This document shows positions 1 through 64,000 of a stretch of DNA of 64,000 bases, piece by piece. The number at the start of each line of letters is the position of its first letter. Positions within the stretch are counted from its first letter, which is position 1. Both the position numbers and the translations under genes were made by a program. This DNA is from a virus. The notes under the pieces were generated by a model, which saw nothing but the letters and a program-made list of their open reading frames with translations, did no database searches and was not told the origin of the DNA. The DNA is taken from positions 39,984-103,983 of IMG/VR virus record IMGVR_UViG_3300010389_000003, one strand, 5' to 3'.

Positions 1-1
1 T

Positions 2-661
2 CCTACGCCAACGCTGGTAGCAGCAGTCACATCCGATAGGATACCCGCAGATGGGCTATCTCAAGTCTATGTGTACGGAAGGTATACAGATACTGACCGG
101 TCTCCATTGGCGGGCGAAACGATCAATTGGCGCAAGGGTCGCCATATATACGACATGTTTGGCCTCGCCAGGAGTTCAGACCCTGCGACTCCTACAAGTA
201 CTTCTTTCGCTGGAGAGGTTACTACTGATAGTGACGGCAAGTTCGTGATAGGTCCATTCACCGCCGAAGAGCCCGCTTATCCCGGATATTGGTTCGTTGG
301 GGTAGAGGGCACCTATAACGGTGGCATGGATTACCAGGGGGATGTTGTTTTCTGGCAGGAGTATCCAGATGTGATCTATGGTGTGGAGATTTACTCTGGT
401 TTACCACAGTCATCGGTGCAGGATCTGGAGTGGTGGGATATACCAGATTACGCAACGCCATTGAGTTTCCCGGTAAGCTATGACGAGGCAACTCCGACCT
501 ATGGAAGCACTCCATCGAGTAACCTGATATGGGAGCCACCCAAGTGGTACGCCATTGATAAGTACACCCAGTATCAGCTCAATCTGCTTGGCTCAGATTA
601 CTATGAGTATGATTACACAACAGCCCAAGCCAATGAACACCCAGATTACAAGGAATTGTAA
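2..661 (+). CDS. 5'-truncated virion structural protein (beta-rich, possibly Ig-like segment)
   Basis: The frame is open from the window edge to TAA at 659-661 and abuts the next ATG; acidic/aromatic composition; structural-gene context. Confidence 0.6.
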   Translation, partial: PTPTLVAAVTSDRIPADGLSQVYVYGRYTDTDRSPLAGETINWRKGRHIYDMFGLARSSDPATPTSTSFAGEVTTDSDGKFVIGPFTAEEPAYPGYWFVGVEGTYNGGMDYQGDVVFWQEYPDVIYGVEIYSGLPQSSVQDLEWWDIPDYATPLSFPVSYDEATPTYGSTPSSNLIWEPPKWYAIDKYTQYQLNLLGSDYYEYDYTTAQANEHPDYKEL

Positions 662-3600
662 ATGGAGAATTTCGTAGACAGAACTACAGCAGGCAATGAG
701 CGAGCCTTCCGAAGGGGAAAGCGAGTTCCCGATGGGGACGTTAACCTTGCATGGGTCAAATCGCCTGAGCTTACGCCAGACAATAACATAGTCATTCTGG
801 ATACGTCCCGCACCACAGAAGAAAACAGGGTCGATGCCCCAAAAAAGACTCAGCTCATGTATGCCAATTCACTGGGCATACTGGAGGATGAGTTCGGTAA
901 TCAAGTGATAGATGACGAATATCCCTGCGTGGCTGATGTCTTTACCCAAGACGAAGACTTTCTGCTGGTTGAAGGTAGTGAGTACGAAGATGATGACACA
1001 CTCCCGTTTGTCCACATCAGCAGGTATCTCCATGCCGATTTTGTTGGGATTACTTTGGGCACAGAACTCCATACTTATTCATCGGAGTCCTTGCAAGTAG
1101 TTGATCAACAGGGTAGAAACTATGTTGACGACGCAGGTGAACCGAAATATAAGATCAAGATATCACCGGCCTACAACTCAGTCGTGGACACAGTCATAGA
1201 TCAGTCCACCGGTATCTATAGGGTTTGGGCATTCGTAGACAGCAACGCCAATGAAAGTTTGTACCTCAAGTACAACAAGGTAGAGCTTGACACTTCTGGT
1301 GAGATCCGTAATCAAAATGTCGATTACACAGAGATACTGAACCCACAACCGTACTTTACGTATGTTCCAGAAGAGAGCGACGTTGTGGATCCAGCGAATC
1401 ATCGCAAGAAGATCTATACAACTAAGCCGATCAACAAGAAGAACAAGGCTGTCGGCCAGTCCCAGAAAGATGTTGAGGGTTATAGGGTCTACGTGCCTAA
1501 GAAGGCAGTGCCTGATCCAAGGCTTTATCAACTCTTCAGGTGGAGAGTTACCTGCGATTTTGTGCAGGACTATAAAGTGCGAGCCGACAAGATTGATGAG
1601 GATACCCTAGAGCAGGTCAATGTCGGTGTCATTGTCACGAATCAGAATGATAGCAGCTATGCCGCTTATGCTCTGCACAATCTCGAGAACAGTAATTATA
1701 ACAAGTCGAACGTTAGATTTGTCAACCCCTTTGCCAGCACCACCGAGAAGCAGACTGCTGCGTACTGGGAAGTCAACTTAAGCACCATTAATACCGCAGA
1801 TCTATCAACATACGACATGCTGATACTGTCACCTGTCAATACAACATTTGATGTCTCACCGATACTTGGGAAGATAGATCATTTCGTGAACGTTGTCGGT
1901 GGCACTCTGCTCATAGATACGAACAATCAATCAATCCTCAATAACTTTGGTTTTACCTTCTCCAACACCTTCTATCCGGTTAATGGTGGTACCAAGACTA
2001 CTGGCTCATCTTCATACCCATTAAGGGGAACGACAATCTCCATCGAGGACTCGACACATGAGATCATAGATGGACTCACGAGCCTTGGTGGCTGGCCTAT
2101 TACTGATGGTTCCAGCGATAATTTTGAATCAGTTTCTTTGTATTCAAACGGAGTTTTGGGTGAATACATTCAGTCTATAGAATCCTACCCAAGCGACTAT
2201 GATGAAATTTTGACGGGAACAACCACTAATGGAGCTACCAAGCCTGTTCTGGTTGGGAAAACAGCCATAGCAGATTCTGGTAGCAGAAAGGGGAAGGTTT
2301 ATGTATGCACCTCAGGGTTGACATACTCCGTCAATGCCTTTGTGGATCCGGATACTGGCAAATTGAAGTACGCCAACTATGGCAGAGACAATGTTATCAA
2401 TACGGCTGATTACGATTCATATATTAACTCTGTTTATTCGGCCACTGCTGCGAAGATGCTATACAACATGGCTTTGTTCTCCACTAAAGGCAAATACATT
2501 AATGTAGATCTTACCGGAGATTACAGTTCGGTATGGACCGTGAATTCCAATTGGGCTTCAAGTTGGGTTATCGACGGATCAGTGCTGACTGACTACGAAA
2601 AAGGAACCAACGATTTTGTCTTCCTTCCAAAGAACCCTGTTGGGGATACCGATACGGTATGGCAGAGGCGCTTGGGCACGAAAAATCTAAAACAAATGAT
2701 TGATGAGCAGCTTGTCGATTCACAACTTACTCGACTTGATAATGCAACTCGTGTTTACAGGATAGAAACAACTAATGCAGCTGTTAACACGCCTGTAACC
2801 CTTTCAGATAATACGATACCTCATGCCTGGACCGAGTCTTACAGTCCAGTATTCAATGTTCCCATTGAACTCGGCGCCCATATTGTGAGATCCGAATTGA
2901 TCCAAGGCGATTTCGATGCGGGCACCTATGTGCACAAGTCTTACCCGAGCAGAAATTACGATCTTCAAACTCAGATAACTCACACTTATGAATCCGATGC
3001 TTTCGTAAATCAGACAACTACATGGACCGCTACTGGTACGGCCACAAAGACAACAACATACAAAGGTACGACAAAGGTATCAGAGCCTGTTACCACGACG
3101 AGTACCAGAACAATAACGCGAGATGAAGAGATAACCTGGGCTGATTCAGGCTATGGCACCTATAGTGCAATGCCATCTTCCATCCCGTGGGGAACGGCTC
3201 AAAGGCCCAACGGTATTACTACTTGGCAGGAGCAGAATTATTTCACAACAGCGTGGGGTTCCGGCCTCAATAGCTGGCCCTACTGGGGCATGACGTCTAG
3301 ATACAGCACGGGTGAAAATGCAAGGGGAGAGGTTGTTCAGTTTATCCAAGCTGCACTAAATCAGTTTATCTTCTGGGGGATTGTCAATGTACCGTTCCTG
3401 CCCGAGGATGGCTCGTTCGGCTCTAGAACTGCGGCGGCAGTGAGAGCATTACAAGTAGCTAGAAATGCCAAGTACGTGGACGGCATCGTGGGGGCCGAGA
3501 CATGGGGCATGATTGGTTTTCAGATTATTAGAATTGGTCAGTTGATTGGCGCGAACAAACTAAAAGGTCAAGCGGGCTATAAGAGATTCTTCGGTTGGCC

Positions 3601-5902
3601 GTTTGATCGTTCAGACATGTTCAATATTTCCAATGGAGACCCATCCAAATCCTTTGTAAAGAAATCGTGGGTCAGAAATGGACCGTCAACAATATGGGAT
3701 ATGTTTACAGTTGTATTCCCCCTTGCGTATGACATCCATGCGGTGACGGTGATACCTTATGTGGAAGGGGCATCAAATAGTTGCATGGTTAGATCCCTGC
3801 ACACATCTCCTAATATCATCGACCTTACAAATTGGGATTCTAGAAACAGTCGTTATACATACCTTCCTTTCAGGCCTAAAGACGGTCAGGAATTGACTAT
3901 ACCAATCAGCGCACAGAGTGGACGTCAGATCATAGTCGGTATGGGACAGGATCAGTCTTCTGGTTTCGGTGCCGCTAGGATCTTTGGAGTCAGAGATATA
4001 AGGGCTCATGTCAAGACAAAGAAGACCATCACAGACACAAAGACCATACCGGGTGGAACCACATTCACTCCAGGTAAGCGAGAGGTCGAGAATATCACCT
4101 TTATTCAGACCGGAACTGTGACCGTTAATGCTAACGGGTCCAAGACGGTAACAATCAATGCGCTTGATTCAAATGTCTTGCAGCCTAGTGGCTCCATACA
4201 GAGTGCGAACGTGGACCATATCCACTTCAATAATGTGCGATTCACGGGTATAACATCCTCGAACCCAAATGTGACCGCCGAGTTTGATATCACTGGCGCC
4301 AATGCCAAGATGGTCTTTTCTACGAACTACGAAAAGAATAGTTCATCCACAAACATCCAATATGGACAGCGACTACCTGCACCTAATGGTGGATTCACAT
4401 ACTATTCAAGAACAGCTTCAGGATTTGTGAATTCAGCTCCGGAGTCGGGATGGGTTTCGAAAGAGGACGGAGTCAAGCTTCTTTGCGATTCGGCGGGTAA
4501 GCCCCTTGGATTTCCGGCATTACCCACAGGAATCAATACCGCTCAAGGTGAAACAAGCGCCTTCATAACAATGATCAGCAGGGGCACCGATCCCAGCGTT
4601 GTATATGGCTTCTATGACGCTTCGTCTAAGGAATTCATAACGTCGGGAAGTGGCGGCCAACAGGTCTTGTCCTACGAAGATTATGCTAACCGTGGATTCG
4701 GCAATGTTTTCATTGCGGTAGTTACTTCATATGAGGTCGAAGAGAATAAGGATCTGCCGGACTCATCCGACGCACCATTGATCCCCAGGTTGTGGGCAAT
4801 GCCAGTCTACGGCATATGCTATCGATCCAATTCCAGAATCGGTATAGACCCACTACCTGTTGGTCTTGGGCCCATGGACTTGTGGTCCATACCAATCAGG
4901 GTTGGATCTTTTGACAAGAACATATTCATACAGGATAGATTCTCCGTCAGCTCAACACACTGGTCGCAATCCTATGAAGGCACTACACTTAGAGCTTTTT
5001 ATGGAGTACCCGAGGCGGCTAATGGAGCATGGTCATCACTCTATGGTCGTCCGAATGTGGATATCCAAGACGAAATACCGGATGTCTTGTCGGACAGGGT
5101 GATTCAAGTTCGTCAGGCACCCATCCTCATGGTCAGGGAACCAACTGAACAAAATACCTGGGCCGATCCACTGAGACCCATCTTTACGGTTTCCACCAGA
5201 GCTACAGTGAACAGCCCCTGGGTTACTTTGGGTAGAGAAGAAATCCTCGACTACAATGTATCAAATGGTACCATATACCTTAAGGATTCATTAGCATCTG
5301 AAGACGCAAATCTTGTGAAGGTCAGCTACACATCTTCTAGGATGGTCTATGATTTCAAGCAGTATGCTGGGAACAAGATAAACCTCAATCCCTATATATT
5401 GCGAGATGAATCGCTGATTGGTAAGCCGATCTATATCTACGTTGTGCCAGAGTACGTACACACAGAATCTGGCAGCCTTATCGCTGAGTCGGTCGAAACT
5501 GCTACCATACGTTGGACGACGGATCCGGGTGTTTTCTCGGTATTGGACTCTGCCATGTACAATCCTTTAGCTATAAGACTAGGGGTTGTGTACATAAGCA
5601 GTGCAGCGGACATAGAGAATCTTACAATGCTGGACACTCGCCATCGCGGCGGAGGTGCTTCAGAGAATGTTTCTGATGGAGAACTTATCGGTAAGCATGT
5701 CATACCTAGAAATTACTGGGATGTGAACTATGCCGCTGGCGAAGCATATCAATCTGGTGGGTTTGTTCTCATCAGGCTCCCGGCCGAGTTGAAATCACGA
5801 TTCAATGACGATGACAGGTTTATAATGGAAGTCATTGATCGTAACATACCAGCTGGTGTAGGATATAAGATAGAGGATCTCAACGGAAACTCTTGGAGAT
5901 AG
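662..5902 (+). CDS. large virion protein (baseplate/tail-associated) with internal peptidoglycan-binding (PG_binding_1-like) domain
   Basis: 1746-aa ORF; V..IQAAL...DGSFGSRTAAAVRALQ...VDGIVGAETW is a typical PG-binding motif; Thr-rich linkers. Confidence 0.7.
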   Translation: MENFVDRTTAGNERAFRRGKRVPDGDVNLAWVKSPELTPDNNIVILDTSRTTEENRVDAPKKTQLMYANSLGILEDEFGNQVIDDEYPCVADVFTQDEDFLLVEGSEYEDDDTLPFVHISRYLHADFVGITLGTELHTYSSESLQVVDQQGRNYVDDAGEPKYKIKISPAYNSVVDTVIDQSTGIYRVWAFVDSNANESLYLKYNKVELDTSGEIRNQNVDYTEILNPQPYFTYVPEESDVVDPANHRKKIYTTKPINKKNKAVGQSQKDVEGYRVYVPKKAVPDPRLYQLFRWRVTCDFVQDYKVRADKIDEDTLEQVNVGVIVTNQNDSSYAAYALHNLENSNYNKSNVRFVNPFASTTEKQTAAYWEVNLSTINTADLSTYDMLILSPVNTTFDVSPILGKIDHFVNVVGGTLLIDTNNQSILNNFGFTFSNTFYPVNGGTKTTGSSSYPLRGTTISIEDSTHEIIDGLTSLGGWPITDGSSDNFESVSLYSNGVLGEYIQSIESYPSDYDEILTGTTTNGATKPVLVGKTAIADSGSRKGKVYVCTSGLTYSVNAFVDPDTGKLKYANYGRDNVINTADYDSYINSVYSATAAKMLYNMALFSTKGKYINVDLTGDYSSVWTVNSNWASSWVIDGSVLTDYEKGTNDFVFLPKNPVGDTDTVWQRRLGTKNLKQMIDEQLVDSQLTRLDNATRVYRIETTNAAVNTPVTLSDNTIPHAWTESYSPVFNVPIELGAHIVRSELIQGDFDAGTYVHKSYPSRNYDLQTQITHTYESDAFVNQTTTWTATGTATKTTTYKGTTKVSEPVTTTSTRTITRDEEITWADSGYGTYSAMPSSIPWGTAQRPNGITTWQEQNYFTTAWGSGLNSWPYWGMTSRYSTGENARGEVVQFIQAALNQFIFWGIVNVPFLPEDGSFGSRTAAAVRALQVARNAKYVDGIVGAETWGMIGFQIIRIGQLIGANKLKGQAGYKRFFGWPFDRSDMFNISNGDPSKSFVKKSWVRNGPSTIWDMFTVVFPLAYDIHAVTVIPYVEGASNSCMVRSLHTSPNIIDLTNWDSRNSRYTYLPFRPKDGQELTIPISAQSGRQIIVGMGQDQSSGFGAARIFGVRDIRAHVKTKKTITDTKTIPGGTTFTPGKREVENITFIQTGTVTVNANGSKTVTINALDSNVLQPSGSIQSANVDHIHFNNVRFTGITSSNPNVTAEFDITGANAKMVFSTNYEKNSSSTNIQYGQRLPAPNGGFTYYSRTASGFVNSAPESGWVSKEDGVKLLCDSAGKPLGFPALPTGINTAQGETSAFITMISRGTDPSVVYGFYDASSKEFITSGSGGQQVLSYEDYANRGFGNVFIAVVTSYEVEENKDLPDSSDAPLIPRLWAMPVYGICYRSNSRIGIDPLPVGLGPMDLWSIPIRVGSFDKNIFIQDRFSVSSTHWSQSYEGTTLRAFYGVPEAANGAWSSLYGRPNVDIQDEIPDVLSDRVIQVRQAPILMVREPTEQNTWADPLRPIFTVSTRATVNSPWVTLGREEILDYNVSNGTIYLKDSLASEDANLVKVSYTSSRMVYDFKQYAGNKINLNPYILRDESLIGKPIYIYVVPEYVHTESGSLIAESVETATIRWTTDPGVFSVLDSAMYNPLAIRLGVVYISSAADIENLTMLDTRHRGGGASENVSDGELIGKHVIPRNYWDVNYAAGEAYQSGGFVLIRLPAELKSRFNDDDRFIMEVIDRNIPAGVGYKIEDLNGNSWR

Positions 5903-5903
5903 T

Positions 5904-8411
5904 ATGAGAGACTTTTTGAACGATTTTATAGACACACTGCCCGACCGAACCAGGGTTAAAGCGTCCGTGATGATGAGGCGTGCTGCACTGGAACGTAAAG
6001 AGGTGGGTGCCCTAATAAAAAAGGTGACGACAGACCTATCCTTGGGTGATGTTAGATTTCCGGAAGTCTCACTGTTGGGCAGGATTGACGCATCCGAACT
6101 GCTCTTAAGCTATAGGGAACTACTGCTTAGGACAGATATGTTTTACAGGCTTTCCAGAGACATAACTGACATTCTTGATTCAGAAACAATCACGATGATG
6201 TCAGAGATCAAAGAGCTGGAACAAGAGCTGGAATCAATAGAGAAGTCCATTGCGAACTATTCTTTCTTGCTATCCGATGGCAATTCATACGACTATGCCT
6301 ACATGGAACCGTTTTCAGATGAGATAAACAGGGCAGTCGATCTTGACTTTCTGATACCCGATCGCGCCGGTCTTACCTTCTCGCCCGACCAGCAAGCTGC
6401 AGTGAACCGTTCACAAGGCAGATTAGTGCTTGCTTCGCACACCCAAAACACCACGCCATTTATAGCAGAAGTAGGTGAAAACAATTACGCTGGCTTCGTT
6501 ACATCAGATACGGGAGTGTCCAATATTGCTCAGAGTGAGGTTGGCACAGGGTGGAAGGTGTCCATCTCTTCTCCGGCACCCTTGACTGGTACCATACCCA
6601 GTTTTGTCGGCCTACACGGGGTCTCAACTTACTCCGGTGCTCAAGCGGTAGTCAACCTGCAAATGGCTGCACCCGCCCCTTGTGACTTTATCACAGTGGC
6701 CCCACTTTCCGATTCATCTGTGGATATCGCGCAAATTACCACATACTCTGATGATCAGGGTTCCGATCCGATTGACCTGCTTCAGGCAGCACTGTCGATT
6801 GAAAAACCTGTGGGGATTTTCTTTGAACCGAGATCAATTTCTGCGGTGAAGATACTCATCAGGCAGAGAACATACCGCAGAGATAATAGAGAACCGCAAG
6901 ATTCAGAAACGATTTATAAACGAGTATTCAAGAATCACAGATCCAGAGTTTCTTTCGGTGGTCGCAGGCAGAAGAATAAGATTCGCAGTATTAGTGGACT
7001 ATCTCAAATTTTTGTCAAGAACTACACAAGAAGAGCAAGGGGGCTGGAACCATTGTCGGTCCGAGTGTCCAACAAGAGGCTGGGCCTACACCGCTGGGGT
7101 CCTCTTGATGCTAGGATGAACATATCAAGGAATTCAGAAAACATAACGGCTAGGCCAGATTGGTTTGCCGGCAATGAATCTGAAGTGATAGTGAAGGCCG
7201 CGTATGATACAAAGCAGATGGGGGATCAGCTGAAAAAGGGAATCTTCACCAAGCGCAATGATGATACCCGCAGAGTCAACCCAGCCTACGAATACCTCTC
7301 TGAGGGAACCTTCGGAGATCGCATGAGTTCCAGGAGCACCTACGGGGACGGGCGCCCGAACCTGGAGACTGGTCGAATTCGGTCTATATCTTCAGTTGAA
7401 AATAAGATTGCAACTTCATATAAGTATAATCTTGGCCTAAATTATATAACCCTTGGAATTCAATCTCAAATCGAAAAGGGCGTCTTTGTATCTAAGAGCA
7501 TCCCGTCAAGTGGCGACGTGATCCAAGTAAAGATAAAGGAATCACACACTGACGCAATCATCAATAATGATGCAACCCTGGATACGAAGTTGGCATCTTC
7601 TGTAGAATATTCGGTGAGCAACGTTGCGAGACCAGCTTCAGAGAGTGATTGGGTACCCATTCAGCCGGTTAACTCTTCTGTTGTTCGTGGAGAACTACTT
7701 ATGCTGGACGATAAGGGTAAGGCATTCCTCCGTTTCCCAGCGAAGAAAAATGAAGGTATAACCGTTTATAAGAACAACTTCATCTTCCCTTTTGATGGTT
7801 CCGATATAGTTCATTCACAGGGCGATACAACCATAGTCGGGGTCATATTCGATACAGCAATGTTTACACCGACAGACATGTTCACGGTAGACTATGTGCC
7901 ATCTGGAGATCCCAGTCTGGTTGATTTCTCTAAGCGTGGCTATGTTGAAACCCCGCTCGTCTCATCGTTCGATGAAGATGGTGCAGGCGAAGGGTTTGAC
8001 AGTACTGATGGTCAGCTCAGCATCCAGCTTAGCAATCACCCGTTTATAGACTATGCACAGGTTACCACTTCTACATACAATTCCACTACTGGTATGACAC
8101 CATATCAGCCTTTGACGCCGGTTTTCGATGATGGAACGGTGGCGATCAACCTAACGAATTACAAGAGTGGTGCCGAAGCATCGCTCAATGCTGCATCCGC
8201 ATCCTATCAATTTATTCATAGGGGAAAGACCTTACTATTTAACAAGGAAATAGCCAGCCCTTTCAGGGTGTACTATAATCACCTTCCAAACAATATCAGG
8301 GTCAGAACCGTTCTCAGATCCAATATCCAAGGTGGACTGGTCTCTCCTTCTGTGGACTATGTTCAGCTAAAGGCTAAGACAAGAGCGGCAAACGCCAAGG
8401 AAATATCGTGA
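5904..8411 (+). CDS. virion structural protein (coiled-coil N-terminus, beta-rich remainder)
   Basis: 835-aa ORF tightly coupled to neighbours; shares N-terminal motif with downstream paralogues. Confidence 0.6.
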   Translation: MRDFLNDFIDTLPDRTRVKASVMMRRAALERKEVGALIKKVTTDLSLGDVRFPEVSLLGRIDASELLLSYRELLLRTDMFYRLSRDITDILDSETITMMSEIKELEQELESIEKSIANYSFLLSDGNSYDYAYMEPFSDEINRAVDLDFLIPDRAGLTFSPDQQAAVNRSQGRLVLASHTQNTTPFIAEVGENNYAGFVTSDTGVSNIAQSEVGTGWKVSISSPAPLTGTIPSFVGLHGVSTYSGAQAVVNLQMAAPAPCDFITVAPLSDSSVDIAQITTYSDDQGSDPIDLLQAALSIEKPVGIFFEPRSISAVKILIRQRTYRRDNREPQDSETIYKRVFKNHRSRVSFGGRRQKNKIRSISGLSQIFVKNYTRRARGLEPLSVRVSNKRLGLHRWGPLDARMNISRNSENITARPDWFAGNESEVIVKAAYDTKQMGDQLKKGIFTKRNDDTRRVNPAYEYLSEGTFGDRMSSRSTYGDGRPNLETGRIRSISSVENKIATSYKYNLGLNYITLGIQSQIEKGVFVSKSIPSSGDVIQVKIKESHTDAIINNDATLDTKLASSVEYSVSNVARPASESDWVPIQPVNSSVVRGELLMLDDKGKAFLRFPAKKNEGITVYKNNFIFPFDGSDIVHSQGDTTIVGVIFDTAMFTPTDMFTVDYVPSGDPSLVDFSKRGYVETPLVSSFDEDGAGEGFDSTDGQLSIQLSNHPFIDYAQVTTSTYNSTTGMTPYQPLTPVFDDGTVAINLTNYKSGAEASLNAASASYQFIHRGKTLLFNKEIASPFRVYYNHLPNNIRVRTVLRSNIQGGLVSPSVDYVQLKAKTRAANAKEIS

Positions 8412-10192
8412 CACAGCTCTCTCCGAACACTTCAATATACTCAAAGGCCCTATCAAGATTAAGAGATGTGAATAGGAACTATTCATTGGGCAATCTGAAG
8501 ACACCCGAAGATTACATCGCAGCCATCAATGATATAGCACATCAGCTTCTTTCAGAGGGTGAGAAGCCGCACCTGTTCTACGACTTCATTGAACATGGTG
8601 AGCCTCCGCTATCCAGGGAATATAATAGGTTCTGGGAGTCGATGAGTTCCGATGTCACAATTGCTTATGATCAGATTAATTACCTGAAGGCGCATGTCAT
8701 TAATGGGTATAATCTTTCAACCGCAGAAATAAAGAAGGCGCGCAACGAGAACGCAAGAGTAAAGGGGAAGCTGAAGACACTCCAACTGTATTCAACTTCT
8801 GTTGACAATGGGATACGCATCTTTGGTGACTTCTTTACTAATTTCGATTTCATTGACTTGGAAAAAACCCCAAATAGCGAAAGGGCGGAACTTGCGAATT
8901 ATGGCTTGATCACCTTGGGTAAAACGAACGAAGTAGAAAACCTGTTAAATAACGCTGTTGTGACCGTTGACGATGAGTCAAATGGGTTCCTTGGCAGAAA
9001 CCAAGAGATCTCCAATCCAGAGTCAGCTCCAATAGATCCGGTTACGAATACGGCGTACTATACGTTCACCGCAGAGAATGCTTCATACAACGATATGAAT
9101 GCGATACTTGACGATAATCCAGATACGTGGCTTGAGTATGAACACAATTGGGTTGACAATGCAACTCGAGAATCTGTTGGCAATATCGATTTCAGATACA
9201 GAGATGACAGGGACAACGCCGAAGAGCCCTACCTCGACTGGGCTTCTGGTCCGGAGGACGGGGTGCTGAAACTGGTCTTAAACTTCGATCTTCAATCAGT
9301 CAAAAAGGCAAGCAGAATCGTATTCATTCCACACAAGGTTTCACCGTACGGTTTACATCCCATCAGGATCAAGAATGTTACAGTTTCACCTAATGGAGCA
9401 GATTGGACAAGGGTGTCCAACAAGACCGTATGGGTGGGGACCGATATCAACATATCTGGTATTTCGGCAAACGAAGAGATAGTGATCGGAAGTGCAGTGT
9501 GGGAGTTCGATGAGCAAACAATAAGATATGCTAAGATGGAGATCGAACAGATTTGGCCCATACAGTCAAACATTGGGCATATGTATTTCCAGGATCAATC
9601 AGCAGTCACCCTAGAGCGTGATGAAAACGGAGAGTCCATATATCTCTACACCGCTTCAGACAGGATCGAAGGCCCAGTCCCACCGGTATCTGACATAGGC
9701 AAATACTATGATCCAACCTATGCGTCCAGCAAAAATCTCATTCAGTTCCGAGAATACTTTGAGGGGCAAAGGTGGGTGATAGGGATCAAAGATATCTCCA
9801 TCGAAAGTGTACGTTATAACGAGACCAGTACTATCATCAGCAAGCCATTCAGAATTGACGGTGAGGTTGATCGGATAACCATAGACGCAGACTATGATAT
9901 CCCCCCATCCTTTGCCAGCGATCAGAAGTGGGTCAAGTTTTATGTTTCCACAAACAATGGCCTTGACTGGTATCAAATATCTGACATTCGCGATTCTTCG
10001 TTGGATATCCCCGAGATAATTGCGTTCAATGATCCGCTTCCAGCTGAATTCAGGGAGCAGGGTGTCGCCTACTATAACACCGGCGATCGGGTGGATTCTC
10101 TGCTTGTGCGTATCGACCTATCGAGACCCAGTGACGCTAGTCATTCCACCCCAGTAGTCAGAAACTATCAACTGAAGGTACTCAAACGATGA
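8408..10192 (+). CDS. virion structural protein
   Basis: 594 aa; GTGA overlap; C-terminal ..TPVVRNYQLK end resembles the neighbours' ends (TPILDKYSI, SPSVDYVQLK, TPALSGMTI). Confidence 0.6.
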   Translation: MTQLSPNTSIYSKALSRLRDVNRNYSLGNLKTPEDYIAAINDIAHQLLSEGEKPHLFYDFIEHGEPPLSREYNRFWESMSSDVTIAYDQINYLKAHVINGYNLSTAEIKKARNENARVKGKLKTLQLYSTSVDNGIRIFGDFFTNFDFIDLEKTPNSERAELANYGLITLGKTNEVENLLNNAVVTVDDESNGFLGRNQEISNPESAPIDPVTNTAYYTFTAENASYNDMNAILDDNPDTWLEYEHNWVDNATRESVGNIDFRYRDDRDNAEEPYLDWASGPEDGVLKLVLNFDLQSVKKASRIVFIPHKVSPYGLHPIRIKNVTVSPNGADWTRVSNKTVWVGTDINISGISANEEIVIGSAVWEFDEQTIRYAKMEIEQIWPIQSNIGHMYFQDQSAVTLERDENGESIYLYTASDRIEGPVPPVSDIGKYYDPTYASSKNLIQFREYFEGQRWVIGIKDISIESVRYNETSTIISKPFRIDGEVDRITIDADYDIPPSFASDQKWVKFYVSTNNGLDWYQISDIRDSSLDIPEIIAFNDPLPAEFREQGVAYYNTGDRVDSLLVRIDLSRPSDASHSTPVVRNYQLKVLKR

Positions 10193-12360
10193 GCATATCC
10201 CGGATCCAAAAAGAGATGGTCTTAGATGAAGTGGCAAGGTTCTATTTTTCGAATGGAGAAAAACCAACCTCATCAGCCATTCTTCGAGACATGTCGATGT
10301 TCTTTGCCGACAATCCAATTGGGCGTCCCTTTAATATTGAGCCCAATAACATGCGAGAGGGACTTGTCTCTAATGTAGATGAAGTTAATGACAACATGAT
10401 TAGAGCCGTGTTGAACATATCGATATTATATGAATCCATGCTGCAGGATACAGAAAGGTCGATGTCCCTGTATAGCATAGTCCAAACAAAACTCGAGAAC
10501 CTAAGAGGCAGGCGGGCCAGAATAGAATCGGATATTGATGATTTCCTGTTGGCCCTGAATGATTCATCTGGCTATTTTTATAGCTTCTCTGATTACTTTT
10601 CGACCCTCGACTATACCGATTTGGGCATGTCATCTGCGTTTGTCGACATAGTTTCCGGTCAAGTATCTATACCACCTGTCGCTGAGTTCAGTCGACCACT
10701 GCCCGCAGGTGCTTATGCGGTGAACTCTGCTACCATGACGGTTGATGGAGCATCAGTGTCGTACCAAACAGAGAGCCCATTCGATGGTGCAATAGATGGG
10801 CTCTCCAACACAAATTGGGCCGTTTCTGTTTCAACAAATGAAGTGGCAGAAGTGATTATGGAAGTTCGTATAGACTTGTCTGATTTTCTCCCTCCTGTTA
10901 TATCGAAGGTTGAGATAGATCCATTCACCATGGTGCCAATGCAGGTATTCGTGGAGACAGAAAATACGCTATCCAATTCTGGTGTATTGCGTCAGCGTGA
11001 TTCATTTGGTCAGAACGTCAAATATGGTTCGTACAAGATGACATTTGTGGACACCGCCACCAAAGCGAATATCGTATATATCACAATGCGTAAAACAGAA
11101 CCTGACTATCAGATACAGGATAATAGTACAAATAAACATGTCTATGTTTTTGGTGCCTCTCATCTTGAGATCTCAAGGCAGTCTTACGACACAAGTGCCA
11201 AATTCGTGTCCGCCTCAATTGCCCTGCCTGAAGAGATAGCCACTGATCATGTCATAGATTCCGTATCCCTTTCGGTGGATGAGTACCTCCCAAACAACAC
11301 ATCCGCTGATTATTTCATAGCGGCAGATAGCGGTAACGGTTCTTCATTAGACGACTTCAATTGGCAACAGATATTCCCGGTTGAATCCTCATCTTCAGCC
11401 ACTGGCGCTGCCCTGAAATTGGACGGTGCTGCACTCCACTCCAGGAAGGTAAAACCTGCCGCCGAGGCTCTTTTCAATGACCTGGAGCTGATTCCCATAG
11501 ACGTAAGTGACAGTGACCTTTCCAAACGGAACCCCACAACAACCATCGTCGGTGGAGTTGACATCTATCGAATAGCAGAATTTAAGGAAGAGTTCATTCC
11601 TCAGACTATGGCTATGAGCGAAGGTGTCAATAGTACGAGAATACTGTCAACGGCTTTAGATCCCACAGTTACCAGTGACCTGACATATTGGGCCAGCTAC
11701 ATTGATGGCACCCTCACGGCTAATGAGTTCTATGGTCGGATAGATACTGGTAATGAATTCTTTTATGGGGGCGATATAGGCGCAAACAGTAAGAGTGTTT
11801 ATATAGAGACGTATGTTGATTCTCCCATCGACAGAGAAACTATTCTGAAAGAATTCCGAAAGTCAGATGACAACTCCCAACAGTGGGACGTTTACGTTTA
11901 CCTGAATGGCAGGACCATAGCTTCACTTCCAGCTGGAACAGACACTGCATTGATACCTTGGAAGTTTAACAATGGGCTAAATCATGTGGCGATGACAATT
12001 GATATACCAGCTGCCACCACTGATCATCCTACGCCATATCTGGGCACAATAGATCTTATGGTGGGCGAAGACCTTAGCGCATTTGGCAAGGTGCGGCTCG
12101 GTGAGTGGGTTTATGTTGACCCATTCAAAATGGAATACAATGAGATTGATGAGCCCATGACCTTTACTATATATAATGGGGAAGTCATTTCTCGGCGTCG
12201 CCCTACCACTAACTTTGAACTCAGGTACGCAAAGCCCACCGGAAGAGGCACTAGTGCTATTAGATTCAGGGCAGACCTGCAGAGATCAAATGATGATGAC
12301 AGTGTTACGCCGATTTTGGATAAATATTCGATCAGATTTTCATACGGAGATAGTGAATAA
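10189..12360 (+). CDS. virion structural protein
   Basis: 723 aa; ATGA overlap; same architecture as the two upstream genes. Confidence 0.6.
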   Translation: MSISRIQKEMVLDEVARFYFSNGEKPTSSAILRDMSMFFADNPIGRPFNIEPNNMREGLVSNVDEVNDNMIRAVLNISILYESMLQDTERSMSLYSIVQTKLENLRGRRARIESDIDDFLLALNDSSGYFYSFSDYFSTLDYTDLGMSSAFVDIVSGQVSIPPVAEFSRPLPAGAYAVNSATMTVDGASVSYQTESPFDGAIDGLSNTNWAVSVSTNEVAEVIMEVRIDLSDFLPPVISKVEIDPFTMVPMQVFVETENTLSNSGVLRQRDSFGQNVKYGSYKMTFVDTATKANIVYITMRKTEPDYQIQDNSTNKHVYVFGASHLEISRQSYDTSAKFVSASIALPEEIATDHVIDSVSLSVDEYLPNNTSADYFIAADSGNGSSLDDFNWQQIFPVESSSSATGAALKLDGAALHSRKVKPAAEALFNDLELIPIDVSDSDLSKRNPTTTIVGGVDIYRIAEFKEEFIPQTMAMSEGVNSTRILSTALDPTVTSDLTYWASYIDGTLTANEFYGRIDTGNEFFYGGDIGANSKSVYIETYVDSPIDRETILKEFRKSDDNSQQWDVYVYLNGRTIASLPAGTDTALIPWKFNNGLNHVAMTIDIPAATTDHPTPYLGTIDLMVGEDLSAFGKVRLGEWVYVDPFKMEYNEIDEPMTFTIYNGEVISRRRPTTNFELRYAKPTGRGTSAIRFRADLQRSNDDDSVTPILDKYSIRFSYGDSE

Positions 12361-12734
12361 TGGCAGCGGGAGATAGCCCCACTTTTGAGGGCGTATTCTA
12401 TTCTAGGTTAGACAAGAAAGGTTGGCTTCACCAGCCCTCTTTTGTTCGGAGGCGCCACAGGTATCGCGGGCACCGCGAGAGCTTGAAGATCAACCAGGAA
12501 ATAGACAGCCTCTATGCCGACATGTCTTATCTTGATATGGAATTGACTGAAGCTGAAAACAATCTTGATACGTATGTCAGCAATATCCTTAATGGAGTGA
12601 CCCATACGGGCATTACCTACACAGACGAAGATGCTACTCCGGTAGATTTTGAAGTTACAATACTGTCTATAGACACCCTTGCCGCCAATATGGCAGCATT
12701 GGAACAGAGAATTGAGAGGTTGGAGAATGGTTGA
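12360..12734 (+). CDS. small virion coiled-coil protein
   Basis: 124 aa; RYRGHRESLKIN..D...L motif; C-terminal heptads. Confidence 0.55.
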   Translation: MAAGDSPTFEGVFYSRLDKKGWLHQPSFVRRRHRYRGHRESLKINQEIDSLYADMSYLDMELTEAENNLDTYVSNILNGVTHTGITYTDEDATPVDFEVTILSIDTLAANMAALEQRIERLENG

Positions 12735-13977
12735 TTCGCTATATACCAAGAAACGCAACGCGCAATCGAGAGGTCCTACGACTAGCGAGGACTATAATGA
12801 TCGTATAGAAGAGAATTATAGAGACCTTGTTGTGCTATACAACAGAACCGGATCTCTTAAGGAAGATATGCGTGCGTTCTATGGGCGTTTGGCTCAAGAC
12901 TTCCTGTCTCTACAGAAGAGATATGACGAGCTGGTATCTAGAGTAAGCGTTTTAGAGGATGCCACCAATACGCTAACCTTTTATTCCGCGACCCAAATCG
13001 ACAACGACCGATTCGATTCGAGCGAGTATGCTGTCCCCGCAGCATCAAGGTGCTATCATGACGAGAATCACGGACTTGTTGTCCTGCCAAGATCTTCTTC
13101 GGTATCCAAACTAAGGCTTACCAACGCCGATGGAACCCAGTTCATACCCTCGTCTTTTGAGGCCCTTGCATCAAACGTGCCTGGTGCCCTGGATGGGGAT
13201 TCGGGATCAGAAGTAATAGAGTCTGACATTTACTACTCAATAGTGAATGAGGTGGGCAAAGTGTGGGAAAGGCACGTTGTAGCTTCTGCCGCTGATGCGG
13301 AGGGTGCTGCCGTGGATCTTTATATCAGGGTGCCCACAGAATTCTTAACCACCGCTAAGGCGAACGTTTTTGTAATCCACCCCTACCCTATATTTGGTTG
13401 CGATGTAGAAAGCATCTCGTATTCGACCGCGCAGGATGTCAATCTCAACAGTACAGATGGTTATACGCCACTGAATTCAGGGTTATTTAGTAATGGTAAC
13501 GATGATGCTGTTGGATGGGTGGCTCCAGGTGCGTGGACAGACGACAAGATTGTCAAGTGTGGATCCAAGGCTTTCTACTTCGACCCCAAAACCGTAACCG
13601 GTTTGAAGATCAGATTGCGTCAAAAATCCTATCTCAACGAGGGTGGTAAAGCTCTCTACGCTTATGGTGTGTCCCATATGGACCTTCGTTACGACAGCTT
13701 TGCCGATACTGGTAGAACCATCATAAGATTTGATGCGCCAACTGGTAGCACTATTTCATCGGTATCCGATGTTGAGCTAGATATGTTCAATGTGGCAGTA
13801 GGTGAGAAGCCATTCTTATTCGATTATCGGGTCATATGGGAAACTAGTCACGAATCTGGAACATATACAACCGAACCCGTCCCTCTTTCACAGAGGGTTT
13901 GGGTAGAAATCACGCTAAATAAAGCGAATACGGGAACAACTCCAGCTTTGTCGGGTATGACAATTGCATATAGCTAA
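12727..13977 (+). CDS. virion structural protein
   Basis: ATG at 12727 after GAGGTTGGAGA; RGPTTSEDYN...DLVVLY motif paralogous to the upstream gene. Confidence 0.6.
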   Translation: MVDSLYTKKRNAQSRGPTTSEDYNDRIEENYRDLVVLYNRTGSLKEDMRAFYGRLAQDFLSLQKRYDELVSRVSVLEDATNTLTFYSATQIDNDRFDSSEYAVPAASRCYHDENHGLVVLPRSSSVSKLRLTNADGTQFIPSSFEALASNVPGALDGDSGSEVIESDIYYSIVNEVGKVWERHVVASAADAEGAAVDLYIRVPTEFLTTAKANVFVIHPYPIFGCDVESISYSTAQDVNLNSTDGYTPLNSGLFSNGNDDAVGWVAPGAWTDDKIVKCGSKAFYFDPKTVTGLKIRLRQKSYLNEGGKALYAYGVSHMDLRYDSFADTGRTIIRFDAPTGSTISSVSDVELDMFNVAVGEKPFLFDYRVIWETSHESGTYTTEPVPLSQRVWVEITLNKANTGTTPALSGMTIAYS

Positions 13978-13983
13978 TCATTA

Positions 13984-13991
13984 GTTACTAT
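13984..13991 (+). promoter_or_regulatory. candidate late promoter element GTTACTAT
   Basis: Intergenic; the same 8-mer recurs upstream of genes at 46205, 48824 and 50640 (minus strand). Confidence 0.5.
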
Positions 13992-13999
13992 TAGTGCCA

Positions 14000-14062
14000 G
14001 AGGGTATGGGTGCTTGTTAAACCAGGCGTGCAGTAACCTTGACCGTTATGACCTATACCCTC
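14000..14062 (+). other. structured 5' leader RNA (12-bp closing stem, two internal hairpins)
   Basis: GAGGGTATGGGT pairs with ACCTATACCCTC (one G-U); inner stems GCTTG/CAGGC and GTAAC/GTTAT. Confidence 0.5.
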
Positions 14063-14088
14063 ATACTTTTATATAGGAGACAAGAAAT

Positions 14089-14700
14089 ATGGCTAAATTT
14101 TACACAGGATACAGACCAGTTCTAAAGGGTCGTAACCGCAGTAACATGGTTCACCCCTGGAGGGGCGCTGGCGTCTACTCTAATTGGAGCTTGTATAGCA
14201 CAGACCATGTTCTCGATGGCGCTCCTGACACCCATGTAGAGCCCGGTGAGGGCGCTTTCCCGCACGGACTCCAGCTATCCCGTTGGTACCGTGGCCTCCG
14301 CGATAAGTGGCCCCTCGAGAATGCAGGTGAAGGTGCTCGTCAGCTAGGTGCTCGTTGGAATCCCCTAGAGTACAAGGGTCTCGACGGTGCTGCGGCATTC
14401 CAATCCACGTTCGGACATGTTCGTGATCGGAACGTAAGCTATGCCTACTACGACAACTATACCTTTGATGGTGTTACCTCCGCTGAGGTATTTGCTACTC
14501 TCGGCCACGCACAGCGCAAGGAAGGCCTTGGGGGTATGGGGGCATTTGACCCATATGAGCACAACGGCCCTGCTTCGACAGTGGTCTTTGCTAGCTCGTT
14601 CGGACAGGCCATACCAACCGGTTCACAAAATGCGTATGGACATAACAGAGTTAAAGAACACAGAGGCGTCACTTCCTCTAACGCACTCAATATCACTTGA
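14089..14700 (+). CDS. Gly/aromatic-rich protein with degenerate internal repeats, probably late/virion
   Basis: 203 aa; strong AGGAGA RBS. Confidence 0.7.
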   Translation: MAKFYTGYRPVLKGRNRSNMVHPWRGAGVYSNWSLYSTDHVLDGAPDTHVEPGEGAFPHGLQLSRWYRGLRDKWPLENAGEGARQLGARWNPLEYKGLDGAAAFQSTFGHVRDRNVSYAYYDNYTFDGVTSAEVFATLGHAQRKEGLGGMGAFDPYEHNGPASTVVFASSFGQAIPTGSQNAYGHNRVKEHRGVTSSNALNIT

Positions 14701-14717
14701 GCCAAGGGAGACATTAC

Positions 14718-14957
14718 ATGTTTGAAAGAGTACGGGATTTTTTCCTAAACCGTGAATGGGCGATGTTCGTTGGTATTATTACGACACTCGTTCTTTCCGG
14801 TGAGGAATTTCTAGAATGGATTTCTGTTCTAGCAAACGAGAACAATGACTGGAGCGTTGTGGGTATCCTGCCCCTCGTTGCAGCTGCAATCACTCGCTTT
14901 AGAGTTACATCTAACAGAACTGTTGAGGAGATCAAGGATCAGCTTGATAAGGGCTAG
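14718..14957 (+). CDS. holin-like small membrane protein
   Basis: 79 aa; two hydrophobic segments and a charged C-terminal tail; AAGGGAG RBS. Confidence 0.5.
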   Translation: MFERVRDFFLNREWAMFVGIITTLVLSGEEFLEWISVLANENNDWSVVGILPLVAAAITRFRVTSNRTVEEIKDQLDKG

Positions 14958-15004
14958 TATAGGCGCTATACTCTAGTTACAACAACTTAGGAATTTCTAG
15001 GATC

Positions 15005-15042
15005 TGCGGATCCCTGCCTTCGGGTTGGGTCCGCATTTCTTT
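15005..15042 (+). terminator. intrinsic terminator-like hairpin with cUUCGg loop
   Basis: TGCGGATCC...CTTCGG...GGGTCCGCA followed by TTTCTTT. Confidence 0.6.
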
Positions 15043-15085
15043 CTCTAAGCACAAGTTTTATACAGGTTTTGGTAGGGATTAACCA

Positions 15086-15736
15086 GTGGCAAATACAAAA
15101 TCAGAAGACTTTGTAATCAAGAAGGAAGATGCTATCAAGTATCTAGTTCTCTATGTTGCACCAGGAGAAGACCAATGGATTGATGCGTTGGCCTCCTTGT
15201 CTAAGAGAATCGGAGATAAGGATCTACTGCGAAAAATAATCGCGGCCACCATTTTGCTTCCTGCTATGGATAAATCTGTGATCCCTGATATTCCCTACAA
15301 TCTCATCCACTGGATTAAGAAGTACGATCAATTCGGTAAACATGACTGGACAAAGAAATTGGAAACAGTCATGAAGCAAGATGAAGTAATAGCATCGTCA
15401 AGAGATCAGCTTTTGGTGTTGGGGTGCATAGACCCAATAGAGTATGCACCGTACCCTCGCCAATCATTCAGATGGCTGGTTCAGAGAAGTAAGAAAGCGG
15501 AAGAATTCTCCAAAAAAGCAGAGGGGAAGTTTCGTTCAATGGTTCACGTTTATGGTGGGGTATCCATAAACAATGTTTTCAAGGTGCATGAATCAAAGGT
15601 TAACAGAATACCCAACTGGAGAAGTCACTACTTCTTCGAAAGACTTATGCACAAGGTGTATAACATCGATCAGCTCGTAGAAATGAAGCGAGCGGAAATA
15701 GAACAAACAAACCCGACACTTGTCAAGAAACTATAG
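15086..15736 (+). CDS. hypothetical protein
   Basis: 216-aa ORF directly upstream of the RNR gene. Confidence 0.7.
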   Translation: MANTKSEDFVIKKEDAIKYLVLYVAPGEDQWIDALASLSKRIGDKDLLRKIIAATILLPAMDKSVIPDIPYNLIHWIKKYDQFGKHDWTKKLETVMKQDEVIASSRDQLLVLGCIDPIEYAPYPRQSFRWLVQRSKKAEEFSKKAEGKFRSMVHVYGGVSINNVFKVHESKVNRIPNWRSHYFFERLMHKVYNIDQLVEMKRAEIEQTNPTLVKKL

Positions 15737-15751
15737 CCTCAAGGAGCCGCA

Positions 15752-17791
15752 GTGAATAACAGCCATCTCTCATTTACGTTGCCAGAAGATTTCATCAAAA
15801 CCTACTCAAAGAAGCAGCCCAATTGGGGCTTTCCTGTTGGTGGTGGTAATAGCCTTGGTGAGATTACTTTCCTTACTAAATACTCAAGAAAGAAAGAGGA
15901 CGGATCAAAGGAACGCTGGTTCGAGGTCTGTAGAAGATGCGTAGAGGGTTACTACTCAATCCTCAAAGACCACTGTAAACAGAACCGGACGCCATGGAAC
16001 GAGAATAAGGCGCAGGCTGCTGCGCAAGATGCGTATGATAGAATGTTTGCTTTTAAGTGGCTTCCGCCCGGTCGTGGACTGTGGGCCATGGGTACTCCTA
16101 TGGTTCATGAGGATCGTGACTCAGCGCCCCTGTACAATTGCGCCTTCATTTCAACCGAGTTTATTTCAGCGCGATCGAAATACGATGCCACGTATCCATT
16201 CGTGAGACTGATGGAAATGTCAATGAACGGAATCGGTGTTGGCTTCGATGTGGCTGGTGCTGGTAAGATTGAGCTTCATCAGCCACTTGAAGACACATGG
16301 ACCTTTACCGTGCCCGACACTAGAGAGGGCTGGGCAGAAGCGCTGGGTCATCTGTTGGAGTCTTTCTTCTTCAAGAACCGTAAGACTGTGTTGTTTGATT
16401 ATTCCCTGGTACGGCCAGCCGGTGCTCCTATCAAGAGATTCGGAGGTACTGCATCTGGTCCAGAACCACTTGCTTTCACCCTAGAAAAGGTGCGCTCACT
16501 TCTCAGCAATCGTGAGGGCGGTAGAATCACTTCTCGTGATATTGTGGACATCAATAACCTCTCTGGCAAAGCTGTTGTTTCCGGCAACACGAGAAGATCA
16601 GCAGAGATAGCTTTGGGCTTTATTGATGATGATGATTTCATTAATATAAAGAACTGGGAAAGAGAAGAGAATTCTGAACGCATGAAGTACGATGGTACCG
16701 GTTGGGGTGGCCTTAGCAATAACACGGTTATCATTCGTGATGAGGAATCACCTGCTACGCTGGTCGACAGTATTGCCATCAACGGTGAGCCAGGGATCTT
16801 CAACATCGATCTAGCCAGAAAGTATGGCCGAATGGTTGATCCTGTAGATCCGAGTTTGGATTCGAAGGTAAGAGGTCTTAACCCCTGCGCTGAAATAACC
16901 CTTGAACATAACGAGCTATGCAACCTGGCAGAATCCTTCCCACAGCATCACGATTCCATGGAGGACTATCTCCGGACAGAGAAGCATGCATACTTATACA
17001 GCAAGGCGGTAACCCTTCTGCCCACTCCTTGGCCCGAAACAAACGAGGTCATTGCAAGAAACAGAAGAATAGGTAGTTCGATGTCTGGTATTGCACAGTT
17101 CATCGAAAGCAATGACTGGGCAGTTCTGAGAACCTGGTCCGACACTGCCTACCATGAGATTCAGCGTAGAGATGAGCAATACTCTGAATGGTTGGGTATC
17201 CGTAAATCAATCAAGACAACAACCATCAAGCCTTCCGGAACGGTGTCCATTCTTTGTGGAGCGACACCGGGAGTTCATTGGCCGGTTAAGAGTGGCGGCT
17301 ACATTCGCCGTCAGCGTTTCTCAGCGGAAGATCCAATCGTCCCCATTTTCATTGAGGCTGGATATTATGTTGAGCCATCAGTCTCTGATGAGGGTACCGT
17401 TGTTGTTGATTTCTACACTACCGGACCGGAGATGAGAGACGAGCGACAGGTTTCCGTGTGGGAAAAGGTTTCTGTTGCCGTTCTCATGCAGCGTTACTGG
17501 GCGGACAATGCCGTGTCAGCAACGTTCACATTTACGCCAGAAGAGGCAGATCAAATACCTCATGTCATCTCAGCCTATGGTGATCAGTTGAAGACACTCA
17601 GCTTTCTCCCGCTTGGTGAAGCCTCTTCTCCTGGTATGTATCCCCAGATGCCCTATGAAGCAGTGGAGGACAAGAAGTTTGAGGAAAAGGTTAATAAAGT
17701 CAAACGTCTTGACTTCGACATGCTGTATCATGGTAACCTAGGAGATGTCGATGCAGAAAAGTTCTGCACGAATGATACATGTGAGATCTGA
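15752..17791 (+). CDS. nrdJ: adenosylcobalamin-dependent ribonucleotide reductase (class II, monomeric RTPR type)
   Basis: PPGRGLW..G, YNCAF, NPCAEI (thiyl Cys), ELCNL, TIKPSGT, and C-terminal CTNDTC redox pair. Confidence 0.93.
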   Translation: MNNSHLSFTLPEDFIKTYSKKQPNWGFPVGGGNSLGEITFLTKYSRKKEDGSKERWFEVCRRCVEGYYSILKDHCKQNRTPWNENKAQAAAQDAYDRMFAFKWLPPGRGLWAMGTPMVHEDRDSAPLYNCAFISTEFISARSKYDATYPFVRLMEMSMNGIGVGFDVAGAGKIELHQPLEDTWTFTVPDTREGWAEALGHLLESFFFKNRKTVLFDYSLVRPAGAPIKRFGGTASGPEPLAFTLEKVRSLLSNREGGRITSRDIVDINNLSGKAVVSGNTRRSAEIALGFIDDDDFINIKNWEREENSERMKYDGTGWGGLSNNTVIIRDEESPATLVDSIAINGEPGIFNIDLARKYGRMVDPVDPSLDSKVRGLNPCAEITLEHNELCNLAESFPQHHDSMEDYLRTEKHAYLYSKAVTLLPTPWPETNEVIARNRRIGSSMSGIAQFIESNDWAVLRTWSDTAYHEIQRRDEQYSEWLGIRKSIKTTTIKPSGTVSILCGATPGVHWPVKSGGYIRRQRFSAEDPIVPIFIEAGYYVEPSVSDEGTVVVDFYTTGPEMRDERQVSVWEKVSVAVLMQRYWADNAVSATFTFTPEEADQIPHVISAYGDQLKTLSFLPLGEASSPGMYPQMPYEAVEDKKFEEKVNKVKRLDFDMLYHGNLGDVDAEKFCTNDTCEI

Positions 17792-17953
17792 ATGATATCA
17801 GAAATTGTTTCCACGATCATGATCGTACTGTTGACAGCCGTTCCATTGAGCATGCTTGCTTATTGGTGCTCTTCCATTATGGACAATATCAATCATGAAC
17901 CCCTGCCAGAAAATTGGCAAACAATCGAAGAGGATATTGAGGGACAATAAAAA

Positions 17954-18658
17954 ATGAGAGAACAAGTAGACTTCCTGGACAAGGGCTATGTAAGATTAGT
18001 CGATGTCATGGGCTCGGACTTGAGTGTCGCCAATGCTGCACGCGCTTCTTATCAGAAAGAGTCAGATGAGTTTTCTGACGCAGATGCAAGATTGATTGAT
18101 TTTCTCGTCAAAGAGAATCACACATCTCCATTGCGCCATGCATTCGTCACCATTGAGTGTCATGCTCCTTTGATGATTGCTCGTCAATGGTTTAAGTATG
18201 TGGTTGGTTCCGATCACACAATGGATTCGTGGAACGAGGCTAGTCGTCGGTATGTGACATCTGAACCAGAGTTCTATTTGGTCAAACCAGATGAATGGCG
18301 TGGTGCCCCCGAGAATTCAAAGCAAGGTTCGGGTGGTCCAGTATCGGACGATGTCGGCATGACATTAACTGCCGAACTTGGTAGCCATATCTCTCGTTCG
18401 GTAGAATTGTATGAGCAAGCAATGAAATGGGGTGTTTGTGCAGAGCAGGCAAGACTTTTCTTGCCAGCCTATGGACTCTATGTCTACTGGAGATGGTCAG
18501 CTAGCCTTCAGGCTGTTTGTCATTTCCTGGCACAGCGCCTTGCTCACGACGCTCAGCATGAGATCACTAGGGCCGCAGAGGCCGTTGCAGAGCTTGTGCA
18601 ACCAAGATTCCCAGTAACTATAGGAAAGTGGTTAGAGGTTCATGGAACTCATAAGTAA
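17954..18658 (+). CDS. thyX: flavin-dependent thymidylate synthase
   Basis: GYVRLVDVMGSD..VANAARASY, HTSP, ARQW, WNEASRRY, EQARL.LP, AQHEI. Confidence 0.92.
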   Translation: MREQVDFLDKGYVRLVDVMGSDLSVANAARASYQKESDEFSDADARLIDFLVKENHTSPLRHAFVTIECHAPLMIARQWFKYVVGSDHTMDSWNEASRRYVTSEPEFYLVKPDEWRGAPENSKQGSGGPVSDDVGMTLTAELGSHISRSVELYEQAMKWGVCAEQARLFLPAYGLYVYWRWSASLQAVCHFLAQRLAHDAQHEITRAAEAVAELVQPRFPVTIGKWLEVHGTHK

Positions 18659-18793
18659 TATAATCGCAAGTATATTATTGTTCTTGTCGGTTGGTTTTAC
18701 GATCAGCGCAGTCAATGATCTTGAGGCGGGCAAGCGGTCCGCGATCTTGTATCTAGTTTCATTGGCCTGTATTGTGGGAGCCGTGTTTCTGCT

Positions 18794-19261
18794 GTGATGA
18801 AGATCACCCGTAAAGATGAGCAGATGATGGCGCTGTGTCTTGCACAAGCTAAGATTTTCAGAACGTGTTCAAGAAGAGCGGCCGCTGCAATTATTGTTGA
18901 TGAGAGATATCATGTCATTGGCACGGGCTACAATGGGGTTCCATCTGGAATGACCCACTGTATAGATGGCGGCTGCCCTCGGGGTCAGTCTGATGTCAAG
19001 CCCGGTAGCGAGTACGGAAATTGTTTCGCTATCCACGCAGAAGCCAATGCTCTACTGCATAGCGACTATACGGCAAACGGAAAGTACATGTACGTCAGCA
19101 GCGAACCATGCTTTGATTGTGCTAAACTGATAGCGAACAGTACCATAATAGGAATTTACTACCTGCACGATCCCAACTTTGATGCAGAGAAGTCTATGAT
19201 GATACTGCATAAAGCAGGAGTTGAAACGTGCGTGATGGGAGAGGTTGAAAGTGCCAGCTAA
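18794..19261 (+). CDS. dCMP deaminase
   Basis: GYNG, HAEANA and PCFDC zinc-binding motifs. Confidence 0.9.
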   Translation: MMKITRKDEQMMALCLAQAKIFRTCSRRAAAAIIVDERYHVIGTGYNGVPSGMTHCIDGGCPRGQSDVKPGSEYGNCFAIHAEANALLHSDYTANGKYMYVSSEPCFDCAKLIANSTIIGIYYLHDPNFDAEKSMMILHKAGVETCVMGEVESAS

Positions 19262-19499
19262 CAAGATGAACTATTTAGTTATATACGAGGGCCATAGTCA
19301 AGTATATGGTGCTGGTAGTGAAAAGATAGCCCTTGCATCACCACCCCCTGAGGGGTATGATCTTGAAGACAAGCACGTCTTGTTCGTGACTTACGAGCCA
19401 GACAACGAAGAGGTTGCGGTCTTTGAGGTACCCAAGGATGAAGTGATGGAAGCAGAGATTGTATATCCGAAAACCATGACAAAGAGAGCAAAGAAATGA
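19245..19499 (+). CDS. hypothetical protein
   Basis: Overlapping operon arrangement; exact start uncertain. Confidence 0.55.
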   Translation: MKVPANKMNYLVIYEGHSQVYGAGSEKIALASPPPEGYDLEDKHVLFVTYEPDNEEVAVFEVPKDEVMEAEIVYPKTMTKRAKK

Positions 19500-19687
19500 G
19501 ATTAGATGTTGGCCCCGGACAGGCGGGGCTGGTCCTGGACAAGAGCTTGCTGGAACACATATGCCTTACCTATACCGTTTTAGGTGATGAACAAAAGGAT
19601 TATGATCTACGCAAGCAATGGCATTCAGTTGCTTCCGAGATAAAATCTTGGCTAGAATGGAATGAGCAGGCCGATGAAGAAGACTGA
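19496..19687 (+). CDS. hypothetical protein
   Basis: ATGA overlap with the previous gene. Confidence 0.55.
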   Translation: MRLDVGPGQAGLVLDKSLLEHICLTYTVLGDEQKDYDLRKQWHSVASEIKSWLEWNEQADEED

Positions 19688-19907
19688 GCATCTCGCAATT
19701 GTTGGCTTGTTGGCTCTGATGATCCTCTCCAGAAAGGCAACCGAGAGAAAGCACATCAAGGAAGTTCAGATGATGACGAGATTAGGTGAATTTTTTGATA
19801 AACAGGATCTCACCTATGCGAAAAAAGATTATCTAAACCTGCGCAGCCACTACAGTCCGGAGCAATCATTCAACATGGTGGTCATCAAGGGCGGCGGTGA
19901 AATATGA
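19662..19907 (+). CDS. hypothetical protein with N-terminal hydrophobic segment
   Basis: Fills the operon gap; ATGA overlap with the next gene. Confidence 0.5.
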   Translation: MSRPMKKTEHLAIVGLLALMILSRKATERKHIKEVQMMTRLGEFFDKQDLTYAKKDYLNLRSHYSPEQSFNMVVIKGGGEI

Positions 19908-20677
19908 TCGACCTCTGTGTGGTCAACTACAAGACCCCAAAGCACCTGAATCGCCTACTCGAAACACTCTGCCGCAGAGAGGGCAATTGGAAACTCTATA
20001 TAGCCGATAACGGTGGAGACGAAGAGTCCGCTAGGGTGATTAACAAACATGCCGAGTTTATAGAGCATGCGGTATTCAATGAGAACATAGGATACTCCGC
20101 TGCCTGCAATCAATTGGCTTCTATGGGCGACAGCAAGTATCTCTCTCTGCTCAATGCAGATGTTTGGATGAGACCCGAGCATGTCGAAGCCATCGAGGAG
20201 GTGCTTGAGTCTGATGAATCCATAGCCATATTGGGTCCCAAGCAGATGAACGAAAGAAACGAAATAGTCCATGCTGGAATCATTGGAACCAATACCCATC
20301 CAGCACATAGGGGTTGGCGCGTGGTGGATCACCAAGACACCATGTTCAAGGATCGGATAGACTGTGTAACCGTATCCGGTTCTGCATATTTCGTTCGTAG
20401 AGATGTGTGGGAAAAGCTGGGAGCTGACCCTGAATATAGAGATTTGTTCCCTGATGCCCTTGGCCCCTTTTTGCTTACACCTCATTACTACGAGGAAACC
20501 TTTTGTTCCTATTTTGCAAGACATAGGGGTTATCGCGTTGTCTATGACGGCACCGTCACCATTGGGCATTCATGGCATGCCAGCTCTGATGTTGGTGGTA
20601 GTGCAGATAGAATGTTCACGGTATCCAGAGACATATTCCGCAAGACATGTGAACACCTCAACATAGCAACCGATTGA
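19904..20677 (+). CDS. GT2-family glycosyltransferase (WbbL/rhamnosyltransferase-like)
   Basis: VVNY, IADNG, NIGYSAACN, LLNAD, VSGS, YYEET motifs. Confidence 0.85.
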   Translation: MIDLCVVNYKTPKHLNRLLETLCRREGNWKLYIADNGGDEESARVINKHAEFIEHAVFNENIGYSAACNQLASMGDSKYLSLLNADVWMRPEHVEAIEEVLESDESIAILGPKQMNERNEIVHAGIIGTNTHPAHRGWRVVDHQDTMFKDRIDCVTVSGSAYFVRRDVWEKLGADPEYRDLFPDALGPFLLTPHYYEETFCSYFARHRGYRVVYDGTVTIGHSWHASSDVGGSADRMFTVSRDIFRKTCEHLNIATD

Positions 20678-20696
20678 ATTTTTCTGTAAAAAGGCG

Positions 20697-20725
20697 TTGC
20701 AATAGATTGAAGTACCTGATAGATT
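20697..20725 (+). promoter_or_regulatory. sigma70-type promoter TTGCAA-17-TAGATT
   Basis: Canonical spacing and AT-rich upstream element; precedes the small gene at 20762. Confidence 0.6.
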
Positions 20726-20761
20726 AATCCACAGCTTACAACCAACAAAAAAGGAAGCATA

Positions 20762-20944
20762 GTGAGCAACAACAAGAACAAGACATGGACAGTTACCTTG
20801 ACCGCAGTAGTCAAGGCCAACACAAAGCGTGAGGCTGAGCTAGCCGTTAGCCGCGCCCGTGTTCCAGAGACAACGGTTGTCAGCCGAGACGTTACCGTTG
20901 AGCAGATTCCAGCTCGTGAAGCCAATAGGTATATGGCCTCCTGA
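20762..20944 (+). CDS. small hypothetical protein in its own transcription unit
   Basis: 60 aa; AAAGGAAG RBS; own promoter and terminator. Confidence 0.75.
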   Translation: MSNNKNKTWTVTLTAVVKANTKREAELAVSRARVPETTVVSRDVTVEQIPAREANRYMAS

Positions 20945-20967
20945 CCCAAGGTACACTAATAGAGTTC

Positions 20968-20995
20968 AAGGGGAGGGCTTGTCCCTCCCCTTTTT
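20968..20995 (+). terminator. intrinsic terminator
   Basis: AAGGGGAGGG-CTTGT-CCCTCCCCTT followed by a T tract. Confidence 0.85.
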
Positions 20996-21033
20996 CTTTG
21001 ATAAAATAGTGTTGACTCTAGGAGAGAACGGTT

Positions 21034-21735
21034 ATGAAAATAGTCGCCAACATGATTGGTTACAACGAGGCAGATAGATATCTACCCGAAGTGTTAGAAC
21101 ATTTACGGCCCCTGGTTGATGACATTGTTTTTACTGATGACGCCTCAACTGATAACACGCTGGAAGTGGCAGAGGGCTTCGGTGCACACGTGTATGCAAG
21201 CCTCTGGAAAGAGCCCATGTTCAAGATGAACGAAGCTCGCCTTCGTCAGTTCTCTTGGTGGAACTTGGAGAACCACGCATCTGTTGGTGACTGGGTCTTG
21301 GCAATTGATTGTGACGAGAAACTATACGAGACGTTTGACGACATTAAGATGCGTGATCTTATCCAGGAAGAGGACTTCGATGTCATCAACATCAAGTTCG
21401 TACATATGTGGAGTCGTACACACTTTAGGGTAGACAAGCTGTGGGCTCCCACCGACTCTCAAAGACTGTTTAGGTTCAGAGAAAACGCACAATATCGAAA
21501 CAAGAGATTAGCTTGCGGCGCAGAGCCAGCATATGTTATTGAGGCATTGAGACAAAATAGATTCCTCGTGAACAGTGGTCTAGTGATGCAGCATCTGGGG
21601 TATGCCGCCGAAGGAGATAAGGACGTTAAGTACCAAAGATATATGGAGCTTGATAAGGGCCAATATCACAATATCGATCATCTAAATTCCATCATTGACG
21701 AAGAAGTAGAACTAGTGGAGTGGAAGCTTTCCTAA
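21034..21735 (+). CDS. GT2-family glycosyltransferase
   Basis: NEADRYL, DDASTDNT, IDCDE, HLGY motifs. Confidence 0.85.
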   Translation: MKIVANMIGYNEADRYLPEVLEHLRPLVDDIVFTDDASTDNTLEVAEGFGAHVYASLWKEPMFKMNEARLRQFSWWNLENHASVGDWVLAIDCDEKLYETFDDIKMRDLIQEEDFDVINIKFVHMWSRTHFRVDKLWAPTDSQRLFRFRENAQYRNKRLACGAEPAYVIEALRQNRFLVNSGLVMQHLGYAAEGDKDVKYQRYMELDKGQYHNIDHLNSIIDEEVELVEWKLS

Positions 21736-22418
21736 TGCCAAGAGTAAGTATTATCTTAACCTCATACAACAGACCATATTTCCTAATGCAGTCGATCTGC
21801 TCTGCAATCAATCAGACCAGCAGAGACTTTGAGTTGATTGTGTGTGACGACAATTCGCCAGACCCCTTAGTAGAAGAGATTCTTTCTACTTTTGAAGAAC
21901 ATGATGATCACGTAAAGGTTTATCGCAGTGGGGTAGCGGAAGAGGACAGATATAAGACTGCGCGATACGCGACCATGATCAATCACGCAGTAAGAAACAT
22001 TGCAGAAGGTGACCTCATTACATATCTTACCGATGATGATATCTTCTATCCAGATAGAATCGAGAGAGGCATTGCAGCTTTTGATAACAACCCGTCTTAT
22101 CAGGTTGTTTATTTTAATCAGAATGTTTTAGATCTAGATCTTAGGATATGCGGCCAGCGTGAATTTGGAGACAAGCCCGTCTACAAAGCAGGGGATGCCG
22201 TTGATCATAATTCTGTCATGCATACAAAAGAGTTGTTCGATAGGGTTGATGGTTGGCCTGATATGGAACACCTGTGGGGTGGAGCAGACGCTGGGTTCTT
22301 CAAGGGAATCAATGACAAAGGCATAGCTTTCATGCCAGTCGGCGGCGCACCGGGAGATGGTCATCGGTATCACGAAGAGTCCGTACAATGGAAGCTAGCC
22401 AACGGAGTCTTTGGGTAA
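21735..22418 (+). CDS. GT2-family glycosyltransferase (SpsA-like)
   Basis: VSIILTSYNRP, CDDNS, YLTDDD, VDHNSVMH motifs. Confidence 0.85.
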   Translation: MPRVSIILTSYNRPYFLMQSICSAINQTSRDFELIVCDDNSPDPLVEEILSTFEEHDDHVKVYRSGVAEEDRYKTARYATMINHAVRNIAEGDLITYLTDDDIFYPDRIERGIAAFDNNPSYQVVYFNQNVLDLDLRICGQREFGDKPVYKAGDAVDHNSVMHTKELFDRVDGWPDMEHLWGGADAGFFKGINDKGIAFMPVGGAPGDGHRYHEESVQWKLANGVFG

Positions 22419-22948
22419 TGGACATTACAGTTGTAACACCGACGCTGCCACAGAGAAGCCCACTATTGGCAGAAGCTGTGGCTTCGGTTTCCAAACAGAC
22501 CCATCAGGTATCTGGGCATTTGATTGGAGCAGACTATCGGCGTGATGGTCCTGTTGATATGAGAAATCGGCTCATCAATATAGTGGACACAGAATGGACT
22601 GCGTTTCTTGATGATGATGACATACTCTTCCCTAAACACTTTGAGGTTATGCTACCCTACGCAGATAAAGCCGACTTGATCTGGACCTGGTGTGTTTCAG
22701 AGGGTAGGGGCAGCTTTAACCCGAACAGCAGCTTCAATGAGCGTAGACTTAGAGAGGATGGCAATTATATACCCATAACGGTAGCGGTCAGAACAAGCTT
22801 CTTACGTGAAGTTGGTGGGTTCAGAGAACATCCACAGGAAGATTGGGACCTATGGGTACGCCTTCTTGATGCAGGTGCTCGATTTCTTAATGTGCCTGTG
22901 ATAACATGGAACTATAGATTCCTTGGAGAGAATAGGACATTTGGATGA
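22418..22948 (+). CDS. GT2-family glycosyltransferase
   Basis: VVTPT, FLDDDD, EDWDLW motifs. Confidence 0.85.
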   Translation: MDITVVTPTLPQRSPLLAEAVASVSKQTHQVSGHLIGADYRRDGPVDMRNRLINIVDTEWTAFLDDDDILFPKHFEVMLPYADKADLIWTWCVSEGRGSFNPNSSFNERRLREDGNYIPITVAVRTSFLREVGGFREHPQEDWDLWVRLLDAGARFLNVPVITWNYRFLGENRTFG

Positions 22949-23646
22949 AAGATTTGACGATTGTTATTCCATTTAGGGCTGCCAGTGAACGTCGCATGCA
23001 GATAATGGATTGGATTTGTAACAGATATAGAATATTGTTTCCCGAATCAAACATTGTTGTCTCGGATTCCGATAAAGATAAGCCCTTTAGTAGGGCTCAG
23101 TCTAGGAACCATGGGGTAGACATGGTTGATACGGAATATCTTTTGTTAGCTGATGCAGACACGATACCGTTTCGTCCCTTCATTGAACTTGGTGTCAAGG
23201 CACTTCAGGAAGGTGCAAACTGGGTAGTGCCTTATGGTACTAGAGGTTTCTATGTCTTGAAGAAACCATTTTCAGATAAGTTGCTATCTGGTCCGCCCGA
23301 TGCATTTGTTACGCCGGATACATTTGAATGGCTACATCAAACCGAATCATGGGGAGGACTTATCTTGATGAGAACAGAATCCTTCTACGAGGTCAATGGT
23401 TATGATGAAAGATTCCAGGGTTGGGGATACGAAGATAACGCTTTCCAGCGTGCGATGGATACGATCATCGGTGAGTTTACTCGCATCGAATCAGGATGGA
23501 GCGCTCACCTGTGGCATGAAGCACCCATGGAAGAGACCTGGGAGCACCCACAAATAAAAGTCAATATTGACAGATTGAGTCATTATGTAGAGGCAGTAGG
23601 CAATCGTGAACAAATGCTTTCTGTAGTAAGCGGAAATAGGATTTGA
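22945..23646 (+). CDS. GT2/GT7-C-like glycosyltransferase
   Basis: IVIPFR, FSRAQSRN.G, DAD, GYDERFQGWGYED motifs. Confidence 0.85.
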   Translation: MKDLTIVIPFRAASERRMQIMDWICNRYRILFPESNIVVSDSDKDKPFSRAQSRNHGVDMVDTEYLLLADADTIPFRPFIELGVKALQEGANWVVPYGTRGFYVLKKPFSDKLLSGPPDAFVTPDTFEWLHQTESWGGLILMRTESFYEVNGYDERFQGWGYEDNAFQRAMDTIIGEFTRIESGWSAHLWHEAPMEETWEHPQIKVNIDRLSHYVEAVGNREQMLSVVSGNRI

Positions 23647-24474
23647 TTGATGGACAAGCTTAAGTTGAACATCATAGGTGACACATTCACCTATAGACAT
23701 AGTGGCAATAAGGGCTTCTCTGTTCACCAGAAAGAAGCAAAGCACCTGGAGTGGACTCAAGATGGCTCCGGGGTTGGCTCTGTTTATGTCGATGTAGCAG
23801 TCCATAGGGGTCAGAATTTCAATTTCGGTGGCCCCAGATATGCCTGGTTGTATGAATCGAAATTTATAGTTCCGGGTCCAACGGCAGATGTCTTGTCTCA
23901 CACTGATTGGTATTTAGATAACTTTGACTTGATCTTCACACACGATCAAGAGATATTAGCTTTGAGCGACAAATGCAAGTTCGTTCCAGCTAATGGGATC
24001 TGGATCGAAGAGCCCAAGATGTATCATAAATCGAAATTGGTTTCAATGATCTCATCCAATAAGCTAATGACGGATGGTCACCGTGAAAGATTGAACTGGG
24101 TTGAAAGACTTAGGTCTCAGCTTGACCTTTATGGTAGAGGGTTTAACTCTATCGACTCGAAAGAGAGTGGACTATGCGACTACATGTTCTCTGTGACAAT
24201 AGAAAACGGATGCTACTCTTCGTATTTCACTGAGAAGATTCTAGACTGCTTTGCTACGGGGACAATACCCATATACTTAGGTAGCCCAGATATAGGCGAT
24301 TTCTTTAATCTGGATGGGATTATACCTTTGACAGATGATTTCAGTATCGACGAATTGACTACAGACCTCTATTACGATAAGCTAGATGCTATAAAAGATA
24401 ATCTAAATCGGGTGATGGATATGGTAATACCGGAAGATTATATGTATAAGCATTACCTGTCCGTGAGACATTAA
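23647..24474 (+). CDS. GT10-like (fucosyltransferase-type) glycosyltransferase
   Basis: YMFSVTIEN...YFTEKILDCFATGTIPIYLG. Confidence 0.8.
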   Translation: MMDKLKLNIIGDTFTYRHSGNKGFSVHQKEAKHLEWTQDGSGVGSVYVDVAVHRGQNFNFGGPRYAWLYESKFIVPGPTADVLSHTDWYLDNFDLIFTHDQEILALSDKCKFVPANGIWIEEPKMYHKSKLVSMISSNKLMTDGHRERLNWVERLRSQLDLYGRGFNSIDSKESGLCDYMFSVTIENGCYSSYFTEKILDCFATGTIPIYLGSPDIGDFFNLDGIIPLTDDFSIDELTTDLYYDKLDAIKDNLNRVMDMVIPEDYMYKHYLSVRH

Positions 24475-24476
24475 TT

Positions 24477-25154
24477 ATGGGAAACATACACCTAGTACAA
24501 ACAGTAGGATTGGGTGATGTGTTTTTTATCCAGAAAATGTGTAATGTATTGTCGGAAAACAACACGGTATACCTGCCAGTGGAAGATAGCACCTGGAGTC
24601 GTGGAGCCAATAGATTGCGTAGCCCTGCTATCATTGCGCCCAAGAGCAATCTTGTAGCAGAAGTTGCAGACGCAGAAAGAATAGATTTGTCATATCAACC
24701 CCAACCTAGGGGTTATGTTGATACTATGACTTCAAAATACGATGGCGTAGGCATTGACTGGAGAGATTGGAGTGATTACTTTCTATACGATCGGGATATA
24801 GAGGCAGAAAAAAGAATAGCAGATCACTATAACGTAGAACCTGGAGACAGATTCATCATATGTAACGAATACTTTTCGTCTGAAGTTCAGGTCAACAGTC
24901 AAGTAAAGAAGGCTTTACCAAAAGAATATGACGGTAAAATTGTGGACCTCGATCCCTATATCCCTGAGACCACCGTTTTTGATTATTGTTGGCTTTTTGA
25001 AAACGCAGAAGAAATTCATACCACAGATACATGTTTCTTATTTATTATAGAAACTTTAAATTTAAATACAGATCGATTAGTGGTTCATTGTAGAAGAAAT
25101 CTTACAAAGGAGACGATCTCACCTTTGTTCACTAAAGTGTGGGAGTGGCATTAG
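24477..25154 (+). CDS. putative glycan-modifying protein (GT-B-like)
   Basis: GLGD N-terminal motif and ENAEEIHTTDTC; cluster context. Confidence 0.55.
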   Translation: MGNIHLVQTVGLGDVFFIQKMCNVLSENNTVYLPVEDSTWSRGANRLRSPAIIAPKSNLVAEVADAERIDLSYQPQPRGYVDTMTSKYDGVGIDWRDWSDYFLYDRDIEAEKRIADHYNVEPGDRFIICNEYFSSEVQVNSQVKKALPKEYDGKIVDLDPYIPETTVFDYCWLFENAEEIHTTDTCFLFIIETLNLNTDRLVVHCRRNLTKETISPLFTKVWEWH

Positions 25155-25155
25155 A

Positions 25156-25647
25156 ATGGAAACAATAGCTTTTGAAGGACAGAATTATCCAGCATTCCAA
25201 GCTAATGGAAACGCCGCGCAGTACATCATGCCTATAGCAAAAGAGTTTTGTTCTGGTTACGGGTATGATATAGGTTGCAATAATGATGAATGGAAAATGC
25301 CAGAAGCAATCCCCATAGACCTAACCTTTGATGACGAATGGGACGCTGCTAATCTTCCTGATGGCAAAGTTGATTACATATTCTCAAGCCATTGTTTAGA
25401 GCACCTGAATAATTGGGTGGAGGCTATAGAATATTGGACCACTAAAATCAAAACGGGTGGTTCTCTTTTCCTCTACTTGCCTAGCTATACTCAAAGATAT
25501 TGGAGACCCTGGAATAATAGAAAGCATAAAAGTATCATGGATCCGCAAGCCATATCCGATCTTATGGTTAACTTAGAATATACAAATATATATCTGAGTG
25601 GTATTGATTTAAATAATTCGTTTTCTATAACAGGAGAGAAGTCTTAA
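25156..25647 (+). CDS. class I SAM-dependent methyltransferase
   Basis: YDIGC, DYIFSSHCLEH, KTGG motifs. Confidence 0.8.
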   Translation: METIAFEGQNYPAFQANGNAAQYIMPIAKEFCSGYGYDIGCNNDEWKMPEAIPIDLTFDDEWDAANLPDGKVDYIFSSHCLEHLNNWVEAIEYWTTKIKTGGSLFLYLPSYTQRYWRPWNNRKHKSIMDPQAISDLMVNLEYTNIYLSGIDLNNSFSITGEKS

Positions 25648-26237
25648 TGGGAGAGCTTAGTAAGGCTATAAATGTAGCTGATGTTTGTAATCATTACGAT
25701 ATAAAGGCTTTTCTAGAAACGGGAACCGGCGATGGTCTTTCTGTTAAATTTGTTGATGATGTGGTATCAGACATAGAGATACATACGATTGAGTTTGTTC
25801 ATGAAATTTTTGAAGAGACCACCAAAAATCTTATGCATGACCACACAAATATAAACTTCCATTTTGGCAGCTCGAAGGATAGACTCAAAGATATCGTTCC
25901 AAACCTTAATGGGAATGTACTTTTTTGGCTTGATGCACATTTCCCCGGGGCAGACTATGGATTAGCGGGATACGGTGACTACAAAGATGACTCTCTCCGA
26001 ATACCCTTAGAGATAGAGCTATCTACCATTTGTGAATTACGCGATGTATCGAATGATGTATTCGTCATGGACGATTTAAGAATCTATGAAGACGGACCAT
26101 TTCAAAGCGGCAATTGGGGAGACAGAAACCATCTTGGTGGAGTTGGTATAGATTTCGTTTATGACCTTTTGGGTGATACACATCGCATAGAAAAGTCTTA
26201 TGTGCAGCAAGGGTTCATTATAGGGTGGCCCATATAG
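25647..26237 (+). CDS. methyltransferase-fold protein
   Basis: FLETGTGDG, TIE, FWLDAH, MDDLR motifs. Confidence 0.7.
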   Translation: MGELSKAINVADVCNHYDIKAFLETGTGDGLSVKFVDDVVSDIEIHTIEFVHEIFEETTKNLMHDHTNINFHFGSSKDRLKDIVPNLNGNVLFWLDAHFPGADYGLAGYGDYKDDSLRIPLEIELSTICELRDVSNDVFVMDDLRIYEDGPFQSGNWGDRNHLGGVGIDFVYDLLGDTHRIEKSYVQQGFIIGWPI

Positions 26238-27116
26238 ATGAAAGTCTTAAACTTTGTTAGACCAGAAAATGGATTAATTCATGATCCAATATACTATTTG
26301 GGTTTTGAAAACTTTGAAGAAGATGGTAGAGATTGCTACTTCTTTATGGCAGATCTTTACGATGAATTAGCGTAAGGCAAATATGAAGACAAAGAAAAGG
26401 TCGCCCTTACATTAGAAGAGCCGAACTTTTATATGCCTGGATTGCATATGAGTATGTACGACCACGCTGATACAATCCTTACCCTGTGTCCATACACATC
26501 GGCGCTGCACGACAAAAGTACTTTGGTTTTCTTTCCATTTAATGAAGCACTTATCCCTCAAAGGGGAAACAAGCATATTGACATAGCCTATTTCGGATCA
26601 CCAATGCCATCCAAAGTTGTGCAGTGGGATAAATATATGAGCATTCTGGCACAATATAACTATCGTTATGGTCACTATAATGCTGGTAACATGCGTGGTT
26701 GCACCTATATGGATAAAATAATCACCCTCAGCGAGACCAAGCTTGCACTGGTACATGGTCTTTGTAATGTGCAGCAGCGATTCGTTCCACAGTATAAGGC
26801 TTCTCTTGGGGCCGCAGAGAATAAGGCCTTTGATCGCATTGATGAAGGGTACCTTCCGCAAATAAAGTCTAGGATGTTTGAGGCTGCTTTTACGAAAGCC
26901 GTGATGCTATGTCAGCATGATCCCTTCAATCCAATAGAAAACTTCTTTGAGCCAGATGAGGAATTCGTATATTTTTATAACGCAGAAGATTTAAGTGATA
27001 AGATAAAAGAACTACTTGATAACGATAGCCTAAGAGAGCAAATAGCAGAGAGAGCATATGAGCGCGCAATCAATAACTATACAACAAGACATTTCGTCAA
27101 CAATTTCCTACTATGA
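26238..27116 (+). pseudogene. CgeB/Glyco_trans_1_2-like glycosyltransferase interrupted by one in-frame TAA at 26373-26375
   Basis: ATG at 26238 abuts the previous stop; 45 codons, then TAA, then the same frame continues into the tracked ORF 26433..27116 (KSRMFEAA, FEPDEEF, REQIAERAYE). Confidence 0.7.
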
Positions 27117-28065
27117 GCCATTAAAAATCAACATAGTCACAACAACAATCAATCCTCCTACTCCAGCCCTTTTAAAGTTTGCCGAGATAGTATCTCAACG
27201 CGGTGGTAAGATTTTCATAGTTGGCGACAAGAAGACTCCGCATTCCGATTATGCCGATTTACAGAAGTCCAATAGCAGCATTGTCTATCTGGATCCTGCG
27301 TATCAAGAAGATGAGTATTCAGATCTGAGTGCAATCATCGGATGGAACTCTATACAGCGTAGAAACATAGGCTTCATAGAGGCCTGGAGAGATGGTACCG
27401 CAGAAACCATTGCCACCGTTGATGACGACAACTACCCGTACGATGGTTGGGGAACGAATGTAGAAGTCAACAGATCACGACCGGTCGAAGTTTATGATAC
27501 TGAAAACCTACGCTTTGAACCCCTGAGTGTAACGAATCAACCACATCTTTGGCATAGAGGGTTTCCGGTAGAGCAGCTTCCGGATCGAAACAAGAATCAG
27601 TACAAGGGCGTATATGATATATATAGTCCGATTCAAGCAGACTTGTGGGATGGTGATCCAGACATAGACGCTATGTGTCGGATACCAAATAAGCCATGTG
27701 TTAAATTTGACACGACAAAGCCGTACACCTCCAGTGCCATGTCTCCTTTCAATAGTCAAAATACGTTCATCTCAAGACGATACCTACCAAATTATTGTGT
27801 CTTTCCGCACATTGGCAGAATGGATGATATATGGGGGGCCTATGTATTCCAATACCTAACTGACACACTGCCCGTATACGCTCCAGCATCTGTGTATCAG
27901 GATAGGAATGATCATGATTTGGTTAGAGACCTTGAGGATGAAGTCATAGGCTATCGGAACACCAATAATCTTGTTAACGATATGGCCAATTGGAAAGCCT
28001 ACATGCCTGCCAGAACTTTAGAATTTTGGGATGCGTATAGGGAGCAATACGGAGTGCCATCATGA
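27058..28065 (+). CDS. STELLO/DUF288-like (RGP-related) glycosyltransferase-family protein
   Basis: IVTTTINPPT, VGDKKTP, RRNIGF, VDDDN, WHRGFP, DPDIDA, FNSQNT, GRMDDIW; start uncertain. Confidence 0.75.
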   Translation: MSAQSITIQQDISSTISYYEPLKINIVTTTINPPTPALLKFAEIVSQRGGKIFIVGDKKTPHSDYADLQKSNSSIVYLDPAYQEDEYSDLSAIIGWNSIQRRNIGFIEAWRDGTAETIATVDDDNYPYDGWGTNVEVNRSRPVEVYDTENLRFEPLSVTNQPHLWHRGFPVEQLPDRNKNQYKGVYDIYSPIQADLWDGDPDIDAMCRIPNKPCVKFDTTKPYTSSAMSPFNSQNTFISRRYLPNYCVFPHIGRMDDIWGAYVFQYLTDTLPVYAPASVYQDRNDHDLVRDLEDEVIGYRNTNNLVNDMANWKAYMPARTLEFWDAYREQYGVPS

Positions 28066-28460
28066 CCCTGGTTTTTGTGAACGGCTGTTTCGATATCATT
28101 CATGTTGGGCATATAGAACTTTTCAAGTATGCTAGCTCACTGGGCGACCTTCTTATGGTTGCACTTGACTCTGATGACAAGGTCAAGACAGATAAGGGTG
28201 GGGATAGACCTATCAACAACTTGATTGATAGGCTGGAAATTGTACGATCCATTAAGTATGTAGATTCAGTATCCTTCTTCAACAACAAGGAGCAGCTTGA
28301 GGGATTGGTAAAACTGTTTCGACCAGATATAATGGTCGTAGGTTCTGACTGGCGGGGAAAACAAATTGTCGGTAGCCAACACGCAGGAGAGGTAAAGTAC
28401 TTTGACAGAATCCCAGGATACTCAACATCAGCAACCATTGAGAGTATTGCTGATAGGTGA
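28062..28460 (+). CDS. RfaE domain II-like sugar-1-phosphate nucleotidyltransferase
   Basis: NGCFDIIHVGH, KGGDRPIN, GSDW, GYSTS motifs. Confidence 0.85.
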   Translation: MTLVFVNGCFDIIHVGHIELFKYASSLGDLLMVALDSDDKVKTDKGGDRPINNLIDRLEIVRSIKYVDSVSFFNNKEQLEGLVKLFRPDIMVVGSDWRGKQIVGSQHAGEVKYFDRIPGYSTSATIESIADR

Positions 28461-29235
28461 ATCATGTATGGACGAATACAGATACGGGACGGTGGATCGA
28501 ATTTCACCGGAAGCACCCGTCCCAGTATTCCTGCAATCCCATACTGAGACAAAGCTAGGGATGGCCATGAATGTCAAGGCTAATCTTGAGGCTTTTGGAA
28601 TCGAAGTACACGTGCAGACAAATCGTCCGAGTCAAATAATTAAAACTAGATACGTAGATACGACATCTGGTTATCAGCTTATGAGAGCAGATCTCGAAAA
28701 AGATATCGAACCAGTAACCGAATATGGTCTCAAGCCTGATCTAGAAGAATACAATGCTATTGTGATATCTGATTACGATAAGGGATTTGTTGATCCAGCA
28801 TACATAATAAGGTTGCGAGCCGAGACCGATGTGCCCATCGTAGTAGATAGCAAGCGTACTGATTTGTCACCATATGATGACTGCATCATCAAGGTAAACG
28901 AGAAAGAATATAACAATTTGGATAGAAAAAAGATACCCCCTACATGCCGCCTCTTAATCACCCAAGGCAAGATGGGTGCATATGACATGCAGGATCTCCG
29001 TCAGTATTCTGCTCCACAGGTTGAGATGTATGATGTAACGGGAGCTGGTGATGTGTTTACCGCTGCCCTTACATACGGTCTACTCAGCGAAAAGTTTGGA
29101 CCAACAGAGCCTCAAATGGCCTATGGTAACCCATTTTCATGTATACAGAAAGCCGTTGACATAGCATCACTGTCTGTCACGCACCATGGGGCCTATACCG
29201 TGACTGGGGAGGACATAAATGAAATATATAATTGA
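28402..29235 (+). CDS. RfaE domain I-like PfkB sugar kinase
   Basis: RISPEAPVPV, ISDYDKG, DVTGAGDVF motifs. Confidence 0.88.
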   Translation: MTESQDTQHQQPLRVLLIGESCMDEYRYGTVDRISPEAPVPVFLQSHTETKLGMAMNVKANLEAFGIEVHVQTNRPSQIIKTRYVDTTSGYQLMRADLEKDIEPVTEYGLKPDLEEYNAIVISDYDKGFVDPAYIIRLRAETDVPIVVDSKRTDLSPYDDCIIKVNEKEYNNLDRKKIPPTCRLLITQGKMGAYDMQDLRQYSAPQVEMYDVTGAGDVFTAALTYGLLSEKFGPTEPQMAYGNPFSCIQKAVDIASLSVTHHGAYTVTGEDINEIYN

Positions 29236-29536
29236 TATAGATGGTACCATCTGCTATTCAAGAGATGGCGACTATGAAAGTGCCATCGCGATACCAGAGC
29301 GGATCGCTCAATTGAATAGGCTATACGATGAAGGCCATGTTATGATATATTTCACCGCCAGAGGAATGGGTAGGTTTGAAGGTGACACCAGAAGATGTGT
29401 AGATGTGTTCGCTGACTTAACACACAGACAGCTATACGAATGGGGAGTGAAGTATAGCGATCTTTGGATGGGTAAACCAAGTGGGGACTTTTATATAGAC
29501 GACAAAGGTATAAACGCAAATGATTTCTTCGATTGA
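29219..29536 (+). CDS. HAD-family phosphatase (capsule-biosynthesis type)
   Basis: DIDGT, FTARG, GKP, YIDDK motifs. Confidence 0.85.
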   Translation: MKYIIDIDGTICYSRDGDYESAIAIPERIAQLNRLYDEGHVMIYFTARGMGRFEGDTRRCVDVFADLTHRQLYEWGVKYSDLWMGKPSGDFYIDDKGINANDFFD

Positions 29537-29873
29537 GAAAGTAGAAAAAGGCTGGGGTCATGAGACCTGGTTTGTAAACAAGCCAGCGTATTGTGGTAAA
29601 TTGCTTTTTTTCGAGAAAGACAAGAAGTGTTCATGGCACTACCATAAAATAAAAGATGAAACCTTCTATGTCCACAAGGGTTCCATCGAATTATTCTTCT
29701 CTCATGAGGATGATCTATCTGAGGCCAGTATGATCACCCTGACCAAGGGGGATACATTTCATGTTTACCCAGGACTCAGACACCAGATGATAGCATTAGA
29801 GGACACCGAACTGTTTGAGTTTTCCACAGAACACTTTGAAAGCGACAGCTACAGAATAATCAAAGGCGATTGA
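29520..29873 (+). CDS. cupin (sugar isomerase-like)
   Basis: KGWGHE, CSWHYHKIKDETFYV, H..IALED motifs. Confidence 0.8.
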   Translation: MISSIEKVEKGWGHETWFVNKPAYCGKLLFFEKDKKCSWHYHKIKDETFYVHKGSIELFFSHEDDLSEASMITLTKGDTFHVYPGLRHQMIALEDTELFEFSTEHFESDSYRIIKGD

Positions 29874-30853
29874 TGATGAATGATAAAGTTTTAGTGGCAG
29901 GAGCCGGTGGCTTCATAGGTGGTCACTTAGTTAAACGACTTCTAGATGACGGTCACGAAGTCGTGGCCGTAGATGTTAAGCCATCACCCGCATGGTACCA
30001 ATATCACGAAAAAGCCATGAACATAACAATGCTGGATCTTAAGAAGAACGATCAGGCGGAGTTTGTTCACAAGATGGGTATAAACCGAGAGTTCATGCTC
30101 GCTGCTGATATGGGTGGCATGGGATATATCGACTCCCATAAGGTTAACTGCATGCTTAGCGTCCTGATTAGTGCCAACATGGTTCGACATGCGGCAAATT
30201 ATGATCTGGACAAGTATCTATACAGTTCTTCTGCATGCATCTATCCGGGTTACATGCAAGACGAACAGAATGTATTCCTTAGCGAAGCCGATGCCTACCC
30301 CGCAGACCCGGAACCCGGGTATGGTTTAGAGAAGCTTTTTTCTGAGGAACTAACCATCAACGTCGGTAAAGAATTTCCTATCAGTACTTATGTGCCTCGA
30401 TTGCATAATGTGTATGGACCTTATGGCACCTATGATGGTGGTAGGGAGAAGGCTCCAGCTGCTATCTGTCGAAAGGTCATCAAAGCCAAATTAAGCGGAG
30501 ATCATCGCATTAGTATTTGGGGTGATGGTCAGCAGACTCGCAGCTTCATGTATGTGGACGATTGCATTGAAGGATTCATGAGACTAATGGATTCAGATCT
30601 GCACGCTCCAGTTAATTTGGGCAGTGAACAGCTTGTCACCATCAATCACCTTGTTGATGCTGTGGAGGCTATTGCAGATATAGAATTGGAAAGAGAGTAT
30701 GACCTCAGTAAGCCACAAGGCGTTAGGGGTCGTTGTAGCGACAACACATTCATTAAGAGCAAACTTGGTTGGGCTCCCTCGATATCACTGGGTGATGGTC
30801 TGGAGCGGACCTACGGATGGATTTACGATCAAATGGTAAAGGATTACAAGTGA
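29870..30853 (+). CDS. NAD-dependent epimerase, GDP-mannose 3,5-epimerase-like
   Basis: GAGGFIG, LAADMGGMG, SSACIYP, YGLEK, GGREKAPAAICRK, WGDGQQTRSF, QGVRGR motifs. Confidence 0.88.
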   Translation: MMMNDKVLVAGAGGFIGGHLVKRLLDDGHEVVAVDVKPSPAWYQYHEKAMNITMLDLKKNDQAEFVHKMGINREFMLAADMGGMGYIDSHKVNCMLSVLISANMVRHAANYDLDKYLYSSSACIYPGYMQDEQNVFLSEADAYPADPEPGYGLEKLFSEELTINVGKEFPISTYVPRLHNVYGPYGTYDGGREKAPAAICRKVIKAKLSGDHRISIWGDGQQTRSFMYVDDCIEGFMRLMDSDLHAPVNLGSEQLVTINHLVDAVEAIADIELEREYDLSKPQGVRGRCSDNTFIKSKLGWAPSISLGDGLERTYGWIYDQMVKDYK

Positions 30854-31845
30854 TGAAAATAGTGAAGGGCAAGGGGCTATCTTTCGATGATGTCCTACTG
30901 ATTCCGCAATACTCGGAAGTCAGATCAAGAAAAGATGTGGATCTATCTGTCGAATTCGGCAGCATGAAGTTTCAGATACCCATTATGTCATCAAATATGG
31001 ATACCGTAACGGAAGTGGCCATGGCCAGAGCCATGAACAGTGCTGGCGGCGTGGGGGTTCTACATCGCAACATGCCTCTGGAACACAGATTCATGTACCC
31101 ATATGCAGGGGTTGCATTTGGAGTCAATGAGGATCTTGATTTTGTGATATCGGAAGCCAAAGATAGGGAAGCCAAGCTACTGGTGCTAGACATAGCACAT
31201 GGAGACTCCAAGCACGCCCTTGAGGCAATAAGCAAAGTCCGCGCTGGGATAGATGACGATGATTTGATTCTGGTTGGCGGCAATGTGGCTAGCCCTGAGG
31301 CGGTAACGCGTATGGCCGACGCTGGCGCAACTGCAGTCAAGGTGGGTATCGGTCCAGGCTCTGCGTGTACTACCCGTATCGCTACTGGTACCGGCATCCC
31401 TCAACTGACTGCCATATCAGAATGCGCATCAGCCGCAAGCTCGGTTGGTTTGCAGACTATTGCAGACGGTGGCATCAAAACAGCCGGGGATGTAGCCAAG
31501 GCTATTGCCGCTGGCGCTGATATGGTCATGCTAGGTGGAATGCTGGCGGGCACCAATGAAGCCCCCGGTGACATCATCGCTTATCAGGGTAAAAGCTATA
31601 AAGAGTATAGAGGAATGGCCTCCAAAGAAGCGGGCTCTGCCTACGCTGAAGGGATCTCTGGATTAGTTCCAGCGAGAGGTCCGGTTCGATTGGTACTAGA
31701 AGAGATATGCAATGGACTAGCGTCAGCATGTAGCTACTCGGGAGCATCGAACCTTATGGAGTTCAGAGAGAACGCCACGTTTATTGAGAGCCAACATGCA
31801 TCCACAGTAGTGCGCGAGTCTGCCCCCCATGATATAATTACATAA
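30853..31845 (+). CDS. IMP dehydrogenase/GMP reductase family, no CBS domains
   Basis: [40 protein letters not shown] motifs. Confidence 0.88.
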
Positions 31846-31865
31846 GCCTAGACTCAGGAGAGATC

Positions 31866-32492
31866 ATGTCTCAGAACGATGAGCGATATATTATCGCTGA
31901 CCTGTTATTTCAAACAAACAAGTCTTACGCTGAGATAGGAAAGGAGATAGGTAAGCACGAGACATACGTGATGGCCGTAGTTAAAGAACTTGGCTACGAC
32001 TGGGTACGTCGCAAGAGTCGTAAAATGTCACGCGGTGCATCTGCACTCACCCAGATCTTCAAGGAGCTGATACCAGGAGCTGAGATAGTGAATGAGTTCC
32101 ATGCGGGAGAAAGACTCATGCTTGATGTCTATTGCCCTAAATATAAGATAGGAGCGGAATATCATGGGCGTCAGCATTTCTATTTCAACACGATGTTCCA
32201 CAACTCCAATAAGGACTTTGTCGAAGGTCAAATGAGAGACGAGCGCAAGATAGAACTCTGCAAGGACCAAGGTATTGATCTCATCGTATTTAGGTATAAT
32301 GATGACCTAACGGAAGACATCGTATACAACCGCATAGTGGAGGCATTACGTGAATCACCGACCGTCGGTCAGCCCACAAAGAAGAAGATCAAACCAAAGT
32401 CTTCGTTCTACGAAGAACAGCAAAAGCGCAGAAGAGTCCACTGGCGTCGTCAGTACAAGAAGATGAAAGAGATCAAAAAGAATGTCAAATAA
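31866..32492 (+). CDS. HTH plus Vsr/DUF559-like endonuclease
   Basis: LDVY...IGAEYHGRQHF...RDERK..LC...GI.L; N-terminal HTH-like segment; TGATATAAT upstream at about 31830. Confidence 0.7.
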   Translation: MSQNDERYIIADLLFQTNKSYAEIGKEIGKHETYVMAVVKELGYDWVRRKSRKMSRGASALTQIFKELIPGAEIVNEFHAGERLMLDVYCPKYKIGAEYHGRQHFYFNTMFHNSNKDFVEGQMRDERKIELCKDQGIDLIVFRYNDDLTEDIVYNRIVEALRESPTVGQPTKKKIKPKSSFYEEQQKRRRVHWRRQYKKMKEIKKNVK

Positions 32493-33936
32493 CATAATGT
32501 CAGACGAGAAAGGACCACCTCTAGAGTATCAGGTCTTTGCTTTATGCTTCCAACAAGAGGGTGCGGTAGGGTACTTCCAGGATAACCTTGACCCACTGAT
32601 GGTTGGCGCCATACATGGGGAGACTGGCACAAACCAGTTCTATAGGGCCATAATCGACTTCTATTCTCAAACAGGTTTAGATCCAGTTGATCCAATTGCA
32701 TTTAGATCTTGGCTGGAGGATACGGACATTTTCTCGGCTCTCGGTGGAGAGGCTGCTGTTCGTGCGTTCATGGGCCTGATAATGAGTATCGATTCACTGC
32801 CAGAAAAGCACCAGGCACTGAAGATACTCCAGTTGCGTGGCAATAAGAGAAAGCAATTGAACAGCATTCAAGAGCTGCAGCAGATCATCAATAAGAAAGA
32901 GGCTAAGAATGATGATGATCGTATGCGTATCTCTCAACTTACTGATGACATTAGAGATCTGGAGAAGCAGTTAGACTTCAATCCACTGGATTATGTCACC
33001 ACGGGTACCCAGATGATCGACAATGTCGAGAACCTGTTGGATATCCCTAGTTTCGTCCCCACCCAGTTCAAAGAATTGAACAAGGTGATGGGCTATACTG
33101 ATGATGGTGGATTTTATAGGGGTGCAGTACATGCGATCCTTGCTGCCTCAGGCATGGGCAAGTCAACCTTCTGCAAGTCTTTATGTAACCACTGGTTGGA
33201 TACCGGCTATACAGTTTTGTATGTCAACTTTGAGGAAGCTCAATCCCATTGGGAGAGAATCCTCTTCACCCAAATTATCGGTGAGAATGTTTACAAATAT
33301 GCAGACTCGTGGAGTGAAGAAGAGAGAGAAAAGTGGACGACCCTCTTTAAGGCTAAGCTAGCACAGTGGGGCGATAGCCTTATGGTGCGGCATGATCCGG
33401 ACACGCCATACTTTGACGACCTCGAGCTTTGGTTCAAAGACGTTATGGGTCATAACGATGTGCTTCCAGACATTGTGGTAATCGATACAATTCAATCAAT
33501 GTTTACTAAGGGATCAGGAAAGCCCAGATGGGCAGAGTTTGAACAGATGATGGTTAGATTGGAGAAGCTCGCAAGAGATATGGACTGCGTGCTTATCATA
33601 ACTGCACAGCAGAATGCCAACGCCATTAAAGACAAGAGAGAAGTGATCAATCAGGGTGACACTGGCGGTTCTATTACCATCCAGCAGAAATCCTCTGTCA
33701 CGATGTTTATCACCCCGGTCGCAGAGGATGGAGATGAGACAATAGACCCCTCCATCATGCAGCTACAAATCCCTAAGAATAGGATCACCGGTGGGGCTTT
33801 CTCTATGAGTCCACCTATGGTAAAATATGATGATGACTCTAAGTCCTACTTACCCTACGACATGGTTGAATTTGCAGCTGATGGCTACGGTACTGGACAA
33901 AATTACGACTTCAGCAAGGGTGTAGAACGACTATGA
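32482..33936 (+). CDS. DnaB-like SF4 replicative helicase
   Basis: AASGMGKS Walker A, NFEE, VVIDTIQ Walker B, TAQQN, KNR motifs. Confidence 0.85.
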   Translation: MSNNIMSDEKGPPLEYQVFALCFQQEGAVGYFQDNLDPLMVGAIHGETGTNQFYRAIIDFYSQTGLDPVDPIAFRSWLEDTDIFSALGGEAAVRAFMGLIMSIDSLPEKHQALKILQLRGNKRKQLNSIQELQQIINKKEAKNDDDRMRISQLTDDIRDLEKQLDFNPLDYVTTGTQMIDNVENLLDIPSFVPTQFKELNKVMGYTDDGGFYRGAVHAILAASGMGKSTFCKSLCNHWLDTGYTVLYVNFEEAQSHWERILFTQIIGENVYKYADSWSEEEREKWTTLFKAKLAQWGDSLMVRHDPDTPYFDDLELWFKDVMGHNDVLPDIVVIDTIQSMFTKGSGKPRWAEFEQMMVRLEKLARDMDCVLIITAQQNANAIKDKREVINQGDTGGSITIQQKSSVTMFITPVAEDGDETIDPSIMQLQIPKNRITGGAFSMSPPMVKYDDDSKSYLPYDMVEFAADGYGTGQNYDFSKGVERL

Positions 33937-34748
33937 TAACACTGACAGCGGACAAGATAAAAGATTTTCAAACATGTGAGAAGTTCTATGATTATCGCCA
34001 TATTGAAGAGCGGCTGGAACCCATAACACATAGGGAAATCCTCTTGTCTCGCTTCGAGTTTGAGATGAAAAAGATACTTTCTTTCTTCTTCTACAAAAAG
34101 CAGGGTGGTAACACCCCATCCTACAATGCGCTCCTCAATCGTTGGCAGCGAAGCTGGTTTGATGGGGATACAACAGCATACGACCTTGCTGTAGCCCAAC
34201 AGGAACCGCACGTGGTCAACGAGACCAATCTTACGACAAGAGCGGCAAATGTTCTGCGCCATTTCTATAATGACTTTTCAGAAGTCAGCGCACAGCCAGT
34301 TCTGATAGATGAGGCGGTAGGGATTTCCGTGTCAGACGATGTAAGACTGCTTGGTTCATATGATGTGGCTCTTCGTAATCCAAAGAATGATGATCTTCTT
34401 ATCCTCAAGTGGGTGACGAGACAGAAGGGGGCGTGGAGCGGAAGCATTGACTACGCTATGGATTTTGCGTTGATTGATTATCTCTTCCGGGAAAAAAGTT
34501 CACTCGCCACTCGATGCACACCGAAGTACGCTATCTACGAACTAGGAAACACATCGAATAAGATGAAGTTCTTTGAAGTAGAGCCTCGACACACGGATGC
34601 ACTTCTGTTCTGGGCGGAACGTATTGGCAATACCGAAATATTTCCCCCGATCAGAGGGATGAGTGTCGCTTGCAAGAGCTGCCCATTCGATAAGCCGTGT
34701 TCTAAATTTAGTCAGTACAGTATACCGGAGCCAGAAGATGAATCATGA
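33933..34748 (+). CDS. PD-(D/E)XK RecB/Cas4-like protein, catalytic motif degenerate
   Basis: FQTC plus CKSCPFDKPC cysteines; GSYD retained but the D/E-x-K position reads KWV. Confidence 0.65.
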   Translation: MITLTADKIKDFQTCEKFYDYRHIEERLEPITHREILLSRFEFEMKKILSFFFYKKQGGNTPSYNALLNRWQRSWFDGDTTAYDLAVAQQEPHVVNETNLTTRAANVLRHFYNDFSEVSAQPVLIDEAVGISVSDDVRLLGSYDVALRNPKNDDLLILKWVTRQKGAWSGSIDYAMDFALIDYLFREKSSLATRCTPKYAIYELGNTSNKMKFFEVEPRHTDALLFWAERIGNTEIFPPIRGMSVACKSCPFDKPCSKFSQYSIPEPEDES

Positions 34749-35415
34749 CGACATGTTGGATGCCTTCTTAGCCGAAGAGCTGGAAGAGGAAACTGAAGTT
34801 AATCCAGTCTTTGATCTAATCAGTGATGAGCTGTCGTTAATAAAATCTCATGCCATTCAAGAGTTCGTGAAGGCAGTGCTGGGACGATCAAACATCCTAT
34901 GGTTTGTATCTGTTGCCCCAGAAGACAATGATGATCTCCAGAACCTATGGCCTTCAGACTGTTACAAACCTGGTGGCGAACTTCTCAATATCCGAAGAGT
35001 TGTCCGAGCTTGTGATGTGTTAGCCGAGAGTCATCAGCTTGATCAGGAAGATAGAGATATCCTTCTGGCCGCAGGGTTCGTTCATAGCATTACAAAGTAC
35101 TATACCGATGAAGACGGGGAACCGAAATACGACCCCATGCATCCCTACACTGTGGACTCTTACGTTGGAGCATTGAGAGAGGAAGAACAGACAACGGCTC
35201 TCGAGGGCAATCCACATACGGTCCTTTTGGCAGATGAAACGGTAATGCAGATACTGAGAGTCGTCAGATGCCAAAGAGGTCCTTGGTCTATCATTCCAGA
35301 GACACTTCCGGTGACGCTTTTGGAGATCTTGCTACACACAGCATATCAGTTTATGATCAATGTAGATTACATAGTCGATGGTGATAATGTTGTGGAGGAA
35401 CGATGGGAATTTTAG
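34738..35415 (+). CDS. HD-domain-like protein, degenerate
   Basis: PGGELLN, DILLAAGFVHSITK (HD reads HS), HP, RCQRGPW. Confidence 0.6.
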   Translation: MNHDDMLDAFLAEELEEETEVNPVFDLISDELSLIKSHAIQEFVKAVLGRSNILWFVSVAPEDNDDLQNLWPSDCYKPGGELLNIRRVVRACDVLAESHQLDQEDRDILLAAGFVHSITKYYTDEDGEPKYDPMHPYTVDSYVGALREEEQTTALEGNPHTVLLADETVMQILRVVRCQRGPWSIIPETLPVTLLEILLHTAYQFMINVDYIVDGDNVVEERWEF

Positions 35416-35564
35416 AGCGCAAATGGTTGATAGACAACTTCGATTCTATCTTAGGTGAGATGGAGTACCATAGGGAACACAGTAAGATGTTGAAGCTCAA
35501 ACGTGTTGTCTTGTGGAAACTGAACGATAAAGAGGGAAAGGCGAAACTTGAGACTTCCAAATGA
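35403..35564 (+). CDS. small hypothetical protein (53 aa)
   Basis: GGAGG RBS; MGILERKWLIDNF...; fills the gap before the primase; below the ORF-track cutoff. Confidence 0.6.
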   Translation: MGILERKWLIDNFDSILGEMEYHREHSKMLKLKRVVLWKLNDKEGKAKLETSK

Positions 35565-36765
35565 TAAATCCAAATACAGCAACAATTGGAAGTGGGTTGA
35601 GCTGGGTAGATATGATTCGAATGAAGATAGGGTATTCAGAATCACAGACCAGAAGACAAAGCGACCTATCACTGTTGAGTACCCTGAAGCGGAAAGCTTT
35701 GCTGACAAGCATCAAAGAAATGGAATCTATACCTCCGTATTCCATTACAACAATCCCGACTATGAAAAAGCAACCCGTCTTGGATCTCTGTACTTCGACC
35801 TTGACCATACAGATACAGAAAGATCTCTCAAAGATGCACAAACGTTGGCGGGATACCTATCAGAGTTCCTCGATGAGAGTCAGATAAGAATCTATTTTAC
35901 GGGCATGAAAGGGTTTCACATTGAGTGTGAAGCTTTAGCTATCGGTGTCGTGCCCAGTAACGATCTCCCTTCTATCTTTAGACTTATAGCCAATGACCTC
36001 AAGGATAAACTGGCATTGGAGACCATAGATTTTGCCGTCTATGATGTGCGTCGTATGTGGCGCCTACCCAATACCCGTCATCAAAAGACTGGCCTATATA
36101 AGGTTCATCTTTCCATCGATGACTTGAATTCGGGTTACGAAAACATTCTGGAAATAGCTAAAGAACCAGTAGAGTTTTATGTTCCAGAACAAGAGTTTTC
36201 CTATGCTGGTAATAGATGGTATAAGGAGTATGAGTACACATACGAGAAGTCGAAACTGAACCAGAACAATGTCGACGACATGATAGATCTGTTTCGTAAA
36301 AACGGAACCGCTGGTGTCAGAGTATCTGAACAGAAAGACTTCAACCCTGTGAATCTTTTCGATAACTGTAAGGCAATTCTAAGATTATGGGAAAAAGCAG
36401 AATCGACAGGGCATTTAGAGCATGAAGAAAGACTGTTTCTATGCAGCATTCTAACCTACACAGATGAGTCAATTGAATACCTGCATATGATTCTAGGCAA
36501 TTGTCATGATTACAATTACGAGAAGTCCTCTTCCCATATAGATGACTGGTTGGCGCGAAGAAGAATGGGTATTGGTGGAAGACCATATACCTGTCGTAGA
36601 GCCAATGAGGTGGGGGTGGGGTGCCTAGGATGTGAACTTACCCCAAAAAAGAAGTACTACAAAGTGAATGGCGTTCTTATAGAGTCTGAAGAATATAGTG
36701 ACCCATCTCCAATTAGATTTGCATACGGTAACAATGATTATAATAACTCAAAAAATAAAAGATAG
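35548..36765 (+). CDS. archaeo-eukaryotic-type primase with PriL-like Cys C-terminal domain
   Basis: YFDLD, FTGMKGFH, D.AVY..RRMWRLPNT motifs; C-terminal NCKAI..HLEHEER..PYTC..GC.GC. Confidence 0.82.
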   Translation: MRLPNDKSKYSNNWKWVELGRYDSNEDRVFRITDQKTKRPITVEYPEAESFADKHQRNGIYTSVFHYNNPDYEKATRLGSLYFDLDHTDTERSLKDAQTLAGYLSEFLDESQIRIYFTGMKGFHIECEALAIGVVPSNDLPSIFRLIANDLKDKLALETIDFAVYDVRRMWRLPNTRHQKTGLYKVHLSIDDLNSGYENILEIAKEPVEFYVPEQEFSYAGNRWYKEYEYTYEKSKLNQNNVDDMIDLFRKNGTAGVRVSEQKDFNPVNLFDNCKAILRLWEKAESTGHLEHEERLFLCSILTYTDESIEYLHMILGNCHDYNYEKSSSHIDDWLARRRMGIGGRPYTCRRANEVGVGCLGCELTPKKKYYKVNGVLIESEEYSDPSPIRFAYGNNDYNNSKNKR

Positions 36766-37468
36766 ATTTGAATCTAATTTAGATAAAACAGATACGTGTT
36801 GGATATGGCAACGTGCATGCAATACTGTCACCGGATATGCTGTTGTTAGTATTGAAAAAAAACAATATCAGGCACGCGATGTTGCGTATCATATATGGAA
36901 GAATGGTCTTCAAAGTTTTGAAACAACAAAGCTTGAGTGCGGTAATAGACGATGTGTTAATCCTGATCATATGAGTATTGTTTTAAAGAGAGGATCTAAA
37001 AACAAAAACAGAAAATTAGGAGAAGATAAATGGTGTCCTAGCTGTGATACATTTTTGCCCGTACAAAACTTCTCTGAGGATTCTCATAAGGCGGATGGGC
37101 TAAGGGTTTACTGTAAGGCCTGTAATGTCTTACGAGTTCAGAACTATCAATACGACAATGCACATTATAAAATGAGGTCTCGTGATAGTTATTTAAAATC
37201 AAAATATAATATCGGCTTAGAGCAATATAATAAGATACTAGATTCACAGAATGACACATGCGCCATATGTCAAAAGCCTGAACAGTGGACAAAGAGTTTG
37301 TGTGTAGACCATGATCACACATGCTGTGGGGGGTCCGGATCATGTGGGAATTGTATTAGGGGACTGCTTTGCTCTCGGTGTAATACTGTTTTGGGTCAAG
37401 TAGAAGATAATATCGATATTTTTATTTTTATGATTGAATATATACAAAAACACAAATTAAATAAATAA
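36614..37468 (+). mobile_element. free-standing homing endonuclease cassette carrying a replacement primase 3' end
   Basis: Removing 36614-37468 rejoins G|GT GTG GGA TGC in frame to the stranded C-terminus; the insert is visibly AT-rich. Confidence 0.8.
36734..37468 (+). CDS. homing endonuclease: degenerate HNH_3-like domain, Zn finger and endonuclease VII domain
   Basis: CWIW..GY..CVNPDH; CPSC..CKAC; CAIC..VDHDH..RGLLCSRCN..LG. Confidence 0.85.
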   Translation: MIIITQKIKDRFESNLDKTDTCWIWQRACNTVTGYAVVSIEKKQYQARDVAYHIWKNGLQSFETTKLECGNRRCVNPDHMSIVLKRGSKNKNRKLGEDKWCPSCDTFLPVQNFSEDSHKADGLRVYCKACNVLRVQNYQYDNAHYKMRSRDSYLKSKYNIGLEQYNKILDSQNDTCAICQKPEQWTKSLCVDHDHTCCGGSGSCGNCIRGLLCSRCNTVLGQVEDNIDIFIFMIEYIQKHKLNK

Positions 37469-37608
37469 GTGTGGGATGCGGCGATTGCAGTCTTGAACCT
37501 AAGAAAAAATGGGTAAAAGTAGGCGACATGTATGTCGAGTCAGATGAATTTACTGACCCTTCACCTATAAGGTTCGCATATGGTGGCGTTACTAGTAATA
37601 ACGAATAG
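37469..37608 (+). pseudogene. displaced original 3' end of the primase gene
   Basis: Encodes VGCGDCSLEPKKKWVKVGDMYVESDEFTDPSPIRFAYGGVTSNNE*; 24 of 38 aligned residues identical to the current primase C-terminus. Confidence 0.9.
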
Positions 37609-37626
37609 TATTATTAGGAGGCTATT

Positions 37627-37746
37627 ATGGCTAAAAAGACTGGTGTTTACGCCGGTGTCAAAACCGCAAAGCCAAATTTCGTCAGCGGAGACAAATCGGG
37701 CTCCGTGAAACAGCGCACGGCTAAAGGCCCAATGAAGGGCAAGTAA
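37627..37746 (+). CDS. tiny Lys/Gly-rich peptide (39 aa)
   Basis: AGGAGG RBS; MAKKTGVYAGVKTAKPNFVSGDKSGSVKQRTAKGPMKGK. Confidence 0.7.
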   Translation: MAKKTGVYAGVKTAKPNFVSGDKSGSVKQRTAKGPMKGK

Positions 37747-37748
37747 TC

Positions 37749-37808
37749 ATGTCTTATGCACCTTCGCGCAAAGTAAAAAAGAAGAAGAAAAAAGGGGATA
37801 AAAAATGA
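37749..37808 (+). CDS. tiny poly-Lys peptide (19 aa)
   Basis: MSYAPSRKVKKKKKKGDKK; starts 2 nt after the previous stop; ATGA overlap with the next gene. Confidence 0.5.
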   Translation: MSYAPSRKVKKKKKKGDKK

Positions 37809-37999
37809 CCATTGAGACCAGGCTCGTGACTCGCCGCGGCAAAAAGATCCAGGACAAGGGGCACGAACGTTATGCTCCGAAGTCAAGCTCAGCTAAACAA
37901 CCCGCACACGCTCCAATTCCGGAGAAGAAAGAGGCTAAGGTTGAAGCAGATACCGCTAAGGCTAAGAAGCAAACCAGCAAAAAGAAAAAAGCAGACTAA
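37805..37999 (+). CDS. small Lys/Ala-rich basic protein
   Basis: 64 aa; histone-H1-like composition. Confidence 0.65.
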   Translation: MTIETRLVTRRGKKIQDKGHERYAPKSSSAKQPAHAPIPEKKEAKVEADTAKAKKQTSKKKKAD

Positions 38000-38019
38000 A
38001 GACAAAAGGGAAGTAGACT

Positions 38020-38232
38020 ATGAGTGAAGAACTAGATCATAATATTGTAGGCATGTGTACAGAATGCAAGACCACCATTCCAACGACAACCATGGCCAAG
38101 AACATTTTTGCATCGGAGGGTGCCCCTCCAGTATGTAAGTATTGCGGTGGAGTTGTTGCGGTTATTGATCGGCGTGATGAGAAGTCTGTCAAGGTTCAAA
38201 TGGACGCGGCACGCAACCTCAATAGGGGCTGA
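38020..38232 (+). CDS. small zinc-ribbon protein
   Basis: CTEC...CKYC. Confidence 0.65.
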   Translation: MSEELDHNIVGMCTECKTTIPTTTMAKNIFASEGAPPVCKYCGGVVAVIDRRDEKSVKVQMDAARNLNRG

Positions 38233-38260
38233 GCCAGTCTAGTTCAAGGAACGGTGTGGT

Positions 38261-38554
38261 GTGGCTTTCAGCGATGAGATCTCAATGCACAATCAATCAC
38301 GGCTTGACGGTAACACGTTGATAACCACCACGCACGTATATCTAAATGGCGAATTGTATGATCCAGTTGAGGTCACATTTTCCTTACGTTATCGCGATGC
38401 CCTCACCCGAAGGACCTTCTTAACCCAAACGAAGAAAGACACTTCAGATGATGCCGTGACCAGGCTTTCTATTGGGCTATATGAGTACAGAGAGGACGTC
38501 TCCAATTACCTTACCGGTAAGTACGATGTGGTTTGTAGTGTATCCGATAGCTAA
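38261..38554 (+). CDS. hypothetical beta-rich protein
   Basis: 97-aa ORF. Confidence 0.55.
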   Translation: MAFSDEISMHNQSRLDGNTLITTTHVYLNGELYDPVEVTFSLRYRDALTRRTFLTQTKKDTSDDAVTRLSIGLYEYREDVSNYLTGKYDVVCSVSDS

Positions 38555-38558
38555 AATG

Positions 38559-38567
38559 TGATATAAT
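38559..38567 (+). promoter_or_regulatory. extended -10 promoter TGATATAAT
   Basis: Upstream of dnaE; identical motif at about 31830 and 44283. Confidence 0.6.
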
Positions 38568-38591
38568 CCTTGGACACTCTAAAGGATTTAT

Positions 38592-41500
38592 ATGGCAAAA
38601 CAATATGTAGAACTCCATTGTCATGATGTCTTCAGCTTCTTGGATGGGCATGGCAAGGTAGAGGAATATAGTCGTCGCGCTAAAGAACTCAATATGGGAG
38701 CCATAGCGCAGACAAATCATGGAAATATCCATGGATGGATGGACTTCTATGATAGCTGCAAGAAGCACGACCTAAAACCCATCTTCGGCCTTGAAGCATA
38801 CCAGGCCCGTAAGAGTCGATTCGATAAAGATGATGACGAGCGTGCTGGCCCCGCAAGAAATGAGTGGGATCAGCGTGGGCCGTACCACATAACCCTCTTG
38901 GCTAAGAACAAGACGGGTTATCATAACCTCATCAAGCTGTCCTCCCGTGCCTATACCGAGGGCTTCTATGTCAAGCCACGCATGGATCACGAATTGATCT
39001 CAGAGCATTCAGAAGGGCTTATAGTGATGTCTGGCTGCCTCAATGGGGAAGTGCAACAGGCGATCCTGCGCAACGATTACAAATCAGCCTTAATCGCTGC
39101 CGCCAGCATGCAAACGATTGTGGGCAAAGAAAACTACTTTATCGAAGTGCATGATCATGGGATTGAAGAAGAGCGCGCGGTCAGAGAGGCCCTTATTAGA
39201 ATAGCTAAGACAATTGATGCCCCTATTGTCCCCGTGGGTGATTGTCACTATGTATACAAGGACGATCACGACGCACACGATTCCATGTTATGCGTTTCAA
39301 CTAAGGCTCAGATCTCCTCAGAAGAACGTTTCAAGTTCTCCGGTCCCGAATTTTATCTAAAGTCCTACGAAGAAGTGGTAGAAAAGTTCGATCCAGATTG
39401 GGTCAAGAATACACTGCATGTAGCAGATATGGTTGATGTAAAGCTTGAATTTGGCGAATATCATTTCCCTCAGGCTCAAAACATTCCAGAAAACATTTCC
39501 GTTGATGAGCACCTAGAGACCCTCATGTGGGATGGTTTGCGGGAAAGATACGGAGATCCACTCCCTCAAGAGGTTATAGATCGTGCTTCTCACGAGCTGG
39601 GCGTGGTCAAAAGAATGGGTTTCCAGGAGTATTTCCTGGTCGTTTCCGACATAGTACAAGAGGCCAAGCGTAGAGGGATAGCGGTCGGCCCAGGAAGAGG
39701 TTCCGGTGCCGCCTGTATCATATCCTATGCATTGCGCATCACAAACCTGTGCCCGATTGAGTATGATCTTCTCTTTGAGCGCTTCTTGATTGAGGGGCGA
39801 AAGACCGTACCCGACTTCGATATCGACTTCGACGATCGCTACAGAGATGAGATCATTGAGTATTGTCGTGAGAAGTATGGAAGTGATCATGTTGCCCATA
39901 TTGCTACTTTCGCCCAAGTAAAAGCTGCATCTGCCATTAAGGACGCCGCCCGTGTGCTCGGTCACGAGTACGAAGTTGGGGATCGTATAGCGAAGATGAT
40001 ACCTGATGCCGTCTTAGGTGTGACCAAGTCCCTTGAAGAATGCATGAAGCTGGAAGATATCAAGAAGGTCTACGAGACCGATGATGATGTCAAAGAGATC
40101 CTGGATGTTGCGATAGGCCTTGAGGGCGTTTACAGACAGCCGGGCATGCACGCCGCTGGTGTAGTGATCACTCGTGGCCCCGTAACAGACTATGTCCCCA
40201 CAATGCAGAAGGGTGCTGATAAGCCACTGATTATACAGTGGGATGGTGACAATGTAGAACGGAACGGTCTTCTGAAGATAGACTTCTTAGGCTTGCGGAA
40301 CCTCGGTGTCATAGACCTGTGTGTCAAGCAGGTCAAGGTGCGTCATGGTGTAGATTTAGACATAGATAATATACCGCTTAATGATGAGCAGGTATTTGAG
40401 AACCTTAGACAAGGTAAGTCTATAGGCTGCTTCCAGATAGAGGGCGAGGGTATGCGTCAGATGATGATGGACCTTCAGCCTGAAAGCATCTTGGATATCT
40501 TTGCTCTGATATCACTGTATCGTCCCGGGCCAATGGGTTCCGGTATGGATAAGATGTATATCAATCGTAAGCATGGTCGAGAGAAGGTATCGTATCCACA
40601 CGAATCATTGAGACCGGTCCTCGAAAAGTCTAGGGGCATCATGCTCTACCAGGAGGACGTACTTAATGTTGCGAAAGTTGGCGCAGGGTTAGGCCCAGGC
40701 GATGCTGATGATCTCCGTCGAGTTATCGGCAAGAAGTATATGGACAAGGTGGCAGAGTATAGAAAGATATTCGTAGAGGGGGCCGTGAAAACCAATGGCA
40801 TGTCTGAAAAAATTGCCAACGATATCTTCTCTGATATCGAATACTTTGCGGGTTACGGTTTCAATAAGGCACACGCCGCTGCTTATGGGATCATTTCTTA
40901 TCAGACGGCATGGCTAAAAACACATTATCCAGTTGAGTACATGGCAGCCTTGATGTCAACAGTGACAGACAAGAAAGATAAGATGAACCTTTATCTCGCC
41001 GAATGCAAAAATATGGGTATAGAAGTATTGCCACCTTCGGTTTCAGAATCACAGTATTACTTCACGGTTAGGGACGATACTACAATACTCTTCGGATTGC
41101 TTGCGGTGGATGGTGTTGGTGAGGCTCAGATCGACCACCTTAAGAGTGGGAACGTAGACTATAGCAGCTTCTGGACATTTTTCAGAACCGCTGAATCAAG
41201 CGCATTAAACAAGAAGACCCTTCAGCAGCTTATCAATGCTGGCGGCTTCGATAACCTGGTTGATACGGACAGCTTAGTGCATAAGTCTATGTCGCGATCG
41301 GAGAAGGTCGAGATTCTGAATAGGGAGAACGCTGCTATAGGAATGTACCTGTCTGGTCACCCGCTTGAGGACATATGGCCAGTCATCAAAGATCAAGCAA
41401 CACACACCTGCGCTGAGGTTATGGAAAGCGAGGAGGGCAAGGGTTCTGCCAGAGTGGTCGGAATGATAACTGAATACAAAGAGATGACGACCAAGAAGAC

Positions 41501-41945
41501 AGGCAAGAAAATGTGCAAGTTCAGCATTGAGGATATGATCGGCAAGGTCAGTGTCGTTGTTTTCACTAAAGACTTTGCTCGACTGTCCAAATCTATCAAG
41601 ATGGAAGATGGGGAGGTCGTCTGTGTGTTTGGAAATATGCGCAGAGAATCAGAGAACTCTGATGTCACGATGATGTGCAGAGATGTAACCCCAGTAGACG
41701 TCAAGCTCGTTGAGGGCGGTTCACCCATTATGCTGGACTGCCCGCACAAGATTACCCCTAGCCAGATAAGGGGTTTATCTGATATTATTGGTAATAACCC
41801 GGGTGAGAGCCCAGTGTATTTAAAGCTTTACGAGAAGGGTTATGAGATCAATTTCCAATTTGATGGATTGGTCAATAGAGAAGCAAGAACAGTATTGGAA
41901 GAGGTATTGGCTTTGGCTAATGCCCAGAGTTTAGTAGAGGCCTAA
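38592..41945 (+). CDS. dnaE: DNA polymerase III alpha subunit (family C)
   Basis: PHP domain (HCH..FSFLDG), GPGRGSGA, PDFDIDF, HAAG, KIDFLGLRNL, YGFNKAHA, OB-fold; no intein-sized insert. Confidence 0.95.
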   Translation: MAKQYVELHCHDVFSFLDGHGKVEEYSRRAKELNMGAIAQTNHGNIHGWMDFYDSCKKHDLKPIFGLEAYQARKSRFDKDDDERAGPARNEWDQRGPYHITLLAKNKTGYHNLIKLSSRAYTEGFYVKPRMDHELISEHSEGLIVMSGCLNGEVQQAILRNDYKSALIAAASMQTIVGKENYFIEVHDHGIEEERAVREALIRIAKTIDAPIVPVGDCHYVYKDDHDAHDSMLCVSTKAQISSEERFKFSGPEFYLKSYEEVVEKFDPDWVKNTLHVADMVDVKLEFGEYHFPQAQNIPENISVDEHLETLMWDGLRERYGDPLPQEVIDRASHELGVVKRMGFQEYFLVVSDIVQEAKRRGIAVGPGRGSGAACIISYALRITNLCPIEYDLLFERFLIEGRKTVPDFDIDFDDRYRDEIIEYCREKYGSDHVAHIATFAQVKAASAIKDAARVLGHEYEVGDRIAKMIPDAVLGVTKSLEECMKLEDIKKVYETDDDVKEILDVAIGLEGVYRQPGMHAAGVVITRGPVTDYVPTMQKGADKPLIIQWDGDNVERNGLLKIDFLGLRNLGVIDLCVKQVKVRHGVDLDIDNIPLNDEQVFENLRQGKSIGCFQIEGEGMRQMMMDLQPESILDIFALISLYRPGPMGSGMDKMYINRKHGREKVSYPHESLRPVLEKSRGIMLYQEDVLNVAKVGAGLGPGDADDLRRVIGKKYMDKVAEYRKIFVEGAVKTNGMSEKIANDIFSDIEYFAGYGFNKAHAAAYGIISYQTAWLKTHYPVEYMAALMSTVTDKKDKMNLYLAECKNMGIEVLPPSVSESQYYFTVRDDTTILFGLLAVDGVGEAQIDHLKSGNVDYSSFWTFFRTAESSALNKKTLQQLINAGGFDNLVDTDSLVHKSMSRSEKVEILNRENAAIGMYLSGHPLEDIWPVIKDQATHTCAEVMESEEGKGSARVVGMITEYKEMTTKKTGKKMCKFSIEDMIGKVSVVVFTKDFARLSKSIKMEDGEVVCVFGNMRRESENSDVTMMCRDVTPVDVKLVEGGSPIMLDCPHKITPSQIRGLSDIIGNNPGESPVYLKLYEKGYEINFQFDGLVNREARTVLEEVLALANAQSLVEA

Positions 41946-42332
41946 ATGAGTCAAAGAGGATTAATGATAACCTCAGCCCACACCTATCGAGACCCGGTTG
42001 ACAAGTACTGTTTTCGTCAATGCGTGTCTTGCTTGAGATGTGCTAACAAGGGGATGAAGACAGAATGCGACGGATGTTCGGGGCACCCAGATCATCGGGG
42101 TGAGCGCATTCCCCATAACGATCACTTCTGTGACTGCACGAACGGTGTCATGCGCTGGGTAACGAAAAAGGGTCAATTGATCGTGAGACGTTTCATGTCC
42201 AACCCCTTCAAGGGAGAGGTCAAGACTGATGCAGTCAGTCAGGATGAGAACGACTGGAACAGCTACCTCTACGAGAGAAGAGAACAGCTGAATGATCCTG
42301 GCTTCAATCCCGTAAGAATTGAGGAAGACTGA
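41946..42332 (+). CDS. Cys-rich hypothetical protein
   Basis: Multiple CxxC/CxC motifs. Confidence 0.65.
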   Translation: MSQRGLMITSAHTYRDPVDKYCFRQCVSCLRCANKGMKTECDGCSGHPDHRGERIPHNDHFCDCTNGVMRWVTKKGQLIVRRFMSNPFKGEVKTDAVSQDENDWNSYLYERREQLNDPGFNPVRIEED

Positions 42333-42598
42333 TGATCACCCCTAAGAAAGAATCCTATGAGAATGGCGTCTGTAGATTAGAGGTCTATGAAATGGGGGGC
42401 ATTTGGATTGGTGCAGGGTTGGCCGGTCTCTATATGTCACCCGAAGAGTTTGCAGATGCGTGGCCCCTACTCAAGGCATATGCCGAAGAGGCTGGTCTTG
42501 AGAAGCCCTCCCTCTCAAAAAGAAAAGACTGTACATGTCTATGCCATGGCTTTGATGACTATAAACATACGGTCGCATGTTGTGAGGGGAAACTATGA
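42332..42598 (+). CDS. hypothetical protein
   Basis: Stop/start overlap; C-terminal CTCLCH..CC. Confidence 0.55.
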   Translation: MITPKKESYENGVCRLEVYEMGGIWIGAGLAGLYMSPEEFADAWPLLKAYAEEAGLEKPSLSKRKDCTCLCHGFDDYKHTVACCEGKL

Positions 42599-42731
42599 TA
42601 GTTTCAGTTGTTCAGAGTAAGGAGGCAAAACGTGCAAGATGGAATAGGTGAATTCATGGAACTTGGAGATACCGGATGGTATCCAATGTCAGATGGTACT
42701 TACGTAAACCATAAAGAGGGTAAGGTAAGAG

Positions 42732-43139
42732 ATGAGAACGGAAATATTTACAGCCTGGACGGAATCGAACTCAACGACACCGATCTCGACTCCCTTGAAG
42801 AAGATTAAGGTAGGACGCCACAGCTATAAGTTGATCGCGGACAGATCAGCACTCCTGGAGATGCTCTCTGAAGAGGGCGAAGAGTATATGGGCCGCTGTG
42901 ATAACAGCACCCTATGCATATACGTAGATGACACACTTCCTGTTTCGGTTTTTGATGACACACTATTACACGAATGCACCCATGCCCTAGTGCACCATTC
43001 TGGTCTGTCCACTTATTTCGAAGACAAAGGGGTGTCCGAAGAGTATGTGGTTACGGTATTCGCTACAGCTCTTCATAGCTTTATTGTGGACAACCCTGAG
43101 CTTATGAATATGATAGTGGCCGGTGCTGAGAATGGCTAG
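42732..43139 (+). CDS. small HExxH zincin-like protein
   Basis: GRCD..IYVD..DTLLHECTHA...EEYVV; true start probably near 42796. Confidence 0.65.
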   Translation: MRTEIFTAWTESNSTTPISTPLKKIKVGRHSYKLIADRSALLEMLSEEGEEYMGRCDNSTLCIYVDDTLPVSVFDDTLLHECTHALVHHSGLSTYFEDKGVSEEYVVTVFATALHSFIVDNPELMNMIVAGAENG

Positions 43140-43941
43140 ACTTATCGAAGAAGTCACCGATCCCCTAGAACTCCTCTCACTCACCAGAATGTCATATTCT
43201 CGCTATAGCAGCTATGACATGTGCCCGGCTAAGTATTTTTATACATATGTATTAAGAGAGCCATCTGTATTCGGTGAGGCAGCAGTGATGGGTAATATCA
43301 TCCACACCGCCCTGGAAAATGTCCTGGAAAAAGACGTTAAGGTTGGCGATATAGCTGACGAGCTTATCGAAGAGTACAAGACACAGATTCCCGAGTTCGA
43401 TCCCGACTCCTTGATATCCCAAGACCTCATCCAAGCCGGTGAGATTATGGTGAACGATTTCATTGATAGGCACTCCCACGAATCTTTCCCAATACATGCC
43501 AAAGAAAAAGGGTTTGCGATTGTTGTGGGCACCACTCTGATCGCTGGTTACATCGACCGTGTGGACATAGATGATCAAACCGACATAATATATGTCACCG
43601 ATTACAAATCCGGTAAGTTTGAAGTTACCCAAAAATGGATCCACAAAGACCTGCAGTTGGGGATTTATGCACTGGCAATGAAGACGATTTTTCCGGACAA
43701 GCAGATCTATGCCGAACTATATTACTTACGTTCTGGTAAGCGTAAGGGCCACCTCTTTACTGATGAAGATCTGAAAGAGGTCGAGCAAAGAGTTATCGAT
43801 CTGTCTGCTGAGATAATGGATACCAACCAGTTCCAATATACTCATAACAGAAGAATCTGTGGGTTCTGCGAACACGCCAAAAGCGGAGCATGCCCTCGAG
43901 GAACAGTGGTCCTGAAGTCCAAGGCTCCCAGTAAGAGATAA
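43132..43941 (+). CDS. RecB/Cas4-like PD-(D/E)XK exonuclease
   Basis: SYS..CP, GNIIH..LE, GYIDRVD, DYKSG, QLGIY, CGFC..C motifs. Confidence 0.88.
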   Translation: MARLIEEVTDPLELLSLTRMSYSRYSSYDMCPAKYFYTYVLREPSVFGEAAVMGNIIHTALENVLEKDVKVGDIADELIEEYKTQIPEFDPDSLISQDLIQAGEIMVNDFIDRHSHESFPIHAKEKGFAIVVGTTLIAGYIDRVDIDDQTDIIYVTDYKSGKFEVTQKWIHKDLQLGIYALAMKTIFPDKQIYAELYYLRSGKRKGHLFTDEDLKEVEQRVIDLSAEIMDTNQFQYTHNRRICGFCEHAKSGACPRGTVVLKSKAPSKR

Positions 43942-43953
43942 CGATACAATATG

Positions 43954-43981
43954 AAAAGCCCCCCAATTAAGGGGGGCTTTT
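43954..43981. terminator. bidirectional intrinsic terminator
   Basis: AAAAGCCCCCC-AATTAA-GGGGGGCTTTT between convergent genes. Confidence 0.88.
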
Positions 43982-44005
43982 ATTTGTGTTGATTATTGAA
44001 TCAGA

Positions 44006-44209
44006 TCAGCTATTGCTAGCAGCAACAAAATCGTCAGCGGACTCTGGCTCAACGACGGCATCGTCGGAGAGATCCCAGACGGAGTTGACGGCCTGCTCGA
44101 AAGCGGTGGTCTCGTCTACACCTGCTGCGACGAGGCGGAGGTACTCCGCTTCATCTGTGTCTCGGATAATGGTGCTGATGATCTGATTCATTTCATTTGT
44201 TTTGGTCAT
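44006..44209 (-). CDS. small acidic protein in a solitary antisense transcription unit
   Basis: MTKTNEMNQIISTIIRDTDEAEY...; promoter TTGCAA-18-TAAAGT ends 7 nt before the ATG. Confidence 0.7.
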   Translation of the reverse strand: MTKTNEMNQIISTIIRDTDEAEYLRLVAAGVDETTAFEQAVNSVWDLSDDAVVEPESADDFVAASNS

Positions 44210-44216
44210 GTGTAGT

Positions 44217-44246
44217 ACTTTAATCGAAGCCACCACACCATTGCAA
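44217..44246 (-). promoter_or_regulatory. sigma70-type promoter TTGCAA-18-TAAAGT
   Basis: Upstream sequence resembles that of the promoter at 20697. Confidence 0.55.
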
Positions 44247-44312
44247 CCTGTTTCTGAAGAAATTTGCATTTATTTTGGTGAGTGATATAATGAGATACAA
44301 CGAAAGGTTATT

Positions 44313-44909
44313 ATGTCTTACAAAACTACGAAATGGACAACACCAGAAGACGCGACTCTAGTGAGAATGTCATTAGAGGGTTCGAGCATCCCCGTGATCT
44401 CGAAGAAGCTCAAGAGGTCTAAGTCCGCAGTAACTAATAGGGCAAAGTACCTTCGTCGCAGTCTCTCAACACTCCTCAAAGAACCCAAGAAAACAAGCCA
44501 GACAATACACCGACAGGGGCATCGTAAGCATCTGGGTGTAAGTGTCAGGAGTTCTTGGGAGGCTAATTTCCTCACCGTATTGAACCACAAGAAGATCAAG
44601 TGGGAATACGAACCGAAGATGTTTATATTTGAAGAGATCCAGAGGGGTACCAGGGCTTACCTGCCCGATGTTTATCTTCCGGAAGAGGATATTTGGATCG
44701 AGGTCAAGGGTCGCCTCAGAAGTACAGATAAAACAAAGGTAAGAAGATTCAAGAAGTATTACCCAGAGGAGTTCTCTAAGCTGCAGTATGTGGCAAGGAA
44801 CCCCAGAGTGGAGGCTGCGGCCTTCTACCACTCCATGGGAATGAAGTGTTATGCGTACTATGACGATTTATATTCACAATATCATACTTTAAAAAACTGG
44901 GAAAAATAA
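44313..44909 (+). CDS. HTH plus PD-(D/E)XK endonuclease (T7 endonuclease I/DUF790-like)
   Basis: RSSWEAN, WEYEP, YLPDVY, IEVKG motifs. Confidence 0.8.
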   Translation: MSYKTTKWTTPEDATLVRMSLEGSSIPVISKKLKRSKSAVTNRAKYLRRSLSTLLKEPKKTSQTIHRQGHRKHLGVSVRSSWEANFLTVLNHKKIKWEYEPKMFIFEEIQRGTRAYLPDVYLPEEDIWIEVKGRLRSTDKTKVRRFKKYYPEEFSKLQYVARNPRVEAAAFYHSMGMKCYAYYDDLYSQYHTLKNWEK

Positions 44910-45769
44910 TGGCAAAGAAGGCAAAGGCTAAGAAGGAAACCAAACCAAAGAAGAAAGTCTACAAAGAGAAGTACTACACTCTCAGCGAAGACGAGATGCA
45001 GGCACTCATCAAGTCTGCCAAGAAGGGCGATGATGCTGCCCAGAATGAGTTACTCAAGATCTTTGATAACTTCCTCAAGAAGTATGTCAATCTACTTTAT
45101 TACAATAAATACAATCTGGCAGACTACGACATACGTAAGTTCGTTGCTCTTTTTGTCAAGGATTCCAATGTCAGGTTCTACCTTGTCAGGAACAAGCTCA
45201 ATGCTTCCTCTTCCAGGCATGTTAAAGAATGCGTGAGTGGGATTGTTTACATGGCCACGAGATATGGTGACCCAGAGGATGTCAGGCAGACTGTCAACCT
45301 TACTTTTCTACAGTGCGTGATGAGATACGAAAAGAAGGGACCCATTCCGTTCAGTGGATTCCTTTATAGTTACTTCTTTTACATGCTCAAAAAGAATGTA
45401 GATCAACTACTCATTGATCAGCTTGGAAGGAAGACTTTCCCCCTGGCTACCGAAGAAGATCGTGGTGGAGACGATGACGAGATGACTATTGGTTTCGCTG
45501 CCCCACCACTACCATCGGCAGAGGAACTCATTGGACCAGACGAAATAGATGAACTGTGGGTCGCCGGAGACACTGCGTTCCCTCCGTTCGACCAATTAAC
45601 GATCCAAGAAAGGCAGCTGATCAAGTGGAGATTTGTAGATGGATACAAGTCGTCACAAATAGCAAGACGTATCACCGAACACCCCAATACGGTACGGGAA
45701 CACTTCAACAAGATTCGAACCAAAATTGCTGATATAGTTGGCGAGGATATAGAATTTCTGCTAGGATAA
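44909..45769 (+). CDS. phage RNA polymerase sigma70-family factor
   Basis: LIKSAKKGDDAAQNELL (region 1.2/2), F..FLY, and LTIQERQLIKWRFVDGYKSSQIA..TVREH (region 4 HTH). Confidence 0.8.
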   Translation: MAKKAKAKKETKPKKKVYKEKYYTLSEDEMQALIKSAKKGDDAAQNELLKIFDNFLKKYVNLLYYNKYNLADYDIRKFVALFVKDSNVRFYLVRNKLNASSSRHVKECVSGIVYMATRYGDPEDVRQTVNLTFLQCVMRYEKKGPIPFSGFLYSYFFYMLKKNVDQLLIDQLGRKTFPLATEEDRGGDDDEMTIGFAAPPLPSAEELIGPDEIDELWVAGDTAFPPFDQLTIQERQLIKWRFVDGYKSSQIARRITEHPNTVREHFNKIRTKIADIVGEDIEFLLG

Positions 45770-45812
45770 ATTACTATCTCGGCATAGTGATCCGGCCAGT
45801 TAGGGGATTAGA

Positions 45813-46322
45813 ATGAATGTACTCATGCTGAACGCTTCTTATGAACCCCTACGGGTAATAGATTTCAAGAGAGCAATCATCCTGTTGTTACAGGGTAAAG
45901 TCGAAGCGGTCGTTGAGTCAGAGAAAATAGTTCGATCTCCCTCTATATTTGTTGTTGTGCCGTCGGTTGTCAGACTCCTCAAGTATGTGAGACTTCCAAA
46001 AAACTTCAAGGTATCCCCCACAAAGAAGGCTATATTCCGTAGAGATAATGGCCTATGTGGATACTGTGGCAACAAAGCAGATACTGTAGATCACATCATG
46101 CCTCGCAGTAGAGGCGGGAAGCATACATGGGAGAATGTGGTTTCCTGTTGTTTGACCTGTAACCAAAAGAAAGCAGATAAAACCCTCTCTGAGCTGAATT
46201 GGGAGTTACTATATACAGTAGAAGCTCCATTATATAGCCACGGACAGCATATTCGCGCTGGTGGTAATGTGGATTGGGATTTGTTTTTAAACAAAAAGGG
46301 AATAGAAAATGAGAATCATTAG
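45813..46322 (+). CDS. HNH endonuclease (McrA-like)
   Basis: LNASYEPL, RDNGLCGYCG, TVDHIMPRSRGG..WENVV.CC..CN..K. Confidence 0.9.
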   Translation: MNVLMLNASYEPLRVIDFKRAIILLLQGKVEAVVESEKIVRSPSIFVVVPSVVRLLKYVRLPKNFKVSPTKKAIFRRDNGLCGYCGNKADTVDHIMPRSRGGKHTWENVVSCCLTCNQKKADKTLSELNWELLYTVEAPLYSHGQHIRAGGNVDWDLFLNKKGIENENH

Positions 46323-47679
46323 TCGTCAAGGTTGGAATGCAAGGGCACCGAAGAGGCGTGCATTGATGAAGTCCCACTCTCGGGTTTTCATTCACCATAC
46401 CGCAGGCCCTACGTCGCAGACTCCCAGGCAAATCCAGAACTACCATATGGACACTAGAGGCTGGTCTGATATTGCCTACTCATTCCTCGTGCATCAGAAC
46501 GGTGACATCTACGAAGGGCGAGGCTGGGGTATTGCTGGTGGTCATACCGCCGGATACAACTCTGTCTCTCACGCCTTCTGTTTGATCGCTAACACAGAGA
46601 ACACGACACCTACAGACGCTGCAATACAATCGCTGGCCTTCCTAGTTGACGAAGCCACGCGACGTTATGGTCCACAGCGTGTTGAGGGTCACAGAGCAGT
46701 TGCATCCACCGCCTGCCCCGGTTCAAGACTTTTCAATATGTTGGGGCTTGTAAAAGCTGGTTCGTCCTTTTCACCAAGCCAACCAGCAGCTACCAGAACA
46801 CTCAGGGTAGGCTCGACAGGTAAAGATGTTGAGGTACTTCAAACAATGCTGAACGTTGCTGTCAAAACCGACCTGGTTGTAGATGGCAATTTTGGCCCAG
46901 CAACAGAAGCTGCTGTCAAAAAGTATCAGACAATCCTCAAGGTTTCAGCTGATGGCGTTTGGGGTCCAGCCTCACAAGCCGCTCACAACGCTCTATTCGC
47001 CTTCCTAGAGGGTCTCAGAAACAAGGACACTGAGGTTGCCAGAACGAGTACGCTGCCCTCAGGGACGCGCCCAACGCTTAAGAGGGGAGATTCTGGCCCG
47101 AATGTAACCAATCTACAGCATTCATTGGTCTATTTGGGTAATAAACTGACCGTTGATGGCTCTTTTGGTCCCGAGACAGAGAATGTGGTCAAGGGTTTCC
47201 AGGCGTTCTTCAAGGTGGATGGTGGCGCTGACGGCATCGTTGGACCCAGCACCTGGGATAAAATCGATTTCCTTACCGCTAAGCTCCAGATGGAAAAAGC
47301 TGTAGCCTACGCAAAAGAACAGGAAGCCAAAGCGGCGGAAGCAGCAGCGGCAGCAGCAAAGAAAGCCGCTGAGCAAGAAGCTATCGCTACAGAAAAGGAG
47401 CGTCAGGAAGCCCTAGCTGCAGAAGCTAAGAGGAAGGCCGACGCAGCAGCAGCAGAGCTTGAAGCAGCGAGAGCAGCAGCAAGAACAGCAGCCATGGAAG
47501 ATCTGCTTGAACGGGACAAGGAAGCTTCTGTTCAGGCTGAACTCGACCGAGTCAAGGCTGAGAGAGACGGCCTAAAAGAAAGCCTGTCAGAGGCTAATGA
47601 AGAGCTTGGGTTCCTCAAGAAGCTGATCAACAACTTCGTCAAAGCCCTTAGTGCCCTCAATAGGCCTGCAAGCCAGTAA
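46309..47679 (+). CDS. endolysin: Amidase_2/PGRP-type domain, two PG-binding domains, Ala/Glu/Lys coiled-coil tail
   Basis: IHHTA, GWSDIAYSF, YEGRGW, GHR..STACPG; two DG.FGP.TE repeats. Confidence 0.9.
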   Translation: MRIISRQGWNARAPKRRALMKSHSRVFIHHTAGPTSQTPRQIQNYHMDTRGWSDIAYSFLVHQNGDIYEGRGWGIAGGHTAGYNSVSHAFCLIANTENTTPTDAAIQSLAFLVDEATRRYGPQRVEGHRAVASTACPGSRLFNMLGLVKAGSSFSPSQPAATRTLRVGSTGKDVEVLQTMLNVAVKTDLVVDGNFGPATEAAVKKYQTILKVSADGVWGPASQAAHNALFAFLEGLRNKDTEVARTSTLPSGTRPTLKRGDSGPNVTNLQHSLVYLGNKLTVDGSFGPETENVVKGFQAFFKVDGGADGIVGPSTWDKIDFLTAKLQMEKAVAYAKEQEAKAAEAAAAAAKKAAEQEAIATEKERQEALAAEAKRKADAAAAELEAARAAARTAAMEDLLERDKEASVQAELDRVKAERDGLKESLSEANEELGFLKKLINNFVKALSALNRPASQ

Positions 47680-47707
47680 GACAGGACTTTCTAAATAGGC
47701 CGTGTTA

Positions 47708-48037
47708 TCAGTTAGTGGGGGAGCCTTCTGGGCGACCTTCGCCTTGAGCGTCCTTGATCATCTGATATCTATTGTTCGTCTCGGTTGAGACCACACGCAT
47801 AGCATCGGCTATCGAGTTTGAGACGTCGTCTTTGATCTCTTCCATGTCGGCACCAACAGGTACAGCAACCCCGGCATAGATATCCAGGTGTTCGTAATTG
47901 CCAATATTGATGCGTCGGTTCACACCAACAGAGACGAATGGGGTTCTCGAGACAGCAGCCCCCAAGAGAACATCATCTGTTCTATCATTAAAGTTTTCGT
48001 TCGCCTGCTCTGTGGCACCTTTGTTCTTAGTTGGCAT
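47708..48037 (-). CDS. hypothetical protein
   Basis: 109 aa; RRINIGNYE motif; overlaps the kinase stop. Confidence 0.65.
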   Translation of the reverse strand: MPTKNKGATEQANENFNDRTDDVLLGAAVSRTPFVSVGVNRRINIGNYEHLDIYAGVAVPVGADMEEIKDDVSNSIADAMRVVSTETNNRYQMIKDAQGEGRPEGSPTN

Positions 48038-48800
48038 CTACTAAACTCCCTATTCTAAACGTATCTCGGATGAGGTTATGTACCTCTATGATCTGATCTT
48101 CTAGAGACCAGTTGTTCGTATCTAATTTTACATCAAAAGGCATGACGTCCACAAGTGTTTCTGACTTGTGTCCCGCCTGCTCCTTGGTCATTGAGGTATG
48201 GTTAGCATCGCGACGTGCCAATCTTTCTTGTCTTACAGACTCAGATGCGTCTAGCTTTATCATAAGTCCGTTGGGATGATCCATTATCATCTGTGCTTCG
48301 TTGGGGAAGCGTACATCTGATAAAAGCACAACATAGGTGTGGCTGTCTTTATATGGGGCGAATCTTCTATTTACAGTACGCTTCATCCATTCGACCCAAA
48401 CGTCTGGGTTCAGAGCACGACACTTATCCGTACCGAACACCTGCATGAACTCTCTAGGCTTTATCGACGGGTCCTCTGGAAGGGCAAACTCTACTGTTTC
48501 ATATACAAGTTCCACAACTTCTGCTAGGTCCGGCGCTCCATATATTGGGCTACCAAAGATGTCCAAATACTTTTCCATTGTGAGATAGAGCTGGCGCTGT
48601 ATCTCATTGTCACCTTGAACATCACGTTTGATTGTGATGAGTTCATATAGTGGCAGTGCGAAGAAGAGGTGATCCCATACGACCATGTTCTTTTCGTCTA
48701 TTCTCATAGACTTCTGAGGCACTAGTCCTTCTGCGGTCATCGTTTTCCCTACGCCAGCCTTGCCACCAAAGCCTACGATTATTGGGTAATCTGGGTTCAA
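48027..48800 (-). CDS. deoxynucleoside monophosphate kinase
   Basis: GKAGVGKT, FALPL, REFMQVFGT, SDVRFPNE, HKSE motifs. Confidence 0.85.
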   Translation of the reverse strand: MNPDYPIIVGFGGKAGVGKTMTAEGLVPQKSMRIDEKNMVVWDHLFFALPLYELITIKRDVQGDNEIQRQLYLTMEKYLDIFGSPIYGAPDLAEVVELVYETVEFALPEDPSIKPREFMQVFGTDKCRALNPDVWVEWMKRTVNRRFAPYKDSHTYVVLLSDVRFPNEAQMIMDHPNGLMIKLDASESVRQERLARRDANHTSMTKEQAGHKSETLVDVMPFDVKLDTNNWSLEDQIIEVHNLIRDTFRIGSLVDAN

Positions 48801-48879
48801 CGGTTAAACTCCTTGGTTGATTTGTTACTATTATACACACACATATGATGTAAATCAAAGTAAGATAAAGGAGCTACCT

Positions 48880-49032
48880 ATGAAGAGCAAAAAGTCCTCG
48901 AACAAAGGCAAGATGCCCACCATGTGGACAAAGGGTAATACTACCAAGATGTCTGCCAATACCAATAACGTAACGCAAGGGGATAACCCTTTCGGTGCAG
49001 GTAACCATGGTGGCAACACTTCACAGAAGTGA
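48880..49032 (+). CDS. small basic low-complexity peptide (50 aa)
   Basis: AAGGAG RBS; GTTACTAT upstream; hairpin downstream. Confidence 0.65.
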   Translation: MKSKKSSNKGKMPTMWTKGNTTKMSANTNNVTQGDNPFGAGNHGGNTSQK

Positions 49033-49059
49033 ATGAATCCTAATTAGATTCCCCGCGGT

Positions 49060-49103
49060 ACAAGGGGGGAGGGGCTATCTCACGAGCCGCCTCCCCCCTT
49101 TGT
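49060..49103. terminator. GC-rich hairpin between convergent genes
   Basis: CAAGGGGGGAGG.GGCT...AGCC.CCTCCCCCCTTTG. Confidence 0.75.
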
Positions 49104-49114
49104 GCGTTCTGGGT

Positions 49115-49609
49115 TTATTCCTCTTCTTTCTCTTCTGGTTTGGGTCCCACTTCTTCCTGAATCTGCTTCATATCTGGGTAACCGTACGTTTCTGCTACTT
49201 GTTTATCTACGAACAGTACATATACACCATTACCTTCATCATCTTTGATTGAGTAAATGGCACCATTACCCCACTGGGCAAATCGGCTTGTGAGATTTTC
49301 GTTAGAACCTTCAAGACAATATATCGGCATCTCAGATCTCACCGATCTACCAATGTACGGTATTGTTGCATGGTGATTCAAAAAGACATTAGCAAGTTCT
49401 TCTACGATGGGTGTGGTTACCATAGCCGAAGACCACGGTCTCCAATTCATCTTTCTGGCATCTAGGAAAACCGTTTGAATTGCGCTGAAATTGTCAACGC
49501 CCTGTTTGGATGCTATCTTTTCTAGCCCAAAAGGTACATCTGGTGTTGTCTCCAGGTAGTTCCAGAACCAGTCAGTCTTCCCTAGGTGGCTCTTCGTATC
49601 TAAGCCCAT
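49115..49609 (-). CDS. hypothetical protein
   Basis: 164-aa ORF. Confidence 0.6.
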   Translation of the reverse strand: MGLDTKSHLGKTDWFWNYLETTPDVPFGLEKIASKQGVDNFSAIQTVFLDARKMNWRPWSSAMVTTPIVEELANVFLNHHATIPYIGRSVRSEMPIYCLEGSNENLTSRFAQWGNGAIYSIKDDEGNGVYVLFVDKQVAETYGYPDMKQIQEEVGPKPEEKEEE

Positions 49610-49781
49610 TGATAATCTTCTCCAGATATTCGGCTACTTCTTCTTTGGCATCTCTTAATGATATACCATTCTCTTGCGACTTATTGATCGCTGCAGTCAC
49701 GCAAAGGTTAAAGATATTCTCCAAGATCTGTGCGCTCACAAATTGAGATTCAGTTACTTCACTCATTGTTTCCCCATCCAT
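49572..49781 (-). CDS. hypothetical protein
   Basis: Overlapping operon arrangement. Confidence 0.5.
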   Translation of the reverse strand: MDGETMSEVTESQFVSAQILENIFNLCVTAAINKSQENGISLRDAKEEVAEYLEKIINGLRYEEPPRED

Positions 49782-50100
49782 ATTCGATTAGTCGTTCGTT
49801 CAAAGAAAGAGCATCACCCAAAGCATATATTTCAGCTCGCCATATATCATTGGTATCATGTCTGCTTGTATAGGCAAGGAATGGCCAGTCCTCATGGGAG
49901 TCATTTTCCTCGAACCATGAAGCTACATATTCAGTAGCCTGAAGCCCAACAGAGCGATTGTCGCCCCTACTTACCGGAGTCTTAACACCCGTAAGTGCCA
50001 CTAGCTTGCGTACTGCAACGTCAAAACCCAGATCAAAATCAGCAATGATTCTATCACCGGTGACTATTCTATGCAGTCTGCAAGGAAATTCTCTTGACAT
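49759..50100 (-). CDS. thermonuclease (SNase)-like protein, degenerate active site
   Basis: RIVTGDRI..DFDLGF..V.LTGVKTP..LNERLIEYGW; the usual DGDT and GR motifs are altered. Confidence 0.65.
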   Translation of the reverse strand: MSREFPCRLHRIVTGDRIIADFDLGFDVAVRKLVALTGVKTPVSRGDNRSVGLQATEYVASWFEENDSHEDWPFLAYTSRHDTNDIWRAEIYALGDALSLNERLIEYGWGNNE

Positions 50101-50161
50101 GTGTACACTCCTGAATGGCCTTATCCAGATAGTATATCACAGTCAATGATGTTGTCCACCT

Positions 50162-50581
50162 CTAAAAGGATTCGTCTTCCCCAAGTGATTCTATACCCTT
50201 GTCGATATCTTTATCTTTATATTCACCATTGGGTATGAATATGGGCTGGACTCCGCTGTCTCTCATCTGCGATATGAGTTGATTGATGCCAAGCTCCAGG
50301 TAGTTGATCCTGGCTGATGCCTGGGCTAATCTGACGGTTAGGGTATGAATATCAGCACCGTATCTTCTTCTGATCTCATTGACCTCCTGCTGGTACTGTT
50401 CAAGAAGATTGAAGATAAGTTGACGGTCTTCAGTTTTTCGTGCAAGGTTTATTGCATCTTCTGCCGCCTGCGCCTTCAAAGTATCTGTCTTCGTTTTTTG
50501 GTTCCAACTGAACCAACCAAGTATGACGGCCGATATCGTCGTCATTATAGTAGGTAGGCTTGCCGATAGATTTTCCCACAT
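50162..50581 (-). CDS. membrane-anchored coiled-coil protein (lysis accessory/holin-like)
   Basis: N-terminal transmembrane helix then heptads; GTTACTAT upstream. Confidence 0.55.
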   Translation of the reverse strand: MWENLSASLPTIMTTISAVILGWFSWNQKTKTDTLKAQAAEDAINLARKTEDRQLIFNLLEQYQQEVNEIRRRYGADIHTLTVRLAQASARINYLELGINQLISQMRDSGVQPIFIPNGEYKDKDIDKGIESLGEDESF

Positions 50582-50660
50582 CGTTGAATATGCCCCTTTG
50601 ATGGGGCTTACCCCCCTTAGAATAAGTAGATTCTATACTATAGTAACCCTCAAAGCTCGG

Positions 50661-50738
50661 CAGGTAATCATTGATTGAACATAAAAGGGGTCACATACTA
50701 TACATGCTAATTATTTAAAGCAAGTAATCATTGATTGA
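50661..50738. repeat. two 18-bp direct repeats 60 bp apart with palindromic core AATCA-T-TGATT
   Basis: CAGGTAATCATTGATTGA at 50661 and CAAGTAATCATTGATTGA at 50721. Confidence 0.85.
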
Positions 50739-50944
50739 GAGCAAAAACCCCCCCAATGATTCAATCTTCCTCTAAAGGTAGGTTCAAAGTAATGATGACA
50801 AGACCTGATTTCTCTATCGAAGAGGTTCCATCGAGTGGAACCCCCTTGTCATGACAGTAATCCAGTATCACTTCATGTAATTCCGAAATCTGATCTGGAG
50901 TTAGCTTCTTGAATGGTCTAGTCATTTATACAGCTTCCACTTCA

Positions 50945-51151
50945 TTATATGGGGTCCGTGTAGGCGTTGTCTTCGACTTCATCATATGGTGTGCATGTAG
51001 AGGTCCACAGTACACATGGATCCCCAGTTGCTTCAGCGCAGCCACACAAAATGGTGGTAGCTTAATTATATCTTTCAGTGAGTTCTTCATCTGATAGATT
51101 AGTTGCATCCACTATGATGCTGACCTGCATTAAGTTTCTTTCATCCACCAT
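50945..51151 (-). pseudogene. small gene possibly interrupted by in-frame TAA at 51062-51064
   Basis: RBS plus MVDERNLMQVSIIVDATNLSDEELTERYN*ATTILCGCAEATGDPCVLWTSTCTPYDEVEDNAYTDPI*. Confidence 0.4.
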
Positions 51152-51190
51152 TAAGTTTCCCTTTCGTGAAGAGCGAAGCTCTGTCCGGTT

Positions 51191-51721
51191 TTACTTCAGA
51201 CGTTCAAGTTTGGCTATCATGGAGTCTCTGAGGCATCCAGGACAGTGGTAGCACCGCTTGCCAAAAGAATTATGGCCATCTTCTACATAGTATTCACAGC
51301 CTACAGGCATGAGAGTTTCTTTGTGCTTGACTAGCTGATGCTTCAGTTCGGCTACCAGCGTTTCAACTTCTTCTCTGTAAGCTTTTAGTCTGCTGGCGGC
51401 GCGGCGAGTCTGATCCCATTCCGGATCTTCTTTTTGGCTGTAATAAGCACCCTGCTTCAGATCATTATGCTGGTGTTCCAGATGCCGTATCAAGTAGTCT
51501 TCAATAGTTGCATAGCCTATCTGAGCATCATATTGAATCAGTGCTTTTGCACATGTCGGAGTGGCATCTGCAATATCCCAGGCCTTGTAACAGTGGATGC
51601 ATATTGCAGTATGTGCGTCCATCATCTTTGGCGTACAAGCGGGGTTCATTTTGATCAATCTCCAATTTGTTTCATCGCTCTCAAAAAGAGTAAGTAGCTC
51701 TTCGCTACCCCTTTTGGTCAT
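51191..51721 (-). CDS. hypothetical Cys-containing protein
   Basis: 176-aa ORF. Confidence 0.6.
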   Translation of the reverse strand: MTKRGSEELLTLFESDETNWRLIKMNPACTPKMMDAHTAICIHCYKAWDIADATPTCAKALIQYDAQIGYATIEDYLIRHLEHQHNDLKQGAYYSQKEDPEWDQTRRAASRLKAYREEVETLVAELKHQLVKHKETLMPVGCEYYVEDGHNSFGKRCYHCPGCLRDSMIAKLERLK

Positions 51722-51877
51722 AGGCGACTTTGTCTATACTGAGACCCGTCTTCGCTCCGAGCAATTTAGCCACCTGCTGGCCCACAATGCAATCGCAGGC
51801 ATTACCAGCAGAGTCTCTCTTCATTGAGACACCAGTGTCTCTACACGCGAAGCATCTGATGAATTCATCTCTCATTT

Positions 51878-52075
51878 TTAACCTACCTCAATAACTTCAA
51901 TAATTTTCAATATTTCTTCGGATTCAAGAGATTCATTCACTACTTCTTGAACCTCACCCTTACTTTCACTAGTACTATTCAAAACGTCAAGAGCATCGTC
52001 TTCATTTTCTGCCGTGACATAGGCATTGTTTGCTCCGCGTTCTTCATAAACATAGCGTATCTTATAGCTTTTCAT
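51878..52075 (-). CDS. small acidic protein
   Basis: Y.I......V.AENEDDA pattern; similar to the neighbouring gene. Confidence 0.6.
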   Translation of the reverse strand: MKSYKIRYVYEERGANNAYVTAENEDDALDVLNSTSESKGEVQEVVNESLESEEILKIIEVIEVG

Positions 52076-52250
52076 CTAACTCTGTAACCTCATATGTTTT
52101 AGATGAATCATAATCTGTATCGTAGCTCCAGTCGACATCCATGTCCTGATCTGCCTTCTCTGAAGCTTCTTCTGGTGAGTTAGCTAGAACAGTACATTCG
52201 GCATAGGTGTCCATCTTGGCTTTGACTATGTAAGTCTTCATCTCTGTCAC
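52062..52250 (-). CDS. small acidic protein
   Basis: MKTYIV......VLANSPEEA pattern. Confidence 0.6.
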   Translation of the reverse strand: MTEMKTYIVKAKMDTYAECTVLANSPEEASEKADQDMDVDWSYDTDYDSSKTYEVTELDEKL

Positions 52251-52540
52251 TCTTTTGGGATTGGTTGGCGTTTCTTCTCCAACACAAACTGATTAGTGAA
52301 AGAATCTCTAGTGTATTCTACCCACGTTTCACAGGAGTTACACTTGGTGTAGAAGTTGTCTATGGCAAAAACCCTTATGGTTTCACCTGACTGAGCCTCG
52401 TACTCATATAGGGCATCGCGCTCTATATATTCCATGAAAGGGTAATTGGTGCTCTTCGTCTGGTACTCTTTGTCGAGCTGCACATTGCAATATGGGCACT
52501 GCTCATTGTCAAGAAGTTTTACATAGTCGAATAAACCCAT
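52247..52540 (-). CDS. zinc-binding hypothetical protein
   Basis: MGLFDYV..CPYC..YQTKS..CNSC. Confidence 0.7.
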   Translation of the reverse strand: MGLFDYVKLLDNEQCPYCNVQLDKEYQTKSTNYPFMEYIERDALYEYEAQSGETIRVFAIDNFYTKCNSCETWVEYTRDSFTNQFVLEKKRQPIPKE

Positions 52541-52950
52541 ATCAACCTCCTGGATGAGTAGGTCTCACACCACATTTCCCACACTTGCCAACCGAATGAA
52601 AAGCCACTATTGGATAGGTGGTACAGTCACAAGACATGTAAATGACAGGGTACTTGTCCCCGTCTATGTTGACAGTGGGAGCAGTGCTATAGGGATTATC
52701 GTCCATGTGGGTTCTCCCTTAGTGTAGACGATTAATGCTCAGGCTACAACCGGACCATATACTCTAAGGTCTCTGAGCGCTTGAAAGGTAAGCTTCGTAA
52801 ACAGAAGCGTCATCTGAAAAGCTGTTGAATCCAAAAACTTATTTATCTTCGATAGAATGCTTTCTGATATCTGTTTGATTTTTTGCATTTGTCCATTGTT
52901 AGGTAGAGAGACTAACGTCTCTGTTCATTTTTGAGAAATGATACAATACC

Positions 52951-53067
52951 CTATCTTGTGGCCGGTTCCGGAACTTTAACCGGAGGGGAAGGCTCTGTCT
53001 TTGCAGGTTCCCTTGTCGGCCTGGGAACCTGTATGGGTTGTTCAGCAGGTTTCTCTATTTCAGCCAT
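52951..53067 (-). CDS. Pro/Glu-rich peptide (38 aa)
   Basis: MAEIEKPAEQPIQVPRPTREPAKTEPSPPVKVPEPATR; overlaps the upstream stop; AAGGA RBS. Confidence 0.55.
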   Translation of the reverse strand: MAEIEKPAEQPIQVPRPTREPAKTEPSPPVKVPEPATR

Positions 53068-53776
53068 CAGAATCTTTTTCCTTTTTGAGCTGGTCTCTAT
53101 TGTATAGCCTACGCTCTTTGGAGTAGGTATCCAGAAGCCATTCCATATCCTCTGCCTCAGACGGCTCTATTACATCAGCACCATAGGCTTCTGCAAGCTC
53201 GTAGTCATAAGACTGTACAGGGTAAAGCGCCTTGATCAGTGCATACTGGGCACGGTAGCCCCTCTTATGGGGCCATACGAGTCCACCCAGCTCAACCAAT
53301 CCGGTAATGACATCGTGCACACCAGCCGTATAGAACGGCTTACGTCTCAGATCCTTGAAGGTCTTGTAAGCATAGATGCCACAACCAGGTTGAGGATGAT
53401 CAATGATCTTCTCTTCTGAATCTTGATGTTCCATTGAATCTTGATGTTCCATCCAAGACTGTTCGTGATAGTCCCATCTGACGTGATCGACAATTATGGT
53501 TTCGTCGGAAGCAGATGGTATAAGATGGTTGTCTCTTGGGTTTTTTTTCTGCGGGGTACCCATATAGCTGAAAGCTTGGGGGGACCACAGGGAAAAGCAA
53601 TCGACATATGTCAGGCATTGGGCCTTGAGAACTTTATCTTTTGGCCACGGAACTCTTGTTTTGATCTGTTTTTCGACAGGATCATATTTCCACTGACGAT
53701 AGCCTATTATCGTGGTAGGTATGTCAGGAACAAGAACTTCTTCGTCGTAGCCTATATAAAAGTTTTCATTGCTCAT
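53060..53776 (-). CDS. hypothetical protein with GYRxW / GCGIYA / GYRA motifs (possible ADP-ribosyltransferase-like fold)
   Basis: IIGYRQW..WP..AQC..GCGIYAYK..GLVELGGLV.PH.RGYRAQYA; contains an 18-bp tandem duplication. Confidence 0.6.
   Translation of the reverse strand: MSNENFYIGYDEEVLVPDIPTTIIGYRQWKYDPVEKQIKTRVPWPKDKVLKAQCLTYVDCFSLWSPQAFSYMGTPQKKNPRDNHLIPSASDETIIVDHVRWDYHEQSWMEHQDSMEHQDSEEKIIDHPQPGCGIYAYKTFKDLRRKPFYTAGVHDVITGLVELGGLVWPHKRGYRAQYALIKALYPVQSYDYELAEAYGADVIEPSEAEDMEWLLDTYSKERRLYNRDQLKKEKDSDG
53417..53452. repeat. perfect 18-bp tandem duplication (MEHQDS x2)
   Basis: TGAATCTTGATGTTCCAT occurs twice in tandem. Confidence 0.9.
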
Positions 53777-53825
53777 ACCAATCTAGTAATATATCTACGA
53801 CAATTCGTAACCTATATACCTTTGA

Positions 53826-53960
53826 TCAAGCTCTACCCTGACGATTGTATGACTTCTTGTAGTTCTTGGAACCCTTCAGCTTGGAACTACCACGCTTGGA
53901 GTGTACGCCCTTGCGAGAAGGTTTGGTGGTTCTTTCGTAACTGTTCTTTGGTTTAGCCAT
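53826..53960 (-). CDS. small highly basic peptide (44 aa)
   Basis: MAKPKNSYERTTKPSRKGVHSKRGSSKLKGSKNYKKSYNRQGRA. Confidence 0.65.
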   Translation of the reverse strand: MAKPKNSYERTTKPSRKGVHSKRGSSKLKGSKNYKKSYNRQGRA

Positions 53961-54366
53961 GATCTTCTCTTTTGTTCTCGTAAAATAATAGAGTGGTTCT
54001 ACTTTATGCCAGAGTCTTTATAGTAATACTGACATGTATCACAAGTAGGAAGATAAGAAATCCTAAAGATTTCTGGATAGAAAGCTTCTAACATCTCCCA
54101 ATTGCCATCATTGATAGCATCGACACACTTTTCCATATTGCTGGGCCAATCATTATGATGGGATCCAACGTGGGTTATGAAACCCAGTATCAACCTTTGT
54201 CTCTCTATCTTTCTCTTGGCGTCATCACCCGTCAGATTCGGTAGACTCGGATTCGATTTTGGAGATTCTAATTGCATCGTCTCGGATACGCTCTTTCACT
54301 GATTGTATGTATTCTTCTGCCAATTCCTTTTGAATAAGTTTTCTTTTCAATCTTCTCATCATGGTA

Positions 54367-54666
54367 TCATTCTCCTGCTCTGTTTATAAAAATTTGGAGT
54401 TCTACATCTCCATTCAGTTCAGTAGATTTTCTTGCAACCAATTTCCACTCCAGGCCGAGTTCATTGTAAATCAACTGGTATATTTCACCACCATAACAGG
54501 ATTCCTTTTTCGGAACCTTTCTGGTCAATCTTTTGAGCGCCGAATCAAAATCATCATCCAGGTACTCTAACTTCTTGCCTTGAGAAACCTTAGACCAGTA
54601 AATGGTCTTTGCTTCAGGAGGGGTAAAGTGATTTAGTTGAAGTTTCATTTTAGCCATTTGTTTCAA
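54367..54666 (-). CDS. hypothetical protein
   Basis: ORF directly downstream of the tmRNA. Confidence 0.55.
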   Translation of the reverse strand: MKQMAKMKLQLNHFTPPEAKTIYWSKVSQGKKLEYLDDDFDSALKRLTRKVPKKESCYGGEIYQLIYNELGLEWKLVARKSTELNGDVELQIFINRAGE

Positions 54667-54686
54667 TTGGTTTCAATAATATTAAT

Positions 54687-55144
54687 TGGTGGACGTGTCC
54701 GGTACTGCCCCGGAGTCCGCGAGAGATATAAGGAACTTGATACAACCATGCTAGTCTTTCCCAGCTGTCACGTTGAACAAGCACGGGACATACAATTGTC
54801 CTCGGAGTTCAACAATACTAGTCTTTCCTAGAAGTCACTCGCATCTAAAGAACCTAGATCCCATAAATGCTGCAGGTCTTAGCTTACCTGTATGGTGGTC
54901 ACGATTGTCAGCGTCTCACTTTTACTCAAGCTGTCTTTCCAGCGTCAAACTGTTTGGTTGATAAGGTACAGTCAAACCCCAGGGATTAAGCTACGAGAGC
55001 TTCGGCCTCAAGGAGGTCGGCCAGTTCGGCATCCCAATCAACGGTAAATTCGTCAATTAGTTTTTGTGAGTGGTTTTACTTCACTACCCATGAAGAGTTG
55101 CAAGTTTCCGAATACTACTCCCACGTCGAAACTGTTTCACGCCC
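54687..55144 (-). ncRNA. ssrA: tmRNA, 458 nt; predicted tag (A)DEFTVDWDAELADLLEAEALVA*
   Basis: 5' GGGCGTGAAACAGTTTCGAC; acceptor stem GGGCGTG/CACGTCC with G3:U; T-arm CCGG-GGCAGTA-CCGG; encoded ACCA end; tag ORF at 55054-54986. Confidence 0.93.
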
Positions 55145-55161
55145 GTGGTATTGAGTAGTCT

Positions 55162-55190
55162 ATAGTAAGACTTAGAGATTGTCTAGTCAA
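55162..55190 (-). promoter_or_regulatory. sigma70-type promoter TTGACT-17-TACTAT for the tmRNA
   Basis: Canonical spacing; 17 nt upstream of the mature 5' end. Confidence 0.65.
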
Positions 55191-55509
55191 CTTTCGGTTT
55201 TTTGGTCACACCTTTTATATTTTCTTTGAACTTCTTTTCGAAATCCTTTTCCATCTTCTCAAGAGCAGCATCAGTGAAGGTGTTCTGCATATGAGAAAGG
55301 ATGTTTTCCAAGGTGCCTGTCTTGTATCGATATACATTGTGTACGGTTTCGTTTTCTCTTACACTCGTGGTTGGAACATCAAGAGCATAGGAGTCGCCCC
55401 CCAGATGAACAATAAAGAAATGTACGGAGCCATCTATGGAAGAATCTACTGGAATGTAACTACTATCTTCATTCCAGATAATCAAGCGATACTTATCGTG
55501 CTCGGACAA
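55183..55509 (-). CDS. hypothetical protein
   Basis: 108-aa ORF. Confidence 0.6.
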   Translation of the reverse strand: MSEHDKYRLIIWNEDSSYIPVDSSIDGSVHFFIVHLGGDSYALDVPTTSVRENETVHNVYRYKTGTLENILSHMQNTFTDAALEKMEKDFEKKFKENIKGVTKKPKVD

Positions 55510-56359
55510 GAACCTTATCCTTTCCTAGGGGAAGTTCACGACGGGTGGGCTCATCAAGCTTGCCCATAAGCGCCAATGGGGCTGAAGCCCGCGTGAAAAA
55601 TCTACCCATAGCCTTACCCACCTTGTCTATGTCTACCAATAAGTCATGGTATGACTCTTGAGGCACAGGTATCAAGTCGGATGTTATTAGTCCTCTTGCG
55701 TTGGTTTTAGCGGTATCGGGAACGATATAAGCAGCTATGTTGTCATAATCGTAACGAACTTGGTACTTGGTATGAAACTTTTTCAGGTGCTCTTCATTAT
55801 ACGCCATACTCCAAAGGTTGACATTTACATAGTATGCAATTTCATATCTTTGTATGTCAATCAGCGGCTCTAACTGGTGATACTTCTTCCATCGTTTATG
55901 GGGAAAAGCAATTTCAAAATGATCTCTGAGTTCTTGTCTTCTAGTATATCTGTCATAATAATAAATAGGATTGGTGTTGGAAAACTGAGACACCAAAGGA
56001 TGACTAAAATAGTCCTTGTTTTGTAGCACAAGATGATTGTGCATTTGATAATTCACAAAACAATACATGCCTTTTTTCAGTAGAAAACGAACCAAGGTTG
56101 CATCCTTGAAGGTGTCTTCTACAGTTTGGTATCCCAAGTATTTGCAAAGATTATCCACAGCCAGAAAAGCTAACTGATTATGAGGATCATCAGAGTTTTT
56201 AATATCCAAAGATCCCACTATGTATTGAAGCGTTTCTTTTGTTCTGGTTACTTTTTTACCAGGTGCGTAGTTGTACTGAAATTCGTCAAAAGCAACTACA
56301 AGTAAATCCCTGCCATAAACATTTCTTGTAGCAGGCTTATTGATGTGTGTGTTTTTCAT
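55493..56359 (-). CDS. hypothetical protein
   Basis: 288-aa AT-rich ORF. Confidence 0.65.
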   Translation of the reverse strand: MKNTHINKPATRNVYGRDLLVVAFDEFQYNYAPGKKVTRTKETLQYIVGSLDIKNSDDPHNQLAFLAVDNLCKYLGYQTVEDTFKDATLVRFLLKKGMYCFVNYQMHNHLVLQNKDYFSHPLVSQFSNTNPIYYYDRYTRRQELRDHFEIAFPHKRWKKYHQLEPLIDIQRYEIAYYVNVNLWSMAYNEEHLKKFHTKYQVRYDYDNIAAYIVPDTAKTNARGLITSDLIPVPQESYHDLLVDIDKVGKAMGRFFTRASAPLALMGKLDEPTRRELPLGKDKVLVRAR

Positions 56360-56895
56360 TTATGCTGGTCCACTGGATAGTAGTCTTCGAGTTGTTCATT
56401 TACTTCATCAATATGAAAAGGTCTAAATTCTGGATGGCAGTCAATACCCACGTCCATTTGTGCAGGGTTGCTCCAAGCTGGATCGAGCAGACCATGACAA
56501 TGGCCATGCAGCTGTTTAACCCCTCTATGGGCACCATCCCAAGTGAGCATAGGGTAATGACACAGAAAGTATTTATGGGGTCCTACAGATATAATGCGCA
56601 TCTCTTTTATTGATGACCACCCGGGCAGCTTGCAAAGCCAATTGGGGTCATGATTCCCGCGAATCAGATGTTTGCTCCCGGGAAGAGCGTTGAAACATTT
56701 AGTGATTGTTTCCCTATCAAAAGACAGAGAGAAGTCTCCTATGATCCATACGTTGTCTCTTTTATTGACTACACTTCTGTAGTTCTCTATGATAGTCGAA
56801 TTCATTTCGTCAATATCTTTTCCGGGACGATTCGGATGGAATTCACGTATCTTGTGATGACAAAAATGAAGATCAGCTGTAATCCAGGTTTCCAT
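56356..56895 (-). CDS. calcineurin-like metallophosphoesterase
   Basis: ADLHFCH, IGDF, GNHD, CHYP, HGHCH, DVGID motifs. Confidence 0.88.
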   Translation of the reverse strand: METWITADLHFCHHKIREFHPNRPGKDIDEMNSTIIENYRSVVNKRDNVWIIGDFSLSFDRETITKCFNALPGSKHLIRGNHDPNWLCKLPGWSSIKEMRIISVGPHKYFLCHYPMLTWDGAHRGVKQLHGHCHGLLDPAWSNPAQMDVGIDCHPEFRPFHIDEVNEQLEDYYPVDQHK

Positions 56896-57167
56896 TATAC
56901 CTTCTTTGTGACCACATAAGTGTCACCACTAAGCATTTTGATAATCACAACGTCACCCATCCAATTAGACACATGAATGAGCTGCCCCTTTCTTACTGCT
57001 ACGTTGACATCTGTTTTGATTCCGGTAATACCATCTTCGATGCTTACGACAGTATCGGGTTTGACTATGGGAAAACCTTCTCCATCAACATAGTCTCTGT
57101 AGTAAGTTTCTGCTTCGCAGTTAGTCTCTTCTTGGCCTTTGGAATCTTGAGGTATTGAAATTTTCAT
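56895..57167 (-). CDS. hypothetical protein
   Basis: Stop/start overlap. Confidence 0.55.
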   Translation of the reverse strand: MKISIPQDSKGQEETNCEAETYYRDYVDGEGFPIVKPDTVVSIEDGITGIKTDVNVAVRKGQLIHVSNWMGDVVIIKMLSGDTYVVTKKV

Positions 57168-57204
57168 TTAAAATCCTGGTTTCAATTTTGAAGTGGTTAA
57201 TACA

Positions 57205-57525
57205 TCATTCTGTTAACATTTCTATACATGGATTCTTCTTTTCAACAAGAAGATAACCATTTTCTTCTGCTGTTCTTTTAAGGCGCGCAAGCACAGCTCT
57301 TTTGCCTATGGCTCTAGCTTCAGCATCTGCAGCCTTCTCTTCTTCGGTTTTCGGTCGAGTCCACTGGGCATACAAATAGAACTCACCATCATAACATTCT
57401 ACATCTACAATTGCATCTGGATGTTCTTTGTAGACTTTGTACATCACGGTCAAAGCCTCTAAGATATTCAGTCCAACTAAATTAAGATCAGTATTTTCGT
57501 ACTTTATATCATCGAATTCAATCAT
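57205..57525 (-). CDS. hypothetical protein
   Basis: 106-aa ORF. Confidence 0.6.
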   Translation of the reverse strand: MIEFDDIKYENTDLNLVGLNILEALTVMYKVYKEHPDAIVDVECYDGEFYLYAQWTRPKTEEEKAADAEARAIGKRAVLARLKRTAEENGYLLVEKKNPCIEMLTE

Positions 57526-58066
57526 TGCCTCTCCATGTCATCTTGGCTGTCTGCCTAAAAGGGGTATTCATTGTTTCTTTGGAAACCACAAGTTCAAGAT
57601 CACAAATAGGGATATATTCGGTGGTCCTTCCTGCATCCTCTAAAAGCAGCCCATTTAGATCATCTAGATTAACAGATATGGTTTCACCTATACCGAGATA
57701 CTCATCTATCCAGGTAGACTGGACTGTGTGAACATTACCCTTATAGATTACGGTGTCCCCAGGAAAGGCCATCTGAAGTCCATCTATTTCCACGCGACCA
57801 GTTTCATCACAACTGGGGCACGGATAATCAACATAGCTCCCATCTTCATAACGCCATTTACGCAGGCCATCATTACACCCAAATAGAGTGCACTTTTTAG
57901 TTGGGTCAAAATCAATGTACCCACCAGTGCATTCGCAACAAGGAACATCAGCACCCTCGCCTGCAGAATTTAACTTCCAGTGCCTACTCGTTCCATCACA
58001 GTTGGGGCATAAAGTTTTCCATTTGCTATATCTGAAATTAGATGACTTCAACTTGTGCTTGCCCAT
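57518..58066 (-). CDS. protein with DnaJ-like Cys-rich zinc finger
   Basis: CPNCDGT, CCECTGG, CTLFGCNDG, CPSCDETG. Confidence 0.65.
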   Translation of the reverse strand: MGKHKLKSSNFRYSKWKTLCPNCDGTSRHWKLNSAGEGADVPCCECTGGYIDFDPTKKCTLFGCNDGLRKWRYEDGSYVDYPCPSCDETGRVEIDGLQMAFPGDTVIYKGNVHTVQSTWIDEYLGIGETISVNLDDLNGLLLEDAGRTTEYIPICDLELVVSKETMNTPFRQTAKMTWRGND

Positions 58067-58436
58067 TTCATTCTCTCATTGTTTTACGTGGTCTTTGCTT
58101 CTTTGAGTACTTCAAATTCTTACGCTCGAGTTCGTATTCATAATCAGAAGGATGAGTAGTAGACCATTCACCATCTTCTCGGTCACCACCATGCCTATCA
58201 AATGGGTATGGTTGCATTTCATAAGCCATAATGACCTCCTTTCAATCTCTTGTTTTGAGCGCTCTACCCGCTTCATCTCTCATTTCTGTGGCAGTGGTAT
58301 GCCCAGAGATTATACGCAGAAGAGACTTTTCATATGCGCTGAATCTGATCGCTGAATTGTTTTTCGGCAATGATGGCTGCTCTTGCAGGCGTTGGAGCTT
58401 CAATGTCGGCAACAAGGCTTACTCTAAAATTGCTAT

Positions 58437-58682
58437 TCATGATGTTCTCCGTCTTGCTGCTTTGTTAAGGGTTTTCAATTGGCCAGAAGTATAACGTACT
58501 AAAGAATTATATCTGTTGGCCTTAGCTGGACTAGTCTCTTCGTGAAGCTTTTTCAACAACTCTGCGACGCTGAGTAGATATCGTAGATCATCAGATGTGA
58601 CAGTTACTTTTGATTCAAGCGAACCGTCGTGTCGTAATCTTTTGATGATCTCATCTACAACGTCACCGTCAGTCTCACCCAT
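58437..58682 (-). CDS. hypothetical protein
   Basis: Overlapping operon arrangement. Confidence 0.5.
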   Translation of the reverse strand: MGETDGDVVDEIIKRLRHDGSLESKVTVTSDDLRYLLSVAELLKKLHEETSPAKANRYNSLVRYTSGQLKTLNKAARRRTS

Positions 58683-59059
58683 CGGTCGCCTTTCTACTTG
58701 CCAGATCGTCTGTCAAGACCTTCAACAGCCCAATTTCGATGAGCATGCTGATGACCTCTGTATCCACTTCGACCGAAGCTAGCAGATCATTGTTCTTGTC
58801 GGTGAGGTTCAGAGTCCAGGGCGCTAGATCCTCTAGTTCGCATTCTTCTTTTTTTTCTGACATGTTCAACTACCCTGTTCTAATGTATCGGAGAATATAT
58901 TGCGACATTCCAAGCATATCCTACTTGCGTCTTCAACAGCAAGAGTTTTTGGATTTTTACAACGTGAGCATGGTTTTTTGTTCTGCATATTTATTCCATA
59001 AAGAAGGCCACACAACAGCCACCCAAACGGCAGCTGCTGTGTGGCCCACTTTTAGGTTC

Positions 59060-59566
59060 TTAAGACCAACAACCCTTGGATGCATTCCAATGGCTGATAC
59101 CACCAAGGTCGTCTCTTGATATCAACCATGCGGCATTGAAGGCGTTGGCACGAGCATTCGTACGGGGCAAGTAACTATAAGGGGCTCCATGCTTGGCAAT
59201 GTTGTTCCAGGTGCTGGTGATGAACTGAAAGAGTCCTGTTGCACTACTTGGATTGTAGGCTTCATCATCAAATCTTGATTCACACCAGGCAAGGTCAGCC
59301 AATAAGGTTTTTGAAACATCATACCGAGCTGCAGCATCAGCAACTGCACACTCTGTATATTGGTCTGCTTCGTATCTCGGTAAGCAATCACGTTCGGTCA
59401 ACGCAGATATATTCTCGGCTTCCTCTTGAGAAAGCGTGTACCCTAAGTCTGCGTAAGCGTCTATAACTTCAGCCGGAGTACAGGCTGACAGTACGAAAGT
59501 AAAAGCTACCATTACAGAAATAAGGATCTGTTTGAGCTTCACTTTTCTCTTGTGGTTATGGATCAT
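59060..59566 (-). CDS. lytic transglycosylase (SLT/Rpf-like) lipoprotein
   Basis: Signal peptide plus LSAC lipobox; WCESRF..A.NP.S.ATGLFQF..STW. Confidence 0.8.
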   Translation of the reverse strand: MIHNHKRKVKLKQILISVMVAFTFVLSACTPAEVIDAYADLGYTLSQEEAENISALTERDCLPRYEADQYTECAVADAAARYDVSKTLLADLAWCESRFDDEAYNPSSATGLFQFITSTWNNIAKHGAPYSYLPRTNARANAFNAAWLISRDDLGGISHWNASKGCWS

Positions 59567-59583
59567 ATATTGTTTTCTCCTAT

Positions 59584-60345
59584 TTAGCGAGCATAAGACT
59601 TCTTTTTGTGATACCTATATGTACCTGGAGCATAGAAATCATTTCTTCTCTGAAAAGCAGTAGGATAGTTGTCCATACCTACCAACGCACGACATATATG
59701 AACCATAAGATCATGGTTGATAGTCGTGAGGACATTGTTGGTCATTATAAATTCAGTTATGCCACGGGAAAACCCGCAGAGACGGTCAGCATTTTCGTAC
59801 TTACGAGAGTAACGGTTTTCAATGCCCACCTCTTTTGACATCCAGGTGTCAATGACCTTGCGCACCAAATCTATATCAGCTACCTCTTTAGTTGAGTAGT
59901 CTTCATTTGAGCTCATCACATAGTAACAAGAGCTTACGTCGCATTCAACTTTTCGGCGCGCAGCTCGTACGGCTGATTTGGCAATAGCCATTTCATCTGC
60001 ACGACGCTTGTTACTGGTGCGTCTTTTGTCATCGAGCATGCATTCGTGTAGTTCATAGACAACACAGCGAATCCATCTTTGCGCCTGGTCCAAAGGAACA
60101 TAAGATCTACGATTATCATTAAGGGTAGTCTTTAGCGCAGGAAGCCTAGGTTCGACTCCGGCTTTGCGTTCTGCTACAGTTAGTGCTCGTCTTGCCACGC
60201 TCAAGAGGGACACGTTCTTATGGCAATTGAAGAAGTGATAGAAGATCTCACGAAAGTCTTCCACATAGATCGCTTCACTGCCTTCTTTGTCGGTCCTCAA
60301 CAGGGAACCCCGCCTGTTGTTGATAGCTTTCTCACGCTTGTTCAT
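59584..60345 (-). CDS. hypothetical basic protein
   Basis: 253 aa; ATGA overlap. Confidence 0.6.
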   Translation of the reverse strand: MNKREKAINNRRGSLLRTDKEGSEAIYVEDFREIFYHFFNCHKNVSLLSVARRALTVAERKAGVEPRLPALKTTLNDNRRSYVPLDQAQRWIRCVVYELHECMLDDKRRTSNKRRADEMAIAKSAVRAARRKVECDVSSCYYVMSSNEDYSTKEVADIDLVRKVIDTWMSKEVGIENRYSRKYENADRLCGFSRGITEFIMTNNVLTTINHDLMVHICRALVGMDNYPTAFQRRNDFYAPGTYRYHKKKSYAR

Positions 60346-61187
60346 GGCCTTAAGTGTCCCGTTTCCTCTTGGGTATCTATAAACTGGGCTAACTGAGAAA
60401 ATCTATAATCATAATCTTTGGTGTGACTTCCGCGTCTGATGTCAGCAATTGACAAAGTACTAGCGGCCAAACCAAGGGAATGGACAACATGACCACTGCC
60501 CAGTTCTACATCATAGGTAGCTCTGGTGTGGTAATGTCCATGTATTGTATAGTCGGGCTGTACGCAATCAACTAGATCTCTCAATCTGTGACGTACTGCA
60601 GCACACTCTGGAATCCTATCGGGATTTATGCCCGAAGGCAGAAGTAAATCCATTGGGGCGCCCCAATAAGTATCATGGGTCAACAAGAAGTCTATCTTAG
60701 CATCAAAGTCTTCATATCTTGCAATGCCTATTTTAATGTCGGCAATGCTGACCATTTCCTGTTCCCAATAGGTGACACCCAATTTCCTAGATCTTCTGTC
60801 TACGGAATAGGAACCACCCATACCCATGAATGATGTGTTCTCTAGAGTGAATATAGCACCGCGCGGTATCCAACCAAGGCCTTCGCGTATCTGCTTCAGT
60901 TCACTTAGGTCACAATCTGGTATGGTTGTTTGGAAAGGGGAGTCCATATACTCCATGAGCATGACATGGTTTTCATGGTTGCCATCTATAAATATCAAAG
61001 GCATGCCGAACTTGCGGATCATGCCTTGAATTTGATCTAGATAGTACTTGCCATGCGGGGTATGCTCCCAGTAACCAAAGTCACCGAGCTGAATGATTAA
61101 ATCACATTCAAGATTTTGTGCTCTTCTAAAACTCTCCCTGAGACCATGTTCATCACCGTGGAGGTCTCCCAAACATAAGATTTTCAT
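60342..61187 (-). CDS. calcineurin-like metallophosphoesterase
   Basis: GDLHG, LGDFG, DGNHE, GGSYSVD, LTHD, HGHYH motifs. Confidence 0.88.
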   Translation of the reverse strand: MKILCLGDLHGDEHGLRESFRRAQNLECDLIIQLGDFGYWEHTPHGKYYLDQIQGMIRKFGMPLIFIDGNHENHVMLMEYMDSPFQTTIPDCDLSELKQIREGLGWIPRGAIFTLENTSFMGMGGSYSVDRRSRKLGVTYWEQEMVSIADIKIGIARYEDFDAKIDFLLTHDTYWGAPMDLLLPSGINPDRIPECAAVRHRLRDLVDCVQPDYTIHGHYHTRATYDVELGSGHVVHSLGLAASTLSIADIRRGSHTKDYDYRFSQLAQFIDTQEETGHLRP

Positions 61188-61389
61188 TTTTAAGATCTTT
61201 CTCACATATACAATTTTGAAGACATTCATTTTTAGGCATGACAATTATACATTCACATTTTAAAAGTGCAACATCCTCTTTGGTAAGATCCAAAGATTTG
61301 GAGTCGATCTCTTTCAGTTTCTGTTCATAATACCGCACTGTCAAAACATAAAGCAGCATGAAAAGAACTGTTACATCTAGGATGAACAT
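61153..61389 (-). CDS. small membrane protein
   Basis: N-terminal hydrophobic helix. Confidence 0.45.
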   Translation of the reverse strand: MFILDVTVLFMLLYVLTVRYYEQKLKEIDSKSLDLTKEDVALLKCECIIVMPKNECLQNCICEKDLKNENLMFGRPPR

Positions 61390-61453
61390 ACAAGTTCTCC
61401 AGAGTAGTGTTTATGACAAAACCTTGTCACCAGATTGAAGAATCAGTCTGAGA

Positions 61454-61897
61454 TCAAGACAGAAATTCATCACCTCTGATGATGGGATGAGATTTACCTT
61501 TGCGGTGCGGCCAGTGAAGAGGTCGATAAGATCGTATATTTCTTGTCTTTCTAGTTCGCTCACTGACGGTGTAGCCGCTACTGGGGAGGCTAATGCGGGC
61601 ATGTCGTTTCTCCGATACTGGTATGATTAGTATGTCTTCTAATAACTCTGCAAAGCCGGTTATAGGGTCCAACTTTCTTACGTCTTCAGGTAAATAGTAC
61701 TTGAAAAGGTGTAAAGTCAACACAGACCAGCCTACAGTAATAGGCCAACGATTCAACTCGTGGGCAACATTATCATTAAAAACACCAGAAAGGGTGGCAT
61801 AACGTTCTTTGTCTGATTTTTTCATCCAGCTTAAAGCTGCGTCTAGAACTGCAATGTGAGCAAACAAACTCACCCATCCCCAAGCACCTGGTCTCAT
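61454..61897 (-). CDS. hypothetical membrane-associated protein
   Basis: AGAGGT RBS; hydrophobic segments. Confidence 0.55.
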   Translation of the reverse strand: MRPGAWGWVSLFAHIAVLDAALSWMKKSDKERYATLSGVFNDNVAHELNRWPITVGWSVLTLHLFKYYLPEDVRKLDPITGFAELLEDILIIPVSEKRHARISLPSSGYTVSERTRKTRNIRSYRPLHWPHRKGKSHPIIRGDEFLS

Positions 61898-61971
61898 TTA
61901 AATACCTCTGCATTTTTAGAATTTATACCTATTGTAGTACCTAAGCAGAGACTTAATTGTCAAGTCGTTTC

Positions 61972-62526
61972 TTAAAAAAACTCTTTCTCTTTTGCTTCTG
62001 GCAACTTGGCTTTTACCTTTTTCATTATGTTTATCTGAGGTTTACCAGTTGCCATCTGCAATTCATACCGCAGTCTTATGACCTCTTGACGTAGGGCGCT
62101 GTTTTCCGCAAGCACTCTGGCAATTGAAGGATCGACACCGGGCTTGATAGTGCCAACAGTACGCACAGCAGAATAACCACGAGCCACAGAAGCCTCATAA
62201 TACCCTTGCTCAACCACACCAGCTTGAGCCATAGCCTCAAGCATCTGCCAGTACTTGGCTTCAACAACGGGCTTATTGATATAAAGGTGATGGTGTTTTA
62301 TCTGCGAAGAATGCAAAAGCTCAACTGGTGGCCACAACTGTGACGGAACATCAAAATCTATGACAGGGGCATGGTAACCTTCCATGTTCACCATCAAAGA
62401 TGTAACAAGGGTGCCTTCTTGATCGTCTACAGGCTCTGTATTTACTTTGCCTTTGTAGTTGTTTTTGTCGTCGTCGTTTTCAGGTTCATCTTGACCAAAG
62501 ACAGCTACGTGTTTACGTAGTATCAT
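61972..62526 (-). CDS. hypothetical protein with AEP-like DxD and His motifs
   Basis: HAPVIDFD...SSQIKHHHLYI...GYSAVR. Confidence 0.55.
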   Translation of the reverse strand: MILRKHVAVFGQDEPENDDDKNNYKGKVNTEPVDDQEGTLVTSLMVNMEGYHAPVIDFDVPSQLWPPVELLHSSQIKHHHLYINKPVVEAKYWQMLEAMAQAGVVEQGYYEASVARGYSAVRTVGTIKPGVDPSIARVLAENSALRQEVIRLRYELQMATGKPQINIMKKVKAKLPEAKEKEFF

Positions 62527-63560
62527 TATGGCAAGATCCGACCACTATCTTGAAACCAAACACGAACTGCACTTTGAATATTGCCCACAGATGGTTCTTC
62601 ATCGTTGCGATTCATCACGTACATATCCATTTCATTGAGCGCAAGCAAAAACAGCGAAGTATCCTGATTCAGCTGCTCTACGGTCTTTGCACCCGTATTG
62701 TTGCTAGATCTCGCCGCATAGCCATGAAGCTTCTTGAGCGCAACAATGATGCTACGTGCTTCTTCTTTCGTGAACTCGGCTTCATTGCCTTCAGTAGCAT
62801 ATGACTCTAAACTCTGAAGCGCACTGCCAACTGCATCTTTGGTAGAAACCTTGTCTGCGTCTTGAGATATGATGCCAGCCATTGCGGTATCCTCTACTTC
62901 TTCGGGTTGTACTTCTGTTGTTACGGGTTCTGGTCTCGAGACAGAAAATACAGCAGTCCGTCTCGAGGCAGGGGGAAATCTAGTAGTCCATATACTGTAA
63001 TCTGGAACCGATGTATTGGTTATCGTGCCCGTATATACAGTCGCGTTGTTTACTGTGTATGTTGTATTTGCCACTGAAAGAAAAGTCTCATTGTCGGAAA
63101 CAAAAGTTTCATTTTCGGGAATAGGGTCATTTTGAGGAATAGGGTTAGATTCATCATAAATGAGAGACGTCAACAGGTCGCGATTGTTCCGTACGTAATT
63201 TACGCGAGTCATTTCTTGAAGAGGAGTATTATATCGTCTTTCGACATTTTCTATAATACGGTTTTGCCGTGCAGCCTCTTCTCTCAAAGATCGAAAATGT
63301 TCAGAATCATCTGCTACAGTTGGATAACCGTAACCTGAATTTATGTCCGCATTTATACGATTCAGTTTGGATTCAAGGTATCCAATTCTATCTTGAAGCA
63401 TGGGCACCGTGGTGTTGCTGACAAAGCCGTTTCTGTCCGACTGCAACACTTTCAGTTCTTTTCGGTACTTGTTTATAAGCCGTTGTACTTCAGCAGGATC
63501 GTTTGAGTTGCTTCGTATGCTAGAGAACAATTTCTTCTTTCTCTTCTTTTTTGCAGTCAT
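62526..63560 (-). CDS. hypothetical protein with coiled-coil and low-complexity segments
   Basis: 344-aa ORF. Confidence 0.65.
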   Translation of the reverse strand: MTAKKKRKKKLFSSIRSNSNDPAEVQRLINKYRKELKVLQSDRNGFVSNTTVPMLQDRIGYLESKLNRINADINSGYGYPTVADDSEHFRSLREEAARQNRIIENVERRYNTPLQEMTRVNYVRNNRDLLTSLIYDESNPIPQNDPIPENETFVSDNETFLSVANTTYTVNNATVYTGTITNTSVPDYSIWTTRFPPASRRTAVFSVSRPEPVTTEVQPEEVEDTAMAGIISQDADKVSTKDAVGSALQSLESYATEGNEAEFTKEEARSIIVALKKLHGYAARSSNNTGAKTVEQLNQDTSLFLLALNEMDMYVMNRNDEEPSVGNIQSAVRVWFQDSGRILP

Positions 63561-63575
63561 TTAATCCATGCCTTG

Positions 63576-63986
63576 TTAAAGAGTTTTGTAAAGTATGGGC
63601 GCTCTTCCCCGACCAGAGTACTTTGGGTCAGGCCCATTCACTTCCAACTGACCTTCTTCGATCATGGAATTCATGACCTTCTTTACGGTCAATGCAGAGT
63701 AACCAGTACGCTCACATGCTTGAGAAACCGTAAAGGCTCTCTTGGTTGTGAGGATTCTCTGCTCTATCTCTTTTTGAGAATCAGTTGCCTCTTTTGAGGT
63801 GGTCTTGCGCTTTTCCTTTTTGGGTTGCGGAGCTTTTTGGGGTTTCTTCTTTGGGTCCGCATTCAGAGAGTCATCAAGAGAACGAATTCTTCTTACCGAA
63901 TCAGGGTACTTGCTGGGGTTTTGATCAACCACATAGCGTACCTGAGAAATCATATCCTTTAGCCACTTGTAGTCTTGGGGTGACAA
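63576..63986 (-). CDS. winged-HTH DNA-binding protein (start may lie further upstream)
   Basis: FTVSQACERTGYSALTVKKVMNSMIEEG..GRGRAPILY. Confidence 0.7.
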   Translation of the reverse strand: MSPQDYKWLKDMISQVRYVVDQNPSKYPDSVRRIRSLDDSLNADPKKKPQKAPQPKKEKRKTTSKEATDSQKEIEQRILTTKRAFTVSQACERTGYSALTVKKVMNSMIEEGQLEVNGPDPKYSGRGRAPILYKTL

Positions 63987-64000
63987 ATCAAGTGTTATCT

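Follow-up and report, generated by a model that had tools for sequence, protein, structure and literature searches.

A putative mobile cassette in a phage primase gene joins an Endo VII-motif homing endonuclease gene to a substitute gene end

The window, a 64-kb stretch (64,000 nucleotides) of DNA from a large (~200 kb, CheckV estimate) freshwater-type phage, contains a primase gene with two versions of its 3′ end. One version completes the current reading frame, and the other lies behind an endonuclease gene that overlaps the first. These features had been described in a sequence-only reading of the window, and all of them were recovered when the ORFs, the second tail and the junctions were rechecked. 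In order along the + strand, they are as follows.

35548-36765, + strand: primase ORF, 405 aa, with a TTG start that corresponds to the relatives' start.
35548-36613, + strand: native primase body, residues 1-355, comprising the N-terminal AEP catalytic domain and most of the helical Cys-rich C-terminal domain.
36614-36765, + strand: putatively imported replacement tail, the last ~47-50 primase codons, with a CxxC pair, a beta-hairpin and a PSPIRFAY motif; stop codon TAG at 36763-36765.
36734-37468, + strand: predicted free-standing homing endonuclease gene, 244 aa, identified by PF02945, PHROG Endo VII families and an alignment to T4 Endo VII.
37469-37608, + strand: stranded native primase tail, 46 codons in the primase frame; stop codon TAG at 37606-37608.
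37609-37746, + strand: unchanged downstream flank, with an intergenic ribosome-binding site, AGGAGG, and the first small Lys-rich gene (37627-37746).

The ORF lister began the endonuclease gene at GTG 36698; homologues align from ATG 36734, and the start giving 244 aa was adopted. This ATG overlaps the primase end by 32 nt in the +1 frame, in keeping with the overlap described earlier, and has no clear ribosome-binding site. The second tail reads from 37469/37471 to its stop codon in the primase frame, begins 0 nt from the endonuclease stop codon and likewise has no ribosome-binding site of its own. Deletion of 36614-37468 (855 bp, 3 × 285), which joins 36613 to 37469, gives an open and family-typical primase frame of 401 codons, just as the sequence-only reading had noted. 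The left boundary of the insert is ambiguous within 36614-36624, where a near-identical 11-nt stretch (9/11) is present in both tail copies. The insert had also been called AT-rich, and its GC content of 0.356 against a window mean of 0.449 (sd 0.029) is the lowest of any 855-nt stretch in the 64 kb; for the endonuclease gene itself, GC is 0.346 and GC3 is 0.278. Promoter and terminator scans returned counts no higher than those in shuffled sequence. As a promoter motif, GTTACTAG within the stranded tail was rejected, since it has one occurrence in 64 kb, where 1.2 would be expected, and the exact word is not recurrent.

The host gene is identified as an AEP superfamily primase from predicted-fold matches and from conserved acidic DxD and His motifs. 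Its AlphaFold model (pLDDT 86.6) matches LigD-pol, RepB′, PriS and PrimPol in Foldseek (E 3e-5 to 1e-3), and residues D84, D86 and H124 are invariant in 40 sequences. The Pfam match to PF01896 is weak, and a PHROG primase family is matched at E=3.5e-31. In the C-terminal domain, C274, C299, C349, C359 and C362 are invariant and plausibly represent Fe-S cysteines, with the insertion junction falling between C349 and C359. The model of this domain (pLDDT 86.9) has yeast, Xenopus and human PriL Fe-S domains and PriX as its best Foldseek matches, at E 0.4-4. By VIA, the scores for 6di2 (Z 6.8, rmsd 4.6, 110 aligned), human PRIM2C (Z 5.2), PriX (Z 5.0) and photolyases (Z 5-7) are all below the helical-domain noise level, and a profile of the C-terminal domain searched against the sequences of solved structures gave chance-level matches only. 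The block around the junction is among the most conserved DNA of the gene's 3′ part, at 1.38 bits/nt compared with a best value of 1.56.

The endonuclease was proposed to be a hybrid of an HNH-like domain, a zinc finger and an Endo VII domain, and all three were recovered. An HNH/His-Me-like N-domain at residues 5-93 matches phage HNH families, with PHROG E values down to 2.5e-14, and carries a Glu at the catalytic His position of its homologues; this domain is predicted to be degenerate and catalytically dead. It is followed by a zinc ribbon at residues ~100-135 (CxxC...CxxC) and by an Endo VII/DHHRN domain at residues 154-238, which matches PF02945 (E=4e-22) and PHROG Endo VII families (E=2e-32). 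The Endo VII motif is CX2-4C...DHDH...R...CX2C-N, represented in T4 Endo VII by C23/C26, D40, H41, H43, R54, C58/C61 and N62 (PMC6083498). Residues 10-70 of the T4 enzyme (1e7d) align at E=4e-6, with CAIC, DHDH, IRGLLC and CSRCN in the window enzyme, so that every catalytic and zinc residue of the motif is present. The motif also lies near the C-terminus of the 244 residues, as in the endonuclease clade and unlike the resolvase clade (PMC6083498). On these residues and their placement, the window enzyme is predicted to be an intact Endo VII-motif (DHHRN, F-CphI) homing endonuclease.

The two primase tails are clearly related and strongly diverged. A recount of the identity reported earlier again gave 24 of 38 aligned residues between the current and stranded tails (BLASTP 26/44, E=1e-19), against 70/114 identical positions in the DNA and 13/38 at third positions; a repeat search describes the same relationship as a 66-nt direct repeat of 71% identity with a spacing of exactly 855. 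The closest relative, L001, distinguishes the two copies. Its primase is 80% identical to that of the window over the full length, and 83% identical to the primase body (295/356), including 57 of the last 60 residues before the junction. Beyond the junction, the L001 tail agrees with the stranded tail at 33/38 residues but with the current tail at only 23/38. The same asymmetry is seen in replacement changes, for which pN to L001 is 0.117 in the stranded tail and 0.111 in the gene body, compared with 0.325 in the current tail (Fisher p=0.0005; 0.27-0.33 across comparisons of the current tail with L001 and with the stranded copy). Since the stranded tail has the pN of the body and the current tail one three times higher, the downstream copy is native, and the in-frame copy appears to have arrived together with the AT-rich endonuclease gene. 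At synonymous sites divergence is saturated (pS about 0.8-0.9, and 0.83 between the two copies), and the stranded tail has no stop, frameshift or replacement excess. A tail with the pN of the body at saturated pS has been selected as protein sequence for almost the whole period since the lineage parted from L001, which argues that its displacement was recent.

In a set of 68 distinct family tails, the current tail has five residues unseen at their columns and the stranded tail has one, while the current tail keeps all family-invariant residues. The five novel residues may reflect a distant donor or fast divergence after the event, and these two sources cannot be fully separated. The current, stranded and L001 tails have the subclade-specific residues PKKK, DPSP and AYG....NN in common. 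The first 14 nt of the endonuclease gene are themselves homologous to the end of the stranded tail, the repeat reaching 36747/37602, which suggests that the gene was built onto a primase 3′ end before transfer.

In L001 only one tail is present and the endonuclease is absent. That tail, together with the DNA 3′ of it, aligns with the stranded copy rather than with the current tail, both flanks are collinear with the window, and the 37609-37746 flank aligns with L001 DNA 3′ of its single primase stop. By these alignments L001 represents an empty allele, the existence of which, with a tail of the 37469-37608 type, had been predicted; the flank in turn appears to be a right-hand homology arm common to empty alleles. 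A single tail was found in 87/87 relatives, and a search for relatives with both tails but no endonuclease, a finding that would have spoken against the original proposal, gave 0/87. The endonuclease is polymorphic in presence at the locus, being absent from L001 and 85 other relatives. In L044, a distant relative, an Endo VII gene (PF02945 E=1e-23, 28% identical) starts 7 nt after the primase stop, which points to the primase gene boundary as a recurrent landing site and makes the junction less unusual a target than had been thought.

Searches for a donor covered several collections. IMG/VR, metagenome contigs and protein libraries yielded neither a donor nor another occupied allele, in a clade that is thinly sampled, with one relative at >60% identity. 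The locus DNA had no match in 50,697 phage records, where protein matches are confined to the AEP domain of distantly related primases. A search of IMG/VR with the tail peptide pattern was negative, a word-indexed search with residues 352-405 returned the query alone, and the best phmmer match to the current tail among 1.84 billion representative proteins was 61% identical. No close homologue of the endonuclease was found either, the best being 36-39% identical over the C-terminal 60% and the N-domain reaching at most 40%.

Taken together, the locus is very probably an 855-bp mobile cassette that consists of a foreign, diverged primase tail and an overlapping Endo VII-motif homing endonuclease gene, inserted in frame in the 3′ part of the primase gene. 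The sequence-only reading had already proposed an endonuclease cassette that carries its own version of the target's 3′ end and strands the original C-terminus, and this is now supported by the L001 empty allele and the native character of the downstream tail. In the history that we infer, which extends to the donor, cleavage site, immunity via recoding and present-day mobility, a donor phage of the same subclade would have carried the endonuclease gene at the very end of its primase gene, overlapping the last codons. During co-infection, the enzyme would have cleaved a primase allele that lacked the endonuclease, within or close to the conserved block encoding GVGCGxC, and the break would have been repaired on the donor template, with the left crossover within the conserved Gly-Val-Gly-Cys codons. 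The right end would have been joined directly at the broken end, so that the donor tail and endonuclease were copied in and the recipient tail was moved downstream. Since a functional tail comes with the cassette, including the CxxC pair, beta-hairpin and PSPIRFAY motif, the primase would stay full length, and the old tail would be untranslated from then on. In the occupied allele the target would be interrupted and its 3′ half ~50% diverged, which should prevent self-cleavage. The 32-nt overlap and the missing clear ribosome-binding site suggest low, translationally coupled expression of the endonuclease, as in several T4 seg/mob genes.

A less probable, though still credible, account is that the structure is a one-off repair scar, in which an endonuclease gene situated between genes, just after the primase, was copied once and joined illegitimately on its right side. 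The tail duplication would then be accidental and nothing would propagate as a unit. Such an event fits the single occupied allele among 88, the absence of a second cassette copy from the 104-kb record, and L044, where the intergenic arrangement occurs without duplication. Against it, fungal mitochondria contain identical architectures that are recurrent and mobile. Moreover, since homology arms lie on both sides (the primase body on the left; the stranded tail and downstream genes on the right), any active enzyme would move the structure as a unit. The repair scar differs from the cassette reading on present mobility only, not on origin.

A tandem duplication that arose in situ at the primase 3′ end, with the endonuclease gene inserted later between two native copies, would account for the subclade residues found in both tails and for the exact, in-frame spacing of 855 nt. 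It nevertheless predicts a conserved translated copy and a decaying untranslated one, and the reverse is seen: the untranslated copy is the one closer to L001, with a single novel residue, whereas the translated copy has five. The pS between the copies is saturated, yet the untranslated copy has accumulated no stop, frameshift or replacement excess, and the current tail is continuous with the compositionally foreign segment. We therefore regard tandem duplication as very improbable. It is similarly hard to credit that the insert is a self-splicing element, either a group I/II intron with an endonuclease ORF or an intein, and that the mature primase uses the downstream tail. The insert length is a multiple of three with the downstream tail in frame, and in other phages nucleases with the Endo VII motif are often encoded by introns (PMC6083498), but there is no Rfam match in 36000-38200 on either strand, even at E<=1. 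A ribozyme core would also have no room, because the stranded tail follows the endonuclease stop without a gap and the 120 nt preceding the ATG form a complete, family-conform tail ending in a stop. An intein is contradicted by a nuclease in the +1 frame behind the stop at 36763-36765. These results, with no intron covariance model matching and stop codons inside the insert, agree with the earlier description of the element as splicing-free. An assembly artefact, in which two co-occurring strains with different primase tails were merged in this metagenome-derived viral contig, for which no public sequencing run was listed over 36300-37900, is very improbable, as the tail copies share no exact word >7 nt and so offer no k-mer bridge for a repeat-driven chimera, the endonuclease stop directly abuts Gly-Val-Gly-Cys codons where the strains would not share sequence, and both flanks are collinear with L001.

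The closest known counterparts of the proposed cassette are the mORF gene hybrids of fungal mitochondria, described for Allomyces macrogynus atp6, Glomus sp. atp6, atp9, cox2 and nad3, Rhizopus atp9 and Mortierella cox2 (PMC3630166 and work cited there). In both settings, an essential gene has an endonuclease ORF in its 3′ part, a foreign copy of the C-terminus is in frame with the host gene, and no splicing is needed; in the window, the result is a 405-aa full-length product with all invariant tail columns. The displaced native C-terminus is the copy nearer to relatives in both, at 91-98% versus 64-81% nt identity for mORFs (PMC3630166) and, in the window, as measured against L001. The differences are that mORFs are organellar and encode LAGLIDADG or GIY-YIG nucleases, whereas the window host is a dsDNA phage and its nuclease belongs to the Endo VII-motif/HNH superfamily; that the target here is an AEP primase; and that the overlap of the nuclease ORF with the carried tail is in a different frame, while the mORF nuclease is either separate or an in-phase fusion. 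For mORFs, mobility and hybrid transcripts have been demonstrated (PMC3630166); for the window cassette both are putative.

Among phage enzymes, F-CphI, the product of ORF177 of cyanophage S-PM2, is an Endo VII-motif (DHHRN) homing endonuclease (PMC6083498). It shares with the window enzyme a C-terminal Endo VII motif in which CxxC, DHDH, R and CxxC-N are conserved, and both are encoded by free-standing phage genes that adjoin a conserved essential gene. Similarity between the two is limited to the catalytic motif; the window enzyme has an additional N-domain, HNH-like and predicted dead, and a zinc ribbon that F-CphI lacks. The target of F-CphI is psbA, beside a group I intron, and no gene end accompanies the F-CphI gene, whereas the window cassette includes one. 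The T4 seg and mob genes are, as here, free-standing at the boundary of conserved replication genes, and spread by double-strand-break repair with co-conversion of flanks is expected for both (PMC2988022). Several overlap the end of the upstream gene without a ribosome-binding site of their own, by 20 bp for segC, 11 bp for segF, 23 bp for mobA and 24 bp for mobC (PMC2988022), an arrangement also seen at the window overlap. The T4-type cases are intergenic or split their host gene into two polypeptides, such as mobE in Aeh1 nrdA and mobA in gene 39/60 (PMC2988022), whereas the window primase is unsplit. No case of a replacement gene end is described in a review of intron-less homing (PMC2988022). 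Our literature search likewise found no published phage case of a cassette with a substitute gene end, a design that is known from fungal mitochondria. Bonocora et al. in 2011 reportedly found that mobA and the 50-nt translational-bypass element of T4 gene 60 form one mobile cassette; 10.1101/2022.08.31.505936 is a related preprint. There too, insertion within a gene is made tolerable by an accessory sequence that accompanies the endonuclease gene, but the accessory is an RNA bypass signal and the gene is split, whereas in the window it is a spare coding end.

The locus illustrates cleanly, in a phage and with an empty allele identified, how a homing endonuclease may reside inside an essential gene without an intron or intein, by bringing a spare gene end. 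For genome annotation, such cassettes are a source of easily misread chimeric genes and "orphan" gene-end fragments. For evolution, they would move functional protein segments between phages, in this case the Cys-rich end of a primase. The window enzyme may also add a new specificity to the Endo VII-motif homing endonucleases, a family that has received little study. It is possible, although we hold this only tentatively, that tail-carrying "home-and-rescue" endonuclease cassettes are an active and general class of mobile element in large phages, here overwriting the cysteine-bearing C-terminal segment of an essential primase by means of an Endo VII-motif enzyme. If so, homing endonucleases would routinely swap the functional ends of replication proteins between co-infecting phages, with neither introns nor inteins involved.

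In the window, the primase gene has two ends. The translated one (the current tail) begins at 36614 within an 855-bp insert (36614-37468) that also holds the overlapping endonuclease gene, while a second, untranslated copy (the stranded tail) follows that insert:

35548-36765: primase ORF, 405 aa
36734-37468: endonuclease ORF, 244 aa, from an ATG set by homologue alignment to a TAA stop
37469-37608: stranded tail, directly 3′ of the endonuclease TAA, in the primase frame, with its stop at 37606-37608

The sequence-only reading had proposed this second in-frame primase end behind the endonuclease stop, and deletion of the 855 bp indeed restores the gene, as joining 36613 to 37469 gives an open frame of 401 codons, typical of the primase family. 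The endonuclease start likewise overlaps the primase end as described (32 nt, +1 frame), and the insert is AT-rich, with a GC content of 0.356 against a window mean of 0.449 (sd 0.029), the minimum among all 855-nt windows of the 64 kb. The second-lowest such stretch, 25001-25855 (GC 0.361), spans ORFs 25156-25647 and 25647-26237 and is possibly another horizontally acquired segment. The two tails have 24 of 38 residues identical (BLASTP E=1e-19, 44 residues aligned) although their DNA has diverged, as claimed, with 70/114 nucleotides and 13/38 third codon positions in common; a repeat search pairs them over 66 nt at 71% identity, offset by exactly 855 nt. An assembly chimera of two tails is argued against by their longest common exact word, which is <=7 nt, so that no k-mer bridge exists between them. 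A self-splicing intron is very unlikely, since the region matches no Rfam family at E<=1 and the insert contains no non-coding space.

The closest relative, L001, provides an empty allele, with a single tail and no endonuclease. Its primase is 80% identical to the window primase over the full length, and the sequence downstream is collinear with that 3′ of the stranded tail. Compared with L001, the primase body is identical at 295/356 residues (pN 0.111) and the last 60 residues ahead of the junction (36613/37469) at 57. The stranded tail matches L001 at 33/38 residues (pN 0.117) versus 23/38 for the current tail (pN 0.325); Fisher tests of this difference give p=0.018 for residues and p=0.0005 for non-synonymous changes. 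Synonymous divergence has reached saturation in every comparison. The empty allele thus ends with the stranded-type tail, as the sequence-only reading had anticipated. This divergence pattern argues that the stranded tail was kept under protein-level selection for nearly all of the time since the L001 split, and that its displacement by the newcomer, the translated current tail, is recent. Among 68 distinct tails from 87 relatives, the stranded tail is typical (mean 24.8/38, 1 novel residue) and the current tail is an outlier (mean 19/38, 5 residues absent at those columns) that nevertheless retains all invariant positions. None of the 87 relatives carries two tails. An in-situ duplication of the primase end predicts a decayed untranslated copy and a conserved translated copy; the reverse is seen. 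An intein is excluded by the stop codon and frame change that separate primase and nuclease, which, together with the full coding use and lack of Rfam match, supports the proposal of a splicing-free element.

The locus is part of a replication module in which a DnaB-like helicase gene is followed by two more ORFs (one weakly matching an HD domain), the primase gene, genes for small basic proteins and for a zinc-ribbon protein, and the DNA polymerase III alpha gene. The source IMG/VR viral record is 104 kb and ~49% complete by CheckV estimate. Because relatives of the primase come from freshwater and estuarine metagenomes, on contigs that reach ~200 kb, the phage is probably a jumbo phage. Directly 3′ of the stranded tail begins an operon of tiny ORFs rich in Lys (39 and 64 aa; within 37588-37999), with an AGGAGG site at 37617-37622. 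A candidate promoter motif within the stranded tail, GTTACTAG, was rejected as not recurrent (exact word once in the window, 1.2 expected). The otherwise collinear module varies between the zinc-ribbon and DNA polymerase III alpha genes, where a 97-aa ORF (38261-38554) corresponds to a 283-aa ORF in L001 (L001:5854-6705) with C-terminal sequence in common.

The endonuclease gene is intact and the sole one of its kind in the 104-kb record. The proposed hybrid composition was confirmed. At the C-terminus lies an Endo VII domain (PF02945 E=4e-22; PHROG E=2e-32), and alignment to T4 Endo VII residues 10-70 shows conservation of both CxxC pairs, DHDH, Arg and Asn. This is the signature of the DHHRN family, which was defined on F-CphI and whose endonuclease clade carries the motif C-terminally, as does the window enzyme (PMC6083498). 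The N-terminal similarity is to phage HNH families (residues 5-93, E=2.5e-14), and where homologues read AHR...H-x-CDN the window enzyme reads ARD...E-x-CGN. By these substitutions the HNH-like domain is predicted to be catalytically dead, and it probably binds DNA; a CxxC...CxxC ribbon connects it to the Endo VII domain.

In AlphaFold models of the primase and its C-terminal domain (pLDDT 86.6 and 86.9), the N-terminal part adopts an AEP fold with structural matches to LigD-pol, RepB', PriS and PrimPol, and the helical C-terminal domain (residues 262-405, 36331-36765) ends in a CxxC pair, beta-hairpin and short helix. The latter is structurally closest to PriL Fe-S domains, PriX and the helical domain of photolyases and cryptochromes, with modest scores that lie within noise (Foldseek E 0.4-4; VIA Z 5-6.8). 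A structural relationship between photolyases and the PriL C-terminal domain is known. A putative Fe-S domain is plausible. Five cysteines are invariant, which suggests that this single-chain phage AEP primase has a site for a metal or an Fe-S cluster; the junction lies between C349 and C359.

The junction falls in the GIGGRPYTC-RAN-GVGCGxC coding block, among the most conserved DNA of the 3′ part of the primase gene (1.38 bits/nt, maximum 1.56), and homing endonucleases usually recognise conserved sequence of this kind. The empty allele would have been cleaved in this block, with the left crossover within the Gly-Val-Gly-Cys codons common to both alleles and the right end joined illegitimately. 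Homology between the tails reaches 36747/37602, so the endonuclease ORF begins with 14 nt derived from a primase end; in the donor, the nuclease gene would thus already have sat on the final codons of a primase. The donor allele was not found by an IMG/VR tail-pattern search or by tail and endonuclease protein searches, and for this reason repeated movement of the tail-plus-nuclease unit cannot be shown. In L044 (contig JACCDG012068804.1), a more distant relative whose primase is 53% identical, a gene for an Endo VII nuclease (PF02945 E=1e-23) that shares 28% identity with the window endonuclease starts 7 nt past the stop of a single, unduplicated primase end, which makes the primase 3′ boundary a recurrent landing site. 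The L044 replication module has two free-standing nuclease genes (L044:3735-4250 and L044:5367-5930), this one and a classical HNH (PF01844) immediately ahead of the DNA polymerase III alpha gene, neither with a duplicated gene end.

In the phage literature searched, free-standing endonucleases between genes are described, as are split genes and the bypass cassette of mobA, but no endonuclease with a carried gene end. The same architecture is found in the gene hybrids of fungal mitochondrial mORFs, mobile endonuclease ORFs that carry a substitute gene end (Allomyces atp6; Glomus atp6/atp9/cox2/nad3; PMC3630166). The architecture itself is therefore already known, and what is new in the phage primase is the host class, the nuclease family and the target.
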